DNA of 64,000 nucleotides from NCBI GenBank assembly GCA_042408215.1, contig JAYFMW010000030.1, positions 352,001 to 416,000 on the forward strand, read 5' to 3'. Source of the stretch: Microcoleus sp. (GTDB lineage: Bacteria > Cyanobacteriota > Cyanobacteriia > Cyanobacteriales > Microcoleaceae). Made by a program: the position numbers and the translations under genes. The notes beneath the pieces were generated by a model. That model was not told the origin of the DNA. It made no database searches and saw only the letters and a program-made list of their open reading frames with translations. This document shows, piece after piece, positions 1 through 64,000 of this stretch. Each line of letters begins with the position of its first letter. Within the stretch, counting starts at the first letter, position 1.

Positions 1-967
1 ATACCCACTAACTCAGCTTTGTAGGTCATCATTTCTATCAGCTTGGCATGAGGCATTCAACAAAAGGTCTGATTCGTTTTTTTCCCTAACTCTAAATTTT
101 GTTTCCACCCCACATTGTTTCCAATTACTAACTGCCCTATTTCCTCGTCCACCAACCCCTTGACAATCCAACTTCTGGTTGGATGAAGGTAGTTGTCTAC
201 TCGCTTGTTTCGCTTCCAGGTGATTTGCTGAATTGGGCGCGTGGTATATTTCCCTTTTTCAAGTTGCGACTGTAAAAATGCTCGGCGCTTATTGAAACCT
301 TGATTGATTGATTTGAGATGCTTTCCGTCATAAAGAGTTGGCATAAATGTTGGCTTTTTCGCTGCAAAACCCACGAGGCGTTCGAAGCATAAATCTATAC
401 CTGCTATGAGTTTGGGGTTTAAATCCACAATGGTAACAGGCTTTTCATAAACCACCTCAACCATGTAGGTAGCTGTTGCAGGAACTCTCCTTACCTCTCT
501 GACATAAGAGTGCTTTTGTAGCAATTATCATCTCAGTTTGAGCTCGATGAAGTCGCCCGTTATTTTTCTGTTTCCCCCTTTGTCCTATCGATTGGTTATC
601 ATAAATTAACAAGTTACGTCCGCAGGCTTTATGTTTGTATTTGGGGATGTAGGGGCGGGCTAAAAATAGATGGATATCCCGGTAATAAGCCCCCCTCGCC
701 TTTGGCCAAGCTGACCAATCGTGAATAACTTGTTTGAGAACTTGATTGCTAACTTTTGCTGGTAAGGATTTATAGTCGTCTGTGGGTTTGACGATCGCAT
801 ATAACTGTTTTAGACTTAAAGCAAATCCCACCCTCGACCCAAGCCCAAAAAAAACACACCAAAAAAGTGTTGCCTCACCCAATAGTTACCATGCTTGTAG
901 AGATTTTTTGACAGGAATGATCGTTCATCGAACCGTTGAAAAAACTGATGCTGTCTGTCTATGTAAT
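1..967 (-). pseudogene. tnpB: Decayed IS200/IS605-family TnpB, frameshifted; its first codons lie at 5347-5365 beyond an IS607 insertion
   Basis: Overlapping ORFs 57-524, 457-882 and part of 816-1103 give consecutive TnpB pieces (SKNLY..NY.VRQ, LPAKVSNQVL, IAGIDL, LVIGNNVGWKQ); runs off the window edge. Confidence 0.85.
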
Positions 968-1050
968 CTGCTATACAAATACTAGACAAGCCTAGACATT
1001 TGCTTCTTACTTCATCGGGAGCATGGGAGCAGTTATCCCTCAGTAAGCTT

Positions 1051-4000
1051 TCACGGTTTAGCCAACCGCGATACGCCAGTTGCTCCACTTGGGGAAACCC
1101 CAAGACCGCACTGGCTTAAATTTATCGCTGCATTCAAATCTCTATCCATCCCATGACCGCAACTTCCACAGTTGTAAGTTCTTTCTTTCAATGGCATATC
1201 TTGAATATGTCCGCAATTTGAACAGGTTTTGCTTGACGGGAACCATCGGTCGGCAACAATCACTTCACAGCCAAACTTTTTAGCCTTGTATTCTAGCTGA
1301 CGCTTGAATTCATGAAATCCACAGTCAGCTATTACTTGCGCTAACTTGTGATTCTTTAGCATCCCAGAAGTATTTAAATCTTCTACTACTATCGTTGCGT
1401 GGTTTTTGCAGAAGTAAGTAGTGATTTGATGAAGAGTATTCTTTCTGAGGTTTGCTATTTTGGCATGATGTTTTGCTAGCCTTTGTTTGGCCTTAAATCT
1501 CTGGCTGGAGCCTTTCACTTTTCTTGCAAGAACTCTGGATAGTCTCTTGAGTTTTGCCAGGTGCACTTTATAGTGTTTTGGGTTCGGAAATACTACGCCA
1601 GTTGAAAGCGTAGCCAACTCTTTCACCCCCAAGTCCACTCCCACAACTTCATGACTCTTGATGGTAGGTTCATGCTCAAGCGAATAAGCAAAAGCAATAA
1701 ACCAACTGTCGGCGGTACGCGAAATAGTGATTGACTTGCAAGTCGTGTGAGGCAATCCTTCGTAAGTTTTTACCCAGCCGATTGTTGGTAGCTTGATAGA
1801 TGTACCGCCGACAGGTATTGGTTTACCGCCTGCGTCAATTGTGAAAGAGTCGTGATGCCCCTTCTTTTTGAACCTGGGATGTCCACCTTTCTTCGAGAAG
1901 AAACGAGAGAAAGAATCTCCAAGATTGTCAAAGGCGTATTGAGTTATCTTTTGGCAGATTCCGGCTTCCTTGAGCCAGGCAAACTCAGGTTTTACGTGAT
2001 TGTTGAAGAATTTCTTGAGTAGGTATTTGTTGGGCTTTAGTTAGAGTCGATTAGGGAGTTGCCCCCCTAACCTCTCCTTCAGAACGGAACGTGATACTTT
2101 CGCATCATTCCGCTCCTCAATAATCCCACCTTTGTTACAGGTACGATTCAAGACTAACTATCGGGTTTTGACATCTTCTTTAGAATGTATTGACCCGTCT
2201 GTTGCTGTCTTTGCGTCGTGGCAGTGTCTATGCAAAAGTTGTAGGTTATCGTAGGTATCTTTTCCACCTAACGATGTTGGTTTAATATGGTCAACTTCTA
2301 CAATGTCTGTACTTGTGAAATACAAACCACAGTGAGTACAAATACCCTTTTGTCGTTTGATTAATGATGCAACTCTGTTAGGAGTTTCTGGGTACTCGCC
2401 TCTTCGCTTGCTCCAGTAAATCCAGTCTCCATTGTACGGACTAGCCTCACCTTTGACCTTTGTATGCCTTACGATTGGCGTATTTGTATGAGTGAGTAGT
2501 TCTAATCCATCTTCGGTACTGAAGCACCAATTGCGGTCACCTACTGTTCTCCAGTATTTGTCCTTATTGATGCTACCTTTTCCCCTCGATTTAGCCCAGG
2601 CTCTTAATTTTTGCCATGTCAGCATATCTACCCTTGAATAGGTTTGCTTACTAACTTGTGTCGAGTAATATTTCGACCATCCTCTGATGATTGGATTTAA
2701 CTTGCTGATTAAAGCAGCTTGGGAGGTGGTTTTATGAGTGTCTATTACTTCGGCAATCTTGGCTAAATGAGTCTTAACCTTGGCTTTTGATGGTGTGATT
2801 AGTGTTGTAAAACCAAGTTGTATCCCTTGTGAGCTGTTGGCACTTCTGTAATTACCTACTTTGTGCTGCTGTACATGGAATCCAAGGAACTCAAACCCTA
2901 CGTTACCGTCAATCTTAATGAGGGTGTGGGTTAGTTTTGTTTTATTTGGTTTTAATTCTCGTCCCATATCACGTAGCCACTCAGCGATTATCTCTTGACA
3001 TTTCTTGACTACGTTTAAATCTTTGTGGATTATCACGAAATCGTCGGCGTAGCGGATTAGGCTTAAGGCTATACGGTTCTCCCGTTTTTTTCCTTTTAGT
3101 GTTTCCGCGTATTGTTTTATTCTTTCTTCCATACCATGTAGGGCGATATTTGCAAGTAGGGGTGATATTACCCCGCCTTGTGGTGTACCCTCATTAGTAG
3201 GGAATAAAGAATCCTGGTCACAATACCCTGCTTTGAGCCATGATTTGATTTGACGGTTTAAAGTGGGGTATGTTTTTATCTTTGAGAGTAACGCTTTGTG
3301 GTCTATGCGGTCGAAGCATTTAGCAATATCAGCATCAAGCACATATTTGGCTTTTTTATTAATACTGTCGAATATTGCTTGAATCGCATCGTGGCAGGAA
3401 CGTCCTGGTCTAAAACCGTAACTGTTAGGCTCAAATTTTGCCTCCCATTCTGGTTCTAACGCTAGTTTCACTAACGCTTGCAGTGCGCGGTCGTTTATCG
3501 TTGGGATGCCTAATGGTCTAGTTTCAGTAGTACCAGGTTTAGGAATATTAACCCTACGAGTGGGTTTTACTTTACCTGTTAACTTTAACTTGCCTATCAG
3601 GTTGATACGTTGCTTTGGGGTCAATGCTTTTACACCATCCACTCCCGCCGTATTCTTTCCTTGGTTATCTTGTGTCACCCTACGTACCGCGATACACTTT
3701 GCAGACCAAGACCTAATCAGGGTTTTCTGAAGTTTGCGAACTGCTTTAACATCACCACGTTCACTCGCTTGGAATATTCGCTTTTGCAACTTAAAAGTCA
3801 CCCTTTCTAGCTTGCGCCAGTTGATGTCTTTCCACTCCACCGTCTGATTGTTCAGCGTTTTAGATATGTTCATTGCTACTTGTTCAACTCCTTTGGAATT
3901 ACCGAGTATCTGTTAGCATATCCCCCGCATTACCGAGGGCATTCCGCTTTTGATACCATCCCGCTCTCTTACACCGTTCGTTAGCTACTTACTGGTTATC

Positions 4001-4620
4001 GACCTTACCAGAGGTTTAAGAGAGTTACTTCGTTCCGATTACACATTGATTGAGTCTTTAGCGTGATGTTTTCCACCGGGTTTATTGGGCGGTGCTTATA
4101 AGTCGAATGGACATTCGCTTATGCCCTATCCTTGCCTTTTGGCTTGGTGTTATCAAGTTTTACCGCATTTTCAACGGATTTATCCTTGGTCAGCCATTTC
4201 ACCATTTATCATTACGATGGTTCAAACACATCATTGCTTTCGCTACGCATGGACTCTTGCTCGATAGTTACTAGATTTGGCTTCTAGTAGTTCTACCTTT
4301 TAACCCCGCTTTAGTTAATTGGTTGCTACCCAATTAACTAGGGGTTATGCTTTCACCTCTGCACTTGAGGGGAAGGACTTACCGCACGGCGGTTCACCTC
4401 CAAATGTAATCAGTTATCACCAGTCTTATCAACTAGGCTAACCGTCCCATAAGCGTTTCAGCTTATTTTAGGTTAAACGAATCGCACATCCATCTTTATA
4501 AAGGTAACACCAAGTAGCCAGTCCCCAGTTATAAGTAAACCTCGCTATGCCAGCGTGTTTACTCATGACCGTTGATTGACTCTTGTTTAGCTTTAACTTT
4601 GTTTTGATGGACAAAAGCAT
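1051..4620 (-). CDS. tnpB: IS607 TnpB RNA-guided nuclease split by a group II intron (exons 4488-4620 and 1051-2039; 373 aa when spliced)
   Basis: Exon 1 MLLSIKTKLKL...LYKDG joins exon 2 LKPNKYLLKKFFNNH in frame with no stops; RuvC motifs VGVDLG, VVEDL, DRDLNAA; zinc ribbon CSNC/CGSC. Confidence 0.88.
1073..1116 (-). repeat. Small palindromic dispersed repeat inserted in frame near the 3' end of tnpB
   Basis: GCCAGTGC..TTGGGGTTTCCCCAA..GCAACTGGC hairpin; adds about 15 aa (QCGLGVSPSGATGVS) between NLS and RLAK. Confidence 0.55.
2040..4487 (-). mobile_element. Group II intron (IIB-like), 2448 nt
   Basis: 5' end GTGCG at 4487; domain V GAGCGGAATGATGCGAAAGTATCACGTTCCGTTC; domain VI hairpin ending in AAC at 2040; candidate EBS1 GUCCAU (4107-4112) pairs with exon end AUGGAU. 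Confidence 0.93.
2158..3873 (-). CDS. ltrA: Group II intron reverse transcriptase/maturase with C-terminal HNH endonuclease
   Basis: RT0 GKNTAGVDG, PQGGVISPLLANIALH, YADD, X domain (NPIIRGW..YY), CTHC..EVDH..NLQLLHRHCH. Confidence 0.95.
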   Translation of the reverse strand: MNISKTLNNQTVEWKDINWRKLERVTFKLQKRIFQASERGDVKAVRKLQKTLIRSWSAKCIAVRRVTQDNQGKNTAGVDGVKALTPKQRINLIGKLKLTGKVKPTRRVNIPKPGTTETRPLGIPTINDRALQALVKLALEPEWEAKFEPNSYGFRPGRSCHDAIQAIFDSINKKAKYVLDADIAKCFDRIDHKALLSKIKTYPTLNRQIKSWLKAGYCDQDSLFPTNEGTPQGGVISPLLANIALHGMEERIKQYAETLKGKKRENRIALSLIRYADDFVIIHKDLNVVKKCQEIIAEWLRDMGRELKPNKTKLTHTLIKIDGNVGFEFLGFHVQQHKVGNYRSANSSQGIQLGFTTLITPSKAKVKTHLAKIAEVIDTHKTTSQAALISKLNPIIRGWSKYYSTQVSKQTYSRVDMLTWQKLRAWAKSRGKGSINKDKYWRTVGDRNWCFSTEDGLELLTHTNTPIVRHTKVKGEASPYNGDWIYWSKRRGEYPETPNRVASLIKRQKGICTHCGLYFTSTDIVEVDHIKPTSLGGKDTYDNLQLLHRHCHDAKTATDGSIHSKEDVKTR

Positions 4621-4629
4621 TGTTCGACC

Positions 4630-5280
4630 TCAACACTGGATTTCTTGATTGCTCAATTCTGACAGGTCTTGTACGGGTTTGTCAATAGCCTTTTTCAGAT
4701 TCTCCTTGATTTCCTTGGAGTAATTTCGCCAACCGTACAAACGGCCAGAAAAACAGTGGATTATCGCCATCAAGTCTTCTACTAATTCATGTTGCGGAGA
4801 CAGTGATTCTTGATTGGCGACTACAATTTCACATCCCACTGATATCGCAAGCTCCTGAATGAATTCAAAGGCAAATCTGCACATCCTATCCTTGTGTGCA
4901 ATTACAATTGTTGATATTTCGCCTTTGAGCATTGACAGCATGATTGCTAGAAACTTTTTTCTCTTAAAGTTTAACCCACCACCAATTTCCGATACCCAGT
5001 CATCAACCGTCAGTCCTCTACCTAGGCAAAAAGCTTCCATAGCAAGTAACTGATTTTTCAGTTCTGGCTTCTGCCCGTTAGATGAAACTCGACAGTAAAC
5101 GATTGTCTTTCGGTTGGCTTCTATGGGTTTCAGACCGTTGGCTATCAAGAGATCGTCTTCTGTGTAGAAGCGATGGCCTGACAGGGTGCGCTTGGCTGGC
5201 AACTTCCCCGCGACATCCCAGCGCTGGAGGGTCTTTACTGATAGCCCAAGCTTTTTTGCGAATTCGTGTGGTTTGAACAT
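4630..5280 (-). CDS. tnpA: IS607 TnpA serine recombinase
   Basis: MerR-like HTH (KTLQRWD) followed by YCRVSS and HKDRM.RF catalytic motifs. Confidence 0.93.
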   Translation of the reverse strand: MFKPHEFAKKLGLSVKTLQRWDVAGKLPAKRTLSGHRFYTEDDLLIANGLKPIEANRKTIVYCRVSSNGQKPELKNQLLAMEAFCLGRGLTVDDWVSEIGGGLNFKRKKFLAIMLSMLKGEISTIVIAHKDRMCRFAFEFIQELAISVGCEIVVANQESLSPQHELVEDLMAIIHCFSGRLYGWRNYSKEIKENLKKAIDKPVQDLSELSNQEIQC

Positions 5281-5998
5281 GGTACACGTAAGAGGTTTGT
5301 CGGCAAGTGTACCACTTTGTTTATTTATTCACTAGCTAGGTACTAGCTCTTTCAACAACCATCATATTTTATGGAGGTAGAAAAGTTTATGGGCTTGTGT
5401 CCGGTAATGTGCGGTAAAATCCAGGGATTATCTGATCTAGTTTAGCACCCCAAAGCCGAAACAAGTCAACCGAAGGTAGAAGGCTGGCTTTCGGCTACAG
5501 GCGCTGCTCACCCAAGGGCGATCGCTCCTTGCACTTCAGCAGGCGCTCCCCCATGCCTTGAGTTGCAGGTCGTCTGGTCTCCGTCAATTCAACCCAAGCT
5601 CTGCTGGCCACAGGTAAAGTAGGGATTTGAACCGCGCTACCTTAGAATAGGGGAATGCCAAGCGCCTGCGCGTGAGTAGCAGGCGAGCAAAAAAGTATTC
5701 ACGCACCAAAACCGGACGGCTAATCAATGCTGATGGGAATGGTTGTTTGAATATTGGTCACAAGTTAACGACACTGCGGTGGGCGGTTTTGTAGTTAACG
5801 AGCGGTTTAACAGCAGCCGATAAAAGCGTACAAACATTAAATTTAGGCGAGTTCGATATTTGTCTAGATTTTTTGGCACTATGCCAACAATCAGGCAGAT
5901 CTGCGACACTTATTACAGTACAAAGCCTTGATTGTCGGTTGACGCGCACCTAGTCTTTTTCAACTCAGACACGGTTTTAAGGAGAACACTTTAGCTGC

Positions 5999-7237
5999 AT
6001 GCAGGGAAATTTGAGTGAAATTGACATCCGCAGCATCCTGCAACTGATTGAGTTAGGTCAGCGAACAGGAGAACTGTTCGTAGAGGCCTACAGCTCCATC
6101 GTCAGCAGCACTGGTACTCAACCTACCCAGCGCTCCCTTGCAGGACAATCCTGGTTTGTCTTCTGCTTCAATGGTCAGATTATTTACGCTACCCAGAGTG
6201 CGGGCAGTTTGTTTCGCTTGCGCGACTACCTGCGTCGCTACAAAGCAGACACCGCCCTCGACCAAATCCAAGTTCCCTACATGGCTTCTACCAATGCGCC
6301 AGAATACGGCTACCTGTGGGCGCTGCTAGAAAACCACATCCTCACCCCAGCTCAAGGGCGCAACATCATCCACAGCATGATCCACGAAACCCTCTTTGAC
6401 TTGCTCAGTCTCCACCAGGGTTCCTTCACCTTTGAAATGGGGTCTGCCTTAGCTCCTCAATTAACCAGCTTAGAAATTAGCTCCCTGCTGGCGAAGATTG
6501 TCAAACAGGTACAGCAGTGGAAGCAGTTTCACCCTCACATTCAGTCGCCCAACCAATGCCCGGTGATTTCAGACCCCGCCGAGTTGCAAGTGGCATTGCC
6601 TGTCAATACTTTTAATACTCTCAGACGCTGGGCTGACGGGCACACTTCGATCCGTCAAATGGCTCGCTACCTCAACCGAGATGTGCTGAGTGTCGCTAAG
6701 GCGATATACCCCTTCGTGCAGCAGGGATTGGTGCAACTATTTTACGAGCCTTCTGTTGCCCCTGCCAATAGCAAAAAAGAATGGTCGTCCCCAGAAACTA
6801 AAGTTCCCAAAGTTGTCTGTATTGACGACGACAATGTTATTCGCAAAACAGTCGAGTCAATTTTAAACGAACACGGTTACGAAGCTACTGCCATCAGCAG
6901 TCCCCTCAAAGCCTTGAGTTTAGTTTTTAAACTCAAACCCGATTTAATTCTGTGCGACATCGCCATGCCCGAACTCGACGGCTACGAAATTTGCGCTATG
7001 CTGCGCAATTCTAGCGCTTTCCGGCAGACGCCGATCGTCATGCTGACTGGTATCGACGGATTTATCGATCGAGTTCAGGCCCGGATGGCGGGAGCCACTG
7101 ACTACTTTACCAAACCGTTTGGCGAAAGCGAGTTATTAATGCTGGTAGAAAAATATATCGGCCCTGGTTGCCCGGAACTCCATCCATCGTCCAAATTATT
7201 AACCCAGGAACTCGATCGCGAATTAGAAGAGAATTGA
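5999..7237 (+). CDS. PatA-family response regulator (PATAN + receiver; PilG/HmpA-like)
   Basis: MQGNLSEIDIRSILQLIELGQRTGEL N-terminus; receiver domain IDDD..LCDIAMP..TKPF; first gene of the chemosensory cluster. Confidence 0.9.
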   Translation: MQGNLSEIDIRSILQLIELGQRTGELFVEAYSSIVSSTGTQPTQRSLAGQSWFVFCFNGQIIYATQSAGSLFRLRDYLRRYKADTALDQIQVPYMASTNAPEYGYLWALLENHILTPAQGRNIIHSMIHETLFDLLSLHQGSFTFEMGSALAPQLTSLEISSLLAKIVKQVQQWKQFHPHIQSPNQCPVISDPAELQVALPVNTFNTLRRWADGHTSIRQMARYLNRDVLSVAKAIYPFVQQGLVQLFYEPSVAPANSKKEWSSPETKVPKVVCIDDDNVIRKTVESILNEHGYEATAISSPLKALSLVFKLKPDLILCDIAMPELDGYEICAMLRNSSAFRQTPIVMLTGIDGFIDRVQARMAGATDYFTKPFGESELLMLVEKYIGPGCPELHPSSKLLTQELDRELEEN

Positions 7238-7299
7238 CTTTACTCAGCATAAGGGTTCAAAGTGCAAATATAATATAGAACCCATTTGAGATCTTTTAA

Positions 7300-7497
7300 C
7301 GATCGCCCGCAGCAAGCGATCGACTCACAGCAGTCGATCGCTCACAGCAGTCGATCGCTCACAGCAGTCGATCGGCTTCACAGCAGGCGATCGCTCACAG
7401 CAGGCGATCGCTCACAGCAGGCGATCGCTCACAGCAGGCGATCGGCTTCACAGCAGGCGATCGGCTTCACAGCAGGCGATCGGCTTCACGATCGCCC
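7300..7497. repeat. Tandem array of 17-19 bp units, each containing HIP1 or a HIP1 variant, inside the IS5 left arm
   Basis: About 11 units of GCGATCGCTCACAGCAG / GCGATCGGCTTCACAGCAG. Confidence 0.9.
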
Positions 7498-7616
7498 AGA
7501 AAAGCTCTTTTTTTGAGGTGGTTCGGTTTAAAAGAGCGCGCTCGATAGATTTTCGAGTTGGTTGTCCCCCATCAAGTTTTGAGGTAAAATTACCAGAAAA
7601 AGACCCGAAAGCCATC

Positions 7617-8465
7617 ATGCCGTATTCTAGTAACCTAACGGACTCCGAATGGGAAATTCTCGAGCCTCTACTACATCAAATATTACCCGTTAAAAAGCCA
7701 ACTCGACCTCCTAGCTGGACTAAAAGAGAAATCTTAGATGGTATCTTCTATCAACTCAAGAATGGGTGTAATTGGGAAGACTTACCTAAAGACTTACCAC
7801 CCTACTCAACTGTATATTGGTATTACAAGCAATGGCGCTCAGAAGGAGTGCTTGAAGATTTGATGAAAGTCTTACATTCTCAAGTACGCGAACAAGTCAA
7901 AAAAAACCGAAGTGGACTACGTTGATCATTCTCGACTCACAAGCCGTGAAAAACACCTGTAATGCCAGTCTTGCATCGAAAGGATTTTGTTTCTACAAAT
8001 CGACGAATGGTATTAAAAGGCATCTAGCCGTTGATACGCTTGGGTTTCCCTTCTTTACTCATTGTACAAAAGCCCATGTATCAGATGATGCGGGTTGGAT
8101 TGAAATGTTGAGTAAAAACATCGATTATTTCAAGTCTAAACCAGTCAATATTCCCAAAATCACAATATTGCACGGGCGACGGTTATCACCCTGAACGTCT
8201 GACTATTGAGTTCAAGAAAATTTCTCCACAAATTCTGACCAAAATTAAGTTTGAACTCTCAAAAAAACCATCAAAACCACAAAAAGAAGCCGAGGGAAAA
8301 TCGGGATTTGTTCCGGTTAGGGCAAGGTGGGTGATTGAACGGTCAAATAGTTGGATGGAAAGATGCAAAATACTCGTTAAGAACTTCGAGAGAACTTTAG
8401 CTAATGCAACTGCCAAGGTAAATCTTTGTTTTATTAGGCTGATGGTTAAAAGGCTTGCGGTCTAA
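7617..8465 (+). pseudogene. IS5-family DDE transposase with an A8 slippery site (7899-7906) and a second frameshift near 8175
   Basis: YSSNLTDSEW, W.DLPKDLPPYSTVY, IILDSQAVK, KRHLAVDTLG; DGYHPE and RWVIERSNSW lie in a different frame. Confidence 0.8.
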
Positions 8466-8773
8466 AAGATGTCAAATGGGTTCTATATTTGTTCTCCAGT
8501 GACTCGTTTAACCTAAATGAGCATAAATACTTAGATGCGGTGAGCTTGGTTCAATTCACTAATCTTGACAACAGACTTTCATAGGAGGGTGCAAGTCCCG
8601 AATTGCAGGTGCAGCCGTGAAAGCATAACCTCTAGTTGTATAGAAGGTGCAATTAATATTTAGTCGAAACGATGTTACCTTCATAAGAATTAATGCGGGA
8701 TGCGGGAAACGAGCGAGACTTTAGTCCTTCCTAGGGAAGCGGCGCGGGGGACTTCAGTCCCCGTGTTCTTTCT

Positions 8774-9181
8774 TTAGTTGGCCGAGTGATGTGGATCTTC
8801 TATATATTTTTTTACCACTTCACTACTAATATTACCTGCCGTACTCACAAAATAGCTGCTCGTCCATAAAGATGGCAGCTTTTTTAGTTGCGGGAACTCT
8901 GCCCGCAAATAACGGCTAGAACGACCCTTAAATAATTTAACGACTAACGCAGGGGTATCCGTTGGCTTAACAGCTACAAACAGATGTACATGGTCTGGCG
9001 CTAGAAGTAGCGCCAGAATGTCCCAACCTTTTTCAATTGACAGTTCCAGAAATATTTGGCGGGTTCTAGTTGCCACGTTCCCGATTAGAACTTTCTTGCG
9101 GCGCTTAGGGATAAAGACGAAGTGGTAGTTAAGTAAGAACTTGACGTGGTTGTGGGTTTTGTATTCAGGTAGTGGCAACAT
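8774..9181 (-). CDS. tnpA: IS200-type Y1 (HUH) transposase
   Basis: YHFVFIPKRR, DHVHLFV, LWTSSYF, KKYIE. Confidence 0.92.
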   Translation of the reverse strand: MLPLPEYKTHNHVKFLLNYHFVFIPKRRKKVLIGNVATRTRQIFLELSIEKGWDILALLLAPDHVHLFVAVKPTDTPALVVKLFKGRSSRYLRAEFPQLKKLPSLWTSSYFVSTAGNISSEVVKKYIEDPHHSAN

Positions 9182-9262
9182 AAATATTTTGTCGATCTAG
9201 CTTGACGTATCCACTCTAGTCGCCTAAGCTAGACAAATCAACCAATCTTCGGGAAAATAGAG

Positions 9263-10731
9263 GTGACTAAAACCAAAAAAGCAATGGGAGTTCAGCAAGT
9301 ATTGCTGTCGCCCAATCAGGAACTTAAAGCGTTGTTGGAGTATCTCTGTCAACAATCAGGCAAGCTATATAACAGTGGTGTTTATTTGGCTCGTCAGACT
9401 TTTTTTCAAACCGGAAAAATGTTGACTGGAAAGTTTGACTTGTCCTTTGAACCATCAATTTCAAAGTCAATGGTTGCTAAGTCCTTGCCATCCACACCAA
9501 TGCAGCAAACATTGATGTCAGTCACAGAAGCTTTTAAATCTTTCAAAGAATTAAGAGATTTGTATCTCAAAGGTCAATTGCATTTTAAACCCAAGCCGCC
9601 GGGATACCTGAAAGGGTCTAAGTTGTTCAAAGTAGCTTATCCTAATTCTGGAGGTTTAAGGCCTAAACTTATCGGCAATCAGTTGAGATTCTCGTTGGGA
9701 TTGACGGTAAAGCGATGGTTTGGAGTTGACGAATTCTTTCTGCCTATGTCGTCAATCGATTTGAGATTTTAGATTTGAGATTTTAGATTTACCCCACGTA
9801 TAAATGCGGGGGCTTGAGGATTTTAGATTTGGGATTTTGGATTGATTCCACGGATCAATCCGGGGGCTTGTACCACCTTTGAAATTATTGGTCAAATCTG
9901 GATTTTTAGAGAGTGAAATAGTTGACGATTCTCCCTAAGAATGGAGTTTTTTACCTTGAGATATCCTAGGAGGTTGAAAAAGAACAACATAATCTGGATC
10001 TTGGCCAAGCATTATCAATTGACTTGGGGACTGCTGACAATTTAGCAGCTTGTGTCGATACACTAGGAAACTCCTTCTTAATTGATGCTCGTGCCATGAA
10101 AGCGATGAATCAATTGTGGAATAAAAAAGTCGCAACCAGAAAAGAAGGAAAGCCTGAAGGCTATTGGGATAACTGGCTAGACCGCGTAACTCGCAAACGC
10201 AATCACCAAATGCGTGATGGCATCAATAAGGCTGCGAAGTTGATTGTCAGCCATTGCTTGAAATACAGCGTCGGGAATATTATTTGTGGTGGGAATCAAG
10301 GTTTCAAATCCCATGTCAATATGGGAAAAAAGAACAATCAAAAGTTTGTTCAAATGCCTTTGGGAAAGCTGAAAGACCGATTAAATCAACTGTGTGACTT
10401 GCACGGTATTAAGTTTACAGAAACCGAAGAAGCGTATAGGTCCAAAGCTAGTTTTTTAGATGGAGACTCCCTGCCCAAATATGGTGAAAAACCGGAAGGG
10501 TGGAAAGCATCTGGAAAGCGAATTAAGCGTGGATTGTATCGGTCTGTCGATGGAACAGTGATGAATGCAGACTTAAATGGTTCCGCCAATATCCTGAGAA
10601 AAGTAGCCAGTAAGTTGGGTGTAAACCTTGACCGACTGGGTAGACGGTGCTTGACGACCGTAGCGAGAGTTAGAATTTGGATGTTACCCAAATCCGCTCT
10701 GTCCGCAGAATCTCAGTGGCTTCAGCCCTGA
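9263..10731 (+). pseudogene. tnpB: TnpB interrupted by a 140-bp element and several stop codons
   Basis: Two ORFs (9263-9772, 10024-10731) collinear with the intact paralogue at 44516; extra TAG stops between 9900 and 9970. Confidence 0.9.
9756..9895. mobile_element. 140-bp non-autonomous element bounded by GTCAA
   Basis: Absent from the paralogous tnpB at about 45005; near-identical copy at 53398-53537. Confidence 0.8.
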
Positions 10732-11308
10732 GAGTGTCAAATATTTCCGGTAAAGGTCGATGCCCAGTAGGTAGCAAGACCCCGATCGAGTCTAATTACT
10801 AGAAACGCAAATATTGGAGTATAATGGAGCAAGTCCCTAGATGAGTTTCATTCCATTGTCATCGTAGTAGTTGAATAAACATCATTGGTCGAAAGATGGT
10901 CAAAGGTCAAACAGGATTTTCCATTACAACCAAGTCGGTCAAGGCGAAATTGCTTCGTTCTAGTTTTGATATGCAGCCCACCAAAGCTGCTTATAACGAG
11001 CTCGTTCATTTCTATTTCTTGCTGATTGCATAAAATCCTCAAGGCATTAGCATTCCGACCAAAGAAGATGGGGGCTGGCGTTACTACGAGCTCCTCACGG
11101 TTAATCAGCCTTTTGTGAAAGGCTTTCCTTCTGGGATGAAAAGAGCCGCTATTAGGCAAGCGATTGGTGTTTATCAAAGTTGGAACTCAACCTATCAAAA
11201 ATGGTTGAATCGTCCCAAGAGAATGAAGCACCACAAGCCACCTGTTCATCCCAGAAAATTCAACTTTAACCCTCCGTAGGATGAGGGAATGTGGAAAGAG
11301 GATGAATT

Positions 11309-11796
11309 GGGAATTACGAATTACGAATTACGAGTGGTTGTTTGGATAAATTACAAATTTCGAGTGGCTTTTGGGAAGAATTAGGAATTAGGAATTACGA
11401 ATTACGAGTTGTTTTTTGGAGGAATTAGGAATTAGGAATTACGAGTTGTTTTTTGGAGGGATTAGGAATTAGGAATTAGCCCTGATAAATTAGGAGTTAG
11501 GAGTTGAAAATTACGAATTACGAGTTGTTTTTTGGAGGAATTAGCCCTGAGAAATTAGGAGTTAGGAATGAGGAATTACGAGTTGTTTTTTGGAGGGATT
11601 AGGAATTAGGAATTAGCCCTGATAAATTAGGAGTTAGGAGTTAAAAATTACGAATTACGAGTTGTTTTTTGGAGGACTTAGGAATTAGAAATTAGAAATT
11701 AAAAATTAGGAGTGAGGAGTGAGGAGTTAGGAGTTAGGAATTACGAATTACGAGTTGCTTTTTGGAGGAATTCGTAATTCCTAATTCGTAATTCCT
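11309..11796. repeat. Complex heptamer (AATTACG/AATTAGG/GAGTTAG) repeat block with an inverted end
   Basis: Recurring GAGTTGTTTTTTGGAGG motif among heptamers; ends with inverted TTCGTAATTCCTAATTCGTAATTCC. Confidence 0.85.
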
Positions 11797-12142
11797 TCCC
11801 GATTCGCGTCATGTAGCTCCTAGGAAGCGGGATTTAGGAAAGATTGCAATCAAAATGGACTCCACAGGGATTATTTCCCGTAGATTTGCTAAAACAGCAT
11901 GGGACTCTCTATCTGCTAGAGAGATTGAATATTCTAGGGCTGTATCTCGTGAACTTGTTGAGTTGGCAAATCATTGGCGGTCTGATGTAATTAGTTTTGA
12001 ATACCTTGGAAGTTTGCGACCCAAACGCGAGAAGTATTCAAGGCGTTAAAATCAGAAACGTGCTTACTGGTTGAAAGGCAAAATCTATGAACAAGTGAAA
12101 CGAATTGCTTACCAAGATTATGCCATCCTCACAACTCGCGTT

Positions 12143-12255
12143 ATATCAATTCCGGTTGCACCGTCAGGTGATGTTGACTGTTGACTGTTGACTGTTGGCT
12201 GTTGGCTGTTGACTGTTGATGGTTTGAACAATACCGATGCAACCGGAAACGATAT
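12143..12255. mobile_element. MITE of about 113 bp
   Basis: Terminal inverted repeats ATATCAATTCCGGTTGCA / TGCAACCGGAAACGATAT with internal TGTTGAC heptamers; related ends at 37946-37985 and 40425-40497. Confidence 0.75.
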
Positions 12256-12907
12256 TAGTCCCATGAATACAAGCCGCCTTACCCCGTGGGGTGAGCAACT
12301 GTGGAGAGGATGCAAATTCCCTTCAACCCTACTTGAATTTGATGGCTATCAAAATGGTGCTGCATTAGTAGCAACGGTTGATGGGTATAGATCGGCGCAG
12401 TGGCTTAAATGTGGCTCGTAATGTGGCGTTAAAAGCAATCAAGCGTAACATCCCAGAGGCTACGCTTAATCTGAAAAGCTAGACGCAGTAATGCTTTAGG
12501 TGTGCAATCAAACTAGAACGGTGTTTAGCGACTCCACGAAAGATTGTACGAGGCTTGGGTAAACTGCCTAAAGATTCCTACTTCACTACGCTCTATTTGG
12601 TTGGGCGAGTCCCACAAGCTGAAGGAAGCGACTACAGAGGAGTCGAAAAAGTGAACCCTAATTGGAACCTTGGGATTTATTCCGATTCACTCCAATTATG
12701 GGTTACTCGTAATCCTCTCTGCTCAACGATTATAGATCGTCTGCGGCCAACTCGGAATAGGTGGAACACTTGACAAATTCAAAAAGTTGGAGCGAAAAAA
12801 TGGAGAGCAATATGCGTAAAAACACTCGGTTTTGCCCAGCCCAAGGCGTTTCTAACGCTCGATCTGGATGATTATAGTAAATTGGTAGCAAAGTAGGTGT
12901 CAAAATT

Positions 12908-13444
12908 ATGACTATAGGCAGCCCAGATTTTATATTACCAGGACTAGGTGTAGATCAAGCTCCGGAATTCCAACAACTAGAAACTCCCGAAGGTGAGCTG
13001 CACCTGCGGTTCTATGTTCCTTCGGGGAATGAGTTCGCATTGCCAGCCACAGGAATTAGAGAGGTACTTTCGCCGTCCCCAGACCGGATGACACCCATAC
13101 CCAACGTTTCGTCCTTGCTGTTAGGTACGCTAAACATGAGAGGACGAGTGATCTGGGTGGCAGATCTCGGCCAATTTCTGGGAGACCAAACACCCCTGAA
13201 TACGGATAGACCCGAAATCCCGATTATTGCTGTTGAAGACCAAGATACGATTTTGGGGCTAGCAGTCGATCGAATTGTTGGGATGCACTGGCTCGACGTA
13301 GAGCAACTGCACTCCCAGAATAATGCACCAGACGGCATGATGCCTTTTCTGAGGGGAGAATGGATGTTAGGTGAACAAGCAAATCAAGTGCTCCGACTGC
13401 TAGATCAAGTGAAAATTCTGCGATCGGCGCGGTGGGCAGCGTGA
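12908..13444 (+). CDS. cheW: CheW adaptor (PilI/HmpC-like)
   Basis: TPIPNV..LLGTLNMRGRVIWVADL, LGLAVDRIVG. Confidence 0.92.
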   Translation: MTIGSPDFILPGLGVDQAPEFQQLETPEGELHLRFYVPSGNEFALPATGIREVLSPSPDRMTPIPNVSSLLLGTLNMRGRVIWVADLGQFLGDQTPLNTDRPEIPIIAVEDQDTILGLAVDRIVGMHWLDVEQLHSQNNAPDGMMPFLRGEWMLGEQANQVLRLLDQVKILRSARWAA

Positions 13445-13573
13445 AATCGATTTTAGATTTGCGATTTTGGATTGGGGTCTAATCACAAAAAGTCACGCTA
13501 GGCGCGCATCTAACAGTCAAGATAAAAATCACAAATCACAAATCTAAAATCTAAAATCAAAAGAGGGGGGCAA

Positions 13574-16500
13574 ATGACAACAAGTACCAATTTTCAGCAG
13601 GACTACCAACGGGCAGAAGCGGCATACATGGATGGGAACTACCAAGAAGCCGCAAACCTAGTGTATCAATTAGTAGAAGATTTTCCCGAAGACCCCAGCG
13701 CCCGCCTGTTGTGCGGACACATCTACTGCTATGGACTGCAACAGTACGAGGTGGCGCGGGAACAATACACGGTGGTGCTCGGCTTGAGCGACGACCCGAG
13801 CTTGATCGAACACGCTCACAGTGGCATTAGCTACACAGACCAATTTACATCGGGAGAATTGGCAGAGGAAAATTTAGAGGCTTTGTCTGCTGAAACTCAA
13901 TTGGAATTCTATTCAGACATATCTCTTGAGTCCGGGTTAGAAGACCTGGATCTGGGACTTTTTCAAGGGGATTCTCCATCCATGTCTTTTCCAAGTGAAT
14001 CGCCTCTTGAACTGGAAAATGGGGATTTAGCAGACCTGGGCATGAGCGGCTTGGGCTGGGAACCAGAAGAGGAGAATCAAGGGGTCGCGTCCGATTTAAC
14101 TGGGCACTCAAACCCCTTTACAGGGGATAGTGGCGGGATGGCAGCTTATGCTGAGGAGTCGTCGGCCCTAGACGAGGATCTCGGCTCTGGCTTTGAAGAC
14201 CCTTTTGGTTTCGACGAGGCCGGGTTCGATCCTGGTGTTCTTCAAGACAACTTTCAAGACAGCAAGGTATTTGGTCATCCAGAACTGGACCCCGGAGATT
14301 TGTTTTCAGAAGCCCCGACTCAGGTTCTCAACGGTCGGAGTTTTCCTGTCGCAGAAATCGGCAACTCGATCGAGTTGGGCGAACTAGACTTGGACAATGG
14401 GCTAAGTGACAATTTTGACGAAGCTTTTGCGCCGCGGTCGTTTCCAGATGAACTGGAGCGGCCCGGCGACCCAGATGACTACTCTGCTTCGCCCCAGACA
14501 GGTCAGAATTACAGCCGGAAAGCAGCATCAGCAGAAGATGCCGACCCCTTCGCCTCGCCGATGTTGGAAGATTTTGGTCAGCCACCTCAAAACAGGCATC
14601 CCGAAATCGACTCGGAGTATTCGTCGAAGTATTCGCAGGGGGTCGAGGAAACACTGTTGATGGGAGGTGCTGTCCCCAATTCTCACTCATCAAAGTCGAG
14701 CCAGGGACAATTTAATTCGGCCGATCGATCTTCGAGCAATGGTTACGGCAACTCGCAGCCCAAGGCATTGGACCTGCCAGACAGTTTCGACTTAGACGCT
14801 TTTGAGGAAGACGCTTTCAGCGATGCTTTCTCTATAGACGAAGATGAGCAAGCGACATCTTTCGGATCGGGGGAAAAGCAAATCAGCGACTGGTCGTCAC
14901 CAATGGGAAAATCTGAAGAACAACACAGTGGCTTCTTGGACGAATTTGATGACTTTGACGATTTGGGCAATTTGCCGGATTTTGATATCTCAGAAGACAT
15001 CAATGGTTCGATCCTAACTAGAAGTAACAACAATTTCGGTAACTCGACCATCGGTATGATGGGTTCGACTGGCAGCAACCTGGACTTTGACAACAGTGAC
15101 GGCTCGGCAATTCGGGACGACGAGATCTTTAGCATTTCTGGCCCCGCTGACTCGTCAGTCTCAACTTTTACTTCGAATGACGTAGAACAGATCGACACTT
15201 CAGTGAATGTAGAGCAGGGGGGACTGGCTTTCTTGGAAAATGCCCCTTTGTTTACCAAACAGTTGTACACGGCGATCGGGGCCGGACTGGTTTCTCTGGT
15301 AGCTGTGGCTTTCGTAACCAACATCGCCTCTTATCAGGCGCAGCGACAAGAGAAACCGGAGGCGATCGTCTACCTGCGCCAAACTGGCTGGGTAATGACG
15401 GCCGCCGCAGGCTTTACGAGCTTTATGACTTCTTGGGGCATCGGCCAGTTGATCGCCAAGCAGGTGCGCAAATCCTCGGACAATTTGCAAGCTCAGTTTG
15501 ATGCGGTAGCTCAAGGAAATTTGGACGCTCGTTCTACAATTTACTCCGAGGATGAATTTGGCAAAATGGCTGCTAAATTCAACCATATGGTGAAAGTAAT
15601 GCAGGCGACGATTAGCGATGCGAGGCGCAAATCAGACGAGCAGGAACAGGCAAAAGAAGACTTGCAGCGCCAAGTGATTCGCTTGCTAGACGATGTGGAA
15701 GGGGCCGCCCGCGGTGACTTGACTGTGCAAGCAGAAGTGACGGCGGACGTGTTGGGCGCTGTTGCTGACTCGTTTAACTTAACGATTCAAAACCTGCGAG
15801 AAATCGTTCACCAGGTGAAGCAGGCGGCTAGGGAAGTCAGCAAGGGCGCTACGGATAGTGCCAAGTTTGCGGGGGATTTGTCTTCTGACGCCCTGCGACA
15901 AGCTGAGGAACTGGCGGCAACGCTGAATTCGGTGCAAGTGCTGACAGACGCGATTCAGCGGGTCGCAGAGAGTGCTAGAGAGGCTGAAGAAGTGGCCCGG
16001 GGCGCTGCGGCAACTGCTCTGAAAGGTGGTGAGGCTGTGGAGCGGACGGTGGCTGGGATTTTGGAAATTCGAGAAACAGTAGCAGAAACTACGCGCAAAG
16101 TCAAGAGGTTGGCCGAAGCTTCTCAAGAAATTTCTAAGATTGTGGCCTTAATTGCGACGATCGCCTCGCGGACGAATTTGTTGGCCCTCAACGCCAGTAT
16201 CGAGGCGGCCAGAGCTGGGGAAGCGGGCAGGGGATTTGCGATCGTGGCAGATGAGGTGCGACAATTGGCAGATCGATCGGCTAAGTCTTTGAAAGAAATC
16301 GAACAGATCGTGATGCAAATTCAAAGCGAAACCGGCTCAGTAATGACGGCGATGGAAGAAGGTACGCAGCAGGTAATTGAGGGGACAAGATTGGCAGAAC
16401 AAGCGAAGCGATCCCTCGAAGATATCATTCAAGTTACTAATCGAATTGACGTGTTAGTGCGATCGATTACTGCGGACACTGTAGAACAGAATGAAACAGC

Positions 16501-16663
16501 TCGTTCCGTCGCCAGTGTGATGCAAGCAGTCGAGCTAACTGCTCAGGAAACGTCCCAAGAAGCGCAGCGAGTATCCGGTGCTTTGCAAAATTTGGTAGGC
16601 GTTGCGCGCGACCTTTTGACATCGGTGGAAAGGTTCCGAGTAGAAACAGCAGAAAGACAATAA
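13574..16663 (+). CDS. pilJ: Methyl-accepting chemotaxis protein (PilJ/HmpD-like): TPR, acidic linker, 2 TM, HAMP, MCP signal domain
   Basis: [31 protein letters not shown]-terminal TPR; HAMP DEFGKMA. Confidence 0.92.
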
Positions 16664-16804
16664 TTGATTGTTTAATGCTTTTTTTACTTGCTGATTTACA
16701 AGCACATTGGCTTGGAAATAATAAGAGGCAAAAAGCAACCTCGCAGCATTAAAACCGCTGCGGGGAAACCAATCCAGCACCTAAATAAACTAGGAGTTGC
16801 ACAG

Positions 16805-17641
16805 ATGAACGATAACATAGTAGAGGTAATTCCTGGCATCTTTGGTGAGATTCAGCCGACGGGCTGTATTATCTCTACTCTCACCAAATCTAGCAGTGGC
16901 TATGCCAACAAAAGACTGAGGATTAACGGTGAATGGAAAACGTTTACAGTTCACCGTTTAGTATTAGAAAATATCTTAGGTCGTCCGATTAGACCAGAAT
17001 ACTTTTGTTGCCATAGTTGCGATGTTCGCAACTGCATTAATCCTAACCATTTATGGGAAGGTTCTAGACTGGAGAATTCTCAAGACAGGTTTAGAAAAGG
17101 ACGGATTAAAGATGTAGGAAGTACATCTGCGCCTCAACCTAAAAAACTACCGCGAGGCAGAGAAGTAATTCCCGGCATTCGGGCTGAAATACAGCCGAAT
17201 GGCTGCATGATTTGTATCTTGGCTAAAAGAAGTGATGGTTACGCCATTAAGGGTACTAAAATTAATGGTAAAACTAAAAGTTTCTACGCTCACAGACTGG
17301 TATTGGAAAACAAACTGGGAAGACCGATCAAACCGGGTTATTTTGCGTGTCACAGTTGCGACGATCGCGGCTGTGTCAATCCCGACCATTTGTGGGAAGG
17401 AACTCCCGCCGATAACTCCCGCGATGCTATAGAAAAAAACCGCTTTCCTTTCGTTCCGGGCAAGATAGGTCCTAACCGCAAACTAAAACCCGAACAGGTG
17501 CAGCAGATTCGGGATCTTTTAGGTGAGGGGATATCGAAAAGAGAAATAGCCAGGACATTTGCAATATCTCGCAGTCAGATTATTCTGTTGGGAAGGGGAG
17601 AGATTTACCGAAAAACTGGGTCTAAAGCCCCGTCCTTCTAG
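16805..17641 (+). CDS. Free-standing homing-type endonuclease with two tandem HNH domains and a C-terminal HTH; native C-terminus displaced by an IS
   Basis: Two repeats of HRLVLE..GRPI.P..F.CHSCD.R.C.NP.HLWEG..N..D; KLKPEQVQQIR..REIARTFAIS; ATG at 16805 follows TAGGAG. Confidence 0.85.
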   Translation: MNDNIVEVIPGIFGEIQPTGCIISTLTKSSSGYANKRLRINGEWKTFTVHRLVLENILGRPIRPEYFCCHSCDVRNCINPNHLWEGSRLENSQDRFRKGRIKDVGSTSAPQPKKLPRGREVIPGIRAEIQPNGCMICILAKRSDGYAIKGTKINGKTKSFYAHRLVLENKLGRPIKPGYFACHSCDDRGCVNPDHLWEGTPADNSRDAIEKNRFPFVPGKIGPNRKLKPEQVQQIRDLLGEGISKREIARTFAISRSQIILLGRGEIYRKTGSKAPSF

Positions 17642-18948
17642 GACGGCTTTGTAAAGCTTTGCAAACATAGAGAAAAATCTTATATCTGCTGGAGTAATAT
17701 AAGGTGGGAGGTCAAACCATGCTAGTTTTTGAGTTTAAGGCCTACGGAAATAAGAGTCAATTTGTAGCAGTAGATGAAGCAATTCGTACAGCACAATTTG
17801 TCCGCAATAGCTGTATTCGGCTGTGGATGGACAACAACAAGATTGGGCAATACGACTTGCAGAAATACTGTGCCGTACTGGCTCATGAATTTCCATTTGC
17901 TGACGCACTCAACTCTCAAGCAAGACAAGCTAGTGCCGAACGAGCTTGGTCTGCCATCTCTCGGTTTTACGACAACTGCAAGAAGAAAACCCCTGGCAAA
18001 AAAGGGTATCCACAGTTTAAAAAAAACTGTCGTTCTGTCGAGTATAAAACTAGCGGATGGAAACTCGCTGAAGATAGAAAGTCTATAACCTTTAGCGACA
18101 AAAAAGGGATAGGCAAGCTTAAACTAAAAGGTACTCGCGACCTGCATTTTTATCAAATTAGCCAAATCAAACGGGTGAGATTGGTAAAAAAGGCTACGGG
18201 AGTATACGTTCAGTTTTGTATTGACGCTGAGCGAAAAGAGAATACTGAACCAACAGGAAAGACTGTCGGTTTAGACATGGGATTGAAGGAATATTACACC
18301 GATTCAAACGGAGTAATGGTTGAAAATCCCAAGTTCCTCAGAGCAGGCGAAAAAGTTCTAAAGCGGTGTCAGCGCCGCTTATCTAGAAAAGTAAAAGGTT
18401 CAAAAAATAGAGGCAAAGCTAGGCTGATTTTAGGAAAGCGCCATCTCAAAATAAGTAGGAAACGTAAAGACCATGCTGTGAAGTTAGCACGGTGCGTAGT
18501 TCAGTCAAACGACTTGATAGCTTACGAAAATTTGAGGATAAAAAATATGGTGAAAAATCACTGTCTAGCTAAGTCGATTAACGACGCTTCTTGGTATCAG
18601 TTCCGTGTCTGGATTGAATATTTTGGTAAAGTATTTGAGAGAGTCACGGTTGCTGTCAACCCAGCATATACCAGCCAAGAATGCTCTAACTGTGGTGAAA
18701 TTGTGAAAAAAACGCTATCCACTCGCACCCACGTTTGTAAATGTGGTTGTGTGATGGATAGAGATGAAAACGCAGCTAGAAACATCTTAAGTCGAGGATT
18801 GAGTACGGTAGGGCATACCGGAACTTTCGGACGAGATCCGAGCAACGCTTTAGGAGAATTAACCTCTACTTTGATTGGAGAAATCCGGTCATTGCAAGTT
18901 AGCTCGTAGAATAAAGAATCCCTGCGCGTTTACGCCAGGGAGTGTCAA
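17609..18948 (+). mobile_element. tnpB-only IS200/IS605 element (IS1341-like)
   Basis: Inserted after TTAC; left hairpin AAAGCCCCGTCCTTCTAGGACGGCTTT; right end CCCTG..CAGGGAGTGTCAA. Confidence 0.88.
17719..18909 (+). CDS. tnpB: TnpB RNA-guided nuclease, apparently intact
   Basis: VGLDMG, IAYENL, TSQECSNCG..CKCG, DRDENAA. Confidence 0.92.
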   Translation: MLVFEFKAYGNKSQFVAVDEAIRTAQFVRNSCIRLWMDNNKIGQYDLQKYCAVLAHEFPFADALNSQARQASAERAWSAISRFYDNCKKKTPGKKGYPQFKKNCRSVEYKTSGWKLAEDRKSITFSDKKGIGKLKLKGTRDLHFYQISQIKRVRLVKKATGVYVQFCIDAERKENTEPTGKTVGLDMGLKEYYTDSNGVMVENPKFLRAGEKVLKRCQRRLSRKVKGSKNRGKARLILGKRHLKISRKRKDHAVKLARCVVQSNDLIAYENLRIKNMVKNHCLAKSINDASWYQFRVWIEYFGKVFERVTVAVNPAYTSQECSNCGEIVKKTLSTRTHVCKCGCVMDRDENAARNILSRGLSTVGHTGTFGRDPSNALGELTSTLIGEIRSLQVSS

Positions 18949-19016
18949 AGAGACCTGCTCTAAGACTCTACTAAAATAGACCAAATACAATAACGATTAA
19001 AATAAGGAATAAAACT

Positions 19017-22000
19017 ATGCAGCCAGAACAACAACAGAGGATCATGGGCTACTTTATTGAGGAGGCAAAAGACCACCTCAATACGATCGAACAAGGCTTG
19101 CTGAACCTCCAAGCGACGATCGAAGACCCAGAACTGGTGAACGAAGTATTTAGGGCTGCTCACTCAGTGAAAGGAGGAGCAGCGATGCTGGGGCTGACAA
19201 GTATTCAACAGACAGCCCACAGACTAGAAGATAGTTTTAAAGTCCTAAAAGAATGCAGCGTTAAAGTAGACCAACAGCTAGAGTCCCTGTTCCTGCGAAT
19301 TTTTGATACCCTGCAAGGGCTGTTAGAGCAACTGTCAGGCCCTTTTGGGCTGACAGAGGAATTGGGAGAACAGATGGTTCGAGAATTAGAACCAGTATTT
19401 GAAGAACTCAACGGTCACTTGGGAGGACTCACAGGACTTTGTGGACAGGACCTAGAGGAGGGCAACCATCAGCCGATACCTCCACAAGATTTTCGACAAG
19501 ATATGGCTGGGAGGGAGGCTGGGACAAGAGATTCATCTAACAGTTTTGTTGATGCCTCTGCGGGATACACTTCGAGATACACAGATTCCATAGAAGAAGA
19601 TAGCCCACTTCACCTAGTCTTTGACTCAGACGTGCCGGCGAGGATGCGGGAAATGCTGCAAGCATTTAAACAGCCCGAGGGAGTTCAAAGCCGACGGCTG
19701 CTAAAGAGCATTTGTCGGAACTTGAAAATAGCAGGCGAGGAATTTGAACTGCCACATTGGACAGTATTGATCGAAGCAGTAGAACAAGCGATCGCCAACC
19801 CAGAAAATACCTACCCTACCTTAGCCCCAACAATCATCAGAGACATCAAACAAGCCCAAGAACTGGTACTCTCCGGTCAAGAAGTGAAAATCGCAGTAGG
19901 GGCAAAACTCCAATCCCTACTACCAGTAGAACAAGAACCAGAAACCGACTTTGAAGACCTACTAGCCTTCGCTCAGCCCAGGACAAGAGAAGCAAACCAG
20001 GGCGCTACCGAAGATGTAGACCTTTATTTCAGAAACATCACCAGCCCCCGTGCCAGCGAACAAATGATGCCAACTATTTCTGGACTCAGTATAGACGAAC
20101 TATTCGACAAACTAGACAGCGGCGACGGGAACGACTACAACAGTGGTAAATCACCCCAATTTGACAACTCCCCAGGATTTGGAGAATCAGAAATCGAGAT
20201 AGGTTCCTTCAGAGGCTCAACACGCATGGGCCCGGAAGTCGGCGCAGCAGAACTCCACACCTTAGCAGACCTGTTCGAGGGCGACAGCCCTGAACTCGAC
20301 CACGCCTGGGAAGAAGCAGAAGACCTCGACTATGGAGCATCTTCTAGGATGTCCACAGAGGGAATGCTGTCGTCAGACGACGACGATAGCTCCGGCGATT
20401 TCACCGATTTGCTGTTTGACGAATACAGTACAAAAAACTCAGAAGCCAAGGCCCAGCCTCCGATAGACGACCTCACCAGTTTATTTGGCGAAGAATTTCT
20501 ACTCTTAGAAATTGGTAATTCTGCAGCAACTACCAGTAGAGAAGAATTAGATTTCAGAGAGCCTATAGCTGGAAAACAGCCCGCAAAAAATAATCAGCCT
20601 AGGGAATTCGATCGCCAAAGTAGAAACTCCCACTCCTTCAACGACCAGCCAGAAGAAGACTCCCTCGGTACACTGCTAGACGAAGTAGCAGCCCAAAGCT
20701 CAACCACAACCCAGAACAACAGGGATTTAGACCAATTCTTAGGCGACCTAGGTTCTTCAGAGTTTGCAGAAGAAGAGTTAACAGACACATCGGAGTATTT
20801 ACCCGATTTAGAATTAGACACCTTCGATAGGGAATCCAATGAACCTTTCGAGCAGAACGGCGGCAGCCAAAATTATGGCTGGGATGCAGAAGCAGCACTC
20901 AATCTACTAGAAATAGAAGATTCCTCGTCGCTCTCCACCTCCGGGGACGAATCAGACTTCAGCGATTTATTAGACATCAGCTCCGGTTTCCTCACAGCAG
21001 AGAACCAACCCCAGAAACTGCGAAACGATCGAGACCCAACAGCTCGCCACCCAGAAAAGGTAGCAATTGACAACTCCCTGAAGATAAAATTAGACCCGGA
21101 ATTAGAGGCATCCTTAGACCCAAACTGGCTGGAAAGTGCTTTTGGTCTAGAAGATGAGTCAAACTTCCAAACCAACCTAGAACTAGATGGTGCAGACCTA
21201 GACGCACTGTTTGGAAGCATCACCTCTGACCCGATTTCCAGCGATCGAGACTCACAGCCGGCTCTCAAGCTCCCACTGACGGGCCCCACATCCCAAGAAG
21301 CGGCAGATTTAGCAGAACTATTCGACTCCATACCTATCGGTACAGAAGGTTATGAGAGCGAGGAGGAATCGGTAATATCAGGAGAATTAGGCAAGGACTG
21401 GCTGAATTTTGAAAGCGACGCCGAATCGCCAAACGTAGAATTAAAACTACAAGATGACGACTTGGAGAGCCTATTCTCCGGCCCTGAAGTCGAGAACTCA
21501 GATGAACAGCTAGAAAACTTAGAAATAGTTGAACTTGAGTCCTTGTCCGATCGCAGAGGCTCTGAAACTTCAACAGCGGCAGCCGATGAGAGCAGCGCCT
21601 TCGATTTTTTGGAGGAAATGTTTAGCGAAATACCCTCTCTTTTGACGGATAGCGAAAGAAGAGACATCGAGGACAAAACCTCTCCTACTGAAGAATTCTC
21701 AACTGAACATCCCACCGGCTTAATAGATTGGAGCAGCGGGGACTTGACAGATAGAATTCAAACAGACACCATGAACCTCGACGAGGGCGATGACGATTTG
21801 TTTGATGCGCTAGAAACAGAGGATGCAGGAGGCGAATTAGAAAACTTTTTAACAGAACCGGATGAGCAATTGGGGGGTGACCTTGACTTATGGTCGGGAC
21901 TGGAAACGGGAGCAACATTCAACGGCCAAAAACTAGAAAGCTTCGATGAATTATTAGATTCCATAGATGCACAAGCCCTAGTGACAGCAGAACTAAGCAC

Positions 22001-24383
22001 TGGCTTTTGGGAAACAGACGACCAGCCAGAAGAATCAGACTCTGCACAACTAGAAGGCATGGATCTTTCCGACTTGTTTGACACCACAGAAGCGAGTTCA
22101 GAGAAAGACGAAGGCAATTTTGACGAATTAGAAGCGCTGTTGATAGCAGATGGGTCTGGGGCTGCAATAGACCGCTCTGAGGAAGCAAAAACGATTCCTG
22201 TCAGTAGCCAAATCTTCTCAGAACTCGAAGAATTGTTGAGCGAGAGGGAAACAATGCCCGAAATCCACGAGCAAGCACCGAAAACTCCAAGCAGAACTGA
22301 GGCTGCTGGGGAAAATCAGAATGACGACAATTTCGAGGATTTAGAAAAACTACTAGAAGATACGCCAGATGACCGCAGCCGCCAAGGCGAAAGCAACATC
22401 GTGCAGTCTGCTGTCAAGAGGCGCAGTCCCCGTGCCGGCGGCTTCGGCGACCAGACGATGCGGGTGCCGGTCAAGCAGCTAGACAACCTCAGTAATTTGA
22501 TGGGGGAACTGGTGGTGAACCGCAACAGCTTGGAACAAGACCAAGAACGGATGCGGCAGTTTTTGGACAATTTGCTGCACCAAGTTACTCTATTGAGCGA
22601 TGTCAGCCAACGGACTCAGGATTTCTACGAGCGGAGTCTTTTGGAAATTGCTTTGCTCGCCAACCGTCAGGGACATCGATCGCTGTGGCGATCGGAAGAA
22701 TCATCGCACCACCGGGAAAGTGCCTGGAGACCAGAAGAAATGGACAGATTTACCCCCTTCCACAGTCTGGCTCAAGAGATTATTGAGTTGATTGTCCGAG
22801 TGCGGGAGTCAGCGGCAGATATCGAGTTTTTGGTGGATGAAGCGGATCAGGTAACTCGCCAATTGCGGCAAGTCACAACTCAACTGCAAGAAGGTTTGAC
22901 GAAGGCTCGGATGAAACCTTTTGCAGAAACGACTGACAGGCTGTTCCGGGCTGTGCGGGAAATTGGGATTAAGTGTGGGAAACAGGCTCAGTTGCAGGTT
23001 GAGGGTAAGGAAATATTGATCGACAAAATGATTGTGGATCAACTTTATGACCCGATGACTCACTTGGTGAATAATGCGATTACTCACGGGATTGAACCGC
23101 CAGAAGTGCGTCTGGCTGCTGGTAAGCCAGCGATAGGTAGAATTACGATTCGGGCTTTCCACCAAGGTAATCAGACGGTGATTTCGGTGTCTGATGATGG
23201 GGCCGGAATTGATCCACAAAAAGTGAAGGCGAAGGCGATTAAGCAGGGTTTGTTGACGGCTGCTCAGGCTCAGCGGATGTCTCGCTCGGAAGTATACGAT
23301 TTACTGTTCAAACCCGGTTTCAGCACGCAAGAACAAGCTACAGAATTTTCGGGGCGGGGAGTTGGTATGGATGTCGTACTGACTTCTTTGCAGGAGATTC
23401 GGGGTACTGTGGGGACTGATTCTACTATCGGTAAGGGGACTGTGTTTACGATTCGCTTACCTCTGGTATTGAGCATTTCTAAGGCTCTCTGCTGTATTAG
23501 CGATCGAGCACGCATTGCTTTCCCGATGGACGGCGTAGAGGACATGATTGATGTGCCACGGGATCAAGTGACTACAGGTGCTGATGGCCAGCCTTGTATT
23601 GAGTGGCGAGGCTCGACTCTGCCTTTCCGGCCACTGCGCGAATTGCTGGCTTACCACCGCCATCTGGGCCGGGGCAGTGTTTATGGGTTTAATACTGACG
23701 ATGATATGATTTCGGTGATTGTGTTGCGATCGGCTGGTAATTTCTTGGCGGTACAAGTCGATCAGGTTTCCACAGAACAGGAAATCGTGATTAAGCAGTT
23801 GGAAGGGCCTGTCCCTAAGCCCCTGGGAATTGCTGGGGCTACGGTGCTTGGGGATGGCCGGATTGTGGCGATCGCAGATGTTCTGGAACTGATTGATTTG
23901 GCTACAGGGAAGTTGCGGAAGGATACACCGGGTACTCTTTGGGATGAGGGCGAGCGGGCCCCTGTGGAGCAGATCGAGGAAAAGGCTGAGCCCACAGTGT
24001 TGATTGTGGATGATTCCATTACGGTGCGATCGCTGCTGTCGATTACCTTTGAAAAAGCGGGCTACCGAGTTGAAGAGGCTCGCGACGGTAAAGAAGCATG
24101 GGAAAAAATGAAATCCGGTTTACCATGCGATATCGTGTTCTGCGATATTGAGATGCCGAGAATGGATGGTTTAGAGTTGCTTTCTCGGATGCAGAAAGAT
24201 CCGGTTTTGTGTGAATTGCCGATCGCGATGCTAACAAGTCGCGGAGCAGACAGACATCGCCAAATGGCATACGGTTTGGGCGCGAAAGGCTATTTCACTA
24301 AGCCTTATTTGGAGGAGCAGTTGATGGATGCTGCTTCTCGGATGCTCAAAGGTGAAGTTGTCGGGGCTCCGGTTGTTGTTTAA
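19017..24383 (+). CDS. cheA: CheA-like hybrid kinase (Hpt, long acidic linker, HATPase, CheW, receiver; PilL/HmpE-like)
   Basis: FRAAHSVKGGA, HLVNNAITHG, SDDGAG, SGRGVGMDVV, VDDS..FCDIEMP. Confidence 0.93.
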   Translation: MQPEQQQRIMGYFIEEAKDHLNTIEQGLLNLQATIEDPELVNEVFRAAHSVKGGAAMLGLTSIQQTAHRLEDSFKVLKECSVKVDQQLESLFLRIFDTLQGLLEQLSGPFGLTEELGEQMVRELEPVFEELNGHLGGLTGLCGQDLEEGNHQPIPPQDFRQDMAGREAGTRDSSNSFVDASAGYTSRYTDSIEEDSPLHLVFDSDVPARMREMLQAFKQPEGVQSRRLLKSICRNLKIAGEEFELPHWTVLIEAVEQAIANPENTYPTLAPTIIRDIKQAQELVLSGQEVKIAVGAKLQSLLPVEQEPETDFEDLLAFAQPRTREANQGATEDVDLYFRNITSPRASEQMMPTISGLSIDELFDKLDSGDGNDYNSGKSPQFDNSPGFGESEIEIGSFRGSTRMGPEVGAAELHTLADLFEGDSPELDHAWEEAEDLDYGASSRMSTEGMLSSDDDDSSGDFTDLLFDEYSTKNSEAKAQPPIDDLTSLFGEEFLLLEIGNSAATTSREELDFREPIAGKQPAKNNQPREFDRQSRNSHSFNDQPEEDSLGTLLDEVAAQSSTTTQNNRDLDQFLGDLGSSEFAEEELTDTSEYLPDLELDTFDRESNEPFEQNGGSQNYGWDAEAALNLLEIEDSSSLSTSGDESDFSDLLDISSGFLTAENQPQKLRNDRDPTARHPEKVAIDNSLKIKLDPELEASLDPNWLESAFGLEDESNFQTNLELDGADLDALFGSITSDPISSDRDSQPALKLPLTGPTSQEAADLAELFDSIPIGTEGYESEEESVISGELGKDWLNFESDAESPNVELKLQDDDLESLFSGPEVENSDEQLENLEIVELESLSDRRGSETSTAAADESSAFDFLEEMFSEIPSLLTDSERRDIEDKTSPTEEFSTEHPTGLIDWSSGDLTDRIQTDTMNLDEGDDDLFDALETEDAGGELENFLTEPDEQLGGDLDLWSGLETGATFNGQKLESFDELLDSIDAQALVTAELSTGFWETDDQPEESDSAQLEGMDLSDLFDTTEASSEKDEGNFDELEALLIADGSGAAIDRSEEAKTIPVSSQIFSELEELLSERETMPEIHEQAPKTPSRTEAAGENQNDDNFEDLEKLLEDTPDDRSRQGESNIVQSAVKRRSPRAGGFGDQTMRVPVKQLDNLSNLMGELVVNRNSLEQDQERMRQFLDNLLHQVTLLSDVSQRTQDFYERSLLEIALLANRQGHRSLWRSEESSHHRESAWRPEEMDRFTPFHSLAQEIIELIVRVRESAADIEFLVDEADQVTRQLRQVTTQLQEGLTKARMKPFAETTDRLFRAVREIGIKCGKQAQLQVEGKEILIDKMIVDQLYDPMTHLVNNAITHGIEPPEVRLAAGKPAIGRITIRAFHQGNQTVISVSDDGAGIDPQKVKAKAIKQGLLTAAQAQRMSRSEVYDLLFKPGFSTQEQATEFSGRGVGMDVVLTSLQEIRGTVGTDSTIGKGTVFTIRLPLVLSISKALCCISDRARIAFPMDGVEDMIDVPRDQVTTGADGQPCIEWRGSTLPFRPLRELLAYHRHLGRGSVYGFNTDDDMISVIVLRSAGNFLAVQVDQVSTEQEIVIKQLEGPVPKPLGIAGATVLGDGRIVAIADVLELIDLATGKLRKDTPGTLWDEGERAPVEQIEEKAEPTVLIVDDSITVRSLLSITFEKAGYRVEEARDGKEAWEKMKSGLPCDIVFCDIEMPRMDGLELLSRMQKDPVLCELPIAMLTSRGADRHRQMAYGLGAKGYFTKPYLEEQLMDAASRMLKGEVVGAPVVV

Positions 24384-24710
24384 TACAGCGTATTCCAGGT
24401 TTATGAAGTGTAGTAGGGACCAGGCCATGCCCTTCTTAGTGTCAACTTAAGACTGAAAGCCTTGAGAAATCTCGTTCACAGCCGAGTCTAGATCCCCCTC
24501 GCATCCCCCTTAAGAAGGGGAGTAGGGGGTGACTTTGAGAAGAATCTTGTCCCCCCCTTCTTAAGGGGGGCTAGGGGGGATCGAAGTTTAATAGTTAAAC
24601 AGCAGTCTCTGACTGGGTTTGAAGTTAAGTTGACACAAAGAAGGGCACGCTTGAGTGTCCCTAGGGGGATCGATAGGCGGGTGTACTTCATAAACGTGGA
24701 ATCTGCTGTA
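24384..24710. mobile_element. Nested MITE-like structure with three concentric inverted-repeat pairs
   Basis: Pairs 24384-24409/24685-24710, 24414-24436/24639-24663 and 24437-24450/24625-24636; core CCCCTTAAGAAGGGG palindromes. Confidence 0.75.
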
Positions 24711-25031
24711 TCTAATTCAACTGCGATTATCTGCGTTGATCTGCGGTTAAAAAAGGGGGATTTTTAACCGCAGATAGTATTTTTTCAGTATTTTGTCAAA
24801 GAGGTGGATTGCCGCGGATTAACGCAGATTTGGATATTCATCAGCGTTAATCAGCGTTATCTGTCTTTATCTGCGGTTAAAACAGAGGATTTTCTGGGTA
24901 GCAGATAGTATTTTTGCAGTATTTTGTCAAAGAGGTGGATTGACGGGGATTAACGCAGATGTTCGATCGCCCGTTGGGTTTTGGTGGTACGCTGGTCAAG
25001 TGGGGTATAGCGAGAAGGCGATCGGTTATTT

Positions 25032-26303
25032 ATGGACACTGAAGAACTTTTAGAAAAATACGCAGCCGGACAACGGGATTTTCGGGGATCGCAGTTAAGT
25101 GGGATAGACCTCAAAGGAGCCAACCTGAGTGGCATAGACCTATACAATGCAAATTTGACGGGATCTGAGTTGAACAATGCAAATCTGAACAATGCAAACC
25201 TCCAAGGAGCAAACTTCAGTAGAGCAACCCTGCTAGGAGCCAACTTAAGTGGGGCCTATGGTAATGCCAACTTCAGTTTGGCAGACCTCAGCGGTGCTGA
25301 CTTGAGTATGGCAAACCTCAGTAAGGCAGATTTGAGTAATACTAAGCTGAACAATGCCAACCTGAGTGGTGCTCAATTAATCTCTGTATTGTTAACTAAA
25401 GCCACCTTGAAGAACGCAAATTTGAATAGAGCAAATCTGAGCAATTCAAATTTGACTGGTGCAAACTTGACAGGAGCAGAAATGAGTCAAGTGAAGTTAG
25501 AGGGTGCTAGTCTCGAAGATTCCAATCTCCAGAAAGCCAAACTCCGAGGAGTCAATCTGTCAGCATTGAACTTATCAGGGGTGAATCTGGCTGAGGCGGA
25601 TCTTAGTGCAGCAAATCTCACAGGAACTAATTTGCAAAAAGCCGATCTGGAAGGGACAAATCTCGAAAGAGCGAGTCTTCAAAAAGCAAATTTGATTAGG
25701 GCAAATTTGGAGGATTCCAACTTTCAGAAAGCCGACTTGACAGATGCTCAAAGCTATGGTTGGAATATCAAAAATGCCGACTTCACTGGTGCGACAATGC
25801 CCGATGGAGAAATCTACGAGCCCGTAGGCGATCGAAGAGGCTCCGAGCGCCAAATCGACAGCAAACAAATTTCTCAACAAGCGTCTAGTATGTTGTCGAA
25901 GAGAGTGACATCTATGACGCGCAAAATTATTCGTACTGACAAAGCTCCGGCACCCGTTGGCCCTTACAATCAAGCGATCGTCGCTACGGGTAATATGATG
26001 TTTGTAGCTGGCCAAATTGCGATCGACCTGAGACTAAACAATATTGTCTACACTGACGATGTGGCTAAACAAACACAACAAGTTATGGCAAATCTCGAAG
26101 CCATTTTAACAGAAGCTGGCGCGACTTGGTTAGATGTGGTGAAAACTACGATTTTTCTTAAGGATATGAATGATTTCGCTGCTGTGAATGCGGTTTATGC
26201 CAAGTATTTTGATGCGGAAACTGCACCGGCGCGCGCTTGTGTGGAGGTTTCGCGTTTACCGAAAGATGTGTTAGTTGAAATTGATTGTATTGCTGTGATT
26301 TGA
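25032..26303 (+). CDS. Pentapeptide-repeat protein fused to a RidA imine deaminase (copy 1)
   Basis: A(N/D)LxX repeats, then TDKAPAPVGPYNQA..VAGQI..PARACVEV..VEIDCIA starting at 25914. Confidence 0.9.
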   Translation: MDTEELLEKYAAGQRDFRGSQLSGIDLKGANLSGIDLYNANLTGSELNNANLNNANLQGANFSRATLLGANLSGAYGNANFSLADLSGADLSMANLSKADLSNTKLNNANLSGAQLISVLLTKATLKNANLNRANLSNSNLTGANLTGAEMSQVKLEGASLEDSNLQKAKLRGVNLSALNLSGVNLAEADLSAANLTGTNLQKADLEGTNLERASLQKANLIRANLEDSNFQKADLTDAQSYGWNIKNADFTGATMPDGEIYEPVGDRRGSERQIDSKQISQQASSMLSKRVTSMTRKIIRTDKAPAPVGPYNQAIVATGNMMFVAGQIAIDLRLNNIVYTDDVAKQTQQVMANLEAILTEAGATWLDVVKTTIFLKDMNDFAAVNAVYAKYFDAETAPARACVEVSRLPKDVLVEIDCIAVI

Positions 26304-26722
26304 TTTCATGTTTTGAGTTAAAGTTCTCTTTTTAACCGCCGATAGTATTTTTTCAAAGAGTGGATTGACGCGGATTAACGCAGATGAATGAGCGCCCGTT
26401 GGGTTTTGATGGTACTTTGGCTTTTTTGGCTCGTTTTGAGCCGGAAGAATTAGTTTTATTGAACCGCGAAGACGCGAAGGACACGAAGGAAGAAGAATGA
26501 AGAGGAAGGAAGAAGTGGATGGTCTTTTATCGGGAAGGGTGTCCTACTTTGTCTGCGTTAATCAGCGTTATCTGTCTTTATCTGCGGTGAAAAAAGGGGA
26601 TTTTCTGGTAGCAGATAGTAGTTTTTTAAAGAGTGGATTGACGCGGCTTGACTCAGATGAGCGCGTGTTGGGTTTTGGTGGTAGGCTGGGAATGTACGGT
26701 GTAGCGGAGGGCGGGGTTATTT

Positions 26723-27946
26723 ATGGATGCTGAAGAACTTTTAGAAAGATACGCTAAAGGTGAACGACAATTTCATTCAGCTATGCTCAGAGGCGTAGAC
26801 CTCAAAGGTGCTGATTTAAGTAGGATAGACTTAAGCTCTGCAAACTTGACAGCAGCAGAGTTGAATGAGGCCAACCTAACGGGAGCAACGCTTAGTAGTA
26901 CAAACCTCACCAAGGCATCTCTGAAAGGTGCAAATTTGAGCGGGTTAGTAGCAGCTTCTGCTGCAAACTTCACTGATGCAGATTTGTGCGGTGCTGATTT
27001 GAGTAAAGCCAATTTGAATTCTGCTAATTTTAGTAATGCCAACTTCCATGAAGCAAACCTAAGTGATGCCCAACTAATTGGTGCAAACTTCACTGAAGCA
27101 TCCTTGATTGAAGTGTGTTTGAGTAGAGCTAAACTCAACAGCGCAAATTTCACTAAAGCAAACTTGACTGAAGCAGACTTAAGTCGGGCAGATATAACTA
27201 GCATAAAAATCAAAGATACTAATCTTCAGGGAGCCAAGCTGCGCGGTGTCAATTGGTCTCAAAAGGACTTGTCGGGTATCAATCTAGCAGAAGCCGATTT
27301 AGCTGGAGCCGAATTGATAGCAATAAATCTGAGAAACGCTTGTTTGCGGGGTGCAAATTTAGAAAGAACAGGTCTTCAAGGAGCTAATTTGATGCAAGCA
27401 AATGTGGAGGGAGCAAACTTTTGGAAAGCCGACTTGACTGATGCTAAAATCTATGGTTGGAATATTAAAAATGCAGACTTCACTGGTACAATCATGCCCG
27501 ATGGAGAATTTTACAAACCGCAAACCAATCAACAAGAATCTCAACAAGTAAAAGCTATGACGCGCAAAATTATTCGTACTGACAAAGCTCCGGCACCGGT
27601 GGGCCCTTACAATCAAGCGATCGCCGCTACGGGCACTATGCTGTTTGTAGCTGGCCAAATTGCGATCGACCTTAGACTAAACAATATTGTCTACACTGAC
27701 GATGTGGCTAAACAAACCGAACAAGTTATGGCAAATCTCGAAGCTATTCTGACAGAAGCTGGCGCGACTTGGTTAGATGTCGTGAAAACTACGGTTTTTC
27801 TTAAGGATATGAATGATTTCGCCGCTGTTAATGCGGTTTATGCGAAGTATTTTGATGCGGAAACTGCACCGGCGCGGGCTTGTGTTGAGGTTTCGCGTTT
27901 ACCGAAGGATGTGTTAGTTGAAATTGATTGTATTGCTGTGATTTAA
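26723..27946 (+). CDS. Pentapeptide-repeat protein fused to a RidA imine deaminase (copy 2)
   Basis: Same architecture; RidA part starts at 27557. Confidence 0.9.
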   Translation: MDAEELLERYAKGERQFHSAMLRGVDLKGADLSRIDLSSANLTAAELNEANLTGATLSSTNLTKASLKGANLSGLVAASAANFTDADLCGADLSKANLNSANFSNANFHEANLSDAQLIGANFTEASLIEVCLSRAKLNSANFTKANLTEADLSRADITSIKIKDTNLQGAKLRGVNWSQKDLSGINLAEADLAGAELIAINLRNACLRGANLERTGLQGANLMQANVEGANFWKADLTDAKIYGWNIKNADFTGTIMPDGEFYKPQTNQQESQQVKAMTRKIIRTDKAPAPVGPYNQAIAATGTMLFVAGQIAIDLRLNNIVYTDDVAKQTEQVMANLEAILTEAGATWLDVVKTTVFLKDMNDFAAVNAVYAKYFDAETAPARACVEVSRLPKDVLVEIDCIAVI

Positions 27947-27960
27947 ATTCAGCAATAAAA

Positions 27961-28268
27961 CTCGGCGGTTGAAACCGCGTCTACACAAACAATGTCCGCC
28001 TCCGCGGACTAAGAGTAAAAGCGATCTCCTTAAATTGGGCAAAGTTTCGCAGGCGATCGCCCGTTTGAGGCAGCGGTTTACCTGAGTAGTCGTAGTGTTC
28101 TGCTAGGATACTCGTGAGAGCACCTGTATGGGAAAGCAATCTATCCTCCCATCCAGGGGAAGAAAGCGATTCTGTTTTGAAAATAATCAACCATTTTGGC
28201 ATTGATTTATATTTTCTTCAGTCCGCGTAGGCGGACTTCGTTTGTGTAGACGCGGTTTCAACCGCCGA
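27961..28268. repeat. About 50-bp inverted repeats enclosing a short gene fragment
   Basis: TCGGCGGTTGAAACCGCGTCTACACAAAC..GCGGACT versus AGTCCGCG..GTTTGTGTAGACGCGGTTTCAACCGCCGA. Confidence 0.8.
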
Positions 28269-28480
28269 ATGATACTGAGGGGAAAGTGCGCGAATGTATT
28301 AACTTCTACAGCCGATCGCATTTGACCTGTCGCTGTCGCGCACTCTACTCCAAAATCTATCTGAAATCCTCAGATTTAAGCTCAATTAGCAATTAGAATT
28401 TACTACTAATTACTAATTATCTGTTGCCAATTAGCAATTAGCAATTACTCCAAAAGCAATTACCAATTACCAACTGTCAA

Positions 28481-30634
28481 CTATTTATTCAACGCTTCGC
28501 GGGCGGCTACCGCTTCGTCGGGATGAATATTCAATCGGGTCAAGTTGATCCGACCTTTGTTGTCAATTTCTCGCACTTTGACAATCACTTCATCGTTGAC
28601 AGCTAACTCGTCTTCCACTTTTCCGACGCGGTAGTCGGCTAGCTGGGAAATGTGAATCATTCCTTCTTTTCCTGGCAAAATCTCTACGAAAGCGCCGATC
28701 GGAATAATTCGGGTAACGTGACCAACATACACGTCTCCTGCATTTAACTTGCGTGTCATGCCTTGGATAATGCTGTAAGCCCGCTGGGCTTTTTCGCCGT
28801 CGTTGCCGGCAATTGTCACTGTTCCGTCGTCTTCGATGTCGATTTTGACACCGGTTTCTTCGGTGATGGCTTTGATTGTTTTGCCGCCTGGCCCAATTAC
28901 TAAACCGATGAATTCGGGGTCGATTTTCAGGGTTAGCAAGCGCGGTGCAAAGGGTGACATTTCCTTGCGGGGAGTGTCGATGGTTGCCAGCATTTTTTGT
29001 AAAATGTGCAGTCTGGCTGGTTTTGCTTGGCGGATGGCGTTGGCTATCACGTCTAAGGGTAAACCTTTGATTTTCATGTCCATCTGCAAAGCGGTAATGC
29101 CGGTGTCGGTACCTGCTACTTTGAAGTCCATGTCGCCTAAGAAGTCTTCAATTGCCTGAATGTCGGTCAAAATTCGTACTTCGTCGCCTTCTTTAATTAA
29201 TCCCATTGCCGCGCCGCTGACGGGTTGGGACAGGGGTACGCCTGCATCCATTAATGCTAGCGTTGAGGCGCAAACGGAACCCATTGATGTGGAACCGTCT
29301 GAGGAAAGGACTTCTGAGACTACCCGAATCACGTAGGGGAAGTCTTCTTTGGATGGCAACACGGGGAGTAAAGCTCTTTCTGCGAGGGCTCCGTGACCGA
29401 TTTCTCGCCGTCCTGGCGATCGCATTGGCTTGGTTTCTCCCACGGAAAATGGCGGGAAATTGTAGTGGTGCAGGTAGCGTTTGTCTTGCTGTGGGTGCAA
29501 GTCGTCTCCTAGGTCTTGGGCATCGCCTGGGGTTCCCAGGGTGGCTGCGGACAAGACTTGGGTTAACCCCCGATTAAACAACGCACTGCCGTGTACTCGC
29601 GACGGGAGCACCCCTACGCGACAAGAAACGGGTCGCACCTCGTCTAGCTTGCGGCCGTCTACACGGACGCCATCTTCGACGATTTGCTTGCGCATCATTG
29701 TTTTGGTGACGTCCTTGAAAACGTTGTCGATCGCCTTGCTGTTGGCGGTGGCGGCTAGTTTTACTGGGTCGTCTTCTGAGAGTTCGGCGATCGCAGCTTG
29801 GACTGCATTTGCCTTAACTTCGTCTAAAGCTGCATTCCGCTGATTTTTGTCTTGTTCAAATTTCGACAAAATAAAGCGGATTGGGGCACAGGCGCGATCG
29901 CGAATAAAGTTTTCTAGGGTTGAGTCTAGGGATGGCCGTTCTTCCACCACCAAATCTATTCCCAATTCCGCCATAATTTCGCGCTGGGCTTGGATCAAGT
30001 CACAGGCTGCTTCGTAGCCGAAGTCGATCGCCTCGATGATATCCTGTTCGGGCAATTGATTAGCGCTGGCTTCCACCATGATTACTCCATCAGGAGAACC
30101 CGCCACCACTAGATCTAATTCGCCTTCTTTGATTTCGCTGTAGGTGGGGTTGATGATGAAATCATCCCCTACCAAACCGACTCGCACCGCCGCCATCGGC
30201 CCGTAAAACGGCATTCTTGCCAGCAGTATCGCCACTGAAGCGCCCGTCACCGCCAAGACGTCTGGGGGGACTTGTTCGTCCATCGACAGCGTTGTCGCTA
30301 CAACTTGGATGTCGTCTCTGAGCCAGCTCGGAAATAGCGGACGCAGGGGGCGATCGATCAAACGACCTGTTAAAGTCACTTTTTCTGGGGGCCGTCCCTC
30401 CCGCCGCAAAAATCCACCGGGAATTTTACCGCCTGCGTACAGTCTCTCTTCGTAATCCACCAACAGGGGTAGGAAATCAATTCCCTCTCTCCCCTGTGAA
30501 CGGGTGGCTGTTACTAAAACCGCCGTCTCACCTGACTGAATCAAAACTGCACCGCCTGCTTGAGGCGCCAGTAAACCAATCTTCAGTCTAATATCCCGTC
30601 CATCAAAGGATATTGACTTGTCTATCTCTACCAT
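28481..30634 (-). CDS. pnp: Polyribonucleotide nucleotidyltransferase
   Basis: Two RNase PH domains ([19 protein letters not shown]), KH and S1 domains. Confidence 0.97.
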
Positions 30635-31026
30635 GTAGCACTGTTTCCTTATCTACCACATTCTTTCTCTGTCGGGATCGTAGCATTAACCACAGGGGTT
30701 TGAGGGACGAGAGCCAAAAGACAGGGATAATCCCCTGTTCGATCGAGTTTTGGCGCTGAAATTATGAGTAATTATACTCTGTTGTTTAGGTATTGTTGAG
30801 ATGGTCTGGTCGATGGGGCGATCGCCCAATACCTGAAATAGGTGGTACGATTGACTTTCGTTTGGGCCTAGGGCATTGGGCGCAGCGAAGCTCCGGGATG
30901 GGGCATGGGGCATAGGGAATTGGACAATTTTAGATTTTAGATTTTAGATTTTAGATTGATTGGTAATTTAAATCTAACCAATAACTAATAACTAATAACT
31001 TACAACTAATAACTGAGTTAAATAAA

Positions 31027-34000
31027 ATGGCAATTTTACACGGTAGCTGGTTACTCGATACAGAAGACAAAGGCTTATTTATTTGGGGGGAAACTTGGCG
31101 GAAAATTGGGGCGATCGATACCATAGAATCGGGGATGAATCTTCGCCTTCCCTTGGCAATGACCGAAGCTGAGTTAAAGACTTTCCTAACTTCCTTGCAG
31201 CAGTCGGGTAAACTGAATTGGCTGTTCCCCGAAACCGCCGAAACACCACAGGAACAAGGCAAAAAAATTAGGCGATCGGCAAAAAATCACAAGCCAGAAG
31301 TTACAGCGGAAAACTCATCAATTCGCAGGGAAATTCGGGCGATCGCACTTCCTACCCAAATCTCCGAATCTAACATAAATCTGGTGATGCCGCAGCACTC
31401 AGCAGCAGCACTTTCATCACCTGCAAAAATCGAAGAGATTTACCTTTATCCCTGGCAAGTTGAGGGTTTTTGTCTCAATCCTCAAGCAGCTTTTATTTTC
31501 TTGCAAGCACTGCCGCTTAACAGCACAGAAGCTGACTTTTTTGTCGGTTCTGATTTGCGTTTTTGGTCTTATATTGCTAGGTGGAGTTTAGATTTGTTGG
31601 CGAGATGCAAATTTTTACCAGCATTAGAAATACAGTCTGACGGTTCGGCTATTGCTAAATGGCAGCCTCTGTTAGATAGTTCTACAGATCAACTCCGACT
31701 CGCTACTTTTAGCAAGCAAATGCCGACGGCTTGTCGAACATATCAAGGGCAGGAAGAAGGAAATTCGGCAGCGGATTTAGTAACGGATTTAACGGATGCA
31801 AGACGAGGAAATTCGGCAGCGAGCAAGGTACGGGATATGGCGGTGGATTTGCCGGTGGGGGCCCAGGAGTTGGTGTTGGGATTTTTGAGCAGTGTTGTAG
31901 ACAGTCAAGTGCGATCGGCTATTAGTTCAAATCTTGGCTCAACATTAGAAATCAAAACAGTTTCTCCTACCCGCGAATGGCTGCAATCTTTGCAGCAGGA
32001 ATCTGGTATTTTTCAAGCAGAAGCCGCCGCCTTGGAAAAATTGGCAACCAAGCTGAGTTCTTGGACAGCACCGCTGCAAAATGCACTATCTCAACAACAT
32101 CAATTTCGCACTTGTTTTCAACTCATACCACCAGCGCCAGGAAAAGCTGAATGGAGTTTAAATTATTGTTTGCAAGCAGCAGATGAAAATGAATTTTTGG
32201 TAGATGCAAGAACTGTTTGGAACAACTCTGTCGAGCGTTTCAATTATGCAGGCAGGACTATAGAATTACCTCAAGAAACTTTGCTCAGTGGCTTGGGTTT
32301 AGCCTCAAAACTTTATCCGTTAATTGAACCGAGTTTGCAAGCACAGCGCCCTCAATATTGTCTTTTAAAACCCTTAGATGCTTACAATTTTATCAAGTCT
32401 GTGGCTTGGCGGTTTACTGACAGTGGATTGGGTGTAGTTTTGCCGCCGAGTTTGACCAAGACAGATGGTTGGGCGAGTCGTTTGGGTTTGAGTATTCAAG
32501 CGGAAACAACCCCCCCCAACCCCCCCTTGCTAAGGGGGGGCGCTGGAGAAACTAACCCCCCCTTAGTAAGGGGGGGCAAGGGGGGGTTAGGATTGCAAAG
32601 TCTGTTAAGTTTTAAGTGGGAATTGACCATCGGCGGACAGCGAATTTCTAAGGCTGAATTTGACAGGCTGGTAGAGTTGAATTCGCCTTTGGTGGAAATT
32701 AACGGTGAGTGGGTGGAATTGCGCGCGCCGGATGTGAGGGCTGCTCAAACTTTTTTTGCTAGTCGCAAAGAGCAAATGACTCTTTCTTTGGAAGATGCTT
32801 TGCGTTTGGCTTCGGGTGATTCTCAGACAATTGAGAAATTGCCTGTGGTGAATTTTGAGGCTACTGGTCAACTTCAGGAGTTGTTGAATACTTTAAATAA
32901 TAATGAGGCCGTAAGTGCGATCGCGCCGGCTAGTTTCCGAGGTGAATTGCGGCCATATCAAGCCCTAGGAGTTGGCTGGTTGGCCTTCTTAGAACGCTGG
33001 GGTTTGGGTGCTTGTCTCGCGGACGACATGGGTTGCGGTAAATGTATTTTACCACAAAATATTCTTTTTGTCAATGGTTTTTTACAAAAAGCTGAACAAA
33101 TCTGGGAAGCTTATGCCGGCAAGACAGAATTTGATGGTGAGGGGTTTTGGGCTGAACCTAACGAGCAATTACTGGTGAATTCCATCAATCAGGAAACAGG
33201 CAAAATTGTCGAGGCGAATATTCGACGGCTTTACCGCCAGCAAGTGCAAGAAAAGTTGCGAACCATCAAACTACAAGATGGTAGCAGCATCACCATTACT
33301 CGCAGCCACAAATTGTTAGTACGGGATAGCTGGACAAATGACCTTAAGGTTGGAGATTATGTTTGTGTTCCTGCTAAATTGTATTGGGAAGGAAAGCCGG
33401 AAGATCCTGATTTAGTGAAGTTTCTGGCTTGGCAGATTGCTGAGGGATACGAGAATCGCGATCGGGCCATGCTCACCATAGGACAAAAAGATGTGGCAGT
33501 TCTTGAAGAATTGCGTTTCACCCTTCATCATTTAAGCAAAAAGTATGGGATAAAAATCAATAATCCTGCTGTTCGTACTCCCGGTAAGCAAAGAGTAGCA
33601 TATTTATCTGTATGCAGTCGAGAATACCAAACCTTTCTTGAGTCTAAAGGCTACGAGTGGGGGAAACTGTCAGCCGAGAAAAGCTTCCCACAATTCATCA
33701 TGCAAGCCAATCTTGATAGCATCAGAATTTTTCTTAAAAACTACTTTGATGCTGAAGGTTCTGTCCTTCTTAACACGCGAAATATCGAAATTAGTAGCGC
33801 TTCGCCTTTACTAATTCAGCAACTTTCTACACTGCTGCGGCGCTTTGGAATTTGGCTGCGAATCAGCGCTAAACAAAAACGTGCCACCAATGGCAGCGGT
33901 ATTTTTCGCACCTATTATATCGGTACTTTTGGTGGGAACTCAGTTCGCATATTTTTGGATGAAATTGGTTTTGGTTATCCAGAAAAACAGCGTAAATTAG

Positions 34001-35808
34001 ATCTGATTTGCGAAGCGACTTGCAACACCAATGTTGAAGGGATTCCAGTTTCTGATATCGTCGCTCGTGCAGTGGAAATTACAAAATTACCATTGCGCCA
34101 TTTTGGAATGCACAACCCGGTTTATATCAACGGTTCCCAGCAATTTTCACACACGAGTCTGACAAGGGTAGTCGCTGGGATGGACAATATTCTAGATGGC
34201 TCCGCAGAACAAGAATACCGTCAGCTAAAGCTTTCAAAGTGGACGAATCAGACTCTAGAAGCTTATGCAAATTTAGACACACAACAGCTACAGACAATCA
34301 GACAAAGTTTACAAGTTGTTCTCGACCAAGAAGTATTTTATTGTCGGATTGAAGAAATTGAGGAGTTTGAGTATGAAGGGTGGGTTTATGATTTTGAGGT
34401 TGGCAAACATCACAATTTTGTTGCCAATAATATTTTGTGCCATAACACTGTTCAGCTAATTGGTTTTCTCCTGCATTTACAAGAAAACAATTCCTTGGAA
34501 GGGCCGACATTACTGGTTTGTCCGACATCGGTATTGGGTAACTGGGAACGGGAAGTCAAGAAGTTTGGCCCGACACTAAAAGTATTACTGCATCACGGAG
34601 ATCGACGCGCTAAAGGCAAAGCATTTGCTACTGCAATTAAGGGAAAAGATTTAATCATTACCAGTTACGCCCTAGTGTTTCGCGATGCGAAGGAAATTCA
34701 AGGTACTAAATGGCAAGGATTGGTTTTGGATGAGGCACAAAATATTAAAAATTCGGAGTCTCAGCAGTCGAAAATAGTACGAGAAATCGAGGCATCTTTT
34801 AAAATTGCGCTGACAGGAACTCCGGTGGAAAATAGACTGCAAGAATTGTGGTCAATTTTAGAGTTTCTGAATCCGGGGTATTTGGGGCCACGCAATTTCT
34901 TTCAGCGCCGGTTTGCAATTCCGATCGAGAAATATGGCGATCGCGAATCTTTGCAGACTTTGCGATCGCTAGTTCGGCCTTTCATCCTCCGCCGCCTGAA
35001 AACTGACAAATCAATCATCCAAGATTTGCCCGAAAAACAGGAAATGACTGTGTTTTGCGGACTGGCGACTGAACAGGCGACATTATATCAGCAAATAGTC
35101 GAAACGTCAATAGCAGAATTGGAATCTGCCGAAGGTATTCAGCGCCGGGGCATGATTCTGGCTTTGTTGGTAAGACTCAAACAACTTTGCAATCATCCGG
35201 CTCTTTTGACGGCTAAACAAAACCCGAAAGCCTTGGGAATTAAGAGTCAGGAGTCGGGGAAATTGCAGCGGTTGTTGGAAATGTTGGAAGAGGTTGTCGC
35301 TGAGGGCGATCGCTCTTTAATTTTCACTCAATTTGCGGAATGGGGAAAACTGCTCAAACCGCATCTAGAACAGCATTTAGGTCGAGAAATTCTGTTTTTG
35401 TATGGCGGAATTAAGCAGCAGCAGCGGGAAGAAATGATCGATCGCTTCCAGCATGACCCCCAAGGCCCACCGATTATGATATTATCTTTAAAAGCTGGCG
35501 GTACGGGCCTCAATTTAACGCGAGCAACTCATGTTTTTCACTACGACAGGTGGTGGAACCCAGCAGTAGAAAATCAGGCAACTGACCGCGTATTTCGCAT
35601 TGGTCAAACTCGCAATGTTCAAGTACATAAATTTGTGTGTACTGGTACATTAGAGGAAAAGATTCATGATATGATTGAAAGCAAGAAAGCCTTGGCAGAA
35701 CAAGTTGTCAGTGCTGGGGAAAACTGGATTACCGAGTTGGATACAGACCAACTTCGCAATTTACTAATTCTCGATCGCAATGCTATCATAGAAACGGAAG
35801 AAGAATAA
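31027..35808 (+). CDS. SNF2-family helicase containing an intein
   Basis: LRPYQ, LADDMG.GK..T, DEAQNIKN, LTGTPVEN, SLKAGGTGLNL, QATDRVFRIGQ. Confidence 0.93.
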   Translation: MAILHGSWLLDTEDKGLFIWGETWRKIGAIDTIESGMNLRLPLAMTEAELKTFLTSLQQSGKLNWLFPETAETPQEQGKKIRRSAKNHKPEVTAENSSIRREIRAIALPTQISESNINLVMPQHSAAALSSPAKIEEIYLYPWQVEGFCLNPQAAFIFLQALPLNSTEADFFVGSDLRFWSYIARWSLDLLARCKFLPALEIQSDGSAIAKWQPLLDSSTDQLRLATFSKQMPTACRTYQGQEEGNSAADLVTDLTDARRGNSAASKVRDMAVDLPVGAQELVLGFLSSVVDSQVRSAISSNLGSTLEIKTVSPTREWLQSLQQESGIFQAEAAALEKLATKLSSWTAPLQNALSQQHQFRTCFQLIPPAPGKAEWSLNYCLQAADENEFLVDARTVWNNSVERFNYAGRTIELPQETLLSGLGLASKLYPLIEPSLQAQRPQYCLLKPLDAYNFIKSVAWRFTDSGLGVVLPPSLTKTDGWASRLGLSIQAETTPPNPPLLRGGAGETNPPLVRGGKGGLGLQSLLSFKWELTIGGQRISKAEFDRLVELNSPLVEINGEWVELRAPDVRAAQTFFASRKEQMTLSLEDALRLASGDSQTIEKLPVVNFEATGQLQELLNTLNNNEAVSAIAPASFRGELRPYQALGVGWLAFLERWGLGACLADDMGCGKCILPQNILFVNGFLQKAEQIWEAYAGKTEFDGEGFWAEPNEQLLVNSINQETGKIVEANIRRLYRQQVQEKLRTIKLQDGSSITITRSHKLLVRDSWTNDLKVGDYVCVPAKLYWEGKPEDPDLVKFLAWQIAEGYENRDRAMLTIGQKDVAVLEELRFTLHHLSKKYGIKINNPAVRTPGKQRVAYLSVCSREYQTFLESKGYEWGKLSAEKSFPQFIMQANLDSIRIFLKNYFDAEGSVLLNTRNIEISSASPLLIQQLSTLLRRFGIWLRISAKQKRATNGSGIFRTYYIGTFGGNSVRIFLDEIGFGYPEKQRKLDLICEATCNTNVEGIPVSDIVARAVEITKLPLRHFGMHNPVYINGSQQFSHTSLTRVVAGMDNILDGSAEQEYRQLKLSKWTNQTLEAYANLDTQQLQTIRQSLQVVLDQEVFYCRIEEIEEFEYEGWVYDFEVGKHHNFVANNILCHNTVQLIGFLLHLQENNSLEGPTLLVCPTSVLGNWEREVKKFGPTLKVLLHHGDRRAKGKAFATAIKGKDLIITSYALVFRDAKEIQGTKWQGLVLDEAQNIKNSESQQSKIVREIEASFKIALTGTPVENRLQELWSILEFLNPGYLGPRNFFQRRFAIPIEKYGDRESLQTLRSLVRPFILRRLKTDKSIIQDLPEKQEMTVFCGLATEQATLYQQIVETSIAELESAEGIQRRGMILALLVRLKQLCNHPALLTAKQNPKALGIKSQESGKLQRLLEMLEEVVAEGDRSLIFTQFAEWGKLLKPHLEQHLGREILFLYGGIKQQQREEMIDRFQHDPQGPPIMILSLKAGGTGLNLTRATHVFHYDRWWNPAVENQATDRVFRIGQTRNVQVHKFVCTGTLEEKIHDMIESKKALAEQVVSAGENWITELDTDQLRNLLILDRNAIIETEEE
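32508..32588 (+). repeat. CCCCCTT-N-AAGGGGG palindromic repeat translated in frame within SNF2
   Basis: Encodes TPPNPPLLRGGAGETNPPLVRGGKGG; same repeat family is intergenic elsewhere. Confidence 0.8.
33043..34446 (+). mobile_element. Intein (468 aa) with LAGLIDADG homing endonuclease in the SNF2 Walker A motif
   Basis: GK|CILP..TRSHKL..FLAWQIAEG..YFDAEGS..VYDFEV..HNFVANNILCHN|T. Confidence 0.95.
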
Positions 35809-35820
35809 CTACGCACTTTG

Positions 35821-36013
35821 ACCAAAGAAACCGGGTTTTTTACCAGGCTTAAAGGTGATAGTCCAGTTATTCGTAAAAACCCGACCAAAGAAACCGGGTT
35901 TTTACCAGGATTAAAGGTGATAGTCCAGTTATTCGTAAAAACCCGACCAAAGAAACTGGGTTTTTACCAGGATTAAAGGTGATAGTCCAGTTATTCGTAA
36001 AAACCCGGTTTCT
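35821..36013. repeat. Three tandem units of about 62 bp
   Basis: ACCAAAGAAACCGGGTTTTTACCAGG..TTCGTAAAAACCCG x3; the AAACCCGGTTTCT ends recur at 47211-47275 and 52290-52357. Confidence 0.88.
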
Positions 36014-36086
36014 GACTCTCCTAGATCGATCAAGCTTTCTTCCTTCTTCCTTACTCCTTCTTCCTTATTCCTTCTTCCTTCGGCTT

Positions 36087-36914
36087 ATGATTGACAGAGA
36101 ATGGTGGACGCAACAATGGCTTGATTTAATCAATACCTACCGCTTCAAAAAGCGTTTAGAGCGCGGCTGGCAATACGCGCGGGAAGGTAAGGTTCTCAGC
36201 ATTAAATTTCCCAACCAAGAAGTAATCGCGCTCGTTCAAGGTACCGATCCAAAACCTTATCAAGTTTCTTTAGGACTCGATACATTGAGCGATGAAGATT
36301 GGGATTATGTGATTGAAAATATGTCTCAAAGAGCTATTTTTTCTGCGAAACTATTAGCAGGAGAAATGCCGCACAATATAGAAGATGTATTCGCAGCCGC
36401 CGGCAAAACGCTATTTCCGTTAAGTTTGTCGGATATTCGATCGCGCTGTAGCTGTCCTGACCCCAAAAATCCTTGCAAACACATCAGTGCAGTATACTAC
36501 TTATTGGGCGATCGCTTTAGCGAAGACCCTTTCGTACTCTTTCAACTGCGCGGCAGAACTAAAGAGCAAATCTTGACAGCACTCCGCCAAAGGCGAGGTA
36601 TGGAAGGAGGCGAAAATACACAACTCAAATCGGGCGAGAATTCCCCAAATTCTAATTCTCAATTGCCCAAAGTCGATCGCTTTTGGGAATACAACCAGCA
36701 ACTAGAATCATCTCTAGTAGTAATTGTACCCCCACCGAGCAGCGAAACAGTTTTAGATATTTTAGGCCCAATTCCCCTAACAACTGAAGGTAAAGGAACC
36801 GCCAGCAAATCATCCCCTGCATCTGAGGCGCTCAAGCAGCATTTTGCCAAAATTTACCAAGCAGTTAGCCAGCAAGCAGTTTTAGCAGCACTAAAACGGG
36901 GCGAAGCAGATTAA
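36087..36914 (+). CDS. SWIM zinc-finger protein (SNF2 partner)
   Basis: CSCPD..PCKH; ATG 36087 preferred because the upstream in-frame part is repeat-derived. Confidence 0.88.
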   Translation: MIDREWWTQQWLDLINTYRFKKRLERGWQYAREGKVLSIKFPNQEVIALVQGTDPKPYQVSLGLDTLSDEDWDYVIENMSQRAIFSAKLLAGEMPHNIEDVFAAAGKTLFPLSLSDIRSRCSCPDPKNPCKHISAVYYLLGDRFSEDPFVLFQLRGRTKEQILTALRQRRGMEGGENTQLKSGENSPNSNSQLPKVDRFWEYNQQLESSLVVIVPPPSSETVLDILGPIPLTTEGKGTASKSSPASEALKQHFAKIYQAVSQQAVLAALKRGEAD

Positions 36915-36960
36915 CCGTTTTTGTAGGGGGTTCTCGTGATTACCGACAGGGCTACAATTT

Positions 36961-37074
36961 CTAATGGCGTTTAGCAGTAGAAGGAGGGTTGGTCAAGCGC
37001 AACCAAGTTGCCAAAGTGCCTACCGCGAAGATTGAAGCCAAGCTAAAAGTCAAGAAAGTCTCAAATGCTGACAT
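36961..37074 (-). CDS. Putative 37-aa single-helix membrane protein
   Basis: MSAFETFLTFSLASIFAVGTLATWLRLTNPPSTAKRH*; below the ORF-track cutoff. Confidence 0.4.
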   Translation of the reverse strand: MSAFETFLTFSLASIFAVGTLATWLRLTNPPSTAKRH

Positions 37075-37202
37075 AGGGGTGTTCCCATTTGGTGAATTAA
37101 AGGAATCTTGCTATTATTTATATCAGCATCGATCGATATTTTCAACCGATCGCCCACAAAGTTTTTACTACTTAACGTTTCGTAACATTACATAAAACAA
37201 CA

Positions 37203-37841
37203 TTACAATTCATTCAGATTATGGATCGCTTCTATTAATTCCTGGGGTTTTTCAATCAAAAAATCGGGATTGTGTGCCGCCAAAGTTTCCTGAGAATTAA
37301 AACCCCAACCTACAGCAATTACCTTAATTCGAGTTTTTTTAGCCGCGTCTATATCTCTAATTTCATCTCCCACATAAACGACTTGTTCGGGATTGATATT
37401 CTGTTTTTTCAACCACCTGTTAATTACTTTATGTTTCCCAAAAGTTGTGCCGGATTCAATAAAATCAAAGGTATCTTCTAAACCGTTTTTTTTCATGGAA
37501 ACCACAACATTTTCTCTAGAGTTAGAGGTGATAATACCCAGTTGAAAACCGCCGTTTTTTAACTCTAATAAAACTTCTTTAATCCCAGGGAATAAATGAA
37601 TATTGGTAATTTCACTCCGTAACTCTGCTTTCAACTTTCTAATTAGCAGCGGGAATTTGAAGATGGAAATTCCCGAATACTTCAAGATTTGCCAAGAATT
37701 TAAATTGCTCAGTTGAGCGAGTTCCTCTTTGGTGGCAGACTTAAAGCCGAATTCTACTGACAAACGATTGGTTATGCTTAGAAGAACATCTATTGTATCT
37801 GCTAACGTACCGTCAAAATCAAAAATAATTACTTTGAGCAT
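37203..37841 (-). CDS. HAD-family phosphatase (Gph-like)
   Basis: FDFDGT, TSN, GK, VGDE..D motifs. Confidence 0.9.
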   Translation of the reverse strand: MLKVIIFDFDGTLADTIDVLLSITNRLSVEFGFKSATKEELAQLSNLNSWQILKYSGISIFKFPLLIRKLKAELRSEITNIHLFPGIKEVLLELKNGGFQLGIITSNSRENVVVSMKKNGLEDTFDFIESGTTFGKHKVINRWLKKQNINPEQVVYVGDEIRDIDAAKKTRIKVIAVGWGFNSQETLAAHNPDFLIEKPQELIEAIHNLNEL

Positions 37842-37947
37842 TTAAACTACGTTGTGGGCATGGGGCATTGGGCATGATTGGAACTAACAAATAACCAACA
37901 GTCAACAACCAACAGTCAACAGCGTTTCCCTGAGCGAAGTCGAAGGG

Positions 37948-38910
37948 TCAACAATCACCTGACGGTGCAACCGGAATTGATATAATTTGATTTGCCCTCG
38001 CATTTCGCCGCAGCATTTCTGGTTTAATTCGCCGCAATGCGGAAGCAGTAAATCTGCGGTTCCACTCTTCATCGGAAATTTCTGCCAATTCTGCAAGTGT
38101 CGGTGCTATATTTTCAGGATAAGGCTCAAATTCCGCCACATCAGTTGCTTTTGCAAAACGCTGATTCCAAGGACAAACATCTTGACAAATGTCGCAACCT
38201 GCTACCCAACCTTGTAAATTAGATGCGATTTCGTCTGGCAGTTTTTCGGCTCGATTCTCGATCGTATGATACGCTATACATCGATCGGCATTAACGACAA
38301 AAGGCTCAGTAATCGCCCCCGTCGGACACGCATCAATACAGCGAGTGCAGGTTCCGCAATGTTGAGTATGCCCAGAATCTGGCACTAACTCCAAATTCGT
38401 CAAAACTTCACCCAAAAACACCCAAGAACCGTATTCCCGCGAAATTACATTACCATTTTTAGCAATCCAGCCAATCCCCGCCCGCTGCGCCCACACCTTA
38501 TCCTGAATTGGGCCGGTATCAGCATAATACCGCGCTTCAATGCCCTCGCCTTGCGATCGCACCCAATCCGCCAAAACCTTCAGTTTTTTGTGCAGAATTT
38601 TATGATAATCCCGTCCCCAACCGTAGCGAGAGATTTTGGCATATTCGGCACTGCCCGGGCGTTGGTGAGGCGTATAGTAATTGATGGCGACACATATTAA
38701 GGACTTCACCTCTGACATAGAAGCACGAATATCCTGACGTTTCGGGTTAGCCATCCATCCCATATCCGCCTGATAACCCTTGTCTAGCCACCTCTGCAAC
38801 CTTTGTGCTTCCTCGTCAGTGCCGCAGTCTACCAAAGCTATCCCAACCTTGTGAAATCCCAATTCTAGGGATTTTTGCTTCACCAAAATACTGCTAATTG
38901 GTGCTTTCAT
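37948..38910 (-). CDS. queG: Epoxyqueuosine reductase
   Basis: SRYGWGRDYH, CGTCTRCIDACPTGA, GCDICQDVCPWN. Confidence 0.95.
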   Translation of the reverse strand: MKAPISSILVKQKSLELGFHKVGIALVDCGTDEEAQRLQRWLDKGYQADMGWMANPKRQDIRASMSEVKSLICVAINYYTPHQRPGSAEYAKISRYGWGRDYHKILHKKLKVLADWVRSQGEGIEARYYADTGPIQDKVWAQRAGIGWIAKNGNVISREYGSWVFLGEVLTNLELVPDSGHTQHCGTCTRCIDACPTGAITEPFVVNADRCIAYHTIENRAEKLPDEIASNLQGWVAGCDICQDVCPWNQRFAKATDVAEFEPYPENIAPTLAELAEISDEEWNRRFTASALRRIKPEMLRRNARANQIISIPVAPSGDC

Positions 38911-39097
38911 TTGACTCCGGGCAAATATTTAAGTTAGTATTGACAATTTTAACTTTATATGATATAAAAAGCGATTTTAACGATCGACTTTCTACATATA
39001 CTAATTTTGTTTATAGTTTAGTGACGGCGATCGCAATTTACCAAACCATTGATTATAGTTTTGTAACTCAGCTATATGTAATTTATATTGGCAATTG

Positions 39098-39115
39098 TTA
39101 ACAAAATGTTACATA
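39098..39115 (+). promoter_or_regulatory. Putative HLR1 (RpaB-binding) direct repeat upstream of ocp
   Basis: TTAACAAA-AT-GTTACATA resembles (G/T)TTACA(T/A)(T/A)-N2-(G/T)TTACA(T/A)(T/A). Confidence 0.45.
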
Positions 39116-39187
39116 CTTTTAATCAAGGGAAATCCAGGTTCGCCAATGACCGTACCTCACTAAAACCGCGAATCTCACAAAATACAC

Positions 39188-40150
39188 ATGGCAGTTAGTA
39201 TTCAATCGGCTCAATCTATTTTCTCCAACACCGAGATTGCTAGCGTTGTTCCGTCTACCACGGAAGCATTCTACAAACTCAGCGTTGAAGACCAACTAGC
39301 CTTGCTGTGGTATGCATACACCGAAATGGGCATTTCCATTACCGCAGCCGCCCCCGGAGTAGCCAGCATGGCCCTTGTCGAAGGCATACTTACTGAAATT
39401 AAGCAAATGTCGCCGGCTGCTCAAAGCAAAACCATGTTCGACTTGGCTAGCAATGCTGACACAACCATCGGCCGCATCTACACCTCCTTGCGCGTCAATA
39501 CCAAACTCGGTTTCTGGTACGAACTAGGACAATTGATGAAACAAGGCCTTGTCGCTCCGATCCCCGCTGGCTATCAAATGTCTCCCGAAGCCACCACAGT
39601 CCTTGAAACCATCAAAAAACTCGATCCCGGTCAGCAAATTACCGTACTGCGTAACACCGTAGTTCACATGGGCTACGATCCTGATTTTAGCCAAGAATAC
39701 GGCAAACGGTCAGCCCCTCGCAGCACTCCTACGGCTGTCGAGCAGCGGGTTAAAACCCAGATTGAAGGTATTAGCGAGCAGACTGTGCTTAGCTACATTG
39801 ACAACATGAATGCCTTCGACTTTACTCCTGCTGTCGCTTTATTTGCCGAAGAAGGTGCTCTGCAACCGCCGTTCCAAAAGCCGATTGTGGGTCGCGAAGC
39901 CATCCTCAACTATATGCGAGAAGAGTGCATCGGACTCAAAATGATGCCACAACAAGGCGTATCCGAACCCGCAGAAGATGGCTACCGCCAAGTGAAAGTG
40001 ACAGGTAAAGTCGAAACTCCTTGGTTTGGCTCGAATGTGGGTATGAACATTGCATGGCGCTTCTTGCTTGATCCCCAAGGTCAAATTTTCTTTGTGGCGA
40101 TCGACTTGTTAGCATCTCCCAAAGAATTGCTAAACTTGATCCGCAAATAG
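39188..40150 (+). CDS. ocp: Orange carotenoid protein, full length
   Basis: LALLWYAYTEMG, NTKLGFWY.LG, TPWFG..VGMNIAWRF, FFVAIDLLASPKELL. Confidence 0.95.
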   Translation: MAVSIQSAQSIFSNTEIASVVPSTTEAFYKLSVEDQLALLWYAYTEMGISITAAAPGVASMALVEGILTEIKQMSPAAQSKTMFDLASNADTTIGRIYTSLRVNTKLGFWYELGQLMKQGLVAPIPAGYQMSPEATTVLETIKKLDPGQQITVLRNTVVHMGYDPDFSQEYGKRSAPRSTPTAVEQRVKTQIEGISEQTVLSYIDNMNAFDFTPAVALFAEEGALQPPFQKPIVGREAILNYMREECIGLKMMPQQGVSEPAEDGYRQVKVTGKVETPWFGSNVGMNIAWRFLLDPQGQIFFVAIDLLASPKELLNLIRK

Positions 40151-40186
40151 AAACTCCAGTTCTGTTAGTCAAACAGGACTCTACAG

Positions 40187-40216
40187 AAACCCAGATGCCC
40201 AAAGGTGTCTGGGTTT
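40187..40216 (+). terminator. Hairpin terminator after ocp
   Basis: AAACCCAGATGCC-CAAA-GGTGTCTGGGTTT. Confidence 0.6.
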
Positions 40217-40907
40217 GATCGCGATCTCAAATCCTCTCTTCATCGGAATAGTAAATTTGAGTTAACAGTTAACAGTTAACAGTTAACCGTCAACAATCAT
40301 CTCCAAGAGTGCAACCGGAATTGATCTCAAATCCTCTCTTCATCGGAATTATTCAGATCTCCATTCTCTCCCTCTGTGTCCTCTGTGTTCTCTGCGGTTA
40401 AATCATTCCGATACAACAGCCAACAGTCAACAGCCAACAGTCAACAGTCAACAGCCAACAGTCAACATCACCTGACGGTGCAACCGGAATTGATATGAAT
40501 CGACCCTGAAAAGTCCCCCACTCGCCAGAGGAATGCTTAAGCTGGTCTACTGAGCTCTTTAGGACTTAGACAACTGGGCGACAATTGATGTTGAAAACCG
40601 GATATTTTAGGCCCAAATGCTTCACCATCCCTTTCGCTCTGAGTTCAGACTCCTATGCAATCTTTGATTTTGTTCGAGATGTCTATTTGACCAAATTGCT
40701 GGCTTGTCAAAAAGTTGATGGCCAATAACTCTCTTTCGTTGCTTTCATCACCGATCTAGAAAGCCGAAGTCAGAAGTCAGGAGTCAGTTGTTAGTTGCTA
40801 CCAATAACAAATAACCAATAACAACTAATTAACAACTAATGACTAATGACTAATGACTAATGACTAATGACTAATGACTAATGACTAATGACTTCTGATT
40901 AATTAGA

Positions 40908-41333
40908 CTAATTAATTTTTTCAGGTAAACTCGCTTCCAACGTCAGACAGTTACGACCATCTATTTGCAAACTGTAGTCTACCCGATCCATAAGTCTGCT
41001 CATAATCAGCCAGCCATAGCCACTTTCCTGTTTAGCTTCCGGCCGCGGGGGACTGTAAGTATCCATTTCGTAACCTTTACCGTAATCCCAAATTTCTAAA
41101 CCAATGTCCCTATCTTTTAATTTCAAACGAATTAACACGGGCAAATTAGGTTGATCTTTGTGAGCGTGGCGGATCACGTTAGAATAGGCTTCTGCTAACA
41201 CCAAACGCAAACGATTCGACTGACGAGGCCAATCGACGTGCTCTCCTAGTTCAACTTCTAAACTGCTAAGCAACCAATTTTCAACAATTGTTAAAAACCG
41301 CAAGTCGCTTGGCACATGAAGCTCAGTATTCAT
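40908..41333 (-). CDS. RsbW-like anti-sigma factor/Ser kinase (HmpW-like)
   Basis: EAYSNVIRHA, IWDYGKG, ESGYGW. Confidence 0.85.
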   Translation of the reverse strand: MNTELHVPSDLRFLTIVENWLLSSLEVELGEHVDWPRQSNRLRLVLAEAYSNVIRHAHKDQPNLPVLIRLKLKDRDIGLEIWDYGKGYEMDTYSPPRPEAKQESGYGWLIMSRLMDRVDYSLQIDGRNCLTLEASLPEKIN

Positions 41334-41343
41334 AAAAAATCCT

Positions 41344-41512
41344 GTAAGTTTGGAAACCCTGTGTCTTCCGACCAGGGATGAAACACGCGGTGCCGAATTG
41401 ATTCGGCGTGAATATTTGCTGCTACAGGGGAGATGCTCAATTGAGGAGGGTCAACTTAGGGCTTCAGTTTTTTAGGCCCGAAGCCCCAGACTTCTAGTTG
41501 GGGGTTCTTGAC
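41344..41512. mobile_element. Miniature IS200/IS605-derived element (ends only)
   Basis: Left-type hairpin AAACCCTG..CAGGGATG and right-type GAAGCCCCAGACTTCTAGTTGGGGGTTCTTGAC. Confidence 0.5.
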
Positions 41513-41516
41513 AGAT

Positions 41517-43190
41517 TCAGAGAACCTCCAGAGAGAGTATGGTTTGGTCGTCTTCCTGCACTGGATTATCAGCTCGGATGTGAGCCAATAAGTTGTCCAA
41601 GTTTAAGCAACCAGGCTCCTCAATCAGGAGTTGCCACAGCCCTTCTTGTTGTAACATGGAACGAGTTTGTTGACCCCCTGCGATCGCCTGATTAGTGACA
41701 GTCGCTTCAGTAATCCCATCGCTCGTCAGCAGAAATACATCTCCTGATTTTAGTTCGATCGTACCCGATTTTCCCTTCCACACTGGCAGTATCCCCAAGG
41801 GGATGCCACGAGCTTTGAGGAAATTCGGTTCTACCGGTGTTGCACCGCCAGCGGCTTGAGCTTTCACCTCCGAGTGAGACCAAACTATCGGATAGATGTG
41901 ACCAGCATTGGCAAAAGCCAGGTGTCCCGTGGAGGGCGTGTAACGAGCTACAACCATTGTAATAAAATGGTTGTTACCAATTAAGTCATCAGCCATACTG
42001 CTATTCATGTTCAGCATGACTTGGCTTGGTTCGGGAGAAATTTCTACACTGAGTTCCCGTCGCATTACCGAAATGGCACTAGCCATAAATAGAGCAGCCG
42101 GAACACCCTTACCGGAAACATCTCCCACCGCGATCCAAATATCCCCTTGGGAGTGAACGTAGACTTCAAAAAAGTCGCCACCAACTTCCCGTGCAGGATA
42201 GCAGCAAGCTTGGACTCTGACCGTTTCAAAATCCGGCCAACTTTGACGCAACAAGTTTGTTTGGATTTGGCGAGCCACCTCCAACTCATTTTGCATCTGC
42301 TGGGCTAAATCCAGAGTCCGCTGGTAGAGTTTAGCTTGGGAGAGAGCGAGGGCAGCTTGAGCAGCTACACCTTCGATTAACTCTATATCTTCCGCCGACC
42401 AAGTATTGCTATTGCCAACTTGGCACAGTGCAAGTACCGCCAGAATGTCTTGCTGGTAAGTCAGTGGCACCGCAATCTCAACCGAGTTACCGTCATTTTT
42501 ACTGCCGCTTTGCAGTTGAGTTTGGCGGCTGGCTACGGCTTGAATCAGCAAATCTTCATTAAAAGAAAAGCTGGTGGTTTCTGCTGTTTGGGATTGGTAG
42601 GGGAAAGTGCTCGGCAATAAGCGTGAGCCCTCTACTGGCCGTAGCATACAATAGCTGGCCTCAAAAGTTTGACCTACGGTTTGGACAATAGTTTGTACCA
42701 TACTAGAGTAATCTAGCGACCCGCGAATCACGCTCATCACCTCATTGAACAGAGATTCTTTGCGTAAAGCGCGACGCAGTGCGACGTTCCGCTGCCTGTA
42801 GTATTTGTAAGTTTCTGAGGCTTGATTAATAACCGATTTTAGTTCTTCTGGATTCCACGGTTTGGTGATGTATTTGAAAACTTGACCTGAGTTGATGGCC
42901 TCCACCAAGTCTTCAACATCAGTGTATCCCGTCAAGAGAATCCGAATCGTATCGGGAAAGCGCTCGACTGTTTTGCCCAAAAATTCAGTGCCATTCATTT
43001 CAGGCATCCGCTGGTCAGATATAATCACCGCCATCTCGCCCTGTTCGTCTAGAACTTGAAGGGCACTGAGGGCGCTATCTGCTTTATAAACTTGAAAGTC
43101 GCGTCGAAACGTCCGGTACAGCAAATCCAAGTTGTCGGGTTCGTCATCGACTACCATTAGTTTCAGCTTGCTTCCATCTCCCCGACTCAT
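41517..43190 (-). CDS. Receiver-GAF-SpoIIE (PP2C) phosphatase (RsbU/HmpU-like)
   Basis: VVDDE..SDQRMP; EVGGDFF, GDVSGKG, TSDGITE, EDDQT. Confidence 0.9.
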   Translation of the reverse strand: MSRGDGSKLKLMVVDDEPDNLDLLYRTFRRDFQVYKADSALSALQVLDEQGEMAVIISDQRMPEMNGTEFLGKTVERFPDTIRILLTGYTDVEDLVEAINSGQVFKYITKPWNPEELKSVINQASETYKYYRQRNVALRRALRKESLFNEVMSVIRGSLDYSSMVQTIVQTVGQTFEASYCMLRPVEGSRLLPSTFPYQSQTAETTSFSFNEDLLIQAVASRQTQLQSGSKNDGNSVEIAVPLTYQQDILAVLALCQVGNSNTWSAEDIELIEGVAAQAALALSQAKLYQRTLDLAQQMQNELEVARQIQTNLLRQSWPDFETVRVQACCYPAREVGGDFFEVYVHSQGDIWIAVGDVSGKGVPAALFMASAISVMRRELSVEISPEPSQVMLNMNSSMADDLIGNNHFITMVVARYTPSTGHLAFANAGHIYPIVWSHSEVKAQAAGGATPVEPNFLKARGIPLGILPVWKGKSGTIELKSGDVFLLTSDGITEATVTNQAIAGGQQTRSMLQQEGLWQLLIEEPGCLNLDNLLAHIRADNPVQEDDQTILSLEVL

Positions 43191-43434
43191 AAAAACTCTC
43201 GTTAAGTGGGAAACTCAGTGTCTAAAGACCTGAGAGGTAAACGACCCTTCGACTACGAGGAAGGGCATCGCACGAGCGGTTGAAACCGCCGTGAATCTTT
43301 CTTTAGCATGACACGGGAGTTGCTTGATAGGAGTGTACTTTTGTAATGCACTTTCGGTGGGACTCGGCTACGCGAACGTGCATCGCTGTTACCACCTCAA
43401 ACTTTGCAACTCGCGATCGCATGGCCGGGCCGAA

Positions 43435-44337
43435 TCAAATTAATTTTTCTGCCAGTCTGAGCTTAGCAGAACGAGCGCGGGGATTTCTACTTACTTCTTC
43501 CGATTGTGCAATAATCGGCTTTTTTGTCAGTACGCGCAAACAGTCTGTGGCTCTGAGTTGGTGCTTAACCGGTCTGTCTTCGAGACTGTGAAAAGTAATA
43601 ATTCCGAGCCTCCCACCGGGTTTTAACCACCTTGGCGCTTGGTTGAGGAAAGTTTCTAGAGAAGCCAGTTCCGAGTTGACGGCTATCCTTAGTGCTTGGA
43701 AAGTACGAGTGGCTGGATGGATTCTGCCATTACGCTGCTTGGGTGGGAAGGTGCTGGCGATCGCACCAGCGAGTTCTGTTGTACTGTCAAAAGGACGCCC
43801 TTGCACAATCCGCCTGGCGATGCGGCGAGACAGTCGCTCCTCGCCGTATTTATAAATGATCTCCGCTAGTTTAACTTCATCCCAGTGATTGATCATCTCT
43901 TCAGCCGTCAAAGATTGCTGTTGGTTCATACGCATATCTAACTTAGCTGGATGGCGAAAACTAAAGCCACGTTCCGGTGTATCGAACTGAGCCGAGCTAA
44001 CGCCTAAGTCTGCTATGATACCATCAAATGTGGAATCTTGAGAGTGATAGTCAGCAAAATTGCCGTGCCAAAACTCGACGGGAGCGTTAGCAAATCGGGT
44101 TTGGCAAAAACGGATGGCTTGTTCATCGCGATCGATCGCCACCACTGTAACATCAGCCGCCGCCGCTAAAATCAAACCAGTGTGTCCACCGCCTCCTAAT
44201 GTCGCGTCCAAATAGTGGCCGCCTGGGCGCACACCCAAACCCGCAATTAACTCTTGACCCAAAACTGGAACGTGATAGGTGTCAACACTGACATCTGATC
44301 CAAGGGTGTCCTTCTCAGAAAGCTCAATATCCTTCAT
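43435..44337 (-). CDS. rsmH: 16S rRNA m4C1402 methyltransferase
   Basis: [46 protein letters not shown]. Confidence 0.96.
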
Positions 44338-44346
44338 AATAATAAT

Positions 44347-45855
44347 ATGGGATCCGGGAAACGAGCGAGACTTTAGTCCTTCCTAGGGAAGCTCTAAGGG
44401 GGACTTCAGTCCCCGTGTTCTTTCTTTCTTAGCCGAATAGTGTATGTCTTCTATTTGACGTATCCACTATAATCGTTTAAGCTAAAAAGATCAACCAATC
44501 TTCAGGAAAGCAGAGGTGAATAAAACCCAAAGAATTATGGGAGTTCAGCAAGTATTGCTGTCTCCAACCAAAGAAGTTCAAGCATTGTTGGAGTATCTCT
44601 GTCAACAATCTGGTAAACTGTATAACAGTGGTATTTATTTGGCTCGTCAGACTTTTTTTAAGACAGAAAAACTGTTGACTGGAAAATTTGACTTGTCTGT
44701 TGAATCGTCAGTGTCAAAATCACTGGTTGCTAAATCGTTGCCATCAACACCAATGCAGCAAACATTGATGTCAGTCACAGAAGCCTTCAAATCTTTTAAA
44801 GAATTAAGAGATTTGTACAGGAAAGGTCAATTGCATTTTAAGCCCAAGCCACCGGGATATCTGAAAGGGTCTAAGCTGTTCAAAGTAGCTTATCCAAATT
44901 CTGGAGGATTAAGACCTAAACTTGTTGGAAATCAGTTAAAATTTTCCTTGGGTTTAACAGTGAGGCGATGGTTTGGAATTCCTGAATTCTTTCTACCCAT
45001 GCCATCAAATCTTGATTTTTCCAAGGTTAAAGAGTTTACGATTCTTCCTAAGAATGGTGCTTTTTACCTGGAAATGTCCTACGAAGTCGAAAAAGAACAA
45101 CATAATCTGGACATTAATCAAGCGTTATCAATTGACTTGGGAACTGCTGACAATCTAGCAGCTTGTGTCGATACACTAGGAAACTCCTTCTTAATTGATG
45201 CTCGTGCCATGAAAGCGATGAATCAATTGTGGAACAAGAAAGTAGCAACTAGAAAAGAAGGAAAATCCGAAGGTTATTGGGACAATTGGTTAGATCGTGT
45301 AACCCGTAAACGCAATCACCAAATGCGTGACGGTGTTAACAAATCAGCTTTGTTAATTGTCAACCATTGTCTGAAATTTGGAATTGGCACACTGATAGTT
45401 GGGTGGAATGAAGGTTTCAATTCTAATAGTAATCTAGGCAAAGTGAATAATCAAAAGTTTGTTCAAATGCCTTTAGGTAAGCTGAAAAATAGGTTAAAAG
45501 AACTGTGCGATTTGCACTGCATCAGGTTTGTTGAAACCGAAGAAGCGTATACATCGAAAGCTAGTTTTCTGGATGGAGACTCCCTACCCAAATATGGTAA
45601 AAAACCATCTGGGTGGAAAGCGTCTGGAAAGCGGATTGAACGTGGCTTGTATCGGTCAGCTAATGGTACTGTAGTGAATGCAGACTTAAATGGTGCTGCC
45701 AACATTCTGAGAAAAGTAGCCAGTAAGTTAGGTATAGACTTAAACCAACTGGGTAGACGTTGTTTGACGACCGTAGCGAGAGTTAGACTTTGGGTATTAC
45801 CCAAGCCTAGTTCTGTCCGCAGAATCTCAGCGTATGAAAGACCTGAGAGTGTCAA
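44347..45855 (+). mobile_element. IS605-family derivative lacking tnpA, with intact tnpB
   Basis: Same ends as 8695-10740; only a stub of the tnpA 3' end remains; inserted after ATAAT. Confidence 0.85.
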
Positions 45856-45895
45856 AATCTATAAAAGCGAAACAAAAATCAACAATAGTCAGTAA
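44516..45895 (+). CDS. tnpB: TnpB; the ORF reads through the element's right end
   Basis: SIDLG, TEEAYTSKAS, NADLNGAANI. Confidence 0.9.
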   Translation: MNKTQRIMGVQQVLLSPTKEVQALLEYLCQQSGKLYNSGIYLARQTFFKTEKLLTGKFDLSVESSVSKSLVAKSLPSTPMQQTLMSVTEAFKSFKELRDLYRKGQLHFKPKPPGYLKGSKLFKVAYPNSGGLRPKLVGNQLKFSLGLTVRRWFGIPEFFLPMPSNLDFSKVKEFTILPKNGAFYLEMSYEVEKEQHNLDINQALSIDLGTADNLAACVDTLGNSFLIDARAMKAMNQLWNKKVATRKEGKSEGYWDNWLDRVTRKRNHQMRDGVNKSALLIVNHCLKFGIGTLIVGWNEGFNSNSNLGKVNNQKFVQMPLGKLKNRLKELCDLHCIRFVETEEAYTSKASFLDGDSLPKYGKKPSGWKASGKRIERGLYRSANGTVVNADLNGAANILRKVASKLGIDLNQLGRRCLTTVARVRLWVLPKPSSVRRISAYERPESVKIYKSETKINNSQ

Positions 45896-45913
45896 TCATT
45901 AATTCATTTAATT

Positions 45914-47098
45914 ATGTCAAGAATTGAGACTAGAACCGAACCGATGGTGCTGAACATGGGGCCGCACCACCCATCCATGCACGGGGTACTCCGGTTAATC
46001 GTCACCCTAGACGGGGAAGACGTAGTGGACTGCGAGCCTGTTTTAGGCTATCTGCACCGTGGGATGGAAAAAATTGCCGAAAATCGCACAAACGTGATGT
46101 ACGTGCCCTACGTGAGCCGCTGGGACTACGCTGCGGGGATGTTTAACGAAGCGGTGACAGTCAATGCACCGGAAAAGTTGGCGAATATTGCTGTCCCCAA
46201 ACGGGCTAGTTATATTCGGGTAATTATGCTGGAGTTGAACCGGATTGCTAACCACTTGATGTGGGTAGGGCCGTTTTTGGCGGACGTGGGAGCCCAAACT
46301 CCTTTCTTCTATACTATGCGCGATCGCGAACCGATTCTCGATTTATGGGAAGCAGCCACCGGTTATCGCATGGTGAATAATAACTATTTCCGCATTGGCG
46401 GAGTTGCGGCAGATTTACCCTACGGTTGGGTAGATAAGTGCGAAGATTTCTGCGATTACTTCCTTCCCAAAATTGACGAATACGAACGTTTAATCACCAA
46501 CAATCCTATCTTCCGCCGCCGGATTGAAGGGCTGGGTACTATTTCTCGCAACGAAGCGATTAACTGGGGACTATCCGGCCCCATGTTGCGCGGTTCCGGC
46601 GTCAATTGGGATTTGCGGAAAGTTGACCATTACGAATGTTATGACGACTTCGACTGGGAAGTTTGTACAGAAGCTGCGGGCGATTGTTTAGCCCGGTATT
46701 TGGTACGAATTCGGGAGATGCGCGAGTCAGTGAAGATTATCTATCAAGCCTTGAAAGGAATCCCCGGCGGCCCTTACGAGAATTTGGAAGCGAAGCGACT
46801 CGAAAGCGGGCCAAAATCCGAGTGGAATAGTTTTCAATATCAGTTTATTGGCAAAAAAGTCGCGCCGACTTTTAAGATTCCCAAGGGCGAACATTATGTC
46901 CGCGTTGAAAGCGGCAAAGGTGAGTTGGGGATTTACATTATCGGAGACGATAGTACATTTCCTTGGCGCTGGAAGATTCGGGCTGCGGACTTTAATAATT
47001 TGCAGATTTTGCCTCACATTGTGCGCGGCGTGAAGATTGCGGATTTGGTGGCGATTTTGGGAAGTATCGACATTATTATGGGTTCAGTGGATAGGTAG
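45914..47098 (+). CDS. ndhH: NDH-1 subunit H
   Basis: [33 protein letters not shown]. Confidence 0.97.
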
Positions 47099-47394
47099 AA
47101 AAAAAGGCGATCGCATTTTAGGGCTGTCAGCAAAAAAGTGCGATCCTCTTCGAGGGCTTCGCTAACGCCCTTTTTTGCATCAGATAAAGTCCAGGGCACA
47201 TAATACCAAAGAAACCGGGTTTTTTACTTCAACTGTCGGCTACAACGAAAGATTTTCGTAAAAACCCGGTTTCTGACTACCCATAAATCTGGGACTGTAT
47301 ATATTAACAATATTTCTCTCTTCTCTCTTCCTCTGTGCCCTCTGCGCCCTCTGCGGTAAAAAAAATCTTTATTTCATCTTTGCTTCGATAAACT

Positions 47395-48600
47395 ATGACA
47401 TTTCAGAAATTAGATATCAATGACAGCAACCCGGAACTCTGCGATTTAATCTGCGAAAGAATTGCCGCAACTCCGCAGCAGCGAATTACCTTTGCTGAAT
47501 ATATGGATTTAGCATTATATCATCCGCAGTATGGTTACTATAATAGCGATCGCCCGGCGATCGGCAAACAAGGCGATTTTATCACGTCGTCTGATTGGGG
47601 TGCTGATTTTGCCGAGGTTTTGGCGGAGCAATTTGTGGAAATGTGGGAAATTCTCGATCGCCCTCAAAACTTCACAACCGTAGAAATGGGCGCTGGGCGG
47701 GGAACTTTCGCCAAAAATGTGCTGCAATACCTGCAACGGCAACATCCCGACTTATTTAAAACTTTAACATACATAATTGTTGAAATTTCGCCAATACTGC
47801 AAGCAGAACAACGGCAAAGTTTAGGTGATATCAAGTGTGTTAAATGGTGTCAGTGGGACGAGATAGTTGATAATTCAATTGTCGGCTGTTGTTTTTCTAA
47901 TGAATTAGTTGATGCTTTCCCCGTGCATCAATTCATTCTGGATCAAGGGCAAGTTATGGAAATTTATATTACCACAGAATCCCCAAAAAGTCAACAAAAA
48001 GAGATCGAATTTGTTGAGGTACTTGGCGAAGTATCTACACCTAAAATTGCTGAATATTTTGATTTTCTAGGCATAGATTTATCGGCGAGTGTTTACGGGG
48101 ATGGTTATCGCAGTGAGGTGAATTTGGCGGCTTTGGATTGGATGAGTACAGTTGCTCAAAAGTTGCAGCGGGGATATTTGTTAACTATTGATTACGGCCA
48201 TCCAGCGCACCGCTATTATAATCCGAGGCGCAGGGAGGGGACGCTACAGTGTTATTATCTGCACCGATATCACAATAATCCTTATATTAATGTGGGGCGG
48301 CAGGATTTGACGGCTCATGTCAATTTTACGGCGTTGGAAAAGCAGGGTGAATTGTGCGGTTTGGATGTGGTAGGGTTTACTCAGCAGGCTTTGTTTTTGA
48401 TGGCGTTGGGTTTGGGCGATCGGATTGCTTCTCTATCCACAAGTGTATTAGATGTGGCAACGTTGTTGCGGCGCAGGGAGGCTTTGCATCGGTTGATCGA
48501 TCCGATGGGTTTGGGGGGTTTTGGGGTTTTGGTGCAGTGTAAGGGGTTGAGGGAGGGGGGAAAGGGGAGAATATTGAAGGGTTTGATGGTGCCTGATTGA
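47395..48600 (+). CDS. MidA/NDUFAF7-family SAM-dependent methyltransferase
   Basis: ITFAEYM..LY.P..GYY, GDFITS, EMGAGRG, SNELVDAFP, IDYG, QDLTAHVNF. Confidence 0.9.
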   Translation: MTFQKLDINDSNPELCDLICERIAATPQQRITFAEYMDLALYHPQYGYYNSDRPAIGKQGDFITSSDWGADFAEVLAEQFVEMWEILDRPQNFTTVEMGAGRGTFAKNVLQYLQRQHPDLFKTLTYIIVEISPILQAEQRQSLGDIKCVKWCQWDEIVDNSIVGCCFSNELVDAFPVHQFILDQGQVMEIYITTESPKSQQKEIEFVEVLGEVSTPKIAEYFDFLGIDLSASVYGDGYRSEVNLAALDWMSTVAQKLQRGYLLTIDYGHPAHRYYNPRRREGTLQCYYLHRYHNNPYINVGRQDLTAHVNFTALEKQGELCGLDVVGFTQQALFLMALGLGDRIASLSTSVLDVATLLRRREALHRLIDPMGLGGFGVLVQCKGLREGGKGRILKGLMVPD

Positions 48601-48614
48601 TTATCCCAGATTGA

Positions 48615-48741
48615 TAAGCTGTTCTCCATTTAAACCAGTAACGAGGCTAGTAGGGTGCGTCAGCTAGAACCCTTACGCTGAAACGGAAAACCTTAGATAC
48701 TGACGCACCCTACGCCAGGAGTTTAAATGCCGAACAGCTTA
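48615..48741. repeat. MITE-like inverted-repeat element at the edge of the defence locus
   Basis: TAAGCTGTTC..ATTTAAAC / GTTTAAAT..GAACAGCTTA; inner GTAGGGTGCGTCAG / CTGACGCACCCTAC. Confidence 0.7.
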
Positions 48742-48746
48742 ATTAA

Positions 48747-49322
48747 CTAATTAAGCTGTTTTTTAACCGCACGAGCGATTAAAGGTGCTTTTTTTTCTAA
48801 CCCTTCTAAATTAAGTTCATTCTCTAGATACATCCGATACCACTCCTGACGTTGTTCAATCACCCATTCACTATTCTGAAGCTGTAACTGTTTGATGGTA
48901 AATTCGGCTCGATCGCGATCGCCGGAAGGAACCGCATCAGTCAAAACCAACTGACAAGAAGGTAGGATAATCTCAAACCAATTATCTTCCACTTCAAACG
49001 GATCGAGAATTTGTCGATCGTAAGTTCCTTTGCAGCTATTTACCCGTTGCAAAGCATAGCGATAGTTTTTCCATTCATAAATCAAATGGCGGTTTTCTGC
49101 TTTACTTTTACTCAAATAATGATCGACAGTTCCCATCCGACTCGGTATATACATAACTGAATAGCCACAAAGATTTTGGAACCCTTTAGCTAATGCGGGT
49201 TTTAAGGTAGACCAAAAATCCTTTGGTTCTTTCCCAGGATTGTTAACTAACCAATTATTGCCTGCTTTTCGCACTTTTTCCTCAAAATTTGCTGGTTCCG
49301 GTGGCGGAGTAAATTGTATCAT
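48747..49322 (-). CDS. HNH nuclease, Septu PtuB/retron-effector-like
   Basis: LCGYS..GTVDHYLSKS..YEWKNY..VNSCKG..LDPF; ATG 2 nt after the ATPase stop. Confidence 0.78.
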   Translation of the reverse strand: MIQFTPPPEPANFEEKVRKAGNNWLVNNPGKEPKDFWSTLKPALAKGFQNLCGYSVMYIPSRMGTVDHYLSKSKAENRHLIYEWKNYRYALQRVNSCKGTYDRQILDPFEVEDNWFEIILPSCQLVLTDAVPSGDRDRAEFTIKQLQLQNSEWVIEQRQEWYRMYLENELNLEGLEKKAPLIARAVKKQLN

Positions 49323-49324
49323 CT

Positions 49325-51013
49325 TTACTCTACCTCGGTGCTGACAATCCATCGCGGCCAGAAGCGATCGTGTTCTGGTAAAACTCGCAGGAGTTCCTGA
49401 TGAATTTGCTCTTTAGTTCTCAGGTATTCAGGAAAAGCATCTATGCTTTCTCCTCGCATGAAGGTATAGGCGGCATCAATCGCTATTTCTGCTTCGCGGG
49501 AACGAGCCTGTTTTAACCCAAAAATATCTGAAGTTAGCCACCCAACAGCATCGCCATGTTTTGTCCAAGGAACTTCATTAAGAGTTACATCTTTACCCTG
49601 TAATTCAAACAAAAATAACTTATCTTGTCCCTCATCAAATTGAGGCTCAATTGAGGCAAGTACCAGAGGAGAATGAGTTGTCGCTATTACTTGAATCGTT
49701 ATCTGTTTCTGGAGACTTCTAGCTACTTCTAAGATGGCGGGCAGAATAGATCGTTGCCACTGAGGATGCAAGTGAGCTTCAACCTCATCCATCAGCAAAA
49801 TCATGTGATCCACAGGTTCTTGCTGTCGCAGCTTAGATGCTAGCGTGTGTTCGTACCAAGCCCACACCAGCAAGTAAGCTAGTCCTAAAATACGTTTTAT
49901 TCCTGCTGATGCGTAGATGACGGGGACAGTGCCGTAAGGTAAATTAAGTGTAGGAATCTCACGCACATCCTCGACAGAAACCCTGGTTGGTTCTCCCGGT
50001 TCCATCCATTCATCAGCATGGGGAGAAAGTTGTCGAATGACGCGAGATAATAGTTGGAATTTAGAGCGATCGGGTTGACGTTGCCAATTCACCCAATCGT
50101 GAATTAAACCATTACATAGGACTTTATCACCTACTCTTAATCCATTCCAGAGACTATCGGTAGTAAAATGATAAGAACTTGACGGCTGGCGAGTTGAATC
50201 GAGCACTGAAAATCCATCAACACGGATATAAATAATCAAGCTTCTCAAGCTGGGAGACCTTCGCAGATTGAGCCATTTCTGATCGGAATAACTAAATAGA
50301 CTTCTATATTCCTCAGAGTCTTTTTGATTGCTCAAAAGAGATATAATTTCTGGTGTTTCTCCTTCTACTTGTTGGGGAAAAGCGGGATGATCAGACCAGT
50401 TTCCGGTTAGTACCCACCACGCAACATCCAACAGAAAGGTTTTTCCCAAACCATTATCTCCCGTAAATAAATTGATCCGTTCACCAAATTCGACATCGAA
50501 TTGCGGGGCTGAACCCACCCATTTGAGGTGAAGTTCTTTCAGCATTTTATGGTGAATATATCCATCAAACTCTAGGTAGTATTCAGAATCAGATAATTTA
50601 TACAGACGGATATAGTCCCTACCGTACTTCTGCAATGTCTCGCTAGTAACGGGTTCAAATTGTTTCAGAGCACCACTTTGTTCTAACTTACCTTTGATCC
50701 AGCGACCTAGAATTTTTAAGTCCTCCTTGGATCTAAGGTTTTTGTAATGATCGCCTTGAGTGCGACAGGTAAATTTTGAACCATCATCAGTATGGGCTGT
50801 AAAATCCCCCTGGGGATAAACAGGATTATTTGTTGTTTCTGTATCTACTATAATCTCAACTTCATACCAGTCTCTAGGGATCACCTTCCCCGTGGATTTA
50901 CTTTCTCTTCCTTTTCCGAAAAAAGCATTGAGATTGGATTTTTGCTGATCGTTAACCCTGGATAAAGATATATCCACATAGGGCGTTTCAGGAGTTATGG
51001 CTGGTATGGACAT
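49325..51013 (-). CDS. Fusion of an NgoFVII-type B3 DNA-binding domain (about aa 1-150) and a PtuA-like ABC ATPase
   Basis: KSNLNAFFGKGR..PRDWYEVEIIV..TDDG..KNLRS..DLKILGRWIKG; Walker A GDNGLGKT, signature ASAG, Walker B LMDEVEAHLHPQWQR, TTHSP. Confidence 0.85.
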   Translation of the reverse strand: MSIPAITPETPYVDISLSRVNDQQKSNLNAFFGKGRESKSTGKVIPRDWYEVEIIVDTETTNNPVYPQGDFTAHTDDGSKFTCRTQGDHYKNLRSKEDLKILGRWIKGKLEQSGALKQFEPVTSETLQKYGRDYIRLYKLSDSEYYLEFDGYIHHKMLKELHLKWVGSAPQFDVEFGERINLFTGDNGLGKTFLLDVAWWVLTGNWSDHPAFPQQVEGETPEIISLLSNQKDSEEYRSLFSYSDQKWLNLRRSPSLRSLIIYIRVDGFSVLDSTRQPSSSYHFTTDSLWNGLRVGDKVLCNGLIHDWVNWQRQPDRSKFQLLSRVIRQLSPHADEWMEPGEPTRVSVEDVREIPTLNLPYGTVPVIYASAGIKRILGLAYLLVWAWYEHTLASKLRQQEPVDHMILLMDEVEAHLHPQWQRSILPAILEVARSLQKQITIQVIATTHSPLVLASIEPQFDEGQDKLFLFELQGKDVTLNEVPWTKHGDAVGWLTSDIFGLKQARSREAEIAIDAAYTFMRGESIDAFPEYLRTKEQIHQELLRVLPEHDRFWPRWIVSTEVE

Positions 51014-51030
51014 TAAGTTACCTCACTTCA

Positions 51031-52173
51031 CTAAAAAGTAAATGTTAACTGTAATTGCTGTTCAGAAGCCTCTAATTCTGCGTGTTCTAATCGTTCCTTA
51101 ATTGACATCATTTGCAACTTTTGATTTAACTTGTATAAATCTACTTTCGGATAATCCTCTTTAAATAGCGGAATCAGTGATTCAACAACGTCAACTATTC
51201 CATCTGGCGGAACTGCATTGCCAATTTGTCTTCTTACTTCAGTAATAGAACCTTCAAAAACAAAATCATCGGGAAAACTTTGCAACCTTGCTCTTTCCCT
51301 ATTTGTCAATGAACGCGGTTCAGGATAATGATATCCCCAAGTACCACCACCACCACCAGCAATAATTGTAGCACAGGGTTTATCTGGATGAATTCGCCGA
51401 TAAACGTGACTGATCATGCCTTTTACATAGTATGGACTATCCTTCGGAATATCAGTAAAATTCCCTCCCGGTTTAATCCGACTCAAAATTTCAATGGTTC
51501 GAGGCTGAATTTTTTGATGTTCCTGATTATGTTCGACTTTTTCCACATTTTTGAGTGCTTCACCTGCTGTTCGATAGGGATATTTGCGATTTTCACCGTA
51601 TTCTGGCTGAGGATGCACAAAGTTAAATCCCGTATCCATCCGAATGCCAACTAATAACACTCTTTGGCGAAATTGGGGAACTCCGTAATCAGCAAAGTTG
51701 TAGAGTTTAGGTTTGACTAGGTAGCCCGGAGCGATACTTTCAAAGTCGGAAATTATTTGTTTTATTGCTTGATAATTATTGGCACTTAATAAGCCTTTGA
51801 CATTTTCTGCTACAAAAGCTTTGGGCTTTTTCTTATTGACAAAATCGAGAAAGTATGTATATAAATTGCCTCTGGTTCCTTCGAGTCCGGGGCGTTTCCA
51901 AATCATAGAAAAATCTTGACAAGGGAAGCCTCCTATACATATTTCTGCTTCGGGAACTTGTGCAATGTCTATATTTTCTATGTTGTCGTTGACGATGACA
52001 TCAGCAATGTTTCTACTGAATGTTTGACAGGCGTATTTATTGGAGTCGATCGCCCAAACTACCTCAAATCCGGCTTTGTGGAATGGTAAGTCCATGCCGC
52101 CGCAACCGGAAAATAATGAGATCAGTTGGGGCTTTGTTTTCCAGGCGATGGGCTTGAGACGTTCGATTAACAT
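51031..52173 (-). CDS. C5-cytosine DNA methyltransferase, M.NgoFVII-like
   Basis: FSGCGG, GFPCQDFS, ENVKG, VPQ.R.R, AGGGGGTWGYH..RERARLQSFPD, QIGNAV. Confidence 0.93.
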   Translation of the reverse strand: MLIERLKPIAWKTKPQLISLFSGCGGMDLPFHKAGFEVVWAIDSNKYACQTFSRNIADVIVNDNIENIDIAQVPEAEICIGGFPCQDFSMIWKRPGLEGTRGNLYTYFLDFVNKKKPKAFVAENVKGLLSANNYQAIKQIISDFESIAPGYLVKPKLYNFADYGVPQFRQRVLLVGIRMDTGFNFVHPQPEYGENRKYPYRTAGEALKNVEKVEHNQEHQKIQPRTIEILSRIKPGGNFTDIPKDSPYYVKGMISHVYRRIHPDKPCATIIAGGGGGTWGYHYPEPRSLTNRERARLQSFPDDFVFEGSITEVRRQIGNAVPPDGIVDVVESLIPLFKEDYPKVDLYKLNQKLQMMSIKERLEHAELEASEQQLQLTFTF

Positions 52174-52380
52174 ATTAGTTCGCAGTAGGACAAGGGCTGG
52201 CTGAATGCCGGCACCACAAGATAGTAATTATACCAAAATATAGTCGAATTCGACTAATCAATTGATCTTTCATTCTTCATCGTCGGGCTAAAAACCCGGT
52301 TTCTACGTCAATATTTCTCGCAGGGATGCAAGATTGTGCTCAGAAACCGGGTTTTTTGCGTAAGTCCTGCAATTGATATT

Positions 52381-53151
52381 TCACTCTTCATCGTCTAACT
52401 CGATCGCCACTTGACGCAGTTTTTCGGCCAATTTTTCAGCGCGGAGGCGTTCGCGATCGCCCCGCTGACGTTCTTGTTCTGTTCGTTCCTCCGACCACAA
52501 CAATAACTCGCCTGCTGCATTCCACCACCTCAGCCAACAGCCTGTTCTCCCTTCGTGGGTTCCTTCCCAAATTCCTAAAAATAAGTCTAATCCCGGTATC
52601 CAATAACGTCCATTTTCATCGGGTTTTTGCAAGTTGTAACGCTCTGATTCTAAAGCATAAACTTCTAAATGAGCGGTAGTTGCCCGAAAAATGACGTATC
52701 TGGGGACTTTGATTACTTGCTCGTAAAAAAACCACTTTCCCACCCGCGAGGTAAACTCAACAGAGTATTCTTCTCCGTAGGTTTCTGACAGAAATTCCAT
52801 CAGGATTTGGGGGATGGTTCCTTCTGTGTGTGGCGTGTAACTGCGGCGGATTTGCGAGACATTTTTGGGATTGACGGGTTTCACGTACATCCAATCTGGT
52901 GCTTTGCAGATAATGCGCTGTTCGCCGCTGGTTGAACCTGGGAAACTTATGCCGGCACAAAGGGCAAAGTTGGAAACTATTAAGGCATTCTGCATTAATT
53001 CAGGAAATGCTGTTAGTGGCTGGCGCAAAGCTGCGGCTAATAATGGTTGGCTTTCGTCTTCCACGGGGTCGTCTGGTAGTTGGAAATCTTCTGGTAGTAG
53101 CGGCCAGGTGATTGTGAGTTTTGTTGCTGGGTTTTTAGTTGCTACAGACAT
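52381..53151 (-). CDS. Uma2-family (DUF820) endonuclease-fold protein
   Basis: LPDDPVE, KAPDW.YV, EFLSET, FYEQ..VP.Y, WLRWW; coiled-coil tail. Confidence 0.85.
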   Translation of the reverse strand: MSVATKNPATKLTITWPLLPEDFQLPDDPVEDESQPLLAAALRQPLTAFPELMQNALIVSNFALCAGISFPGSTSGEQRIICKAPDWMYVKPVNPKNVSQIRRSYTPHTEGTIPQILMEFLSETYGEEYSVEFTSRVGKWFFYEQVIKVPRYVIFRATTAHLEVYALESERYNLQKPDENGRYWIPGLDLFLGIWEGTHEGRTGCWLRWWNAAGELLLWSEERTEQERQRGDRERLRAEKLAEKLRQVAIELDDEE

Positions 53152-53397
53152 AGTTGATCGGAGTTAGTGGTTTTAATGGTTAAATTATATCTCTTAGTTT
53201 TTGGGATTAATGTTAATGGCTTAATTGCGAGGCAGATCCTCTGGATATGCGTTACCTTGCAGAGCCTGGTAACGAGGGAAATGGCCGTTTCTTTTGTTTG
53301 TATCGAAGTCTAGATCCCCCCTAACCCCCCTTAATAAGGGGGGGACAAGAGTGCCGTCAAAGCCCTTCTCAATTAGGGGGAACAAGAGTGCTGTCAA

Positions 53398-53537
53398 TCG
53401 ATTTTAGATTTTAGATTTTAGATTTTAGATTTACCCCACGTATAAATGCGGGGGCTTGAGGATTTTAGATTTGGGATTTTGGATTGATTCCACGGATAAA
53501 TCCGGGGGCTTGTACCACCTTTGAAATTATTGGTCAA
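53398..53537. mobile_element. Second copy of the 140-bp GTCAA-bounded element, inside a palindromic repeat cluster
   Basis: Near-identical to 9756-9895. Confidence 0.8.
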
Positions 53538-53594
53538 AGTCCCCCTTATTAAGGGGGATTTAGGGGGATCGAGACTTGGCTACAAGCGATCGTT

Positions 53595-54869
53595 CTAAGG
53601 GTTTTGAATCTTCTGCTGTAGTTCGTCTGTCATTGCTAGCAGTTCTGATTGTCCGATCGCACTTTGTTCCCCACTCGCCAACCACTTCAATTGTACCGTC
53701 TCGTTTTCCGCTTCCGCATCTCCCAAAACTAAGCAAGCAACAGCACCACTGCGATCGGCTCTTTTAAACTGTTTCCCGAAAGCACTAGCGCTCAAATCTA
53801 TCTCTACACTAAACCCCGCAATTCGCAATTTTTGTGCTAACAATACCGATTGTTGTTCGGCTTTTTCGCCCCTGGATACCAAATAAAAATCTAACTTTGG
53901 TTTGGGCAAAGGTTGCAACTTTTGCAACAGGATAATCAACCTTTCTACACCCATTGCCCAACCGACTGCCGCCGTATCCGGGCCGCCCAATTCCTTTACT
54001 AAACCGTCGTAGCGGCCACCCCCGCAAACTGTGGCTTGGGCACCTAAATCGTCGGAGATAATTTCAAAAGCGGTGTAGGTATAGTAATCTAAACCGCGCA
54101 CTAATCGGGGATTTAACTGATAGCTAATTCCTAAGTTGGTGAGCATTTGCTGCACTCGATCGAAGTGCGATCGCGAGGCATCGCCCAAATATTCCAAAAT
54201 ACTCGGCGCACCTTTGACAATTTCCTGAGTGCGCTCATTTTTGCTATCCAAAATCCGCAGCGGATTGCGAGTCAAGCGGTCTTGGGAATCGGCATCTAAT
54301 TCGGATTTGTATGGTGTAAAATAATCGATTAATGCTTGTCGGTAATTTTGTCTGTCTTCCTTGTTTCCGACAGAGTTAATATCGAGGCGCAAATTTTTTA
54401 AACCAAGAGTTTGCAGGATATCGCAGGCGATCGCAATTACCTCCACATCCGCACGGGGATTCGCACTCCCCAAGACTTCCACACCAATTTGATTAAACTG
54501 TCGTTGTCTGCCTTCTTGGGTGCGTTCGTAGCGAAACATCGGCCCAGTATACCACAGACGCTGCACGTCACCAGCCGCGTACAAACTATTTTGAATAAAA
54601 GCTCGCACTACTCCGGCTGTTCCTTCTGGCCGCAAAGTAGTCGATCGATCGCCCTTATCTTTAAAAGTGTACATTTCTTTGCCCACAACATCGGTAGCTT
54701 CGCCGATGCCGCGTTCAAATAAGGATGTTTGTTCAAAAATAGGTGTCCGAATTTCTCGATAGGCCGCTTTTTTCAAAATTGTTCTAGCGACTTCTTCGAT
54801 ATTTTGCCAATATCGAATTTCATCGGGCAAAATATCCCGCGTTCCCGGTAAAGTTTTAATTGCACTCAT
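53595..54869 (-). CDS. hisS: Histidine--tRNA ligase
   Basis: LRPEGTA, MFRYER, LVRGLDYY, GGGRYDGL. Confidence 0.97.
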   Translation of the reverse strand: MSAIKTLPGTRDILPDEIRYWQNIEEVARTILKKAAYREIRTPIFEQTSLFERGIGEATDVVGKEMYTFKDKGDRSTTLRPEGTAGVVRAFIQNSLYAAGDVQRLWYTGPMFRYERTQEGRQRQFNQIGVEVLGSANPRADVEVIAIACDILQTLGLKNLRLDINSVGNKEDRQNYRQALIDYFTPYKSELDADSQDRLTRNPLRILDSKNERTQEIVKGAPSILEYLGDASRSHFDRVQQMLTNLGISYQLNPRLVRGLDYYTYTAFEIISDDLGAQATVCGGGRYDGLVKELGGPDTAAVGWAMGVERLIILLQKLQPLPKPKLDFYLVSRGEKAEQQSVLLAQKLRIAGFSVEIDLSASAFGKQFKRADRSGAVACLVLGDAEAENETVQLKWLASGEQSAIGQSELLAMTDELQQKIQNP

Positions 54870-55081
54870 TTTGTTAGTCAGTAGTCAGTAGTCATTGGTC
54901 ATTAGTCATTGGTCATTAGTAATTGGTCATTAGTTATTGGTCATTAGTCTTGTCCTTGGTAATTTCAGATTTGTCATTGGTATTGGGTTTTTAGCAACTA
55001 ACGTCTTAATTAAAAGCTAATAACTTTTGTATTTATTAGTTCTCAATCCTTAACTCTTACCTAATGACTAATGACTGCTGA

Positions 55082-55393
55082 CTAATGACTAATAACTAAT
55101 GATTCCCAAGATCCATATCGATCGCCATAATAAGCCAAAATGCGATCGACCCGTTGGCGATCGGCCAAATCGAACCCTTCAGGATACTGTATCCACAAAG
55201 CCCCAACTTGGCTGTCGCTGTAATCAAACCGCTGCGACTGCTGCGGAATTAAACCGGTTTCCACCCCTTCAACTTGACGCAAATGGGCCGCCACTTCGCG
55301 ATACACCGCCAGTGGCAATCCAGGGCATTGAATTTGATAGCGCAGTTGTTTTTCTTGTGCCGTTTGCATCATCTGTTTGTCTGTCCGCAACAT
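55082..55393 (-). CDS. Hypothetical protein
   Basis: Protein-like ORF (LPLAVYREVAAHLRQV) 10 nt downstream of pedR. Confidence 0.7.
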   Translation of the reverse strand: MLRTDKQMMQTAQEKQLRYQIQCPGLPLAVYREVAAHLRQVEGVETGLIPQQSQRFDYSDSQVGALWIQYPEGFDLADRQRVDRILAYYGDRYGSWESLVISH

Positions 55394-55403
55394 TGGGCCC
55401 TAC

Positions 55404-55679
55404 TTAAGATACTTCTTTATCGATCGGTCTTGGTAGAGGGCAGCAGTTAATATTGTCTAAACATACCTTTCCCCACTGCAAAGCCCAGCGCACCAGTGCA
55501 ACTCGATTGTCAACCCGCGTCTTATTCAAGATATTACTAATGTGGTTGTCAACTGTACGCTTGCTAATCTCCAACTTTTCGGCTATTTTCTCATTGGTCA
55601 ATCCCGTCGCGACTAATTCTACCACTTGCAATTCTCTGTCTGACAAGGTGACAGGGGTCTGAGAAACGCTCCCACTCAT
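55404..55679 (-). CDS. pedR: Small LuxR-type HTH regulator (PedR-like)
   Basis: LSDRELQV..GLTN..ISKRTVDNH; Cys-rich tail VCLDNINCC. Confidence 0.8.
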   Translation of the reverse strand: MSGSVSQTPVTLSDRELQVVELVATGLTNEKIAEKLEISKRTVDNHISNILNKTRVDNRVALVRWALQWGKVCLDNINCCPLPRPIDKEVS

Positions 55680-56201
55680 AAATTTTTCCTATGTGTGCAT
55701 ATTTACCTATCTACAATTCTAGAGGATGAAGGATGAACTATGAAGAGAAAATTAAATCTTTTTGTGCTATAGTTGCCTGCGTGAGGTTCTTCTGGTCGAT
55801 CGAGGATCGCGCCCTAAAGAGCGCACTCCCGACACAGGGTGCAAGTGCAGGCCCTTAATTCCTGTGCTCTGGGTGGCGGCTCAACTACAAACTCGATCGC
55901 CTAGTTAGGGCGCATTCCACCGAAGCCGCCCAGAAACCCCCCATCAACCAACTATTCGCCAATGCTTTGGAAGCCTCTGAGATACAGACCATTGTAGTTT
56001 GGGCCTTGAGCGTAACACCTGATTAACGGGAGTTTAAGAGATGTTTCGATAAATTGATCTAGTTAGGGCAACTACAGTAAGTCTGATATGATCGGAGTTG
56101 GCATTAAACAATATTTCGTAAATTTTCAAAGTAGGCGACGCATTTAGAGATAATTATTGACCAGTCTGCTGCTTGTCTAAAATCTCAAATCTAAAATCAA
56201 T

Positions 56202-57200
56202 ATGACTTATCCTCGCGTTCTCTGTTTGGGTGAAATTTTATTTGACTGTCTAGCGGCTCGATCGGGACTTTCCTTAGAAGAAGTAGAGTCTTGGACGGCC
56301 TATCCGGGCGGCGCCCCTGCAAATGTTGCCTGTGCCTTAGTTAAATTGGGTACTCCTGCGGGATTTATTGGTGCTGTAGGTGGGGATGAATTGGGCAATT
56401 CCCTAGTGCAGGTATTGCAAGAAATAGGGGTTGACACTACAGGAGTGCAGCGCCATCCGACAGCACCGACGCGGCAAGTTTATGTATTGCGAAATGAAGC
56501 GGGCGATCGCTCTTTTGCCGGTTTTGGCGAATTGAATACTGCGGAGTTTGCCGACAGTCACCTCCTCGCTGCCCAAATACCGGAGGTGCTGTTCGAGAAT
56601 GCTGAATTTCTAGTGTTAGGTACTTTAGAATTAGCTTATCCAGACAGTCGAGCGGCGATAGAAAAAGCGATTCAACTAGCAGAAATATACAACCTAAAAA
56701 TTATAGTTGACATCAATTGGCGACCCGCATTTTGGCAAAATCCAGAGTCAGCAAAACCGCAGATTAAAGAACTCTTAAAAAAAGTGGATTTTCTCAAGTT
56801 ATCTGAAGAAGAAGCCGAATGGTTATTTGAAACTACCGACGCAGGAGCTATTACCTACCGCCTCGATTCCACAGAAGGTGTTTTGGTAACTGGGGGCGAT
56901 AAAGGTTGCTCCTATTGTATCTCGGAAAATGAAGGAAAAATCCCCGCTTTCCTTGTAGATGTTGAGGATACAACTGGTGCTGGCGACGGTTTTGTGGCTG
57001 GTTTAGTCAGCCAGTTGTGCAAGGAAGGAATTCAGAGTTTAGCCGATCGAGAAATAGCTAAAAAAGTTGTAACTTATGCGAGTGCAGTAGGTGCGATGAC
57101 AGCGATGAAACCAGGGGCAATTACAGCCCAACCAACCGCCGCTGAAGTAGAAGCTTTCTTGTATTTATACAAAAATTATTCTCTAAATGGTTGCAGGTAG
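56202..57200 (+). CDS. PfkB-family sugar kinase (fructokinase-like)
   Basis: PGGAPANVA, DTTGAGDGF. Confidence 0.92.
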   Translation: MTYPRVLCLGEILFDCLAARSGLSLEEVESWTAYPGGAPANVACALVKLGTPAGFIGAVGGDELGNSLVQVLQEIGVDTTGVQRHPTAPTRQVYVLRNEAGDRSFAGFGELNTAEFADSHLLAAQIPEVLFENAEFLVLGTLELAYPDSRAAIEKAIQLAEIYNLKIIVDINWRPAFWQNPESAKPQIKELLKKVDFLKLSEEEAEWLFETTDAGAITYRLDSTEGVLVTGGDKGCSYCISENEGKIPAFLVDVEDTTGAGDGFVAGLVSQLCKEGIQSLADREIAKKVVTYASAVGAMTAMKPGAITAQPTAAEVEAFLYLYKNYSLNGCR

Positions 57201-57928
57201 GGAGACGAAAGAATGCTCTTGTCCCCCCCCTTCTTAAGGGGGAGTAGGGGGCAAGAATGCGGGGGGATCGAAACTTCGATAAAAACAAGAGAGACTTTTC
57301 CCTACAACAGTGTCAAAATATAAACAGCTAAGTAGATTTGAGCAAATTCTGAGGAAGCGACAGTGACCGAAAAAAATACCGCTAGGGAAACGAAAGAACA
57401 CTCTTGTCCCCCCCCTTCTTAAGGGGGAGTAGGGGGCAAGAATGCGGGGGGATCGAAACTTCGATAAAAACGAGAGAGACTTTTCCCTACAACAGTGTCA
57501 AAATATAAACAGCTAAGTAGATTTGAGCAAATTCTGAGGAAGCGACAGTGACCGAAAAAAATACCGCTAGGGAAACGAAAGAATGCTCTTGTCCCACCCC
57601 CTACTCACACCCTACTCCCTTCTTAAGGGGGATGCGAGGGGGATCGAAACTTCGATAAAAACGAGAGAGACTTTTCCCTACAACAGTGTCAAAATATAAA
57701 CAGCTAAGTAGATTTGAGCAAATTCTGAGGAAGCGACAGTGACCGAAAAAAATACCGCTAGGGAAACGAAAGAACACTCTTGTCCCCCCCTTCTTAAGGG
57801 GGGCTAGGGGGGATCGAAACTTCGATAAAAACGAGAGAGACTTTTCCCTACAACAGTGTCAAAATATAAACAGCTAAGTAGATTTGAGCAAATTCTGAGG
57901 AAGCGACAGTGACCGAAAAAAATACCGC
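57198..57928 (+). repeat. Four tandem units (185, 185, 191, 170 bp), each containing the upstream region and first codons of the next gene
   Basis: Units start at 57198, 57383, 57568 and 57759; each ends GAGGAAGCGACAGTGACCGAAAAAAATACCGC. Confidence 0.92.
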
Positions 57929-59363
57929 CCAATGGGATGCCCGCAGGTTTGTCAAAACCCTAGCTTATTTCGGCGTCATTCCATGCATTAGCTGGCTGCA
58001 ACAACTCTTCGGAAGCAGCCGCAAAAGTAAAAAAGAACAACCCAAATTGGTACTGGTAGCCGGTGCCACCGGCGGTGTTGGTAAGCGAGTAGTGCAGCGG
58101 CTGCAACAGCGGGGAATAAAAGTAAGAGCCCTCGTTAGAGATACCAAAAGAGCTCAAGAAATTCTCGGTCAAAATGTCGAATTAGTCGAGGCAGATATCA
58201 CTCTACCAGAAACACTTACACCGCTAGTAACAAACGGCGTAGAAGCAGTTATCTGCTGCACGGGCACCAAAGTTCAACCCGTAGAAGGAGACACCCCAAC
58301 CCGCGAAAAATACTATCAAGGCATCAAATTTTATATGCCAGAAGTTGTCGATGTTCCCGAAATAGTCGAATATAAAGGCCTCAATAATTTAGTCAAAGCT
58401 GTTCGCAACCAGCTCATAAAATCCGGCGAAAAAACCATTTTCGACTTCACAAAACCCAGCCAAGATTTAAAAGAAACTTGGGGAGCACTCGACGACATCG
58501 TGATGGGTGGCGTCAGCGAAAGTTCGATTCGACTGACAGACAATACAGCCTTATTCACGGGCAATGTTTCTACTGCCAATTCCGGCGGCTTTGCTTCGGT
58601 TCGCACTCGCAACTTTGACCCGCCCATCGATGTTACAGGATTTAGCGGCATCCAACTGCGCGTTAAAGGCGACGGCCAACGCTACAAGTTTATTATTCGC
58701 AGCGAAGCTAAATGGGACGGAATTGGCTATTGCTATTCTTTTGACACCGTTTACAATATCTGGATTACTGTCACCATTCCCTTAGACAAATTAATTCCCG
58801 TATTTCGCGCCAAAACAGTAAAATCTGGTGCAAAAATAGACACTAGCGGCATTTATTCATTCCAATTAATGCTGAGCAAATTTGAATATGATGGCGCGCT
58901 AAACCCAAAATTTAGACCGGGTATTTTTCAACTACAATTAGAGTCTGTCGCAGCTTGTGACGGCATAGCTTTGCCGCGATTTGTGATGGTGAGTTCAGCC
59001 GGAGTTACTCGCCCTGGCCGCCCCGGAATTAATTTGGAAGAGGAACCGCCCGCAGTCAGAATGAATGAGATGTTGGGGGGAATTTTGACTTGGAAATTGA
59101 AAGGGGAAGATTGCGTGCGATCGAGTCGCATACCTTATACTATTGTCAGACCTTGCGCTTTGACAGAAGAGCCTGGGGGTAAAGCTTTAATGTTCGACCA
59201 AGGAGACAATATTAAAGGTAAAGTCAGTCGGGAAGATATTGCTGAATTGTGCGTGCAAGCTTTGGATCGGCCTCAAGCTTGCAATGTTACTTTTGAGGTG
59301 AAAGAGGGAGAAAGTGGCAGTGTTCCTGGAGACTGGCTGGGTTTATTTTCTGGTGTTAAATAA
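57909..59363 (+). CDS. NAD(P)-binding Rossmann protein with a CIA30 (NDUFAF1-like) domain
   Basis: VAGATGGVG; WGALDDIVMGGVS..GGFASVR..GDGQRYK. Confidence 0.9.
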   Translation: MTEKNTAQWDARRFVKTLAYFGVIPCISWLQQLFGSSRKSKKEQPKLVLVAGATGGVGKRVVQRLQQRGIKVRALVRDTKRAQEILGQNVELVEADITLPETLTPLVTNGVEAVICCTGTKVQPVEGDTPTREKYYQGIKFYMPEVVDVPEIVEYKGLNNLVKAVRNQLIKSGEKTIFDFTKPSQDLKETWGALDDIVMGGVSESSIRLTDNTALFTGNVSTANSGGFASVRTRNFDPPIDVTGFSGIQLRVKGDGQRYKFIIRSEAKWDGIGYCYSFDTVYNIWITVTIPLDKLIPVFRAKTVKSGAKIDTSGIYSFQLMLSKFEYDGALNPKFRPGIFQLQLESVAACDGIALPRFVMVSSAGVTRPGRPGINLEEEPPAVRMNEMLGGILTWKLKGEDCVRSSRIPYTIVRPCALTEEPGGKALMFDQGDNIKGKVSREDIAELCVQALDRPQACNVTFEVKEGESGSVPGDWLGLFSGVK

Positions 59364-59529
59364 CAATTGTTTGTAGGGGTCGAAGTCTAGATCCCCCCTA
59401 ACCCCCCTTAACAAGGGGGGGACAAGAAATTAACTGGTTCCCAGGCACAGCCTGGGAACCAGTAGAATAACTAATAACCAATAACTAATAACCAATAACT
59501 AATAACCAATAACTAATAACTAATAACCA

Positions 59530-60417
59530 ATGCCCATTATGTCTTTGACTTTTTTGCGACGATACTCCACGCCTTATTTGTTTTTGCTTCCGGCTTTATT
59601 TGTTCTGAGTTTGACTGTTTTGTGGCCGGCTTTGCAGGCTTTTTATTTGAGTTTTACCAGTTATGAGTATGACTTAACTCAAGCGCCGCAGTGGGTGGGT
59701 TTGAAGAATTTTGAGAGGTTGGCGGGCGATCGAGTTTTTTGGCAAACTATGAGCAATACGCTGCTATACCTCACCTGCGTTGTGCCTGTCTTGGTTATTT
59801 TGCCTTTGGGAATGGCTATTTTGTGCAACCAAAAACTCAAAGGGATGAACTGGTTTCGAGCAGCATACTACACGCCGGCGGTAATTTCAATGGTGGTGGC
59901 TGGTATTGCTTGGAAGTGGCTGTTTGCAGAAAATGGATTGCTGAATCAGTTGGGGGAATTGTTTGGTTTACCTGCTGTTTCTTGGCTGGCTAATCCGAAG
60001 TTGGCAATCTTTAGCGTGATGGTTGTTACTATCTGGAAAGGGTTGGGTTATTACATGGTGATTTATTTGGCTGGGCTGCAAGCTATTCCGGCTCAACTTT
60101 ACGAAGCGGCTGCTATTGACGGTTCTGATGGTTTTGGGAAGCACTGGGATATTACTTTGCCGCTGATGAAGCCTTATTTAGTTTTGGTAGCGGTAATTTC
60201 GGCGATTTCTGCTACTAAGGTTTTTGAAGAAGTTTATATTATGACTCAAGGCGGGCCTCGCAATAGTTCTAAGACTGTTGTTTATTATGTTTATGAACGG
60301 GCTTTTAAGGATTTGGAAATTGGTTATGCTTGTACGATCGGGCTGGTCTTGTTTTTGCTGATTTTGGGTTTGTCTATTTTGCAAGTTAGCATTCAAGGCT
60401 TAGCTCGAAAGGATTAA
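59530..60417 (+). CDS. Sugar ABC transporter permease
   Basis: EAA loop LYEAAAIDG; multiple TM segments. Confidence 0.9.
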   Translation: MPIMSLTFLRRYSTPYLFLLPALFVLSLTVLWPALQAFYLSFTSYEYDLTQAPQWVGLKNFERLAGDRVFWQTMSNTLLYLTCVVPVLVILPLGMAILCNQKLKGMNWFRAAYYTPAVISMVVAGIAWKWLFAENGLLNQLGELFGLPAVSWLANPKLAIFSVMVVTIWKGLGYYMVIYLAGLQAIPAQLYEAAAIDGSDGFGKHWDITLPLMKPYLVLVAVISAISATKVFEEVYIMTQGGPRNSSKTVVYYVYERAFKDLEIGYACTIGLVLFLLILGLSILQVSIQGLARKD

Positions 60418-60454
60418 GATTTATGACAAATATTAAATTGCGACAGCCTCGCAA

Positions 60455-60630
60455 CCGCTAGCGGGGTGGGAATTAGTGAGGAAGTGCGGGGGAGGATATT
60501 TGACCCATTTTTTACTAGGAAGTCGATCGGCAAAGGTACGGGAATTGGGCTGTCAATTAGCTGGCATATTGTAGTTGACAAATACGGGGGGATCTGGCGG
60601 TGCGTTTCTATTCCGAAGGGACTGAATTTG
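60455..60630 (+). pseudogene. Orphan fragment of a histidine kinase HATPase domain
   Basis: [37 protein letters not shown] with no rest of the gene. Confidence 0.7.
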
Positions 60631-60710
60631 CAATCTTGGGCTGCCAATTCAACAGCAACTTCGAGAAAGTTCAGCCCAAAAATGCGGAAGTTGCTGTTAA
60701 ATAGAAAGAT

Positions 60711-60748
60711 AAAAAGCGATCGCCCTTTTTGACAGGCGATCGCTTTTT
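60711..60748. terminator. Bidirectional terminator-like hairpin built from two HIP1 sites
   Basis: AAAAAGCGATCGCC..GGCGATCGCTTTTT between convergent genes. Confidence 0.6.
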
Positions 60749-60764
60749 CATGGGCTGGCTAATT

Positions 60765-60971
60765 CTATTCTGGGAAATCAGGAATTACCCATTTTGGGGG
60801 TTCCCGGCGTTTCTTTCTCACCGCTTCCTCTGCTATTTCTAGCATTTTGTCGAGAGAAGTATTTTCAATAAAACTTGACGTTGCCGCCGCATATTCTCGC
60901 TTCGGGCACTTGTCGCCCAAAACGCAACCGTTGACGCAAGCTACAGCACAATCGATAGTGTTCTCCACCAT
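60765..60971 (-). CDS. Small Cys-rich hypothetical protein
   Basis: DCAVACVNGCVLGDKCP motif; followed by a terminator. Confidence 0.7.
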   Translation of the reverse strand: MVENTIDCAVACVNGCVLGDKCPKREYAAATSSFIENTSLDKMLEIAEEAVRKKRREPPKWVIPDFPE

Positions 60972-61133
60972 AACTTTTTTCCTTTCAGGGTTCCAACAAC
61001 TAATAGGTAGGTACTCTGGGTTAATTTGTCAAGAGACTACCCTAGATCTTTATTTTACTTAAAGAGGAGGAAGATGTCGATCGGCTCTGCCAAATTGTTA
61101 TAAAATTGAACCAACCTATCTAATCAGCCCAGC

Positions 61134-61547
61134 ATGAGCAATTTTCTGCGCCGCTTCAAACTTTTACCTTGGCGGGAAATGCTGCAAATTTCCGCCCTCG
61201 TCAACTCCATCGTGGTTGGATTGGAGTTATTTCTAGGGTGGGGTTTCATCCAGTCGCAACTATTCCGCAACGTCTTGAAGCTTCTCTTCGGTTCCTCGCT
61301 GGGGATGTTGATACCTTTCGCTATAGCAGTGGGAATGGGGGCTTTAGCAGTTTACTTTTTAGAGTATTGGCAGCAGCAGTTTTTGCTCAACCGAATTAGT
61401 TTGTGGGTTTTAGTTTTCTGCATACTCCTAGGTTTGCTGTTAAAGTCATTCCTGCCCATACCTCCTTTTTTAGCAAGTTTATCGGAAACTGCACTCATCG
61501 GTGTTGCGGTGGGTGTTTTTTGGAAAGGTCGGCCTTATTGGCGGTAG
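61134..61547 (+). CDS. Hypothetical membrane protein
   Basis: About 4 hydrophobic segments. Confidence 0.7.
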   Translation: MSNFLRRFKLLPWREMLQISALVNSIVVGLELFLGWGFIQSQLFRNVLKLLFGSSLGMLIPFAIAVGMGALAVYFLEYWQQQFLLNRISLWVLVFCILLGLLLKSFLPIPPFLASLSETALIGVAVGVFWKGRPYWR

Positions 61548-61693
61548 TTATTTGTTATTTGTTATTTGAAAAACTACTAACAACTAATTTTCTCAATTCC
61601 TAGCAGAGAGGGACTAGAAGAATAAAGGGGTAAATTCTGCTAATTTGATCTAAAATGTTTGGCATTGTGTACAGAATTTGTCCCTACTGAATA

Positions 61694-62548
61694 ATGACCA
61701 TCAAAACACGTCAACAAACTAACCTGTTGCTGCTATTATTTCCCGCCACCGCATGGCTGATAATTTTCTTCATTTTCCCAGTGTTAATTGTACTTTTGTA
61801 CAGTTTCTTAGAACGCGGTACTTATGGTGGTATCACTTGGATATTTACACTCAGTAACTACGAGCGTTTGTTCAGCGGACTTTTCTTAGGGGTAATTTGG
61901 CGATCGCTCTGGCTGGCTTTCCTGACAACTGCTGCTTGCTTGTTAGTCGGTTATCCCCTAGCATTTTTCATCGCCACCCGTTCTCCCCGCTGGCGAAATG
62001 CCTTGTTATTGTTAGTAATTATTCCATTTTGGACTAATTTTTTAGTGAGAACCTACGCCTGGATTATCCTGCTGCGTAGCGAAGGAGTCATTAACACAGC
62101 CTTGCAAAGCCTGCAAATTATTAATGAACCATTAAACTTGCTGTTTACACCTTTCGCTGTGGCGATCGGTCTAATTTACGGTTATTTACCTTTCATGGTT
62201 CTGCCCTTATATTCTAGCATAGAACGCTTCAATTTTTCATTAGTAGAAGCCGCTCAAGATTTAGGGGCAAACGACATCCGCACTTTCTGGCGCGTATTTT
62301 TACCTTTGACAACTCGCGGCATTGTTGCAGGCTCAATACTGGTTTTTGTGCCAGCAGTTGGTGCTTTCATTACACCGGATATCTTGGGCGGTTCTAAAAC
62401 AATTATGGTAGGGAATGTGATTCAAAATCAGTTTCTCAAAGCCCGCGATTGGCCTTTTGGTTCGGCGCTTTCTATGCTGTTGACGGTAATAGTATTAATC
62501 CCAGTTTTAATTTATTTTCGCGTGTCTGATGAAACCGAATCAAGGTAA
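61694..62548 (+). CDS. potB: Spermidine/putrescine ABC permease
   Basis: IIPFWTNFLVRTYAW, EAAQDLGA, DWPFGSA. Confidence 0.88.
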   Translation: MTIKTRQQTNLLLLLFPATAWLIIFFIFPVLIVLLYSFLERGTYGGITWIFTLSNYERLFSGLFLGVIWRSLWLAFLTTAACLLVGYPLAFFIATRSPRWRNALLLLVIIPFWTNFLVRTYAWIILLRSEGVINTALQSLQIINEPLNLLFTPFAVAIGLIYGYLPFMVLPLYSSIERFNFSLVEAAQDLGANDIRTFWRVFLPLTTRGIVAGSILVFVPAVGAFITPDILGGSKTIMVGNVIQNQFLKARDWPFGSALSMLLTVIVLIPVLIYFRVSDETESR

Positions 62549-62601
62549 TAAGTGTAAGGTGCGCCCATAAGCACCATACATTTAGGGTAAGATGCACAAA
62601 T

Positions 62602-62908
62602 ATAGCGTTTCTCTGTCTGGTGAGGTACATAAATGATCCCCCTAAATCCCCCTTATTAAGGGGACTTTTCCGGTTCCCCCCTTATTAAGGGGGGTTAGGG
62701 GGGATCGGGCGACTAGGGCGTGTTTTCAAAGTCTATATTTACCTGTCTGTTGCGAAGAAGAACCCCCCCCGGCCCCCCTTAATAAGGGGGGAGAATGAGC
62801 GTCAAAGTCAACCCCTACTCACACCCTACTCCCTTTTTAAGGGGGGTTAGGGGGCTCAGGTGGCTAGGGGGGATCGTTTTTGTACTACCTATAATTGAGA
62901 AACGCTAT
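62602..62908. mobile_element. MITE-like element filled with CCCCCTTATTAAGGGGG palindromes
   Basis: Ends ATAGCGTTTCTC / GAGAAACGCTAT. Confidence 0.65.
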
Positions 62909-62941
62909 CACTAATAACTAATAACTAATAACGAATAACCA

Positions 62942-63814
62942 ATGACTAAACTAGATTTACTCGTTCGTGCGATCGGCAAAAGGTGGCTTTGGATACAAGC
63001 TGCACTAGCATTTGCCTTCCTCTACCTGCCAATTCTGATCTTAATTATTTACTCTTTCAACGCCTCTAGATTTAACGCCGTTTGGCGCGGTTTTACCCTC
63101 GATTGGTATCGCAGCTTATTCAGCGATGCCGGCACACTCGGAGTCGGAACAACAGCCTTAATGGCTAGCAGTAGCAGTGCTGGAATCTGGACAGCCCTCA
63201 ACAACAGTTTGCTAATTGCAGCTATTTCTACCCTGCTAGCAACAATTTTCGGTACAACGATCGCCCTAGCCCTAGAACGCTTTCATTTTCCCGGACGCAA
63301 AGCAGTAGAAGCTTTACTATTTTTGCCGATTATTATGCCAGAAATTACGATCGGCATTTCGCTGCTAGTTTTTTTTACCCTAGTATTTCGGATAGTTGAA
63401 AATCTCACTGGTATTCGCCTTAATCTCGGCTTACCAACAGTAATTATTGGTCACGTTGCCTTTAATATTTCCTTTGTTACTATTACTGTCAGGGCGCGTT
63501 TGGCAGAACTCGATCCGACACTAGAACAAGCATCTTTTGACTTGGGCGCTAACGAATGGCGGACTTTTTGGCGGATCACCTTCCCTCTAATTTTGCCTGG
63601 TATTTTCAGCGCCGCACTGCTAGCTTTTACTCTGTCTCTTGACGATTTTGTCGTGACATTCTTTACCACGGGCGTCGGTTCAATGACTTTGCCACTATTT
63701 GTTTATGGCATGATCAAATTTGCTGTGACACCAGCGATTAATGCCATCTCAACTTTGATGTTGTTGGCTTCTTTGTTGCTGGTTGTATCGTCGCTGAGAG
63801 TTCAAAAAACTTGA
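62942..63814 (+). CDS. potC: Spermidine/putrescine ABC permease
   Basis: FLYLPI..YSFN, LEQASFDLGA, FTLSLDDFVV. Confidence 0.88.
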   Translation: MTKLDLLVRAIGKRWLWIQAALAFAFLYLPILILIIYSFNASRFNAVWRGFTLDWYRSLFSDAGTLGVGTTALMASSSSAGIWTALNNSLLIAAISTLLATIFGTTIALALERFHFPGRKAVEALLFLPIIMPEITIGISLLVFFTLVFRIVENLTGIRLNLGLPTVIIGHVAFNISFVTITVRARLAELDPTLEQASFDLGANEWRTFWRITFPLILPGIFSAALLAFTLSLDDFVVTFFTTGVGSMTLPLFVYGMIKFAVTPAINAISTLMLLASLLLVVSSLRVQKT

Positions 63815-63893
63815 ATAAGAAGGAACGGAGAAAATAGCAGGGTAAAATAATTGCATTATGTGTCATAATTGTCACGTACAACTAATAAAACTT

Positions 63894-64000
63894 ATGAAAC
63901 GACTGTTGACTTTCCTACTTTTGTTCATGCTCAGTGCAATGCTGCCTTTCGGCTGTAGCCGCACAGGTGGCAACCAGCAGCAAGTGCTCAGCATTTACAA
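63894..64000 (+). CDS. potD: Polyamine-binding lipoprotein, N-terminus only (partial)
   Basis: MKRLLTFLLLFMLSAMLPFGC lipoprotein signal followed by VLSIY; follows potBC. Confidence 0.7.
   Translation, partial: MKRLLTFLLLFMLSAMLPFGCSRTGGNQQQVLSIY

Follow-up and report, generated by a model that had tools for sequence, protein, structure and literature searches.

A group II intron in the tnpB gene of an IS607-family element nested within a second tnpB gene of Microcoleus sp.

Introduction

TnpB is the ancestor of Cas12, and the guide RNA of TnpB elements, the omegaRNA, is established to lie at the right end of the element. RmInt1 in ISRm2011-2 is an example of a group II intron in an insertion sequence (IS), and twintrons or nested group II introns occur in the cyanobacteria Thermosynechococcus and Trichodesmium. 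IStrons reportedly consist of a group I intron fused to the tnpA and tnpB genes of IS605 or IS607 elements.

Group II introns resident in IS transposase genes are described as "hiding" in mobile DNA (Dai and Zimmerly, 2002, cited via Waldern et al., 2020, PMC7306698). In Table S3 of the latter article, CL2 introns of Microcystis, Dactylococcopsis, and Oscillatoria appear next to COG0675 (IS605 OrfB) and IS607 genes, and among the accessible sources such tnpB-neighboring introns are listed only there. The accessible portions of PMC7923331, PMC10690162, PMC3073962, PMC4853749, and PMC8919778 yielded no description of a group II intron inside tnpB, and the available excerpts of the literature on group II introns with TnpB, IS605 or IS607 yielded no discussion of what a tnpB-resident intron means for TnpB function. 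The interplay of intron and guide RNA in IStrons has been treated by Zedaveinyte et al. (PMC10690162) and cyanobacterial twintrons or nested group II introns are mentioned in PMC8919778.

The locus described here lies in the window, the whole stretch of 64,000 nucleotides of Microcoleus sp. that was analyzed. It resembles the IS-resident introns in that a group II intron encoding a reverse transcriptase (RT) and maturase sits in sense orientation in an IS gene, with pairing of exon-binding (EBS) and intron-binding (IBS) sites; such residents are of nil cost to the cell because the carrier itself is dispensable. It differs from them in that the interrupted gene is that of the RNA-guided nuclease TnpB, not of a recombinase, and in that the IS607 carrier is otherwise intact and in turn lies within a second tnpB element. 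Like an IStron, the locus combines a self-splicing intron with a TnpB transposon, and RNA processing and nuclease or guide production can interfere. In an IStron, however, the IS is placed within a group I ribozyme or at the ribozyme's 3' end, and splicing removes this entire unit from host genes, whereas the intron here is a group II retroelement located in the nuclease gene of the IS and would shield tnpB only, not a host gene, with no sign of a fused unit moving together. An IStron identity was rejected, because no ribozyme other than the group II intron was found and the IS encloses that intron instead of being enclosed by it. The intron type (HNH-bearing intron-encoded protein, or IEP, in a cyanobacterial host) and the nesting in mobile elements are those of the twintrons, but the intron in the window is uninterrupted and the nest is an intron in an IS in an IS.

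Results

Nesting and intron junctions

Three elements, all on the minus strand, are nested in one another: a group II intron in the tnpB of an IS607-family element, which in turn lies in a host tnpB (Table 1). An earlier note on this DNA had proposed this nesting, stating that deletion of 2040-4487 restores an open 373-aa TnpB and that deletion of 968-5346 at a common AG restores the host start. Both reconstructed junctions were borne out to the base by intron-free copies of the IS607 and an empty host paralog; homologs from the same genome and from congeners aligned without gaps across them. A scripted join of 4620..4488 with 2039..1051 gave 1,122 nt, or 373 aa plus a stop, reading ..YKDG-LKPNKY... 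Intron-free homologs of 358 aa in congener G022 and on contig C20 of the same genome read YKDGLKPNKY or DRDGLKPNKY at this point, gap-free, and the G022 protein is identical to the joined TnpB at 323 of 358 residues. The search for intron-free IS607 copies in the genome returned three (contigs C10, C13, and C20), all contiguous exactly at the intron junction.

Table 1. Coordinates of the nested elements and their parts in the window.
Feature	Position	Strand	Basis or remark
Host element (at best tnpB-only), left end and first codons (ATG ATG GTT GTT GAA AGA G, start 5364)	5347..5449	-	Similarity to G000:C11
Host tnpB remainder, pseudogene	1..967	-	Alignment to intact 408-aa C11 paralog
IS607-family element	968..5346	-	4,379 bp with intron, 1,931 bp without; ends common to 4/4 own-genome copies
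tnpA, 216-aa serine recombinase with N-terminal MerR-type HTH	4630..5280	-	NF033518, Pfam
tnpB exon 1, 44 codons + 1 nt	4488..4620	-	Pfam HTH_OrfB_IS605, E 1.1e-10; intron-free copies continue in frame
Group II intron, 2,448 nt, 5' GTGCG ... 3' AC	2040..4487	-	Rfam; exact absence in paralogs and environmental contigs
EBS2 (ATAAA)	4205..4209	-	Pairs with exon TTTAT at -15..-11
EBS1 (GTCCATT)	4106..4112	-	Pairs with exon GATGGAT at -7..-1, two G-U pairs
IEP, 571 aa, open	2158..3873	-	Domains RVT_N, RT (with YADD), maturase, and HNH endonuclease
Intron domains V and VI	2040..2117	-	Rfam RF00029 alignment; bulged branch-point A at 2047
tnpB exon 2, 328 codons + stop	1051..2039	-	NF040570, alignment to ISDra2 TnpB
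Private 45-nt in-frame insertion (15 aa)	1075..1119	-	Directly after last RuvC motif
IS607 right end, downstream of tnpB stop	968..1050	-	Conserved in 4/4 copies

The intron splits codon 45 of the IS607 tnpB. With a slash marking each boundary, the minus strand reads ...AAAGATGGAT/GTGCG... at 4488/4487 and ...CGACTCTAAC/TAAAGCCC at 2040/2039; GTGCG at 4487..4483 and ..TAAC ending at 2040 agree with the 5' GUGYG and 3' AY boundaries. The Rfam model Intron_gpII (RF00029) matched over its full length (1-77) on the minus strand with 57.8 bits (gathering threshold 40, E 1.3e-9), and the A at 2047 aligned with the consensus bulged A. The IEP scored 333.7 bits against TIGR04416 (cut-off 300) and matched Pfam RVT_1 (E 7.6e-48), GIIM (1.5e-17), and HNH (5.4e-14), a single open reading frame with RT, maturase, and endonuclease. 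The intron is single-copy in the genome; its nearest relative there, 84% identical and located on contig C17, has exon-binding loops that changed in step with its own exon, EBS2 being TTTGCAA opposite TTGCAAA and EBS1 being TTTCCT opposite AGGGAA/GGGAAA. Our guess that the intron belongs to class IIB, chloroplast-like CL2, is based on its host being a cyanobacterium, on an HNH domain in its IEP, and on its having an EBS2. Promoter-like sites (6 vs. 7.4 +/- 3.3 in shuffles) were not above chance, and terminator-like sites numbered 3 vs. 4.6 +/- 2.1 expected. A tRNA-like look of 5640-5660 was dropped after a tRNA scan of 1..9000 found none.

The split tnpB

In unspliced RNA the frame of exon 1 would meet a stop after six intron codons (CAIRLT); full-length TnpB would therefore need splicing, and exon 2 alone is without the N-terminal 44 aa that match HTH_OrfB_IS605. 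The earlier claim that this TnpB could be obtained only through splicing therefore stands as a deduction from the reading frames. Exon 2 scored 260 bits against NF040570 guided_TnpB (cut-off 100) and aligned to residues 67-373 of ISDra2 TnpB (8bf8, E 9e-48). The D/E/D residues of RuvC and the CxxC..CxxC zinc finger are kept: VGVDLG, VVVEDL, DRDLNAAIN, and CSNCGH..CGSCGH align to 8bf8, the first three at what we take to be the residue numbers of its catalytic triad.

The 45-nt insertion, which contains a hairpin (CTTGGGG-TTT-CCCCAAG), is absent from all three other IS607 copies of the genome and from G022, and has no further copy in the genome. It may impair TnpB or its guide RNA. By analogy with other TnpB elements, the right end of the IS607 is presumed to be part of the omegaRNA scaffold; an Rfam scan of 1..9000 gave no match there to an omegaRNA or RAGATH-type family at E <= 0.1.

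The IS607 carrier

The carrier splits codon 7 of the host tnpB, and its ends read ..AG/CTAGTACCTAGCTAG ... TATAGCAG/ (GAGCAG/ in the C20 copy). Since AG is common to the left flank and the right end in all four copies, the boundary is ambiguous by 2 nt. Several features are those of the IS607 family: insertion without target duplication, the empty-site paralog being of the same length; a TnpA that scores 197 bits against NF033518 transpos_IS607, the NCBIfam IS607 equivalog (cut-off 110), with its HTH (Pfam MerR, 6-39) N-terminal to the catalytic domain (Resolvase, 60-185); and a tnpB directly downstream of tnpA (tnpA stop 4630, tnpB ATG 4620). By tblastn, tnpA is the sole full-length member of its subfamily in the genome, other copies above 75% identity being fragments.

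All three sister copies of the IS607 in the genome are tnpA-deleted; the subfamily is therefore decaying. This decay would fit a pile-up of fossils, in which the intron in effect knocked out tnpB through little or no splicing in vivo, the IS607 is stranded, and the open frames reflect recency. The private insertion in tnpB and the 5'-truncation of the related intron on contig C6 point the same way, as does the C13 copy, whose near-perfect cognate site, CTTTATCAAGATGGAT/TAAAGCCT (one mismatch in -16..-1), is unoccupied, which argues against brisk retrohoming. The combination of IS607 and intron is, moreover, found at one locus in the genome, and IS607 exon 1 joined to the intron was absent among the matches listed in 40 relatives (140 further matches lie beyond those listed). 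Spread of the intron with the IS, also put forward in the earlier note and possible in principle, thus gained no support. We nevertheless find the fossil account somewhat doubtful: the reading frames of 571, 216, and (spliced) 373 aa are all open with catalytic motifs retained, the EBS-IBS pairings are intact, and domains V and VI are canonical.

The host element

Excision of 5346..968 gives ATGATGGTTGTTGAAAGAG/ATTACATAGAC, i.e., MMVVERDYIDRQHQFF. The search for an empty host allele found a paralog, G000:C11, on another contig of the same genome, which is 87.6% identical over 967 nt, aligns contiguously and at the same length across the IS607 junction, and reads ..GAAAGAC ATTACATAG, or MVVERHYIDRQHQF, there. 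The two are similar from about 103 nt upstream of the junction as far as 5347/5348. The C11 protein scored 141 bits against NF040570 guided_TnpB (cut-off 100) and matched Pfam OrfB_IS605 and Cas12f1-like_TNB.

The host tnpB extends past the window to G000:C30:351684. Compared with the intact C11 gene it has gained 14 nt near 841, 1 nt near 509, and 1 nt outside the window, carries an in-frame TGA, and reads GIDLCFER where C11 reads GIDLGIDR. Because of these indels and the in-frame TGA it is dead regardless of the IS607 insertion, a decay that was missing from the earlier note. The label "IS605 tnpB" given there suits the gene, which belongs to the TnpB family, but not the element: the unit common to both copies, with ends placed solely by loss of similarity between them, is 1.39 kb long with tnpB as its sole gene, and the Y1 (HUH) TnpA of IS200/IS605 is absent from it. 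The host is at best a tnpB-only (IS1341-like) element. To judge from the sequence, the outer element is dead and both inner ones, the IS607 and the intron, look intact.

Public sequencing contigs

The public runs were compared as assembled contigs, in which read starts, ends, and lariats are invisible and RNA is indistinguishable from DNA; joints with a side under 30 letters were disregarded. Two RNA libraries, each from a different study, have contigs with the exact exon join 2039/4488: X17 (723 nt, 2 of 519 letters differing) and X16 (580 nt, 1 of 580 differing). The join is absent from the contigs of DNA run X1. The tnpA stretch 4645-5295 is likewise missing from the X17 contig, whose join is thus explained just as well by an intron-free DNA variant, and the contig probably stems from such a tnpA-less variant, not from spliced RNA of the locus. 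Splicing at this locus would account for the joins in the RNA libraries, but so would an intron-free allele. Contigs of RNA library X12 are identical to the intron over 2127-4392 and reach the IS607 exons in a single 121-nt piece that differs at 10 letters; parts without cover carry no evidential weight.

A DNA contig of run X1 (4235-5034) crosses the junction of exon 1 and intron, and the nesting is therefore no assembly artifact of this genome. With about 235 tnpB loci and 9 group II introns, the 30-contig draft genome has repeats that might have been mis-joined, but an assembly chimera is scarcely credible: at each junction the sequence on either side matches a single interrupted gene to the base, an independent contig of X16 (4930-5375) spans the IS607 left end into the host as that of X1 does the intron boundary, and ten runs contain at least half of the sampled words. 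Run X1 also has a DNA contig with a second copy of the intron inside this intron, at 4234/4235.

The intron lineage and tnpB

The genome has three introns of this lineage that bear an IEP, and each lies inside a same-strand tnpB coding sequence or at most 37 nt from one, vs. a tnpB share of 2.9% of the genome's DNA. The C17 copy lies in the 3' tail of a tnpB. A fourth related intron, in congener G011, splits another tnpB cleanly between profile positions 251 and 252; the four sites differ and are therefore independent insertions. The G011 intron carries a 2.5-kb insert. The C6 intron was considered as an occupant of the homologous tnpB position and dropped, its site not being comparable because the 5' end is truncated and the 3' end falls 37 nt upstream of the corresponding point.

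This distribution would be expected if the HNH-bearing lineage were a specialist of tnpB (OMEGA) elements that enters them repeatedly at different positions, rides along with them as vehicles, and makes the nuclease conditional on splicing, a dependence that in the C17 copy may extend to the guide RNA. We consider such a specialism improbable. Six of the seven related introns in other congeners are without tnpB in the flank sequence available, none of the six other group II introns of the genome lies within 290 nt of a tnpB, and the composite occurs at no second locus in the genome or among the matches listed in relatives. The enrichment is explicable by survivorship alone, that is, by tolerated insertions in junk DNA.

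Discussion

The reading we prefer, with a probability of roughly 0.55, is that of three successive insertions of selfish elements, one into another, with an intron and an IS607 that look intact and a TnpB gated by splicing. A tnpB-only element would have arrived at the locus, and an IS607-family element would then have integrated, via its own serine recombinase, at the AG in codon 7 of the host tnpB. A mobile group II intron with its RT/maturase/HNH protein would probably have come last, retro-inserting into the IS607 tnpB at codon 45, in sense orientation, where the target pairs with its EBS1 and EBS2 loops. The tnpA-tnpB transcript would be the precursor, from which the 373-aa TnpB could be translated only after removal of the intron, unspliced RNA yielding a 50-aa stub; once spliced, TnpB and its guide RNA would presumably be active. 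The intron would thus hide in dispensable mobile DNA, and splicing would keep the cost to its carrier low.

Group II introns in transposase genes are already published, and the locus follows an ordinary habit of bacterial mobile DNA. Because the survival of mobile introns inside other mobile DNA is established, the value of the locus lies in its material and not in a new principle. It offers a clean, resolvable natural case of an RNA-guided nuclease gene that, from its sequence, would be expressible only through group II intron splicing, and the alleles for comparison (intron-free IS607 copies, the empty host site, and the unoccupied cognate homing site) are all found in the same genome or genus. 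It is a convenient test bed for whether such introns splice and home and for their effect on TnpB-driven transposon retention. The sole lead here that could grow further is that this intron lineage is locally enriched in tnpB genes; a specialism for tnpB, if true, would be the group II analog of the conflict between intron and guide RNA in IStrons.

Organization of the nested locus

All parts of the nested locus lie on the minus strand of a Microcoleus sp. window (G000:C30:352001-416000; genome of 7.36 Mb in 30 contigs, 45% G+C). An earlier note read the locus as a group II intron inside the tnpB of an IS607 element, itself inside a host tnpB, and this three-level nesting was borne out at both junctions, which are spanned by gap-free homologues in the same genome, namely three intron-free IS607 copies (contigs C10, C13, and C20) and an empty host paralogue (C11).

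Features of the nested locus and ORF-less introns of the same genome (window positions unless a contig is named)
Feature	Coordinates	Strand	Properties
IS607 element	5346..968	minus	
tnpA	5280..4630	minus	216 aa; MerR-type HTH 6-39, resolvase catalytic domain 60-185
tnpB exon 1	4620..4488	minus	HTH_OrfB_IS605 match, E 1.1e-10
Group II intron	4487..2040	minus	
Intron-encoded protein (IEP) ORF	3873..2158	minus	open, 571 aa
tnpB exon 2	2039..1051	minus	OrfB_IS605 and Cas12f1-like_TNB matches
ORF-less intron	C6:102208-102982		775 nt
ORF-less intron	C6:417049-417823		775 nt
ORF-less intron	C6:738294-739068		775 nt
ORF-less intron	C20:318719-319493		775 nt
ORF-less intron	C30:136577-137351		775 nt

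The minus-strand intron junctions read ...TATAAAGATGGAT/GTGCGATTCG... at the 5' side (4488/4487) and ...ATCGACTCTAAC/TAAAGCCCAAC... at the 3' side (2040/2039). The Rfam model for group II introns, which covers domains V and VI (gathering score 40), gave a full-length match at 2117..2040 (57.8 bits, E 1.3e-9), whose alignment places the bulged branch-point A at 2047. The IEP contains RVT_N, RVT_1 (E 7.6e-48), maturase (GIIM) and HNH endonuclease domains and exceeded the NCBIfam equivalog cut-off for group II intron reverse transcriptase/maturases (333.7 vs. 300 bits). The first 550 nt of the intron were aligned to its closest relative, an 84%-identical intron on contig C17, and two hairpins had conserved stems and different loops (AATGTCCATT in the window vs. 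GTTTTTCCTC in C17, and ..AATGATAAA.. vs. ..AATTTGCAA..). The loops of each intron are complementary to its own 5' exon (CTTTATAAAGATGGAT in the window and CTTGCAAAAAGGGAAA in C17) and are therefore the exon-binding sites EBS1 and EBS2; the intron is thus matched to its tnpB site. A contig of X1, a DNA run from a freshwater-sediment metagenome, has a second copy of the intron 5' end inside the intron at 4234/4235, a twintron arrangement in a locus that is near-identical in other respects.

Joined by coordinates, the tnpB exons form 1,122 nt (373 aa and a stop) reading ..WCYLYKDG/LKPNKYLLKKFF..; the unspliced frame enters the intron and, after CAIRLT, stops six codons in. Exon 2 scored 260 bits with NCBIfam guided_TnpB (cut-off 100) and aligned to residues 67-373 of ISDra2 TnpB (8bf8), an alignment in which the CxxC..CxxC zinc finger and three acidic RuvC motifs are kept. 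Directly after the last RuvC motif is a private in-frame insertion (1075-1119, minus strand) of 45 nt (15 aa, SQCGLGVSPSGATGV-like) that contains a 7-bp hairpin. It was absent from the three sister IS607 copies and from congener G022, had no second copy in the genome, and contigs of X1 and of the RNA library X17 are 45 nt shorter in this region (7 nt in place of 52).

A genome search for intron-free IS607 copies, proposed in the earlier note, recovered C10, C13, and C20 (83, 78, and 76% identical, respectively), each continuous precisely where the exons join. The encoded proteins, and the one from the G022 copy (358 aa, 323/358 residues identical), show YKDGLKPNKY or DRDGLKPNKY with no gap, and intron-free copies with a full tnpA were present in congeners (G022:C405, G008:C485, and G018:C113). 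The IS607 ends, defined from four copies, are ..AG/CTAGTACCTAGCTAG... and ...TATAGCAG/; AG is common to the left flank and the right end in 4/4, a pattern that, without target duplication, fits serine-recombinase crossover at a common dinucleotide. The window tnpA (197 bits vs. an NCBIfam transpos_IS607 cut-off of 110) was the only full-length one of its subfamily detected in the genome by tblastn, which also detected about 20 other IS607-type recombinase genes at 45% identity or less. Most of tnpA is gone from each of the other three copies, by different deletions. A deletion end point at window 4644 recurs among tnpA-less derivatives (C10 and contigs of RNA libraries X16 and X17), which hints that deletion or recombination favors a position just upstream of tnpB.

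The host flanks (5449..5347 and 967..C30:351684, beyond the window) correspond to one 1.39-kb unit on C11 at 87-88% identity, and the C11 match, an empty host tnpB, runs unbroken across the insertion point. Its intact 408-aa product, which starts MVVERHYIDRQHQF, belongs to the TnpB family (guided_TnpB 141 bits; Pfam OrfB_IS605 and TNB). With 5346..968 removed, the window reads ATGATGGTTGTTGAAAGAG/ATTACATAGAC.. and has the same length as C11 (..GAAAGAC ATTACATAG..). The host had been labeled an IS605 tnpB; the 1.39-kb unit lacks a second gene, and the label is therefore apt only insofar as the unit is a tnpB-only relative. Given its indels relative to C11 (+14, +1, and +1 nt), in-frame TGA and altered first RuvC motif, the window host tnpB is a pseudogene regardless of the IS607 insertion. 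The 26-nt flank of the IS607 right end (within 941-967) is identical in C11, where the sole difference is at the base that precedes the junction (C for G). Should this element act as studied ones do, the flank would be the TnpB guide, and its identity in C11 would make that paralogue a candidate target or homing site for the nuclease of the window IS607. Elsewhere in the window, consecutive plus-strand ORFs of 135 and 90 aa (7518-8194) look like a frameshift-split transposase, and the adjoining 7286-7516 has many repeated SRRS/AGDR-coding words.

Exon joins in public sequencing runs

Of the words sampled from 900-5450, half or more were present in ten public runs, and six of the runs with such words were RNA libraries. 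Contigs of three RNA libraries (X12, X16, and X17) and of X1 were aligned to this region. The exact join 2039/4488, which skips 2,448 nt, was detected in one contig each of X17 (723 nt; differing letters 0/362 and 2/157) and X16 (580 nt; 1/461 and 0/119) and was not among the contigs of X12 or X1; an X1 contig spans the exon 1/intron junction (4235-5034). These joins would fit splicing, in contigs where RNA is indistinguishable from contaminating DNA. The X17 join contig additionally skips 4645-5295 (tnpA) and therefore represents a tnpA-less element that is probably intron-free in DNA. Exons of the intron-less form were at least 99.6% identical to those of the window, compared to 83% or less for paralogues in the genome itself; gain (or removal) of the intron is therefore recent.

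Intron lineage and mobility

The suggestion that the intron can spread with the insertion sequence gained no support, as the IS607-intron composite is single copy in the genome and no IS607 exon 1 joined to the intron was found among the matches listed for 40 related genomes. The C13 site (CTTTATCAAGATGGAT/TAAAGCCT), with one mismatch in 16 upstream exon bases, is unoccupied, and this empty near-cognate site argues that retrohoming is not brisk, if it occurs. The five ORF-less introns differ by 0-1 bases, and each is inserted after ..ATATCAATTCCGGT, within a small palindrome (ATTCCGGT/AACTGCACCGGAAT); they are recently amplified and non-autonomous and must borrow an IEP in trans.

The domain V/VI model gave nine matches in the genome, and a purpose-built profile detected 235 tnpB loci (216,181 bases, 2.9% of the genome; at least 150 scored matches in a Pfam TNB search). 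In the window's lineage, each of the three IEP-bearing introns (window, C17, and C6) is inside tnpB coding sequence of the same strand or no more than 37 nt from it, and none of the other six introns in the genome is within 290 nt of tnpB. The C17 intron (G000:C17:622600-625078; 2101-4579 of fetched stretch L005) breaks the C-terminal tail of another, otherwise open tnpB, whose frame continues into the intron, and a CCCTT-GCAAA-AAGGG hairpin is just upstream of its insertion point. In such elements, this region is usually where the guide-RNA scaffold begins, so both the TnpB tail and the guide RNA might depend on splicing. The C6 intron is 5'-truncated; a tnpB match follows closely downstream, and a decayed tnpB precedes the intron. 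Seven related introns were retrieved from congeners: one (G011) splits another tnpB cleanly at profile 251/252, and the other six had no tnpB in the flanks examined. The G011 intron (2072-7033 of L016, G011:C167:29000-38000) has an insert of about 2.5 kb (2910 to 5419), and this locus may have four nesting levels.

Group II introns residing in transposase genes of insertion sequences are known (Waldern et al., PMC7306698, with which PMC8919778 agrees in general terms); in the table of Waldern et al., CL2 introns adjoin COG0675/IS605-OrfB genes in Microcystis and IS607 pseudogenes in Dactylococcopsis and Oscillatoria. No discussion of what such an intron means for TnpB was found in the literature searched. 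The tnpB enrichment of the window's intron lineage in this genome is real and is most simply explained by survival of insertions in dispensable DNA. The interpretation in the earlier note is partly supported, and the locus is an unusually complete example of an ordinary kind of selfish-element nesting.

Follow-up and report, generated by a model that had tools for sequence, protein, structure and literature searches.

A B3-like DNA-recognition domain of the NgoFVII restriction enzyme family fused to a Septu-like PtuA ATPase in Microcoleus

The window, a 64,000-nucleotide stretch of a Microcoleus sp. contig, carries an operon in which a B3-like DNA-recognition domain of the NgoFVII/NgoAVII family is joined in frame, through a short linker, to the PtuA ATPase of a Septu-like PtuA-PtuB pair, downstream of a C5 DNA methyltransferase (Table 1). 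The best reading of this locus is a restriction-modification (RM) system with an exchanged cutting part. We lean toward the view that B3 guides PtuAB to GCSGC/GCCGC-type sites that lack methylation, with genus-wide methylation protecting self.

An ORF scan gave three minus-strand frames (52173..51031, 380 aa; 51013..49325, 562 aa; 49352..48747) in the order methylase, fusion, PtuB, with gaps of 17 nt (51030..51014) and 2 nt (49324..49323), the same close-packed, one-strand arrangement that the first-pass annotation had reported. PtuB likely starts at 49322 because the PADLOC profile PDLC00348, which covers residues 11 to 199 of the long ORF, begins at residue 11. G+C content was 0.38 to 0.44 over positions 49000 to 52000 versus 0.44 to 0.50 in most flanking bins, a real but modest difference that bears out the earlier description of the operon as AT-richer than its neighbors. 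A promoter and terminator scan of positions 48400 to 52500 returned counts equal to the shuffled expectation. Four metatranscriptome runs yielded contigs over parts of the operon, which show neither strand, level, nor DNA-free origin, and whose gaps in coverage carry no meaning. One RNA-library contig identical to the window crosses the B3-PtuA junction (50413-50698), a weak indication, DNA carry-over being possible.

Table 1. Features of the operon and its borders, with positions in the window
Feature	Position	Strand	Remarks
Methyltransf_28-family gene	47395..48600	+	PF02636, E 6.7e-75; bounds the variable slot on its right, with ndhH beyond
PtuB HNH nuclease, 191 aa from the Met at 49322	48747..49322	-	PADLOC PDLC00348, E 1.5e-72
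PtuA ABC-type ATPase, aa 157-562 and stop	49325..50545	-	PADLOC PDLC00307, E 3.2e-172
7-residue linker DGYIHHK, aa 150-156	50546..50566	-	At the stop-codon place of the canonical enzyme
B3-like DNA-recognition domain, aa 1-149	50567..51013	-	NgoFVII/NgoAVII family, without PLD nuclease
17-nt spacer between methylase and fusion genes	51014..51030	-	Same 17-nt gap in L048 (methylase end 4407, R start 4425)
C5 DNA methyltransferase, 380 aa	51031..52173	-	PF00145, E 4.7e-76; TIGR00675 above cut-off
Uma2-family gene	52381..53151	-	PF05685, E 3.3e-7; left border of the variable slot, hisS beyond

Residues 19 to 140 of the fusion matched Pfam PF20731 (RE_NgoFVII_C, E 2e-29), and the domain matched the solved R.NgoAVII B3 domain (4rd5, E 8.5e-35; 4rct, E 7.3e-34), confirming the identity that had earlier been assigned to the N terminus. 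The match to the PADLOC REase_II profile PDLC03530 was limited to its C-terminal positions 214 to 338 of 350. This gene is the sole PF20731 match in the whole 7.36-Mb genome, and the domain sits N-terminally in the fusion, not C-terminally as in NgoFVII-family enzymes. The 562-aa protein had no match to the PLD (HKD) nuclease domain PF09565, consistent with the earlier claim that this nuclease is absent; elsewhere in the genome, PF09565 gave four weak matches, on other contigs and in unrelated ORFs. Taking as reference the 42 columns whose conservation reaches 85% or more across 101 canonical PLD-B3 enzymes, we found that the fusions keep 416 of 420 cells. Among the kept residues are R94 (R.NgoAVII R285) and E51 and E53 (positions 241 and 243), contacts of the central base pair; the R.NgoAVII "clamp" lysines are both lost (K212 to N or D; K275 to R, S, or Q), which counts against the preferred reading. 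Median dN/dS was 0.14 at a dS of 0.93 for the B3 part (42 of 45 pairs used) and 0.18 for the PtuA part. The B3 domain is under purifying selection.

The canonical enzyme (L048) and the B3-only ORFs end in ...YYLEF*, and the fusions read on in frame at this point. Linkers vary among them (DVSIQHK, DGSIHHK, DLSIHHKGHKR; 15 residues in L018), and the frame is nevertheless kept in 10/10 fusion loci of the genus. The Met at the start of PtuA is missing from L007 and L018, so that their ATPase is made only as a fusion. An AlphaFold2 model of the whole protein (mean pLDDT 66, B3 part below 50) was too poor to place B3 on PtuA.

The PtuA part follows B3 in one uninterrupted frame, as previously noted, with all ATPase motifs in place: Walker A GDNGLGKT (185), SAGIKR (369), Walker B ILLMDE (405), and THSP (446). 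Profile PDLC00307 aligned to fusion residues 157 to 560 over its positions 1 to 418 of 424, and Pfam AAA_15, AAA_21, and AAA_23 matched as well. Together with the PDLC00348 match of the downstream gene, a single-copy gene in this genome, this sustains the earlier assignment of the ATPase and HNH pair as a Septu-like PtuAB. PtuA and PtuB are a textbook binding pair. The Pfam HNH model had no match to the window PtuB and a weak one in the homologue L053. Matches to PDB PtuA chains (8ee4, 9vkz, and others) ranged from E 1e-8 to 1e-6 and lay in the C-terminal ATPase motifs. The NCBIfam retron/Septu equivalogs were not reached (NF041760, 53 bits versus a cut-off of 500; NF041761, 21.5 versus 150), and the pair belongs to another PtuAB subfamily than that of retron Ec78. 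Unfused PtuA of sister species is 82 to 84% identical to the window PtuA.

Across the genus, loci were sorted into type A (fusion), type B (methylase, PtuA, and PtuB without B3), and type C (B3-only ORF). Of 79 species genomes, 10 carry the intact fusion, as does L018, a more distant relative; the fusion is therefore no assembly artifact, and the possibility that it is unique to a single assembly is disposed of. Type B was found in 10 of the 79 genomes, which indicates that PtuAB does not need B3. Type C, found in four, lacks PtuAB and has an intact 149-aa B3-only ORF (88 to 91% identical to the window B3), with the methylase and an unrelated gene of 215 aa as neighbors, so B3 may have value of its own. 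L054 and L071 have decayed, and a premature stop interrupts PtuB in L002; both observations count against the preferred reading. The Uma2 border gene is in the same place in 21 of 23 fetched type A, B, and C loci, in the window, and in L054; it is missing from L016 and reduced to a C-terminal remnant in L005. Related loci, the canonical L048 of Dapis among them, have the Methyltransf_28 border gene where the window has it. When the 150 best of the 331 B3 representatives were compared, the fusion was seen only in P0011 and in the fragment P0221. A further candidate, P0258 (B3 with a 100-aa tail), was set aside: it has no start Met, its tail belongs to no family, and it is probably a fragment or read-through. 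A literature search of titles and abstract openings found neither a B3-PtuA fusion nor a methylase-dependent Septu.

The graft proposed in the first-pass annotation can be traced. A canonical methylase and PLD-B3 enzyme lie in the hisS/ndhH slot of Dapis, Okeania, and a Microcoleaceae metagenome-assembled genome. The Dapis locus (L048) has the same flanking genes as the window and encodes the methylase with a 338-aa PLD-B3 enzyme (PF09565 and PF20731); L043 and L047 are frameshifted versions of the canonical locus. Sequence around the 17-nt spacer is alike in L048 and the window, and the spacer is inherited from the canonical RM operon. These comparisons show that the fusion arose in place, by descent from the canonical RM operon of this slot. 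The B3 tree groups every fused and B3-only copy in a single clade (SH-aLRT 96). In the PtuA tree, the fused L018 lies outside the Microcoleus copies altogether, and the type B copies, which are unfused, make up one clade among fused ones. The trees give the fusion a single, old origin. Type B loci are PtuAB kept after loss of B3. The ancestor would have been an NgoFVII-kind Type II system (C5 methylase and PLD nuclease::B3 reader) between hisS/Uma2 and ndhH, from which the PLD nuclease domain would have been deleted in frame; with loss of the stop codon after B3, the reader would have become the N-terminal domain of PtuA in a Septu PtuA-PtuB pair.

The methylase matches PADLOC MTase_II (PDLC03378, E 2.1e-114). 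Its identity to the L048 methylase, which adjoins an intact PLD-B3 enzyme, is 81%, and that to methylases of three other phyla (L045, L046, L049), each beside a canonical PLD-B3 gene, is 60 to 63%. Its predicted GCSGC/GCCGC-type specificity rests on this synteny with NgoFVII-type enzymes. The gene (dN/dS 0.08) is present in 78 of 79 genus genomes, with or without B3/PtuAB and mostly with neither. The locus is thus no dedicated three-gene system; the earlier reading of the methylase as the system's own third gene does not hold, and the presence of this near-core gene beside the fusion is no evidence of coupling. The genome has about 15,000 GCSGC/GCCGC-type sites and shows no avoidance of GCSGC (observed/expected 0.96, rank 315 of 1024 pentamers), which is neutral on restriction pressure; likewise, the 120 sites in the window versus 94 expected speak neither for nor against it. 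Only four GCSGC sites lie in the operon, all in coding sequence. None was found within 200 nt upstream of the methylase gene or between its start and the Uma2 gene, the latter counting against autoregulation by B3.

In the working that we propose, the methylase, carried by nearly every species of the genus, would mark chromosomal GCSGC/GCCGC-type sites. The B3 domains of a PtuA oligomer would bind such sites only if unmethylated, for example on incoming phage or plasmid DNA, and this binding would bring or release the PtuB HNH nuclease there, so that the foreign DNA is nicked or cut. We infer the recognition sequence, the block of B3 binding by methylation, the control of PtuAB by B3, and the activity against phages.

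Other readings of the same data differ in the role left to B3. The fusion could be tolerated history, with PtuAB an ordinary stand-alone Septu, the methylase a core orphan, and B3 not essential to defense. The ten type B genomes, the near-universal methylase, and the restriction of the fusion to one lineage among the B3 representatives compared are what this predicts, as is the lack of an upstream methylase at the closest unfused PtuAB pairs, seen on scanning the upstream ORFs of 11 Nostocales loci. However, a useless 149-residue domain should show neither the low dN/dS at so high a dS nor the near-complete retention of family-conserved positions, and the frame should not survive linker turnover together with loss of the internal Met; we consider this account fairly unlikely. 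Those same conservation figures fit equally well if B3 is a sensor and does not target: binding to unmethylated sites, or titration of B3 off host DNA, would activate quiescent ATP-bound PtuA, and PtuB would cut DNA or tRNA indiscriminately, in abortive infection. Published accounts, which describe PtuAB complexes as held inactive by ATP or, in retrons, by msDNA threaded through PtuA, and as acting on several substrates (plasmid DNA, ssDNA, and tRNA-Tyr), speak in its favor (PMC12640716, PMC13376987). A methylase-protected reader is nonetheless what one classically finds in restriction rather than in abortive infection, and we regard a sensor role as unlikely.

It would be more surprising if B3 were autonomous, for example a methylation-sensitive DNA-binding or regulatory protein, free in type C and on PtuA elsewhere, with its attachment incidental. 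The four genomes with an intact B3-only ORF beside the methylase suggest as much, and pairwise dN/dS among these ORFs is 0.17 to 0.42, about 0.2 (five of six pairs usable). Yet the B3-only loci are few and young (dS 0.02 to 0.16), with selection poorly resolved, the distribution of GCSGC sites in and upstream of the operon runs against a regulator, and the titles and abstract openings searched named no free regulatory B3 protein; we judge this reading very unlikely. Restriction by a B3-guided PtuAB remains the preferred reading.

A broader proposal, on which we are somewhat more hesitant, is that the PtuA N terminus is a plug-in socket for self/non-self readers, through which a GCSGC reader handed to PtuAB could yield an ATP-regulated, methylation-protected restriction enzyme. 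If true, the locus, with the methylase-linked long-form PtuA families (at least two phyla), would define a class of "restriction-type Septu", and Septu could tell foreign DNA directly by its modification state, not by indirect sensing of infection. On how phage is told from self by stand-alone Septu, the accounts consulted discuss inhibition by ATP and, in retrons, by msDNA (PMC12640716, PMC13376987). Here, a Septu has a putative sensor domain with a solved DNA complex, a predictable 5-bp target, and an adjoining methylase expected to switch the sensor off; this discrimination can therefore be tested with plasmids that bear or lack methylated sites. One slot supplies the natural controls: canonical enzyme, reader::PtuAB, PtuAB without reader, reader alone, and methylase alone. 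The locus also documents how, at one fixed hotspot, components of two defense systems were assembled into another, with a near-core orphan methylase probably re-used as the self mark.

Type I Septu is described as the PtuA ABC-type ATPase with the PtuB HNH nuclease (Doron 2018, via PMC8565338; structures 8EE4 and others). The window pair is like it in its full-length matches to the PADLOC models, adjacent genes, and complete ATPase motifs, but its PtuA has an N-terminal 149-aa B3 reader and is encoded after the methylase ancestrally paired with that reader, whereas characterized Septu has neither a DNA-sequence reader nor a methylase. The solved Escherichia coli PtuA is distant from the window PtuA (E 2e-7, C-terminal motifs only). 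With NgoFVII-family RM systems, the locus shares the B3 family, the syntenic C5 methylase family, the methylase-then-reader order, and the spacer; it differs in having no PLD nuclease domain, the nuclease being an HNH protein. In NgoAVII and CglI, as described (PMC4267654, PMC4267653), the reader depends on an NTPase partner, as in the window. That partner is a separate DEAD-Z1 helicase, whereas in the window an ABC-type PtuA, joined to the reader in one protein, serves as the NTPase. The partner helicase had been called absent from the operon, rightly: the genome has a single Z1 gene, located on a different contig (C5) and flanked there by another C5 methylase and a DUF4420 gene. As this Z1 gene belongs to another operon, a trans-acting CglI-type helicase was rejected.

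MADS, a methylase-associated defense system whose MAD3-MAD4 module pairs an ABC/OLD-like ATPase with a nuclease, resembles the window in both methylase association and ATPase-nuclease module, as described in PMC13662399, but has no B3 reader. The MAD3 equivalog NF047739 matched weakly and partially (24.5 bits versus a cut-off of 420), and no PADLOC mad model was among the best 25 rows for each window gene. Among the matches listed, the sole one to a mad model was of mad2 (E 4.9e-13) to the unrelated methylase of L053.

Long-form PtuA (PADLOC PDLC00270 type) is preceded by an N4/N6 methylase gene in L053, L055, and L034. It shares with the window the succession of methylase, N-domain::PtuA, and PtuB of the PDLC00348 family, with PtuA parts 43 to 44% identical, but its N-domain (about 215 aa) matches no Pfam family and its methylase is of another class; six of the nine long-form loci examined, all six belonging to a single genus, lack a methylase in the 1.5 kb upstream. 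AlphaFold2 modeling of this N-domain from a 10-row alignment reached a pLDDT of 57, and an ESM Atlas match to plant transposase clusters (score 0.89, recognition below threshold) was dismissed as noise. A third, unrelated N-domain is found on a PtuA of the same clade (L042), and N-terminal additions recur in this clade, a point for the preferred reading. Unlike that of long-form PtuA, the window N-domain is of a known reader type for which a DNA-bound structure exists. The same logic of parts is found in McrBC, where an N-terminal DNA reader is fused to an oligomeric NTPase and the nuclease is separate. The GTP-dependent AAA+ protein McrB, however, recognizes methylated DNA, and the nuclease McrC is of the PD-(D/E)XK type; the window combines a reader that methylation should block with an ABC-type ATPase and an HNH nuclease.

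The three close-packed genes on the minus strand of the window (gaps of 17 and 2 nt in an ORF scan) encode the domains that the first-pass annotation had assigned to them. These assignments were all correct, as judged by matches to PF00145, PF20731, PDLC00307, and PDLC00348 and to the crystallised R.NgoAVII B3 domain (4rd5, 4rct), the last at an E value of about 1e-34. Walker A, Walker B, signature-like, and H-loop motifs are all intact in the PtuA part. The PLD nuclease, the usual N-terminal neighbor of B3, is absent from the 562-aa protein, and the fusion gene is the sole PF20731 match in the 7.36-Mb genome. The PtuB start tabulated here is the likely one because the PADLOC profile match starts at residue 11 of the longest ORF. 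The G+C dip over the three genes is modest. RNA libraries yielded only contigs, one of which (286 nt) is identical to the window and spans the fusion junction. Structure models of the whole fusion were of poor quality, as were those of the long-form N-terminal domain discussed below.

Positions and family matches of genes and domains (window coordinates unless a fetched locus is named)
Feature	Position	Strand	Match
Uma2-family gene (putative restriction endonuclease-like)	52381..53151	-	PF05685
C5 DNA methyltransferase, 380 aa	52173..51031	-	PF00145, E 4.7e-76; PADLOC Type II MTase model, E 2.1e-114
B3::PtuA ORF, 562 aa	51013..49325	-	
B3-like DNA-recognition domain, NgoFVII restriction-enzyme family	fusion aa 1-149		PF20731, E 2e-29
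Linker DGYIHHK	fusion aa 150-156		
PtuA	fusion aa 157-562		PADLOC PDLC00307, spanned end to end, E 3.2e-172
PtuB-type HNH protein	likely start 49322	-	PADLOC PDLC00348, E 1.5e-72
215-aa gene	L038:5506-6153		
Long-form trio (genome G053, contig C62)	L053:3257-6670		
Trio gene 1, N4/N6 methylase			PF01555
Trio gene 2, 644-aa PtuA			PADLOC PDLC00270, spanned end to end, E 3e-262
Trio gene 3, PtuB			PDLC00348, same family as in the window
Z1-containing operon	L069:2563-9515 (contig C5:19562-26514)		

To place the fusion within the genus, alleles were surveyed in 79 species-representative genomes, the window's own included; being related to one another, these genomes are not independent cases. Ten carry an intact fusion, ten an unfused PtuA (82 to 84% identical), four a B3-only ORF, one a decayed copy, and two only a distant long-form PtuA; the remaining 52 gave no match. 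The frame across the B3-PtuA linker is kept in all fetched fusion loci, through linkers that vary after ...YYLEF (DVSIQHK, DVSIHYK, DGSIHHK, DLSIHHKGHKR, and 15 residues in the more distant relative L018). With the same architecture in 10/79 genomes and the frame kept through differing linkers, the fusion proposed in the first-pass annotation is genuine. L007, another fused locus, and L018 have no Met at the PtuA start, and the ATPase can therefore be made there only as a fusion. Among 5.8 billion proteins searched, 17 more clusters of full-length fusions came up (561 to 570 aa, 78 to 91% identical). Those bearing a name were Microcoleus, and beyond them the nearest matches were unfused PtuA proteins of about 402 to 425 aa.

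A query with B3 alone gave 343 hits similar in length; of the best 120, 20 joined B3 to the ATPase, all from this lineage, and the other 100 were canonical PLD-B3 enzymes. Among the best 150 of 331 representatives of any length (1.84 billion proteins), three had an N-terminal B3 with a long tail, namely, the fusion (P0011), a fragment of it (P0221), and P0258. The last was rejected as a second B3 fusion, being Met-less and probably a fragment or read-through, with a tail that matched no family. No second lineage with B3::PtuA was found among these best 120 of 343 and best 150 of 331 B3 matches. In quick trees, all fused and B3-only domains fell into a single clade that excluded the canonical ones (SH-aLRT 96). 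With unfused Nostocales copies as the root of the PtuA tree, the fused L018 copy branches first, and unfused Microcoleus copies form one clade among the fused ones, a placement that fits one later loss of B3. We conclude that the fusion is genuine and old and arose once. The window genes have mosaic identities (B3 nearest the B3-only ORFs, PtuA nearest the related loci L001 and L002, methylase nearest another related locus, L003) that point to recombination; because of this mosaic and the quick trees, the order of events is not firm. The L018 contig is labelled as an Actinomycetota MAG and carries hisS, Uma2, methylase, fusion, and ptuB in the same order as the window, at 74 to 85% identity; it is most likely a cyanobacterial contig in the wrong bin.

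Related loci share a chromosomal slot between hisS-Uma2 and Methyltransf_28-ndhH. In Dapis (L048), this slot holds a methylase 81% identical to that of the window and, 17 nt further on, a 338-aa PLD::B3 enzyme (PF09565 and PF20731) ending in ...YYLEF*. Frameshifted copies occupy it in Okeania (L047) and a Microcoleaceae MAG (L043), and methylases 60 to 63% identical adjoin canonical NgoFVII-type genes in three other phyla (L045, L046, L049). The window has the same 17-nt spacer before the start codon, and its protein runs into the region linking PLD to B3 in Dapis; thus, the PLD domain was lost without a shift of frame, and a linker leading into ptuA took the place of the stop after LEF. Such sequence comparison shows that the fusion arose in place from a canonical restriction-modification (RM) system. 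To the left of the methylase, the Uma2-family gene is a fixed neighbor in 21 of the 23 mapped loci of the lineage, being absent from L016 and a mere remnant in L005.

The methylase itself had been put forward as the dedicated gene of a three-gene system, a proposal that did not survive the survey. It occurs in 78 of 79 genus genomes (the exception is 67% complete), including the examined genomes without B3 or PtuAB, and is thus a near-core gene whose presence beside the fusion is expected anyway and by itself is no sign of coupling. PtuAB is kept without B3 in some loci and B3 without PtuAB in others. A conserved 215-aa gene, for which no Pfam or PADLOC family matched, follows the methylase in 3/3 examined genomes without B3 or PtuAB (L070, L072, L073), and B3-only loci comprise methylase, B3, and this gene. 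Therefore, with the fused and unfused PtuAB loci, every one of the four pairings exists: B3 present or absent, each with either PtuAB or the 215-aa gene. The gene is present in 52/79 genus genomes and absent from that of the window. It adjoins the methylase in all seven inspected loci (the four B3-only loci L038 to L041 and the three above), takes the place of PtuAB in the B3-only ones, and has homologues 49 to 67% identical in Scytonema and other cyanobacteria. Decay is also seen: L054 retains an intact methylase, a B3 cut at 112 aa, and remnants of PtuA and PtuB; L071 has a 39-residue PtuA remnant; and in L002 PtuB is interrupted by a stop at codon 140. Three loci without B3 (L008, L009, L013) carry, in the methylase-ptuA spacer about 100 to 170 nt upstream of ptuA, an insert of about 100 nt containing GTCATTCTGAGCGAAGCGAAGAATCTC; the insert resembles a small repeat element of cyanobacteria.

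Among the ten fused genes (pairwise NG86), median dN/dS was 0.14 for the B3 part (median dS = 0.93; 42 of 45 pairs usable), 0.18 for the PtuA part (dS = 0.62), 0.08 for the methylase (dS = 0.58), and 0.33 for PtuB (dS = 0.19). Synonymous divergence of ptuB is thus far below that of the adjacent ptuA, B3, and methylase, with a higher dN/dS; recent gene conversion or exchange of the cassette's 3′ end is possible. In 101 canonical PLD-B3 enzymes, 42 alignment columns are conserved to at least 85%; of the 420 cells that the ten fusions have there, 416 show the consensus residue. Residues named in PMC4267654 were mapped by alignment to the B3 structure; a chain-numbering offset of 20 fits, as it places K, K, and R at positions 212, 275, and 285. 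R285 of R.NgoAVII is reported there to read the central G, and nine residues to contact bases. The R285 equivalent, R94, is invariant in the fusions; E51 and E53, at positions 241 and 243 (D in that paper, E in the deposited chain), are kept except for E53D in L018. Two clamp lysines are not kept (K212 to N or D; K275 to R, S, or Q). The B3 part is thus under selection, with the family's DNA-binding residues retained. That B3 is a tolerated relic on a locus of ordinary Septu function is rather unlikely in our judgment, and an autonomous role of B3 is most improbable.

In solved Septu and retron complexes, PtuA is an oligomeric ATPase that scaffolds and restrains the HNH nuclease (PMC12640716, PMC13376987). 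The window adds to this ATPase and nuclease a reader taken from a restriction enzyme, together with that enzyme's cognate methylase. We lean toward restriction, the simplest mechanism, as the function of the locus, with B3 directing PtuAB to unmethylated sites and methylation protecting self. B3 would bind unmethylated GCSGC/GCCGC-type sites on incoming DNA and thereby place or release PtuAB there, and the genome's own roughly 15,000 sites would be shielded by methylation. The specificity, the blocking effect of methylation, and the hold of B3 over PtuAB are all three inferred. A sensor of trigger type, leading to abortive infection, seems unlikely. GCSGC is not avoided in the genome (observed/expected [O/E] = 0.96). 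The most avoided pentamers are GGWCC (O/E = 0.22) and GATC-containing ones (O/E = 0.44 to 0.53), and CGCGC/GCGCG is over-represented (O/E = 1.32). At this locus, the Septu sensing problem becomes defined and testable, with natural allelic controls at hand, which lends the locus more than average interest.

A distant long-form PtuA of about 650 aa was found in three genomes of the genus survey (G053, G015, G029). In G053 it lies in a methylase-PtuA-PtuB trio, a second, independent methylase-linked Septu in the genus; no family matched the N-terminal 215 or so residues of its PtuA. Another cyanobacterial genome (L055) and a KSB1 MAG (L034, methylase 68% identical) carry the same trio. In another six long-form loci, which come from a single other cyanobacterial genus, there is a DUF29 gene and no methylase within 1.5 kb upstream, and L042 has yet another, unrelated N-terminal domain. 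A scan of the upstream ORFs in 11 unfused PtuAB loci of Nostocales showed no methylase.

The passages of the literature searched contain no description of a B3-PtuA fusion or a methylase-dependent Septu. Hma, a helicase/m5C-methylase/ATPase trio, is often near Septu according to PADLOC's paper, and predicted GCsGC methylases and restriction enzymes of cyanobacteria are catalogued in Elhai 2015 (PMC4390886). PtuA and PtuB place the locus within Septu; relative to the retron PtuAB pair, it belongs to a distinct subfamily, outside the NCBIfam equivalogs. Lacking the PLD domain, it falls outside the NgoFVII restriction-enzyme family, and it is not a CglI/NgoAVII-type enzyme because the operon has no DEAD-Z1 subunit; the sole Z1 gene of the genome sits in another operon. 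The Z1-containing operon at L069, in the window's genome, encodes a 581-aa protein without a family, a C5 methylase (404 aa), a 924-aa Z1-domain protein, and a DUF4420 PD-(D/E)XK protein, followed by IS605-type OrfB and resolvase genes, and is a candidate separate restriction-like operon. In architecture, the window's locus resembles reader::NTPase-plus-nuclease enzymes such as McrBC, with the opposite predicted methylation polarity. In operation, it would be most like an RM system.
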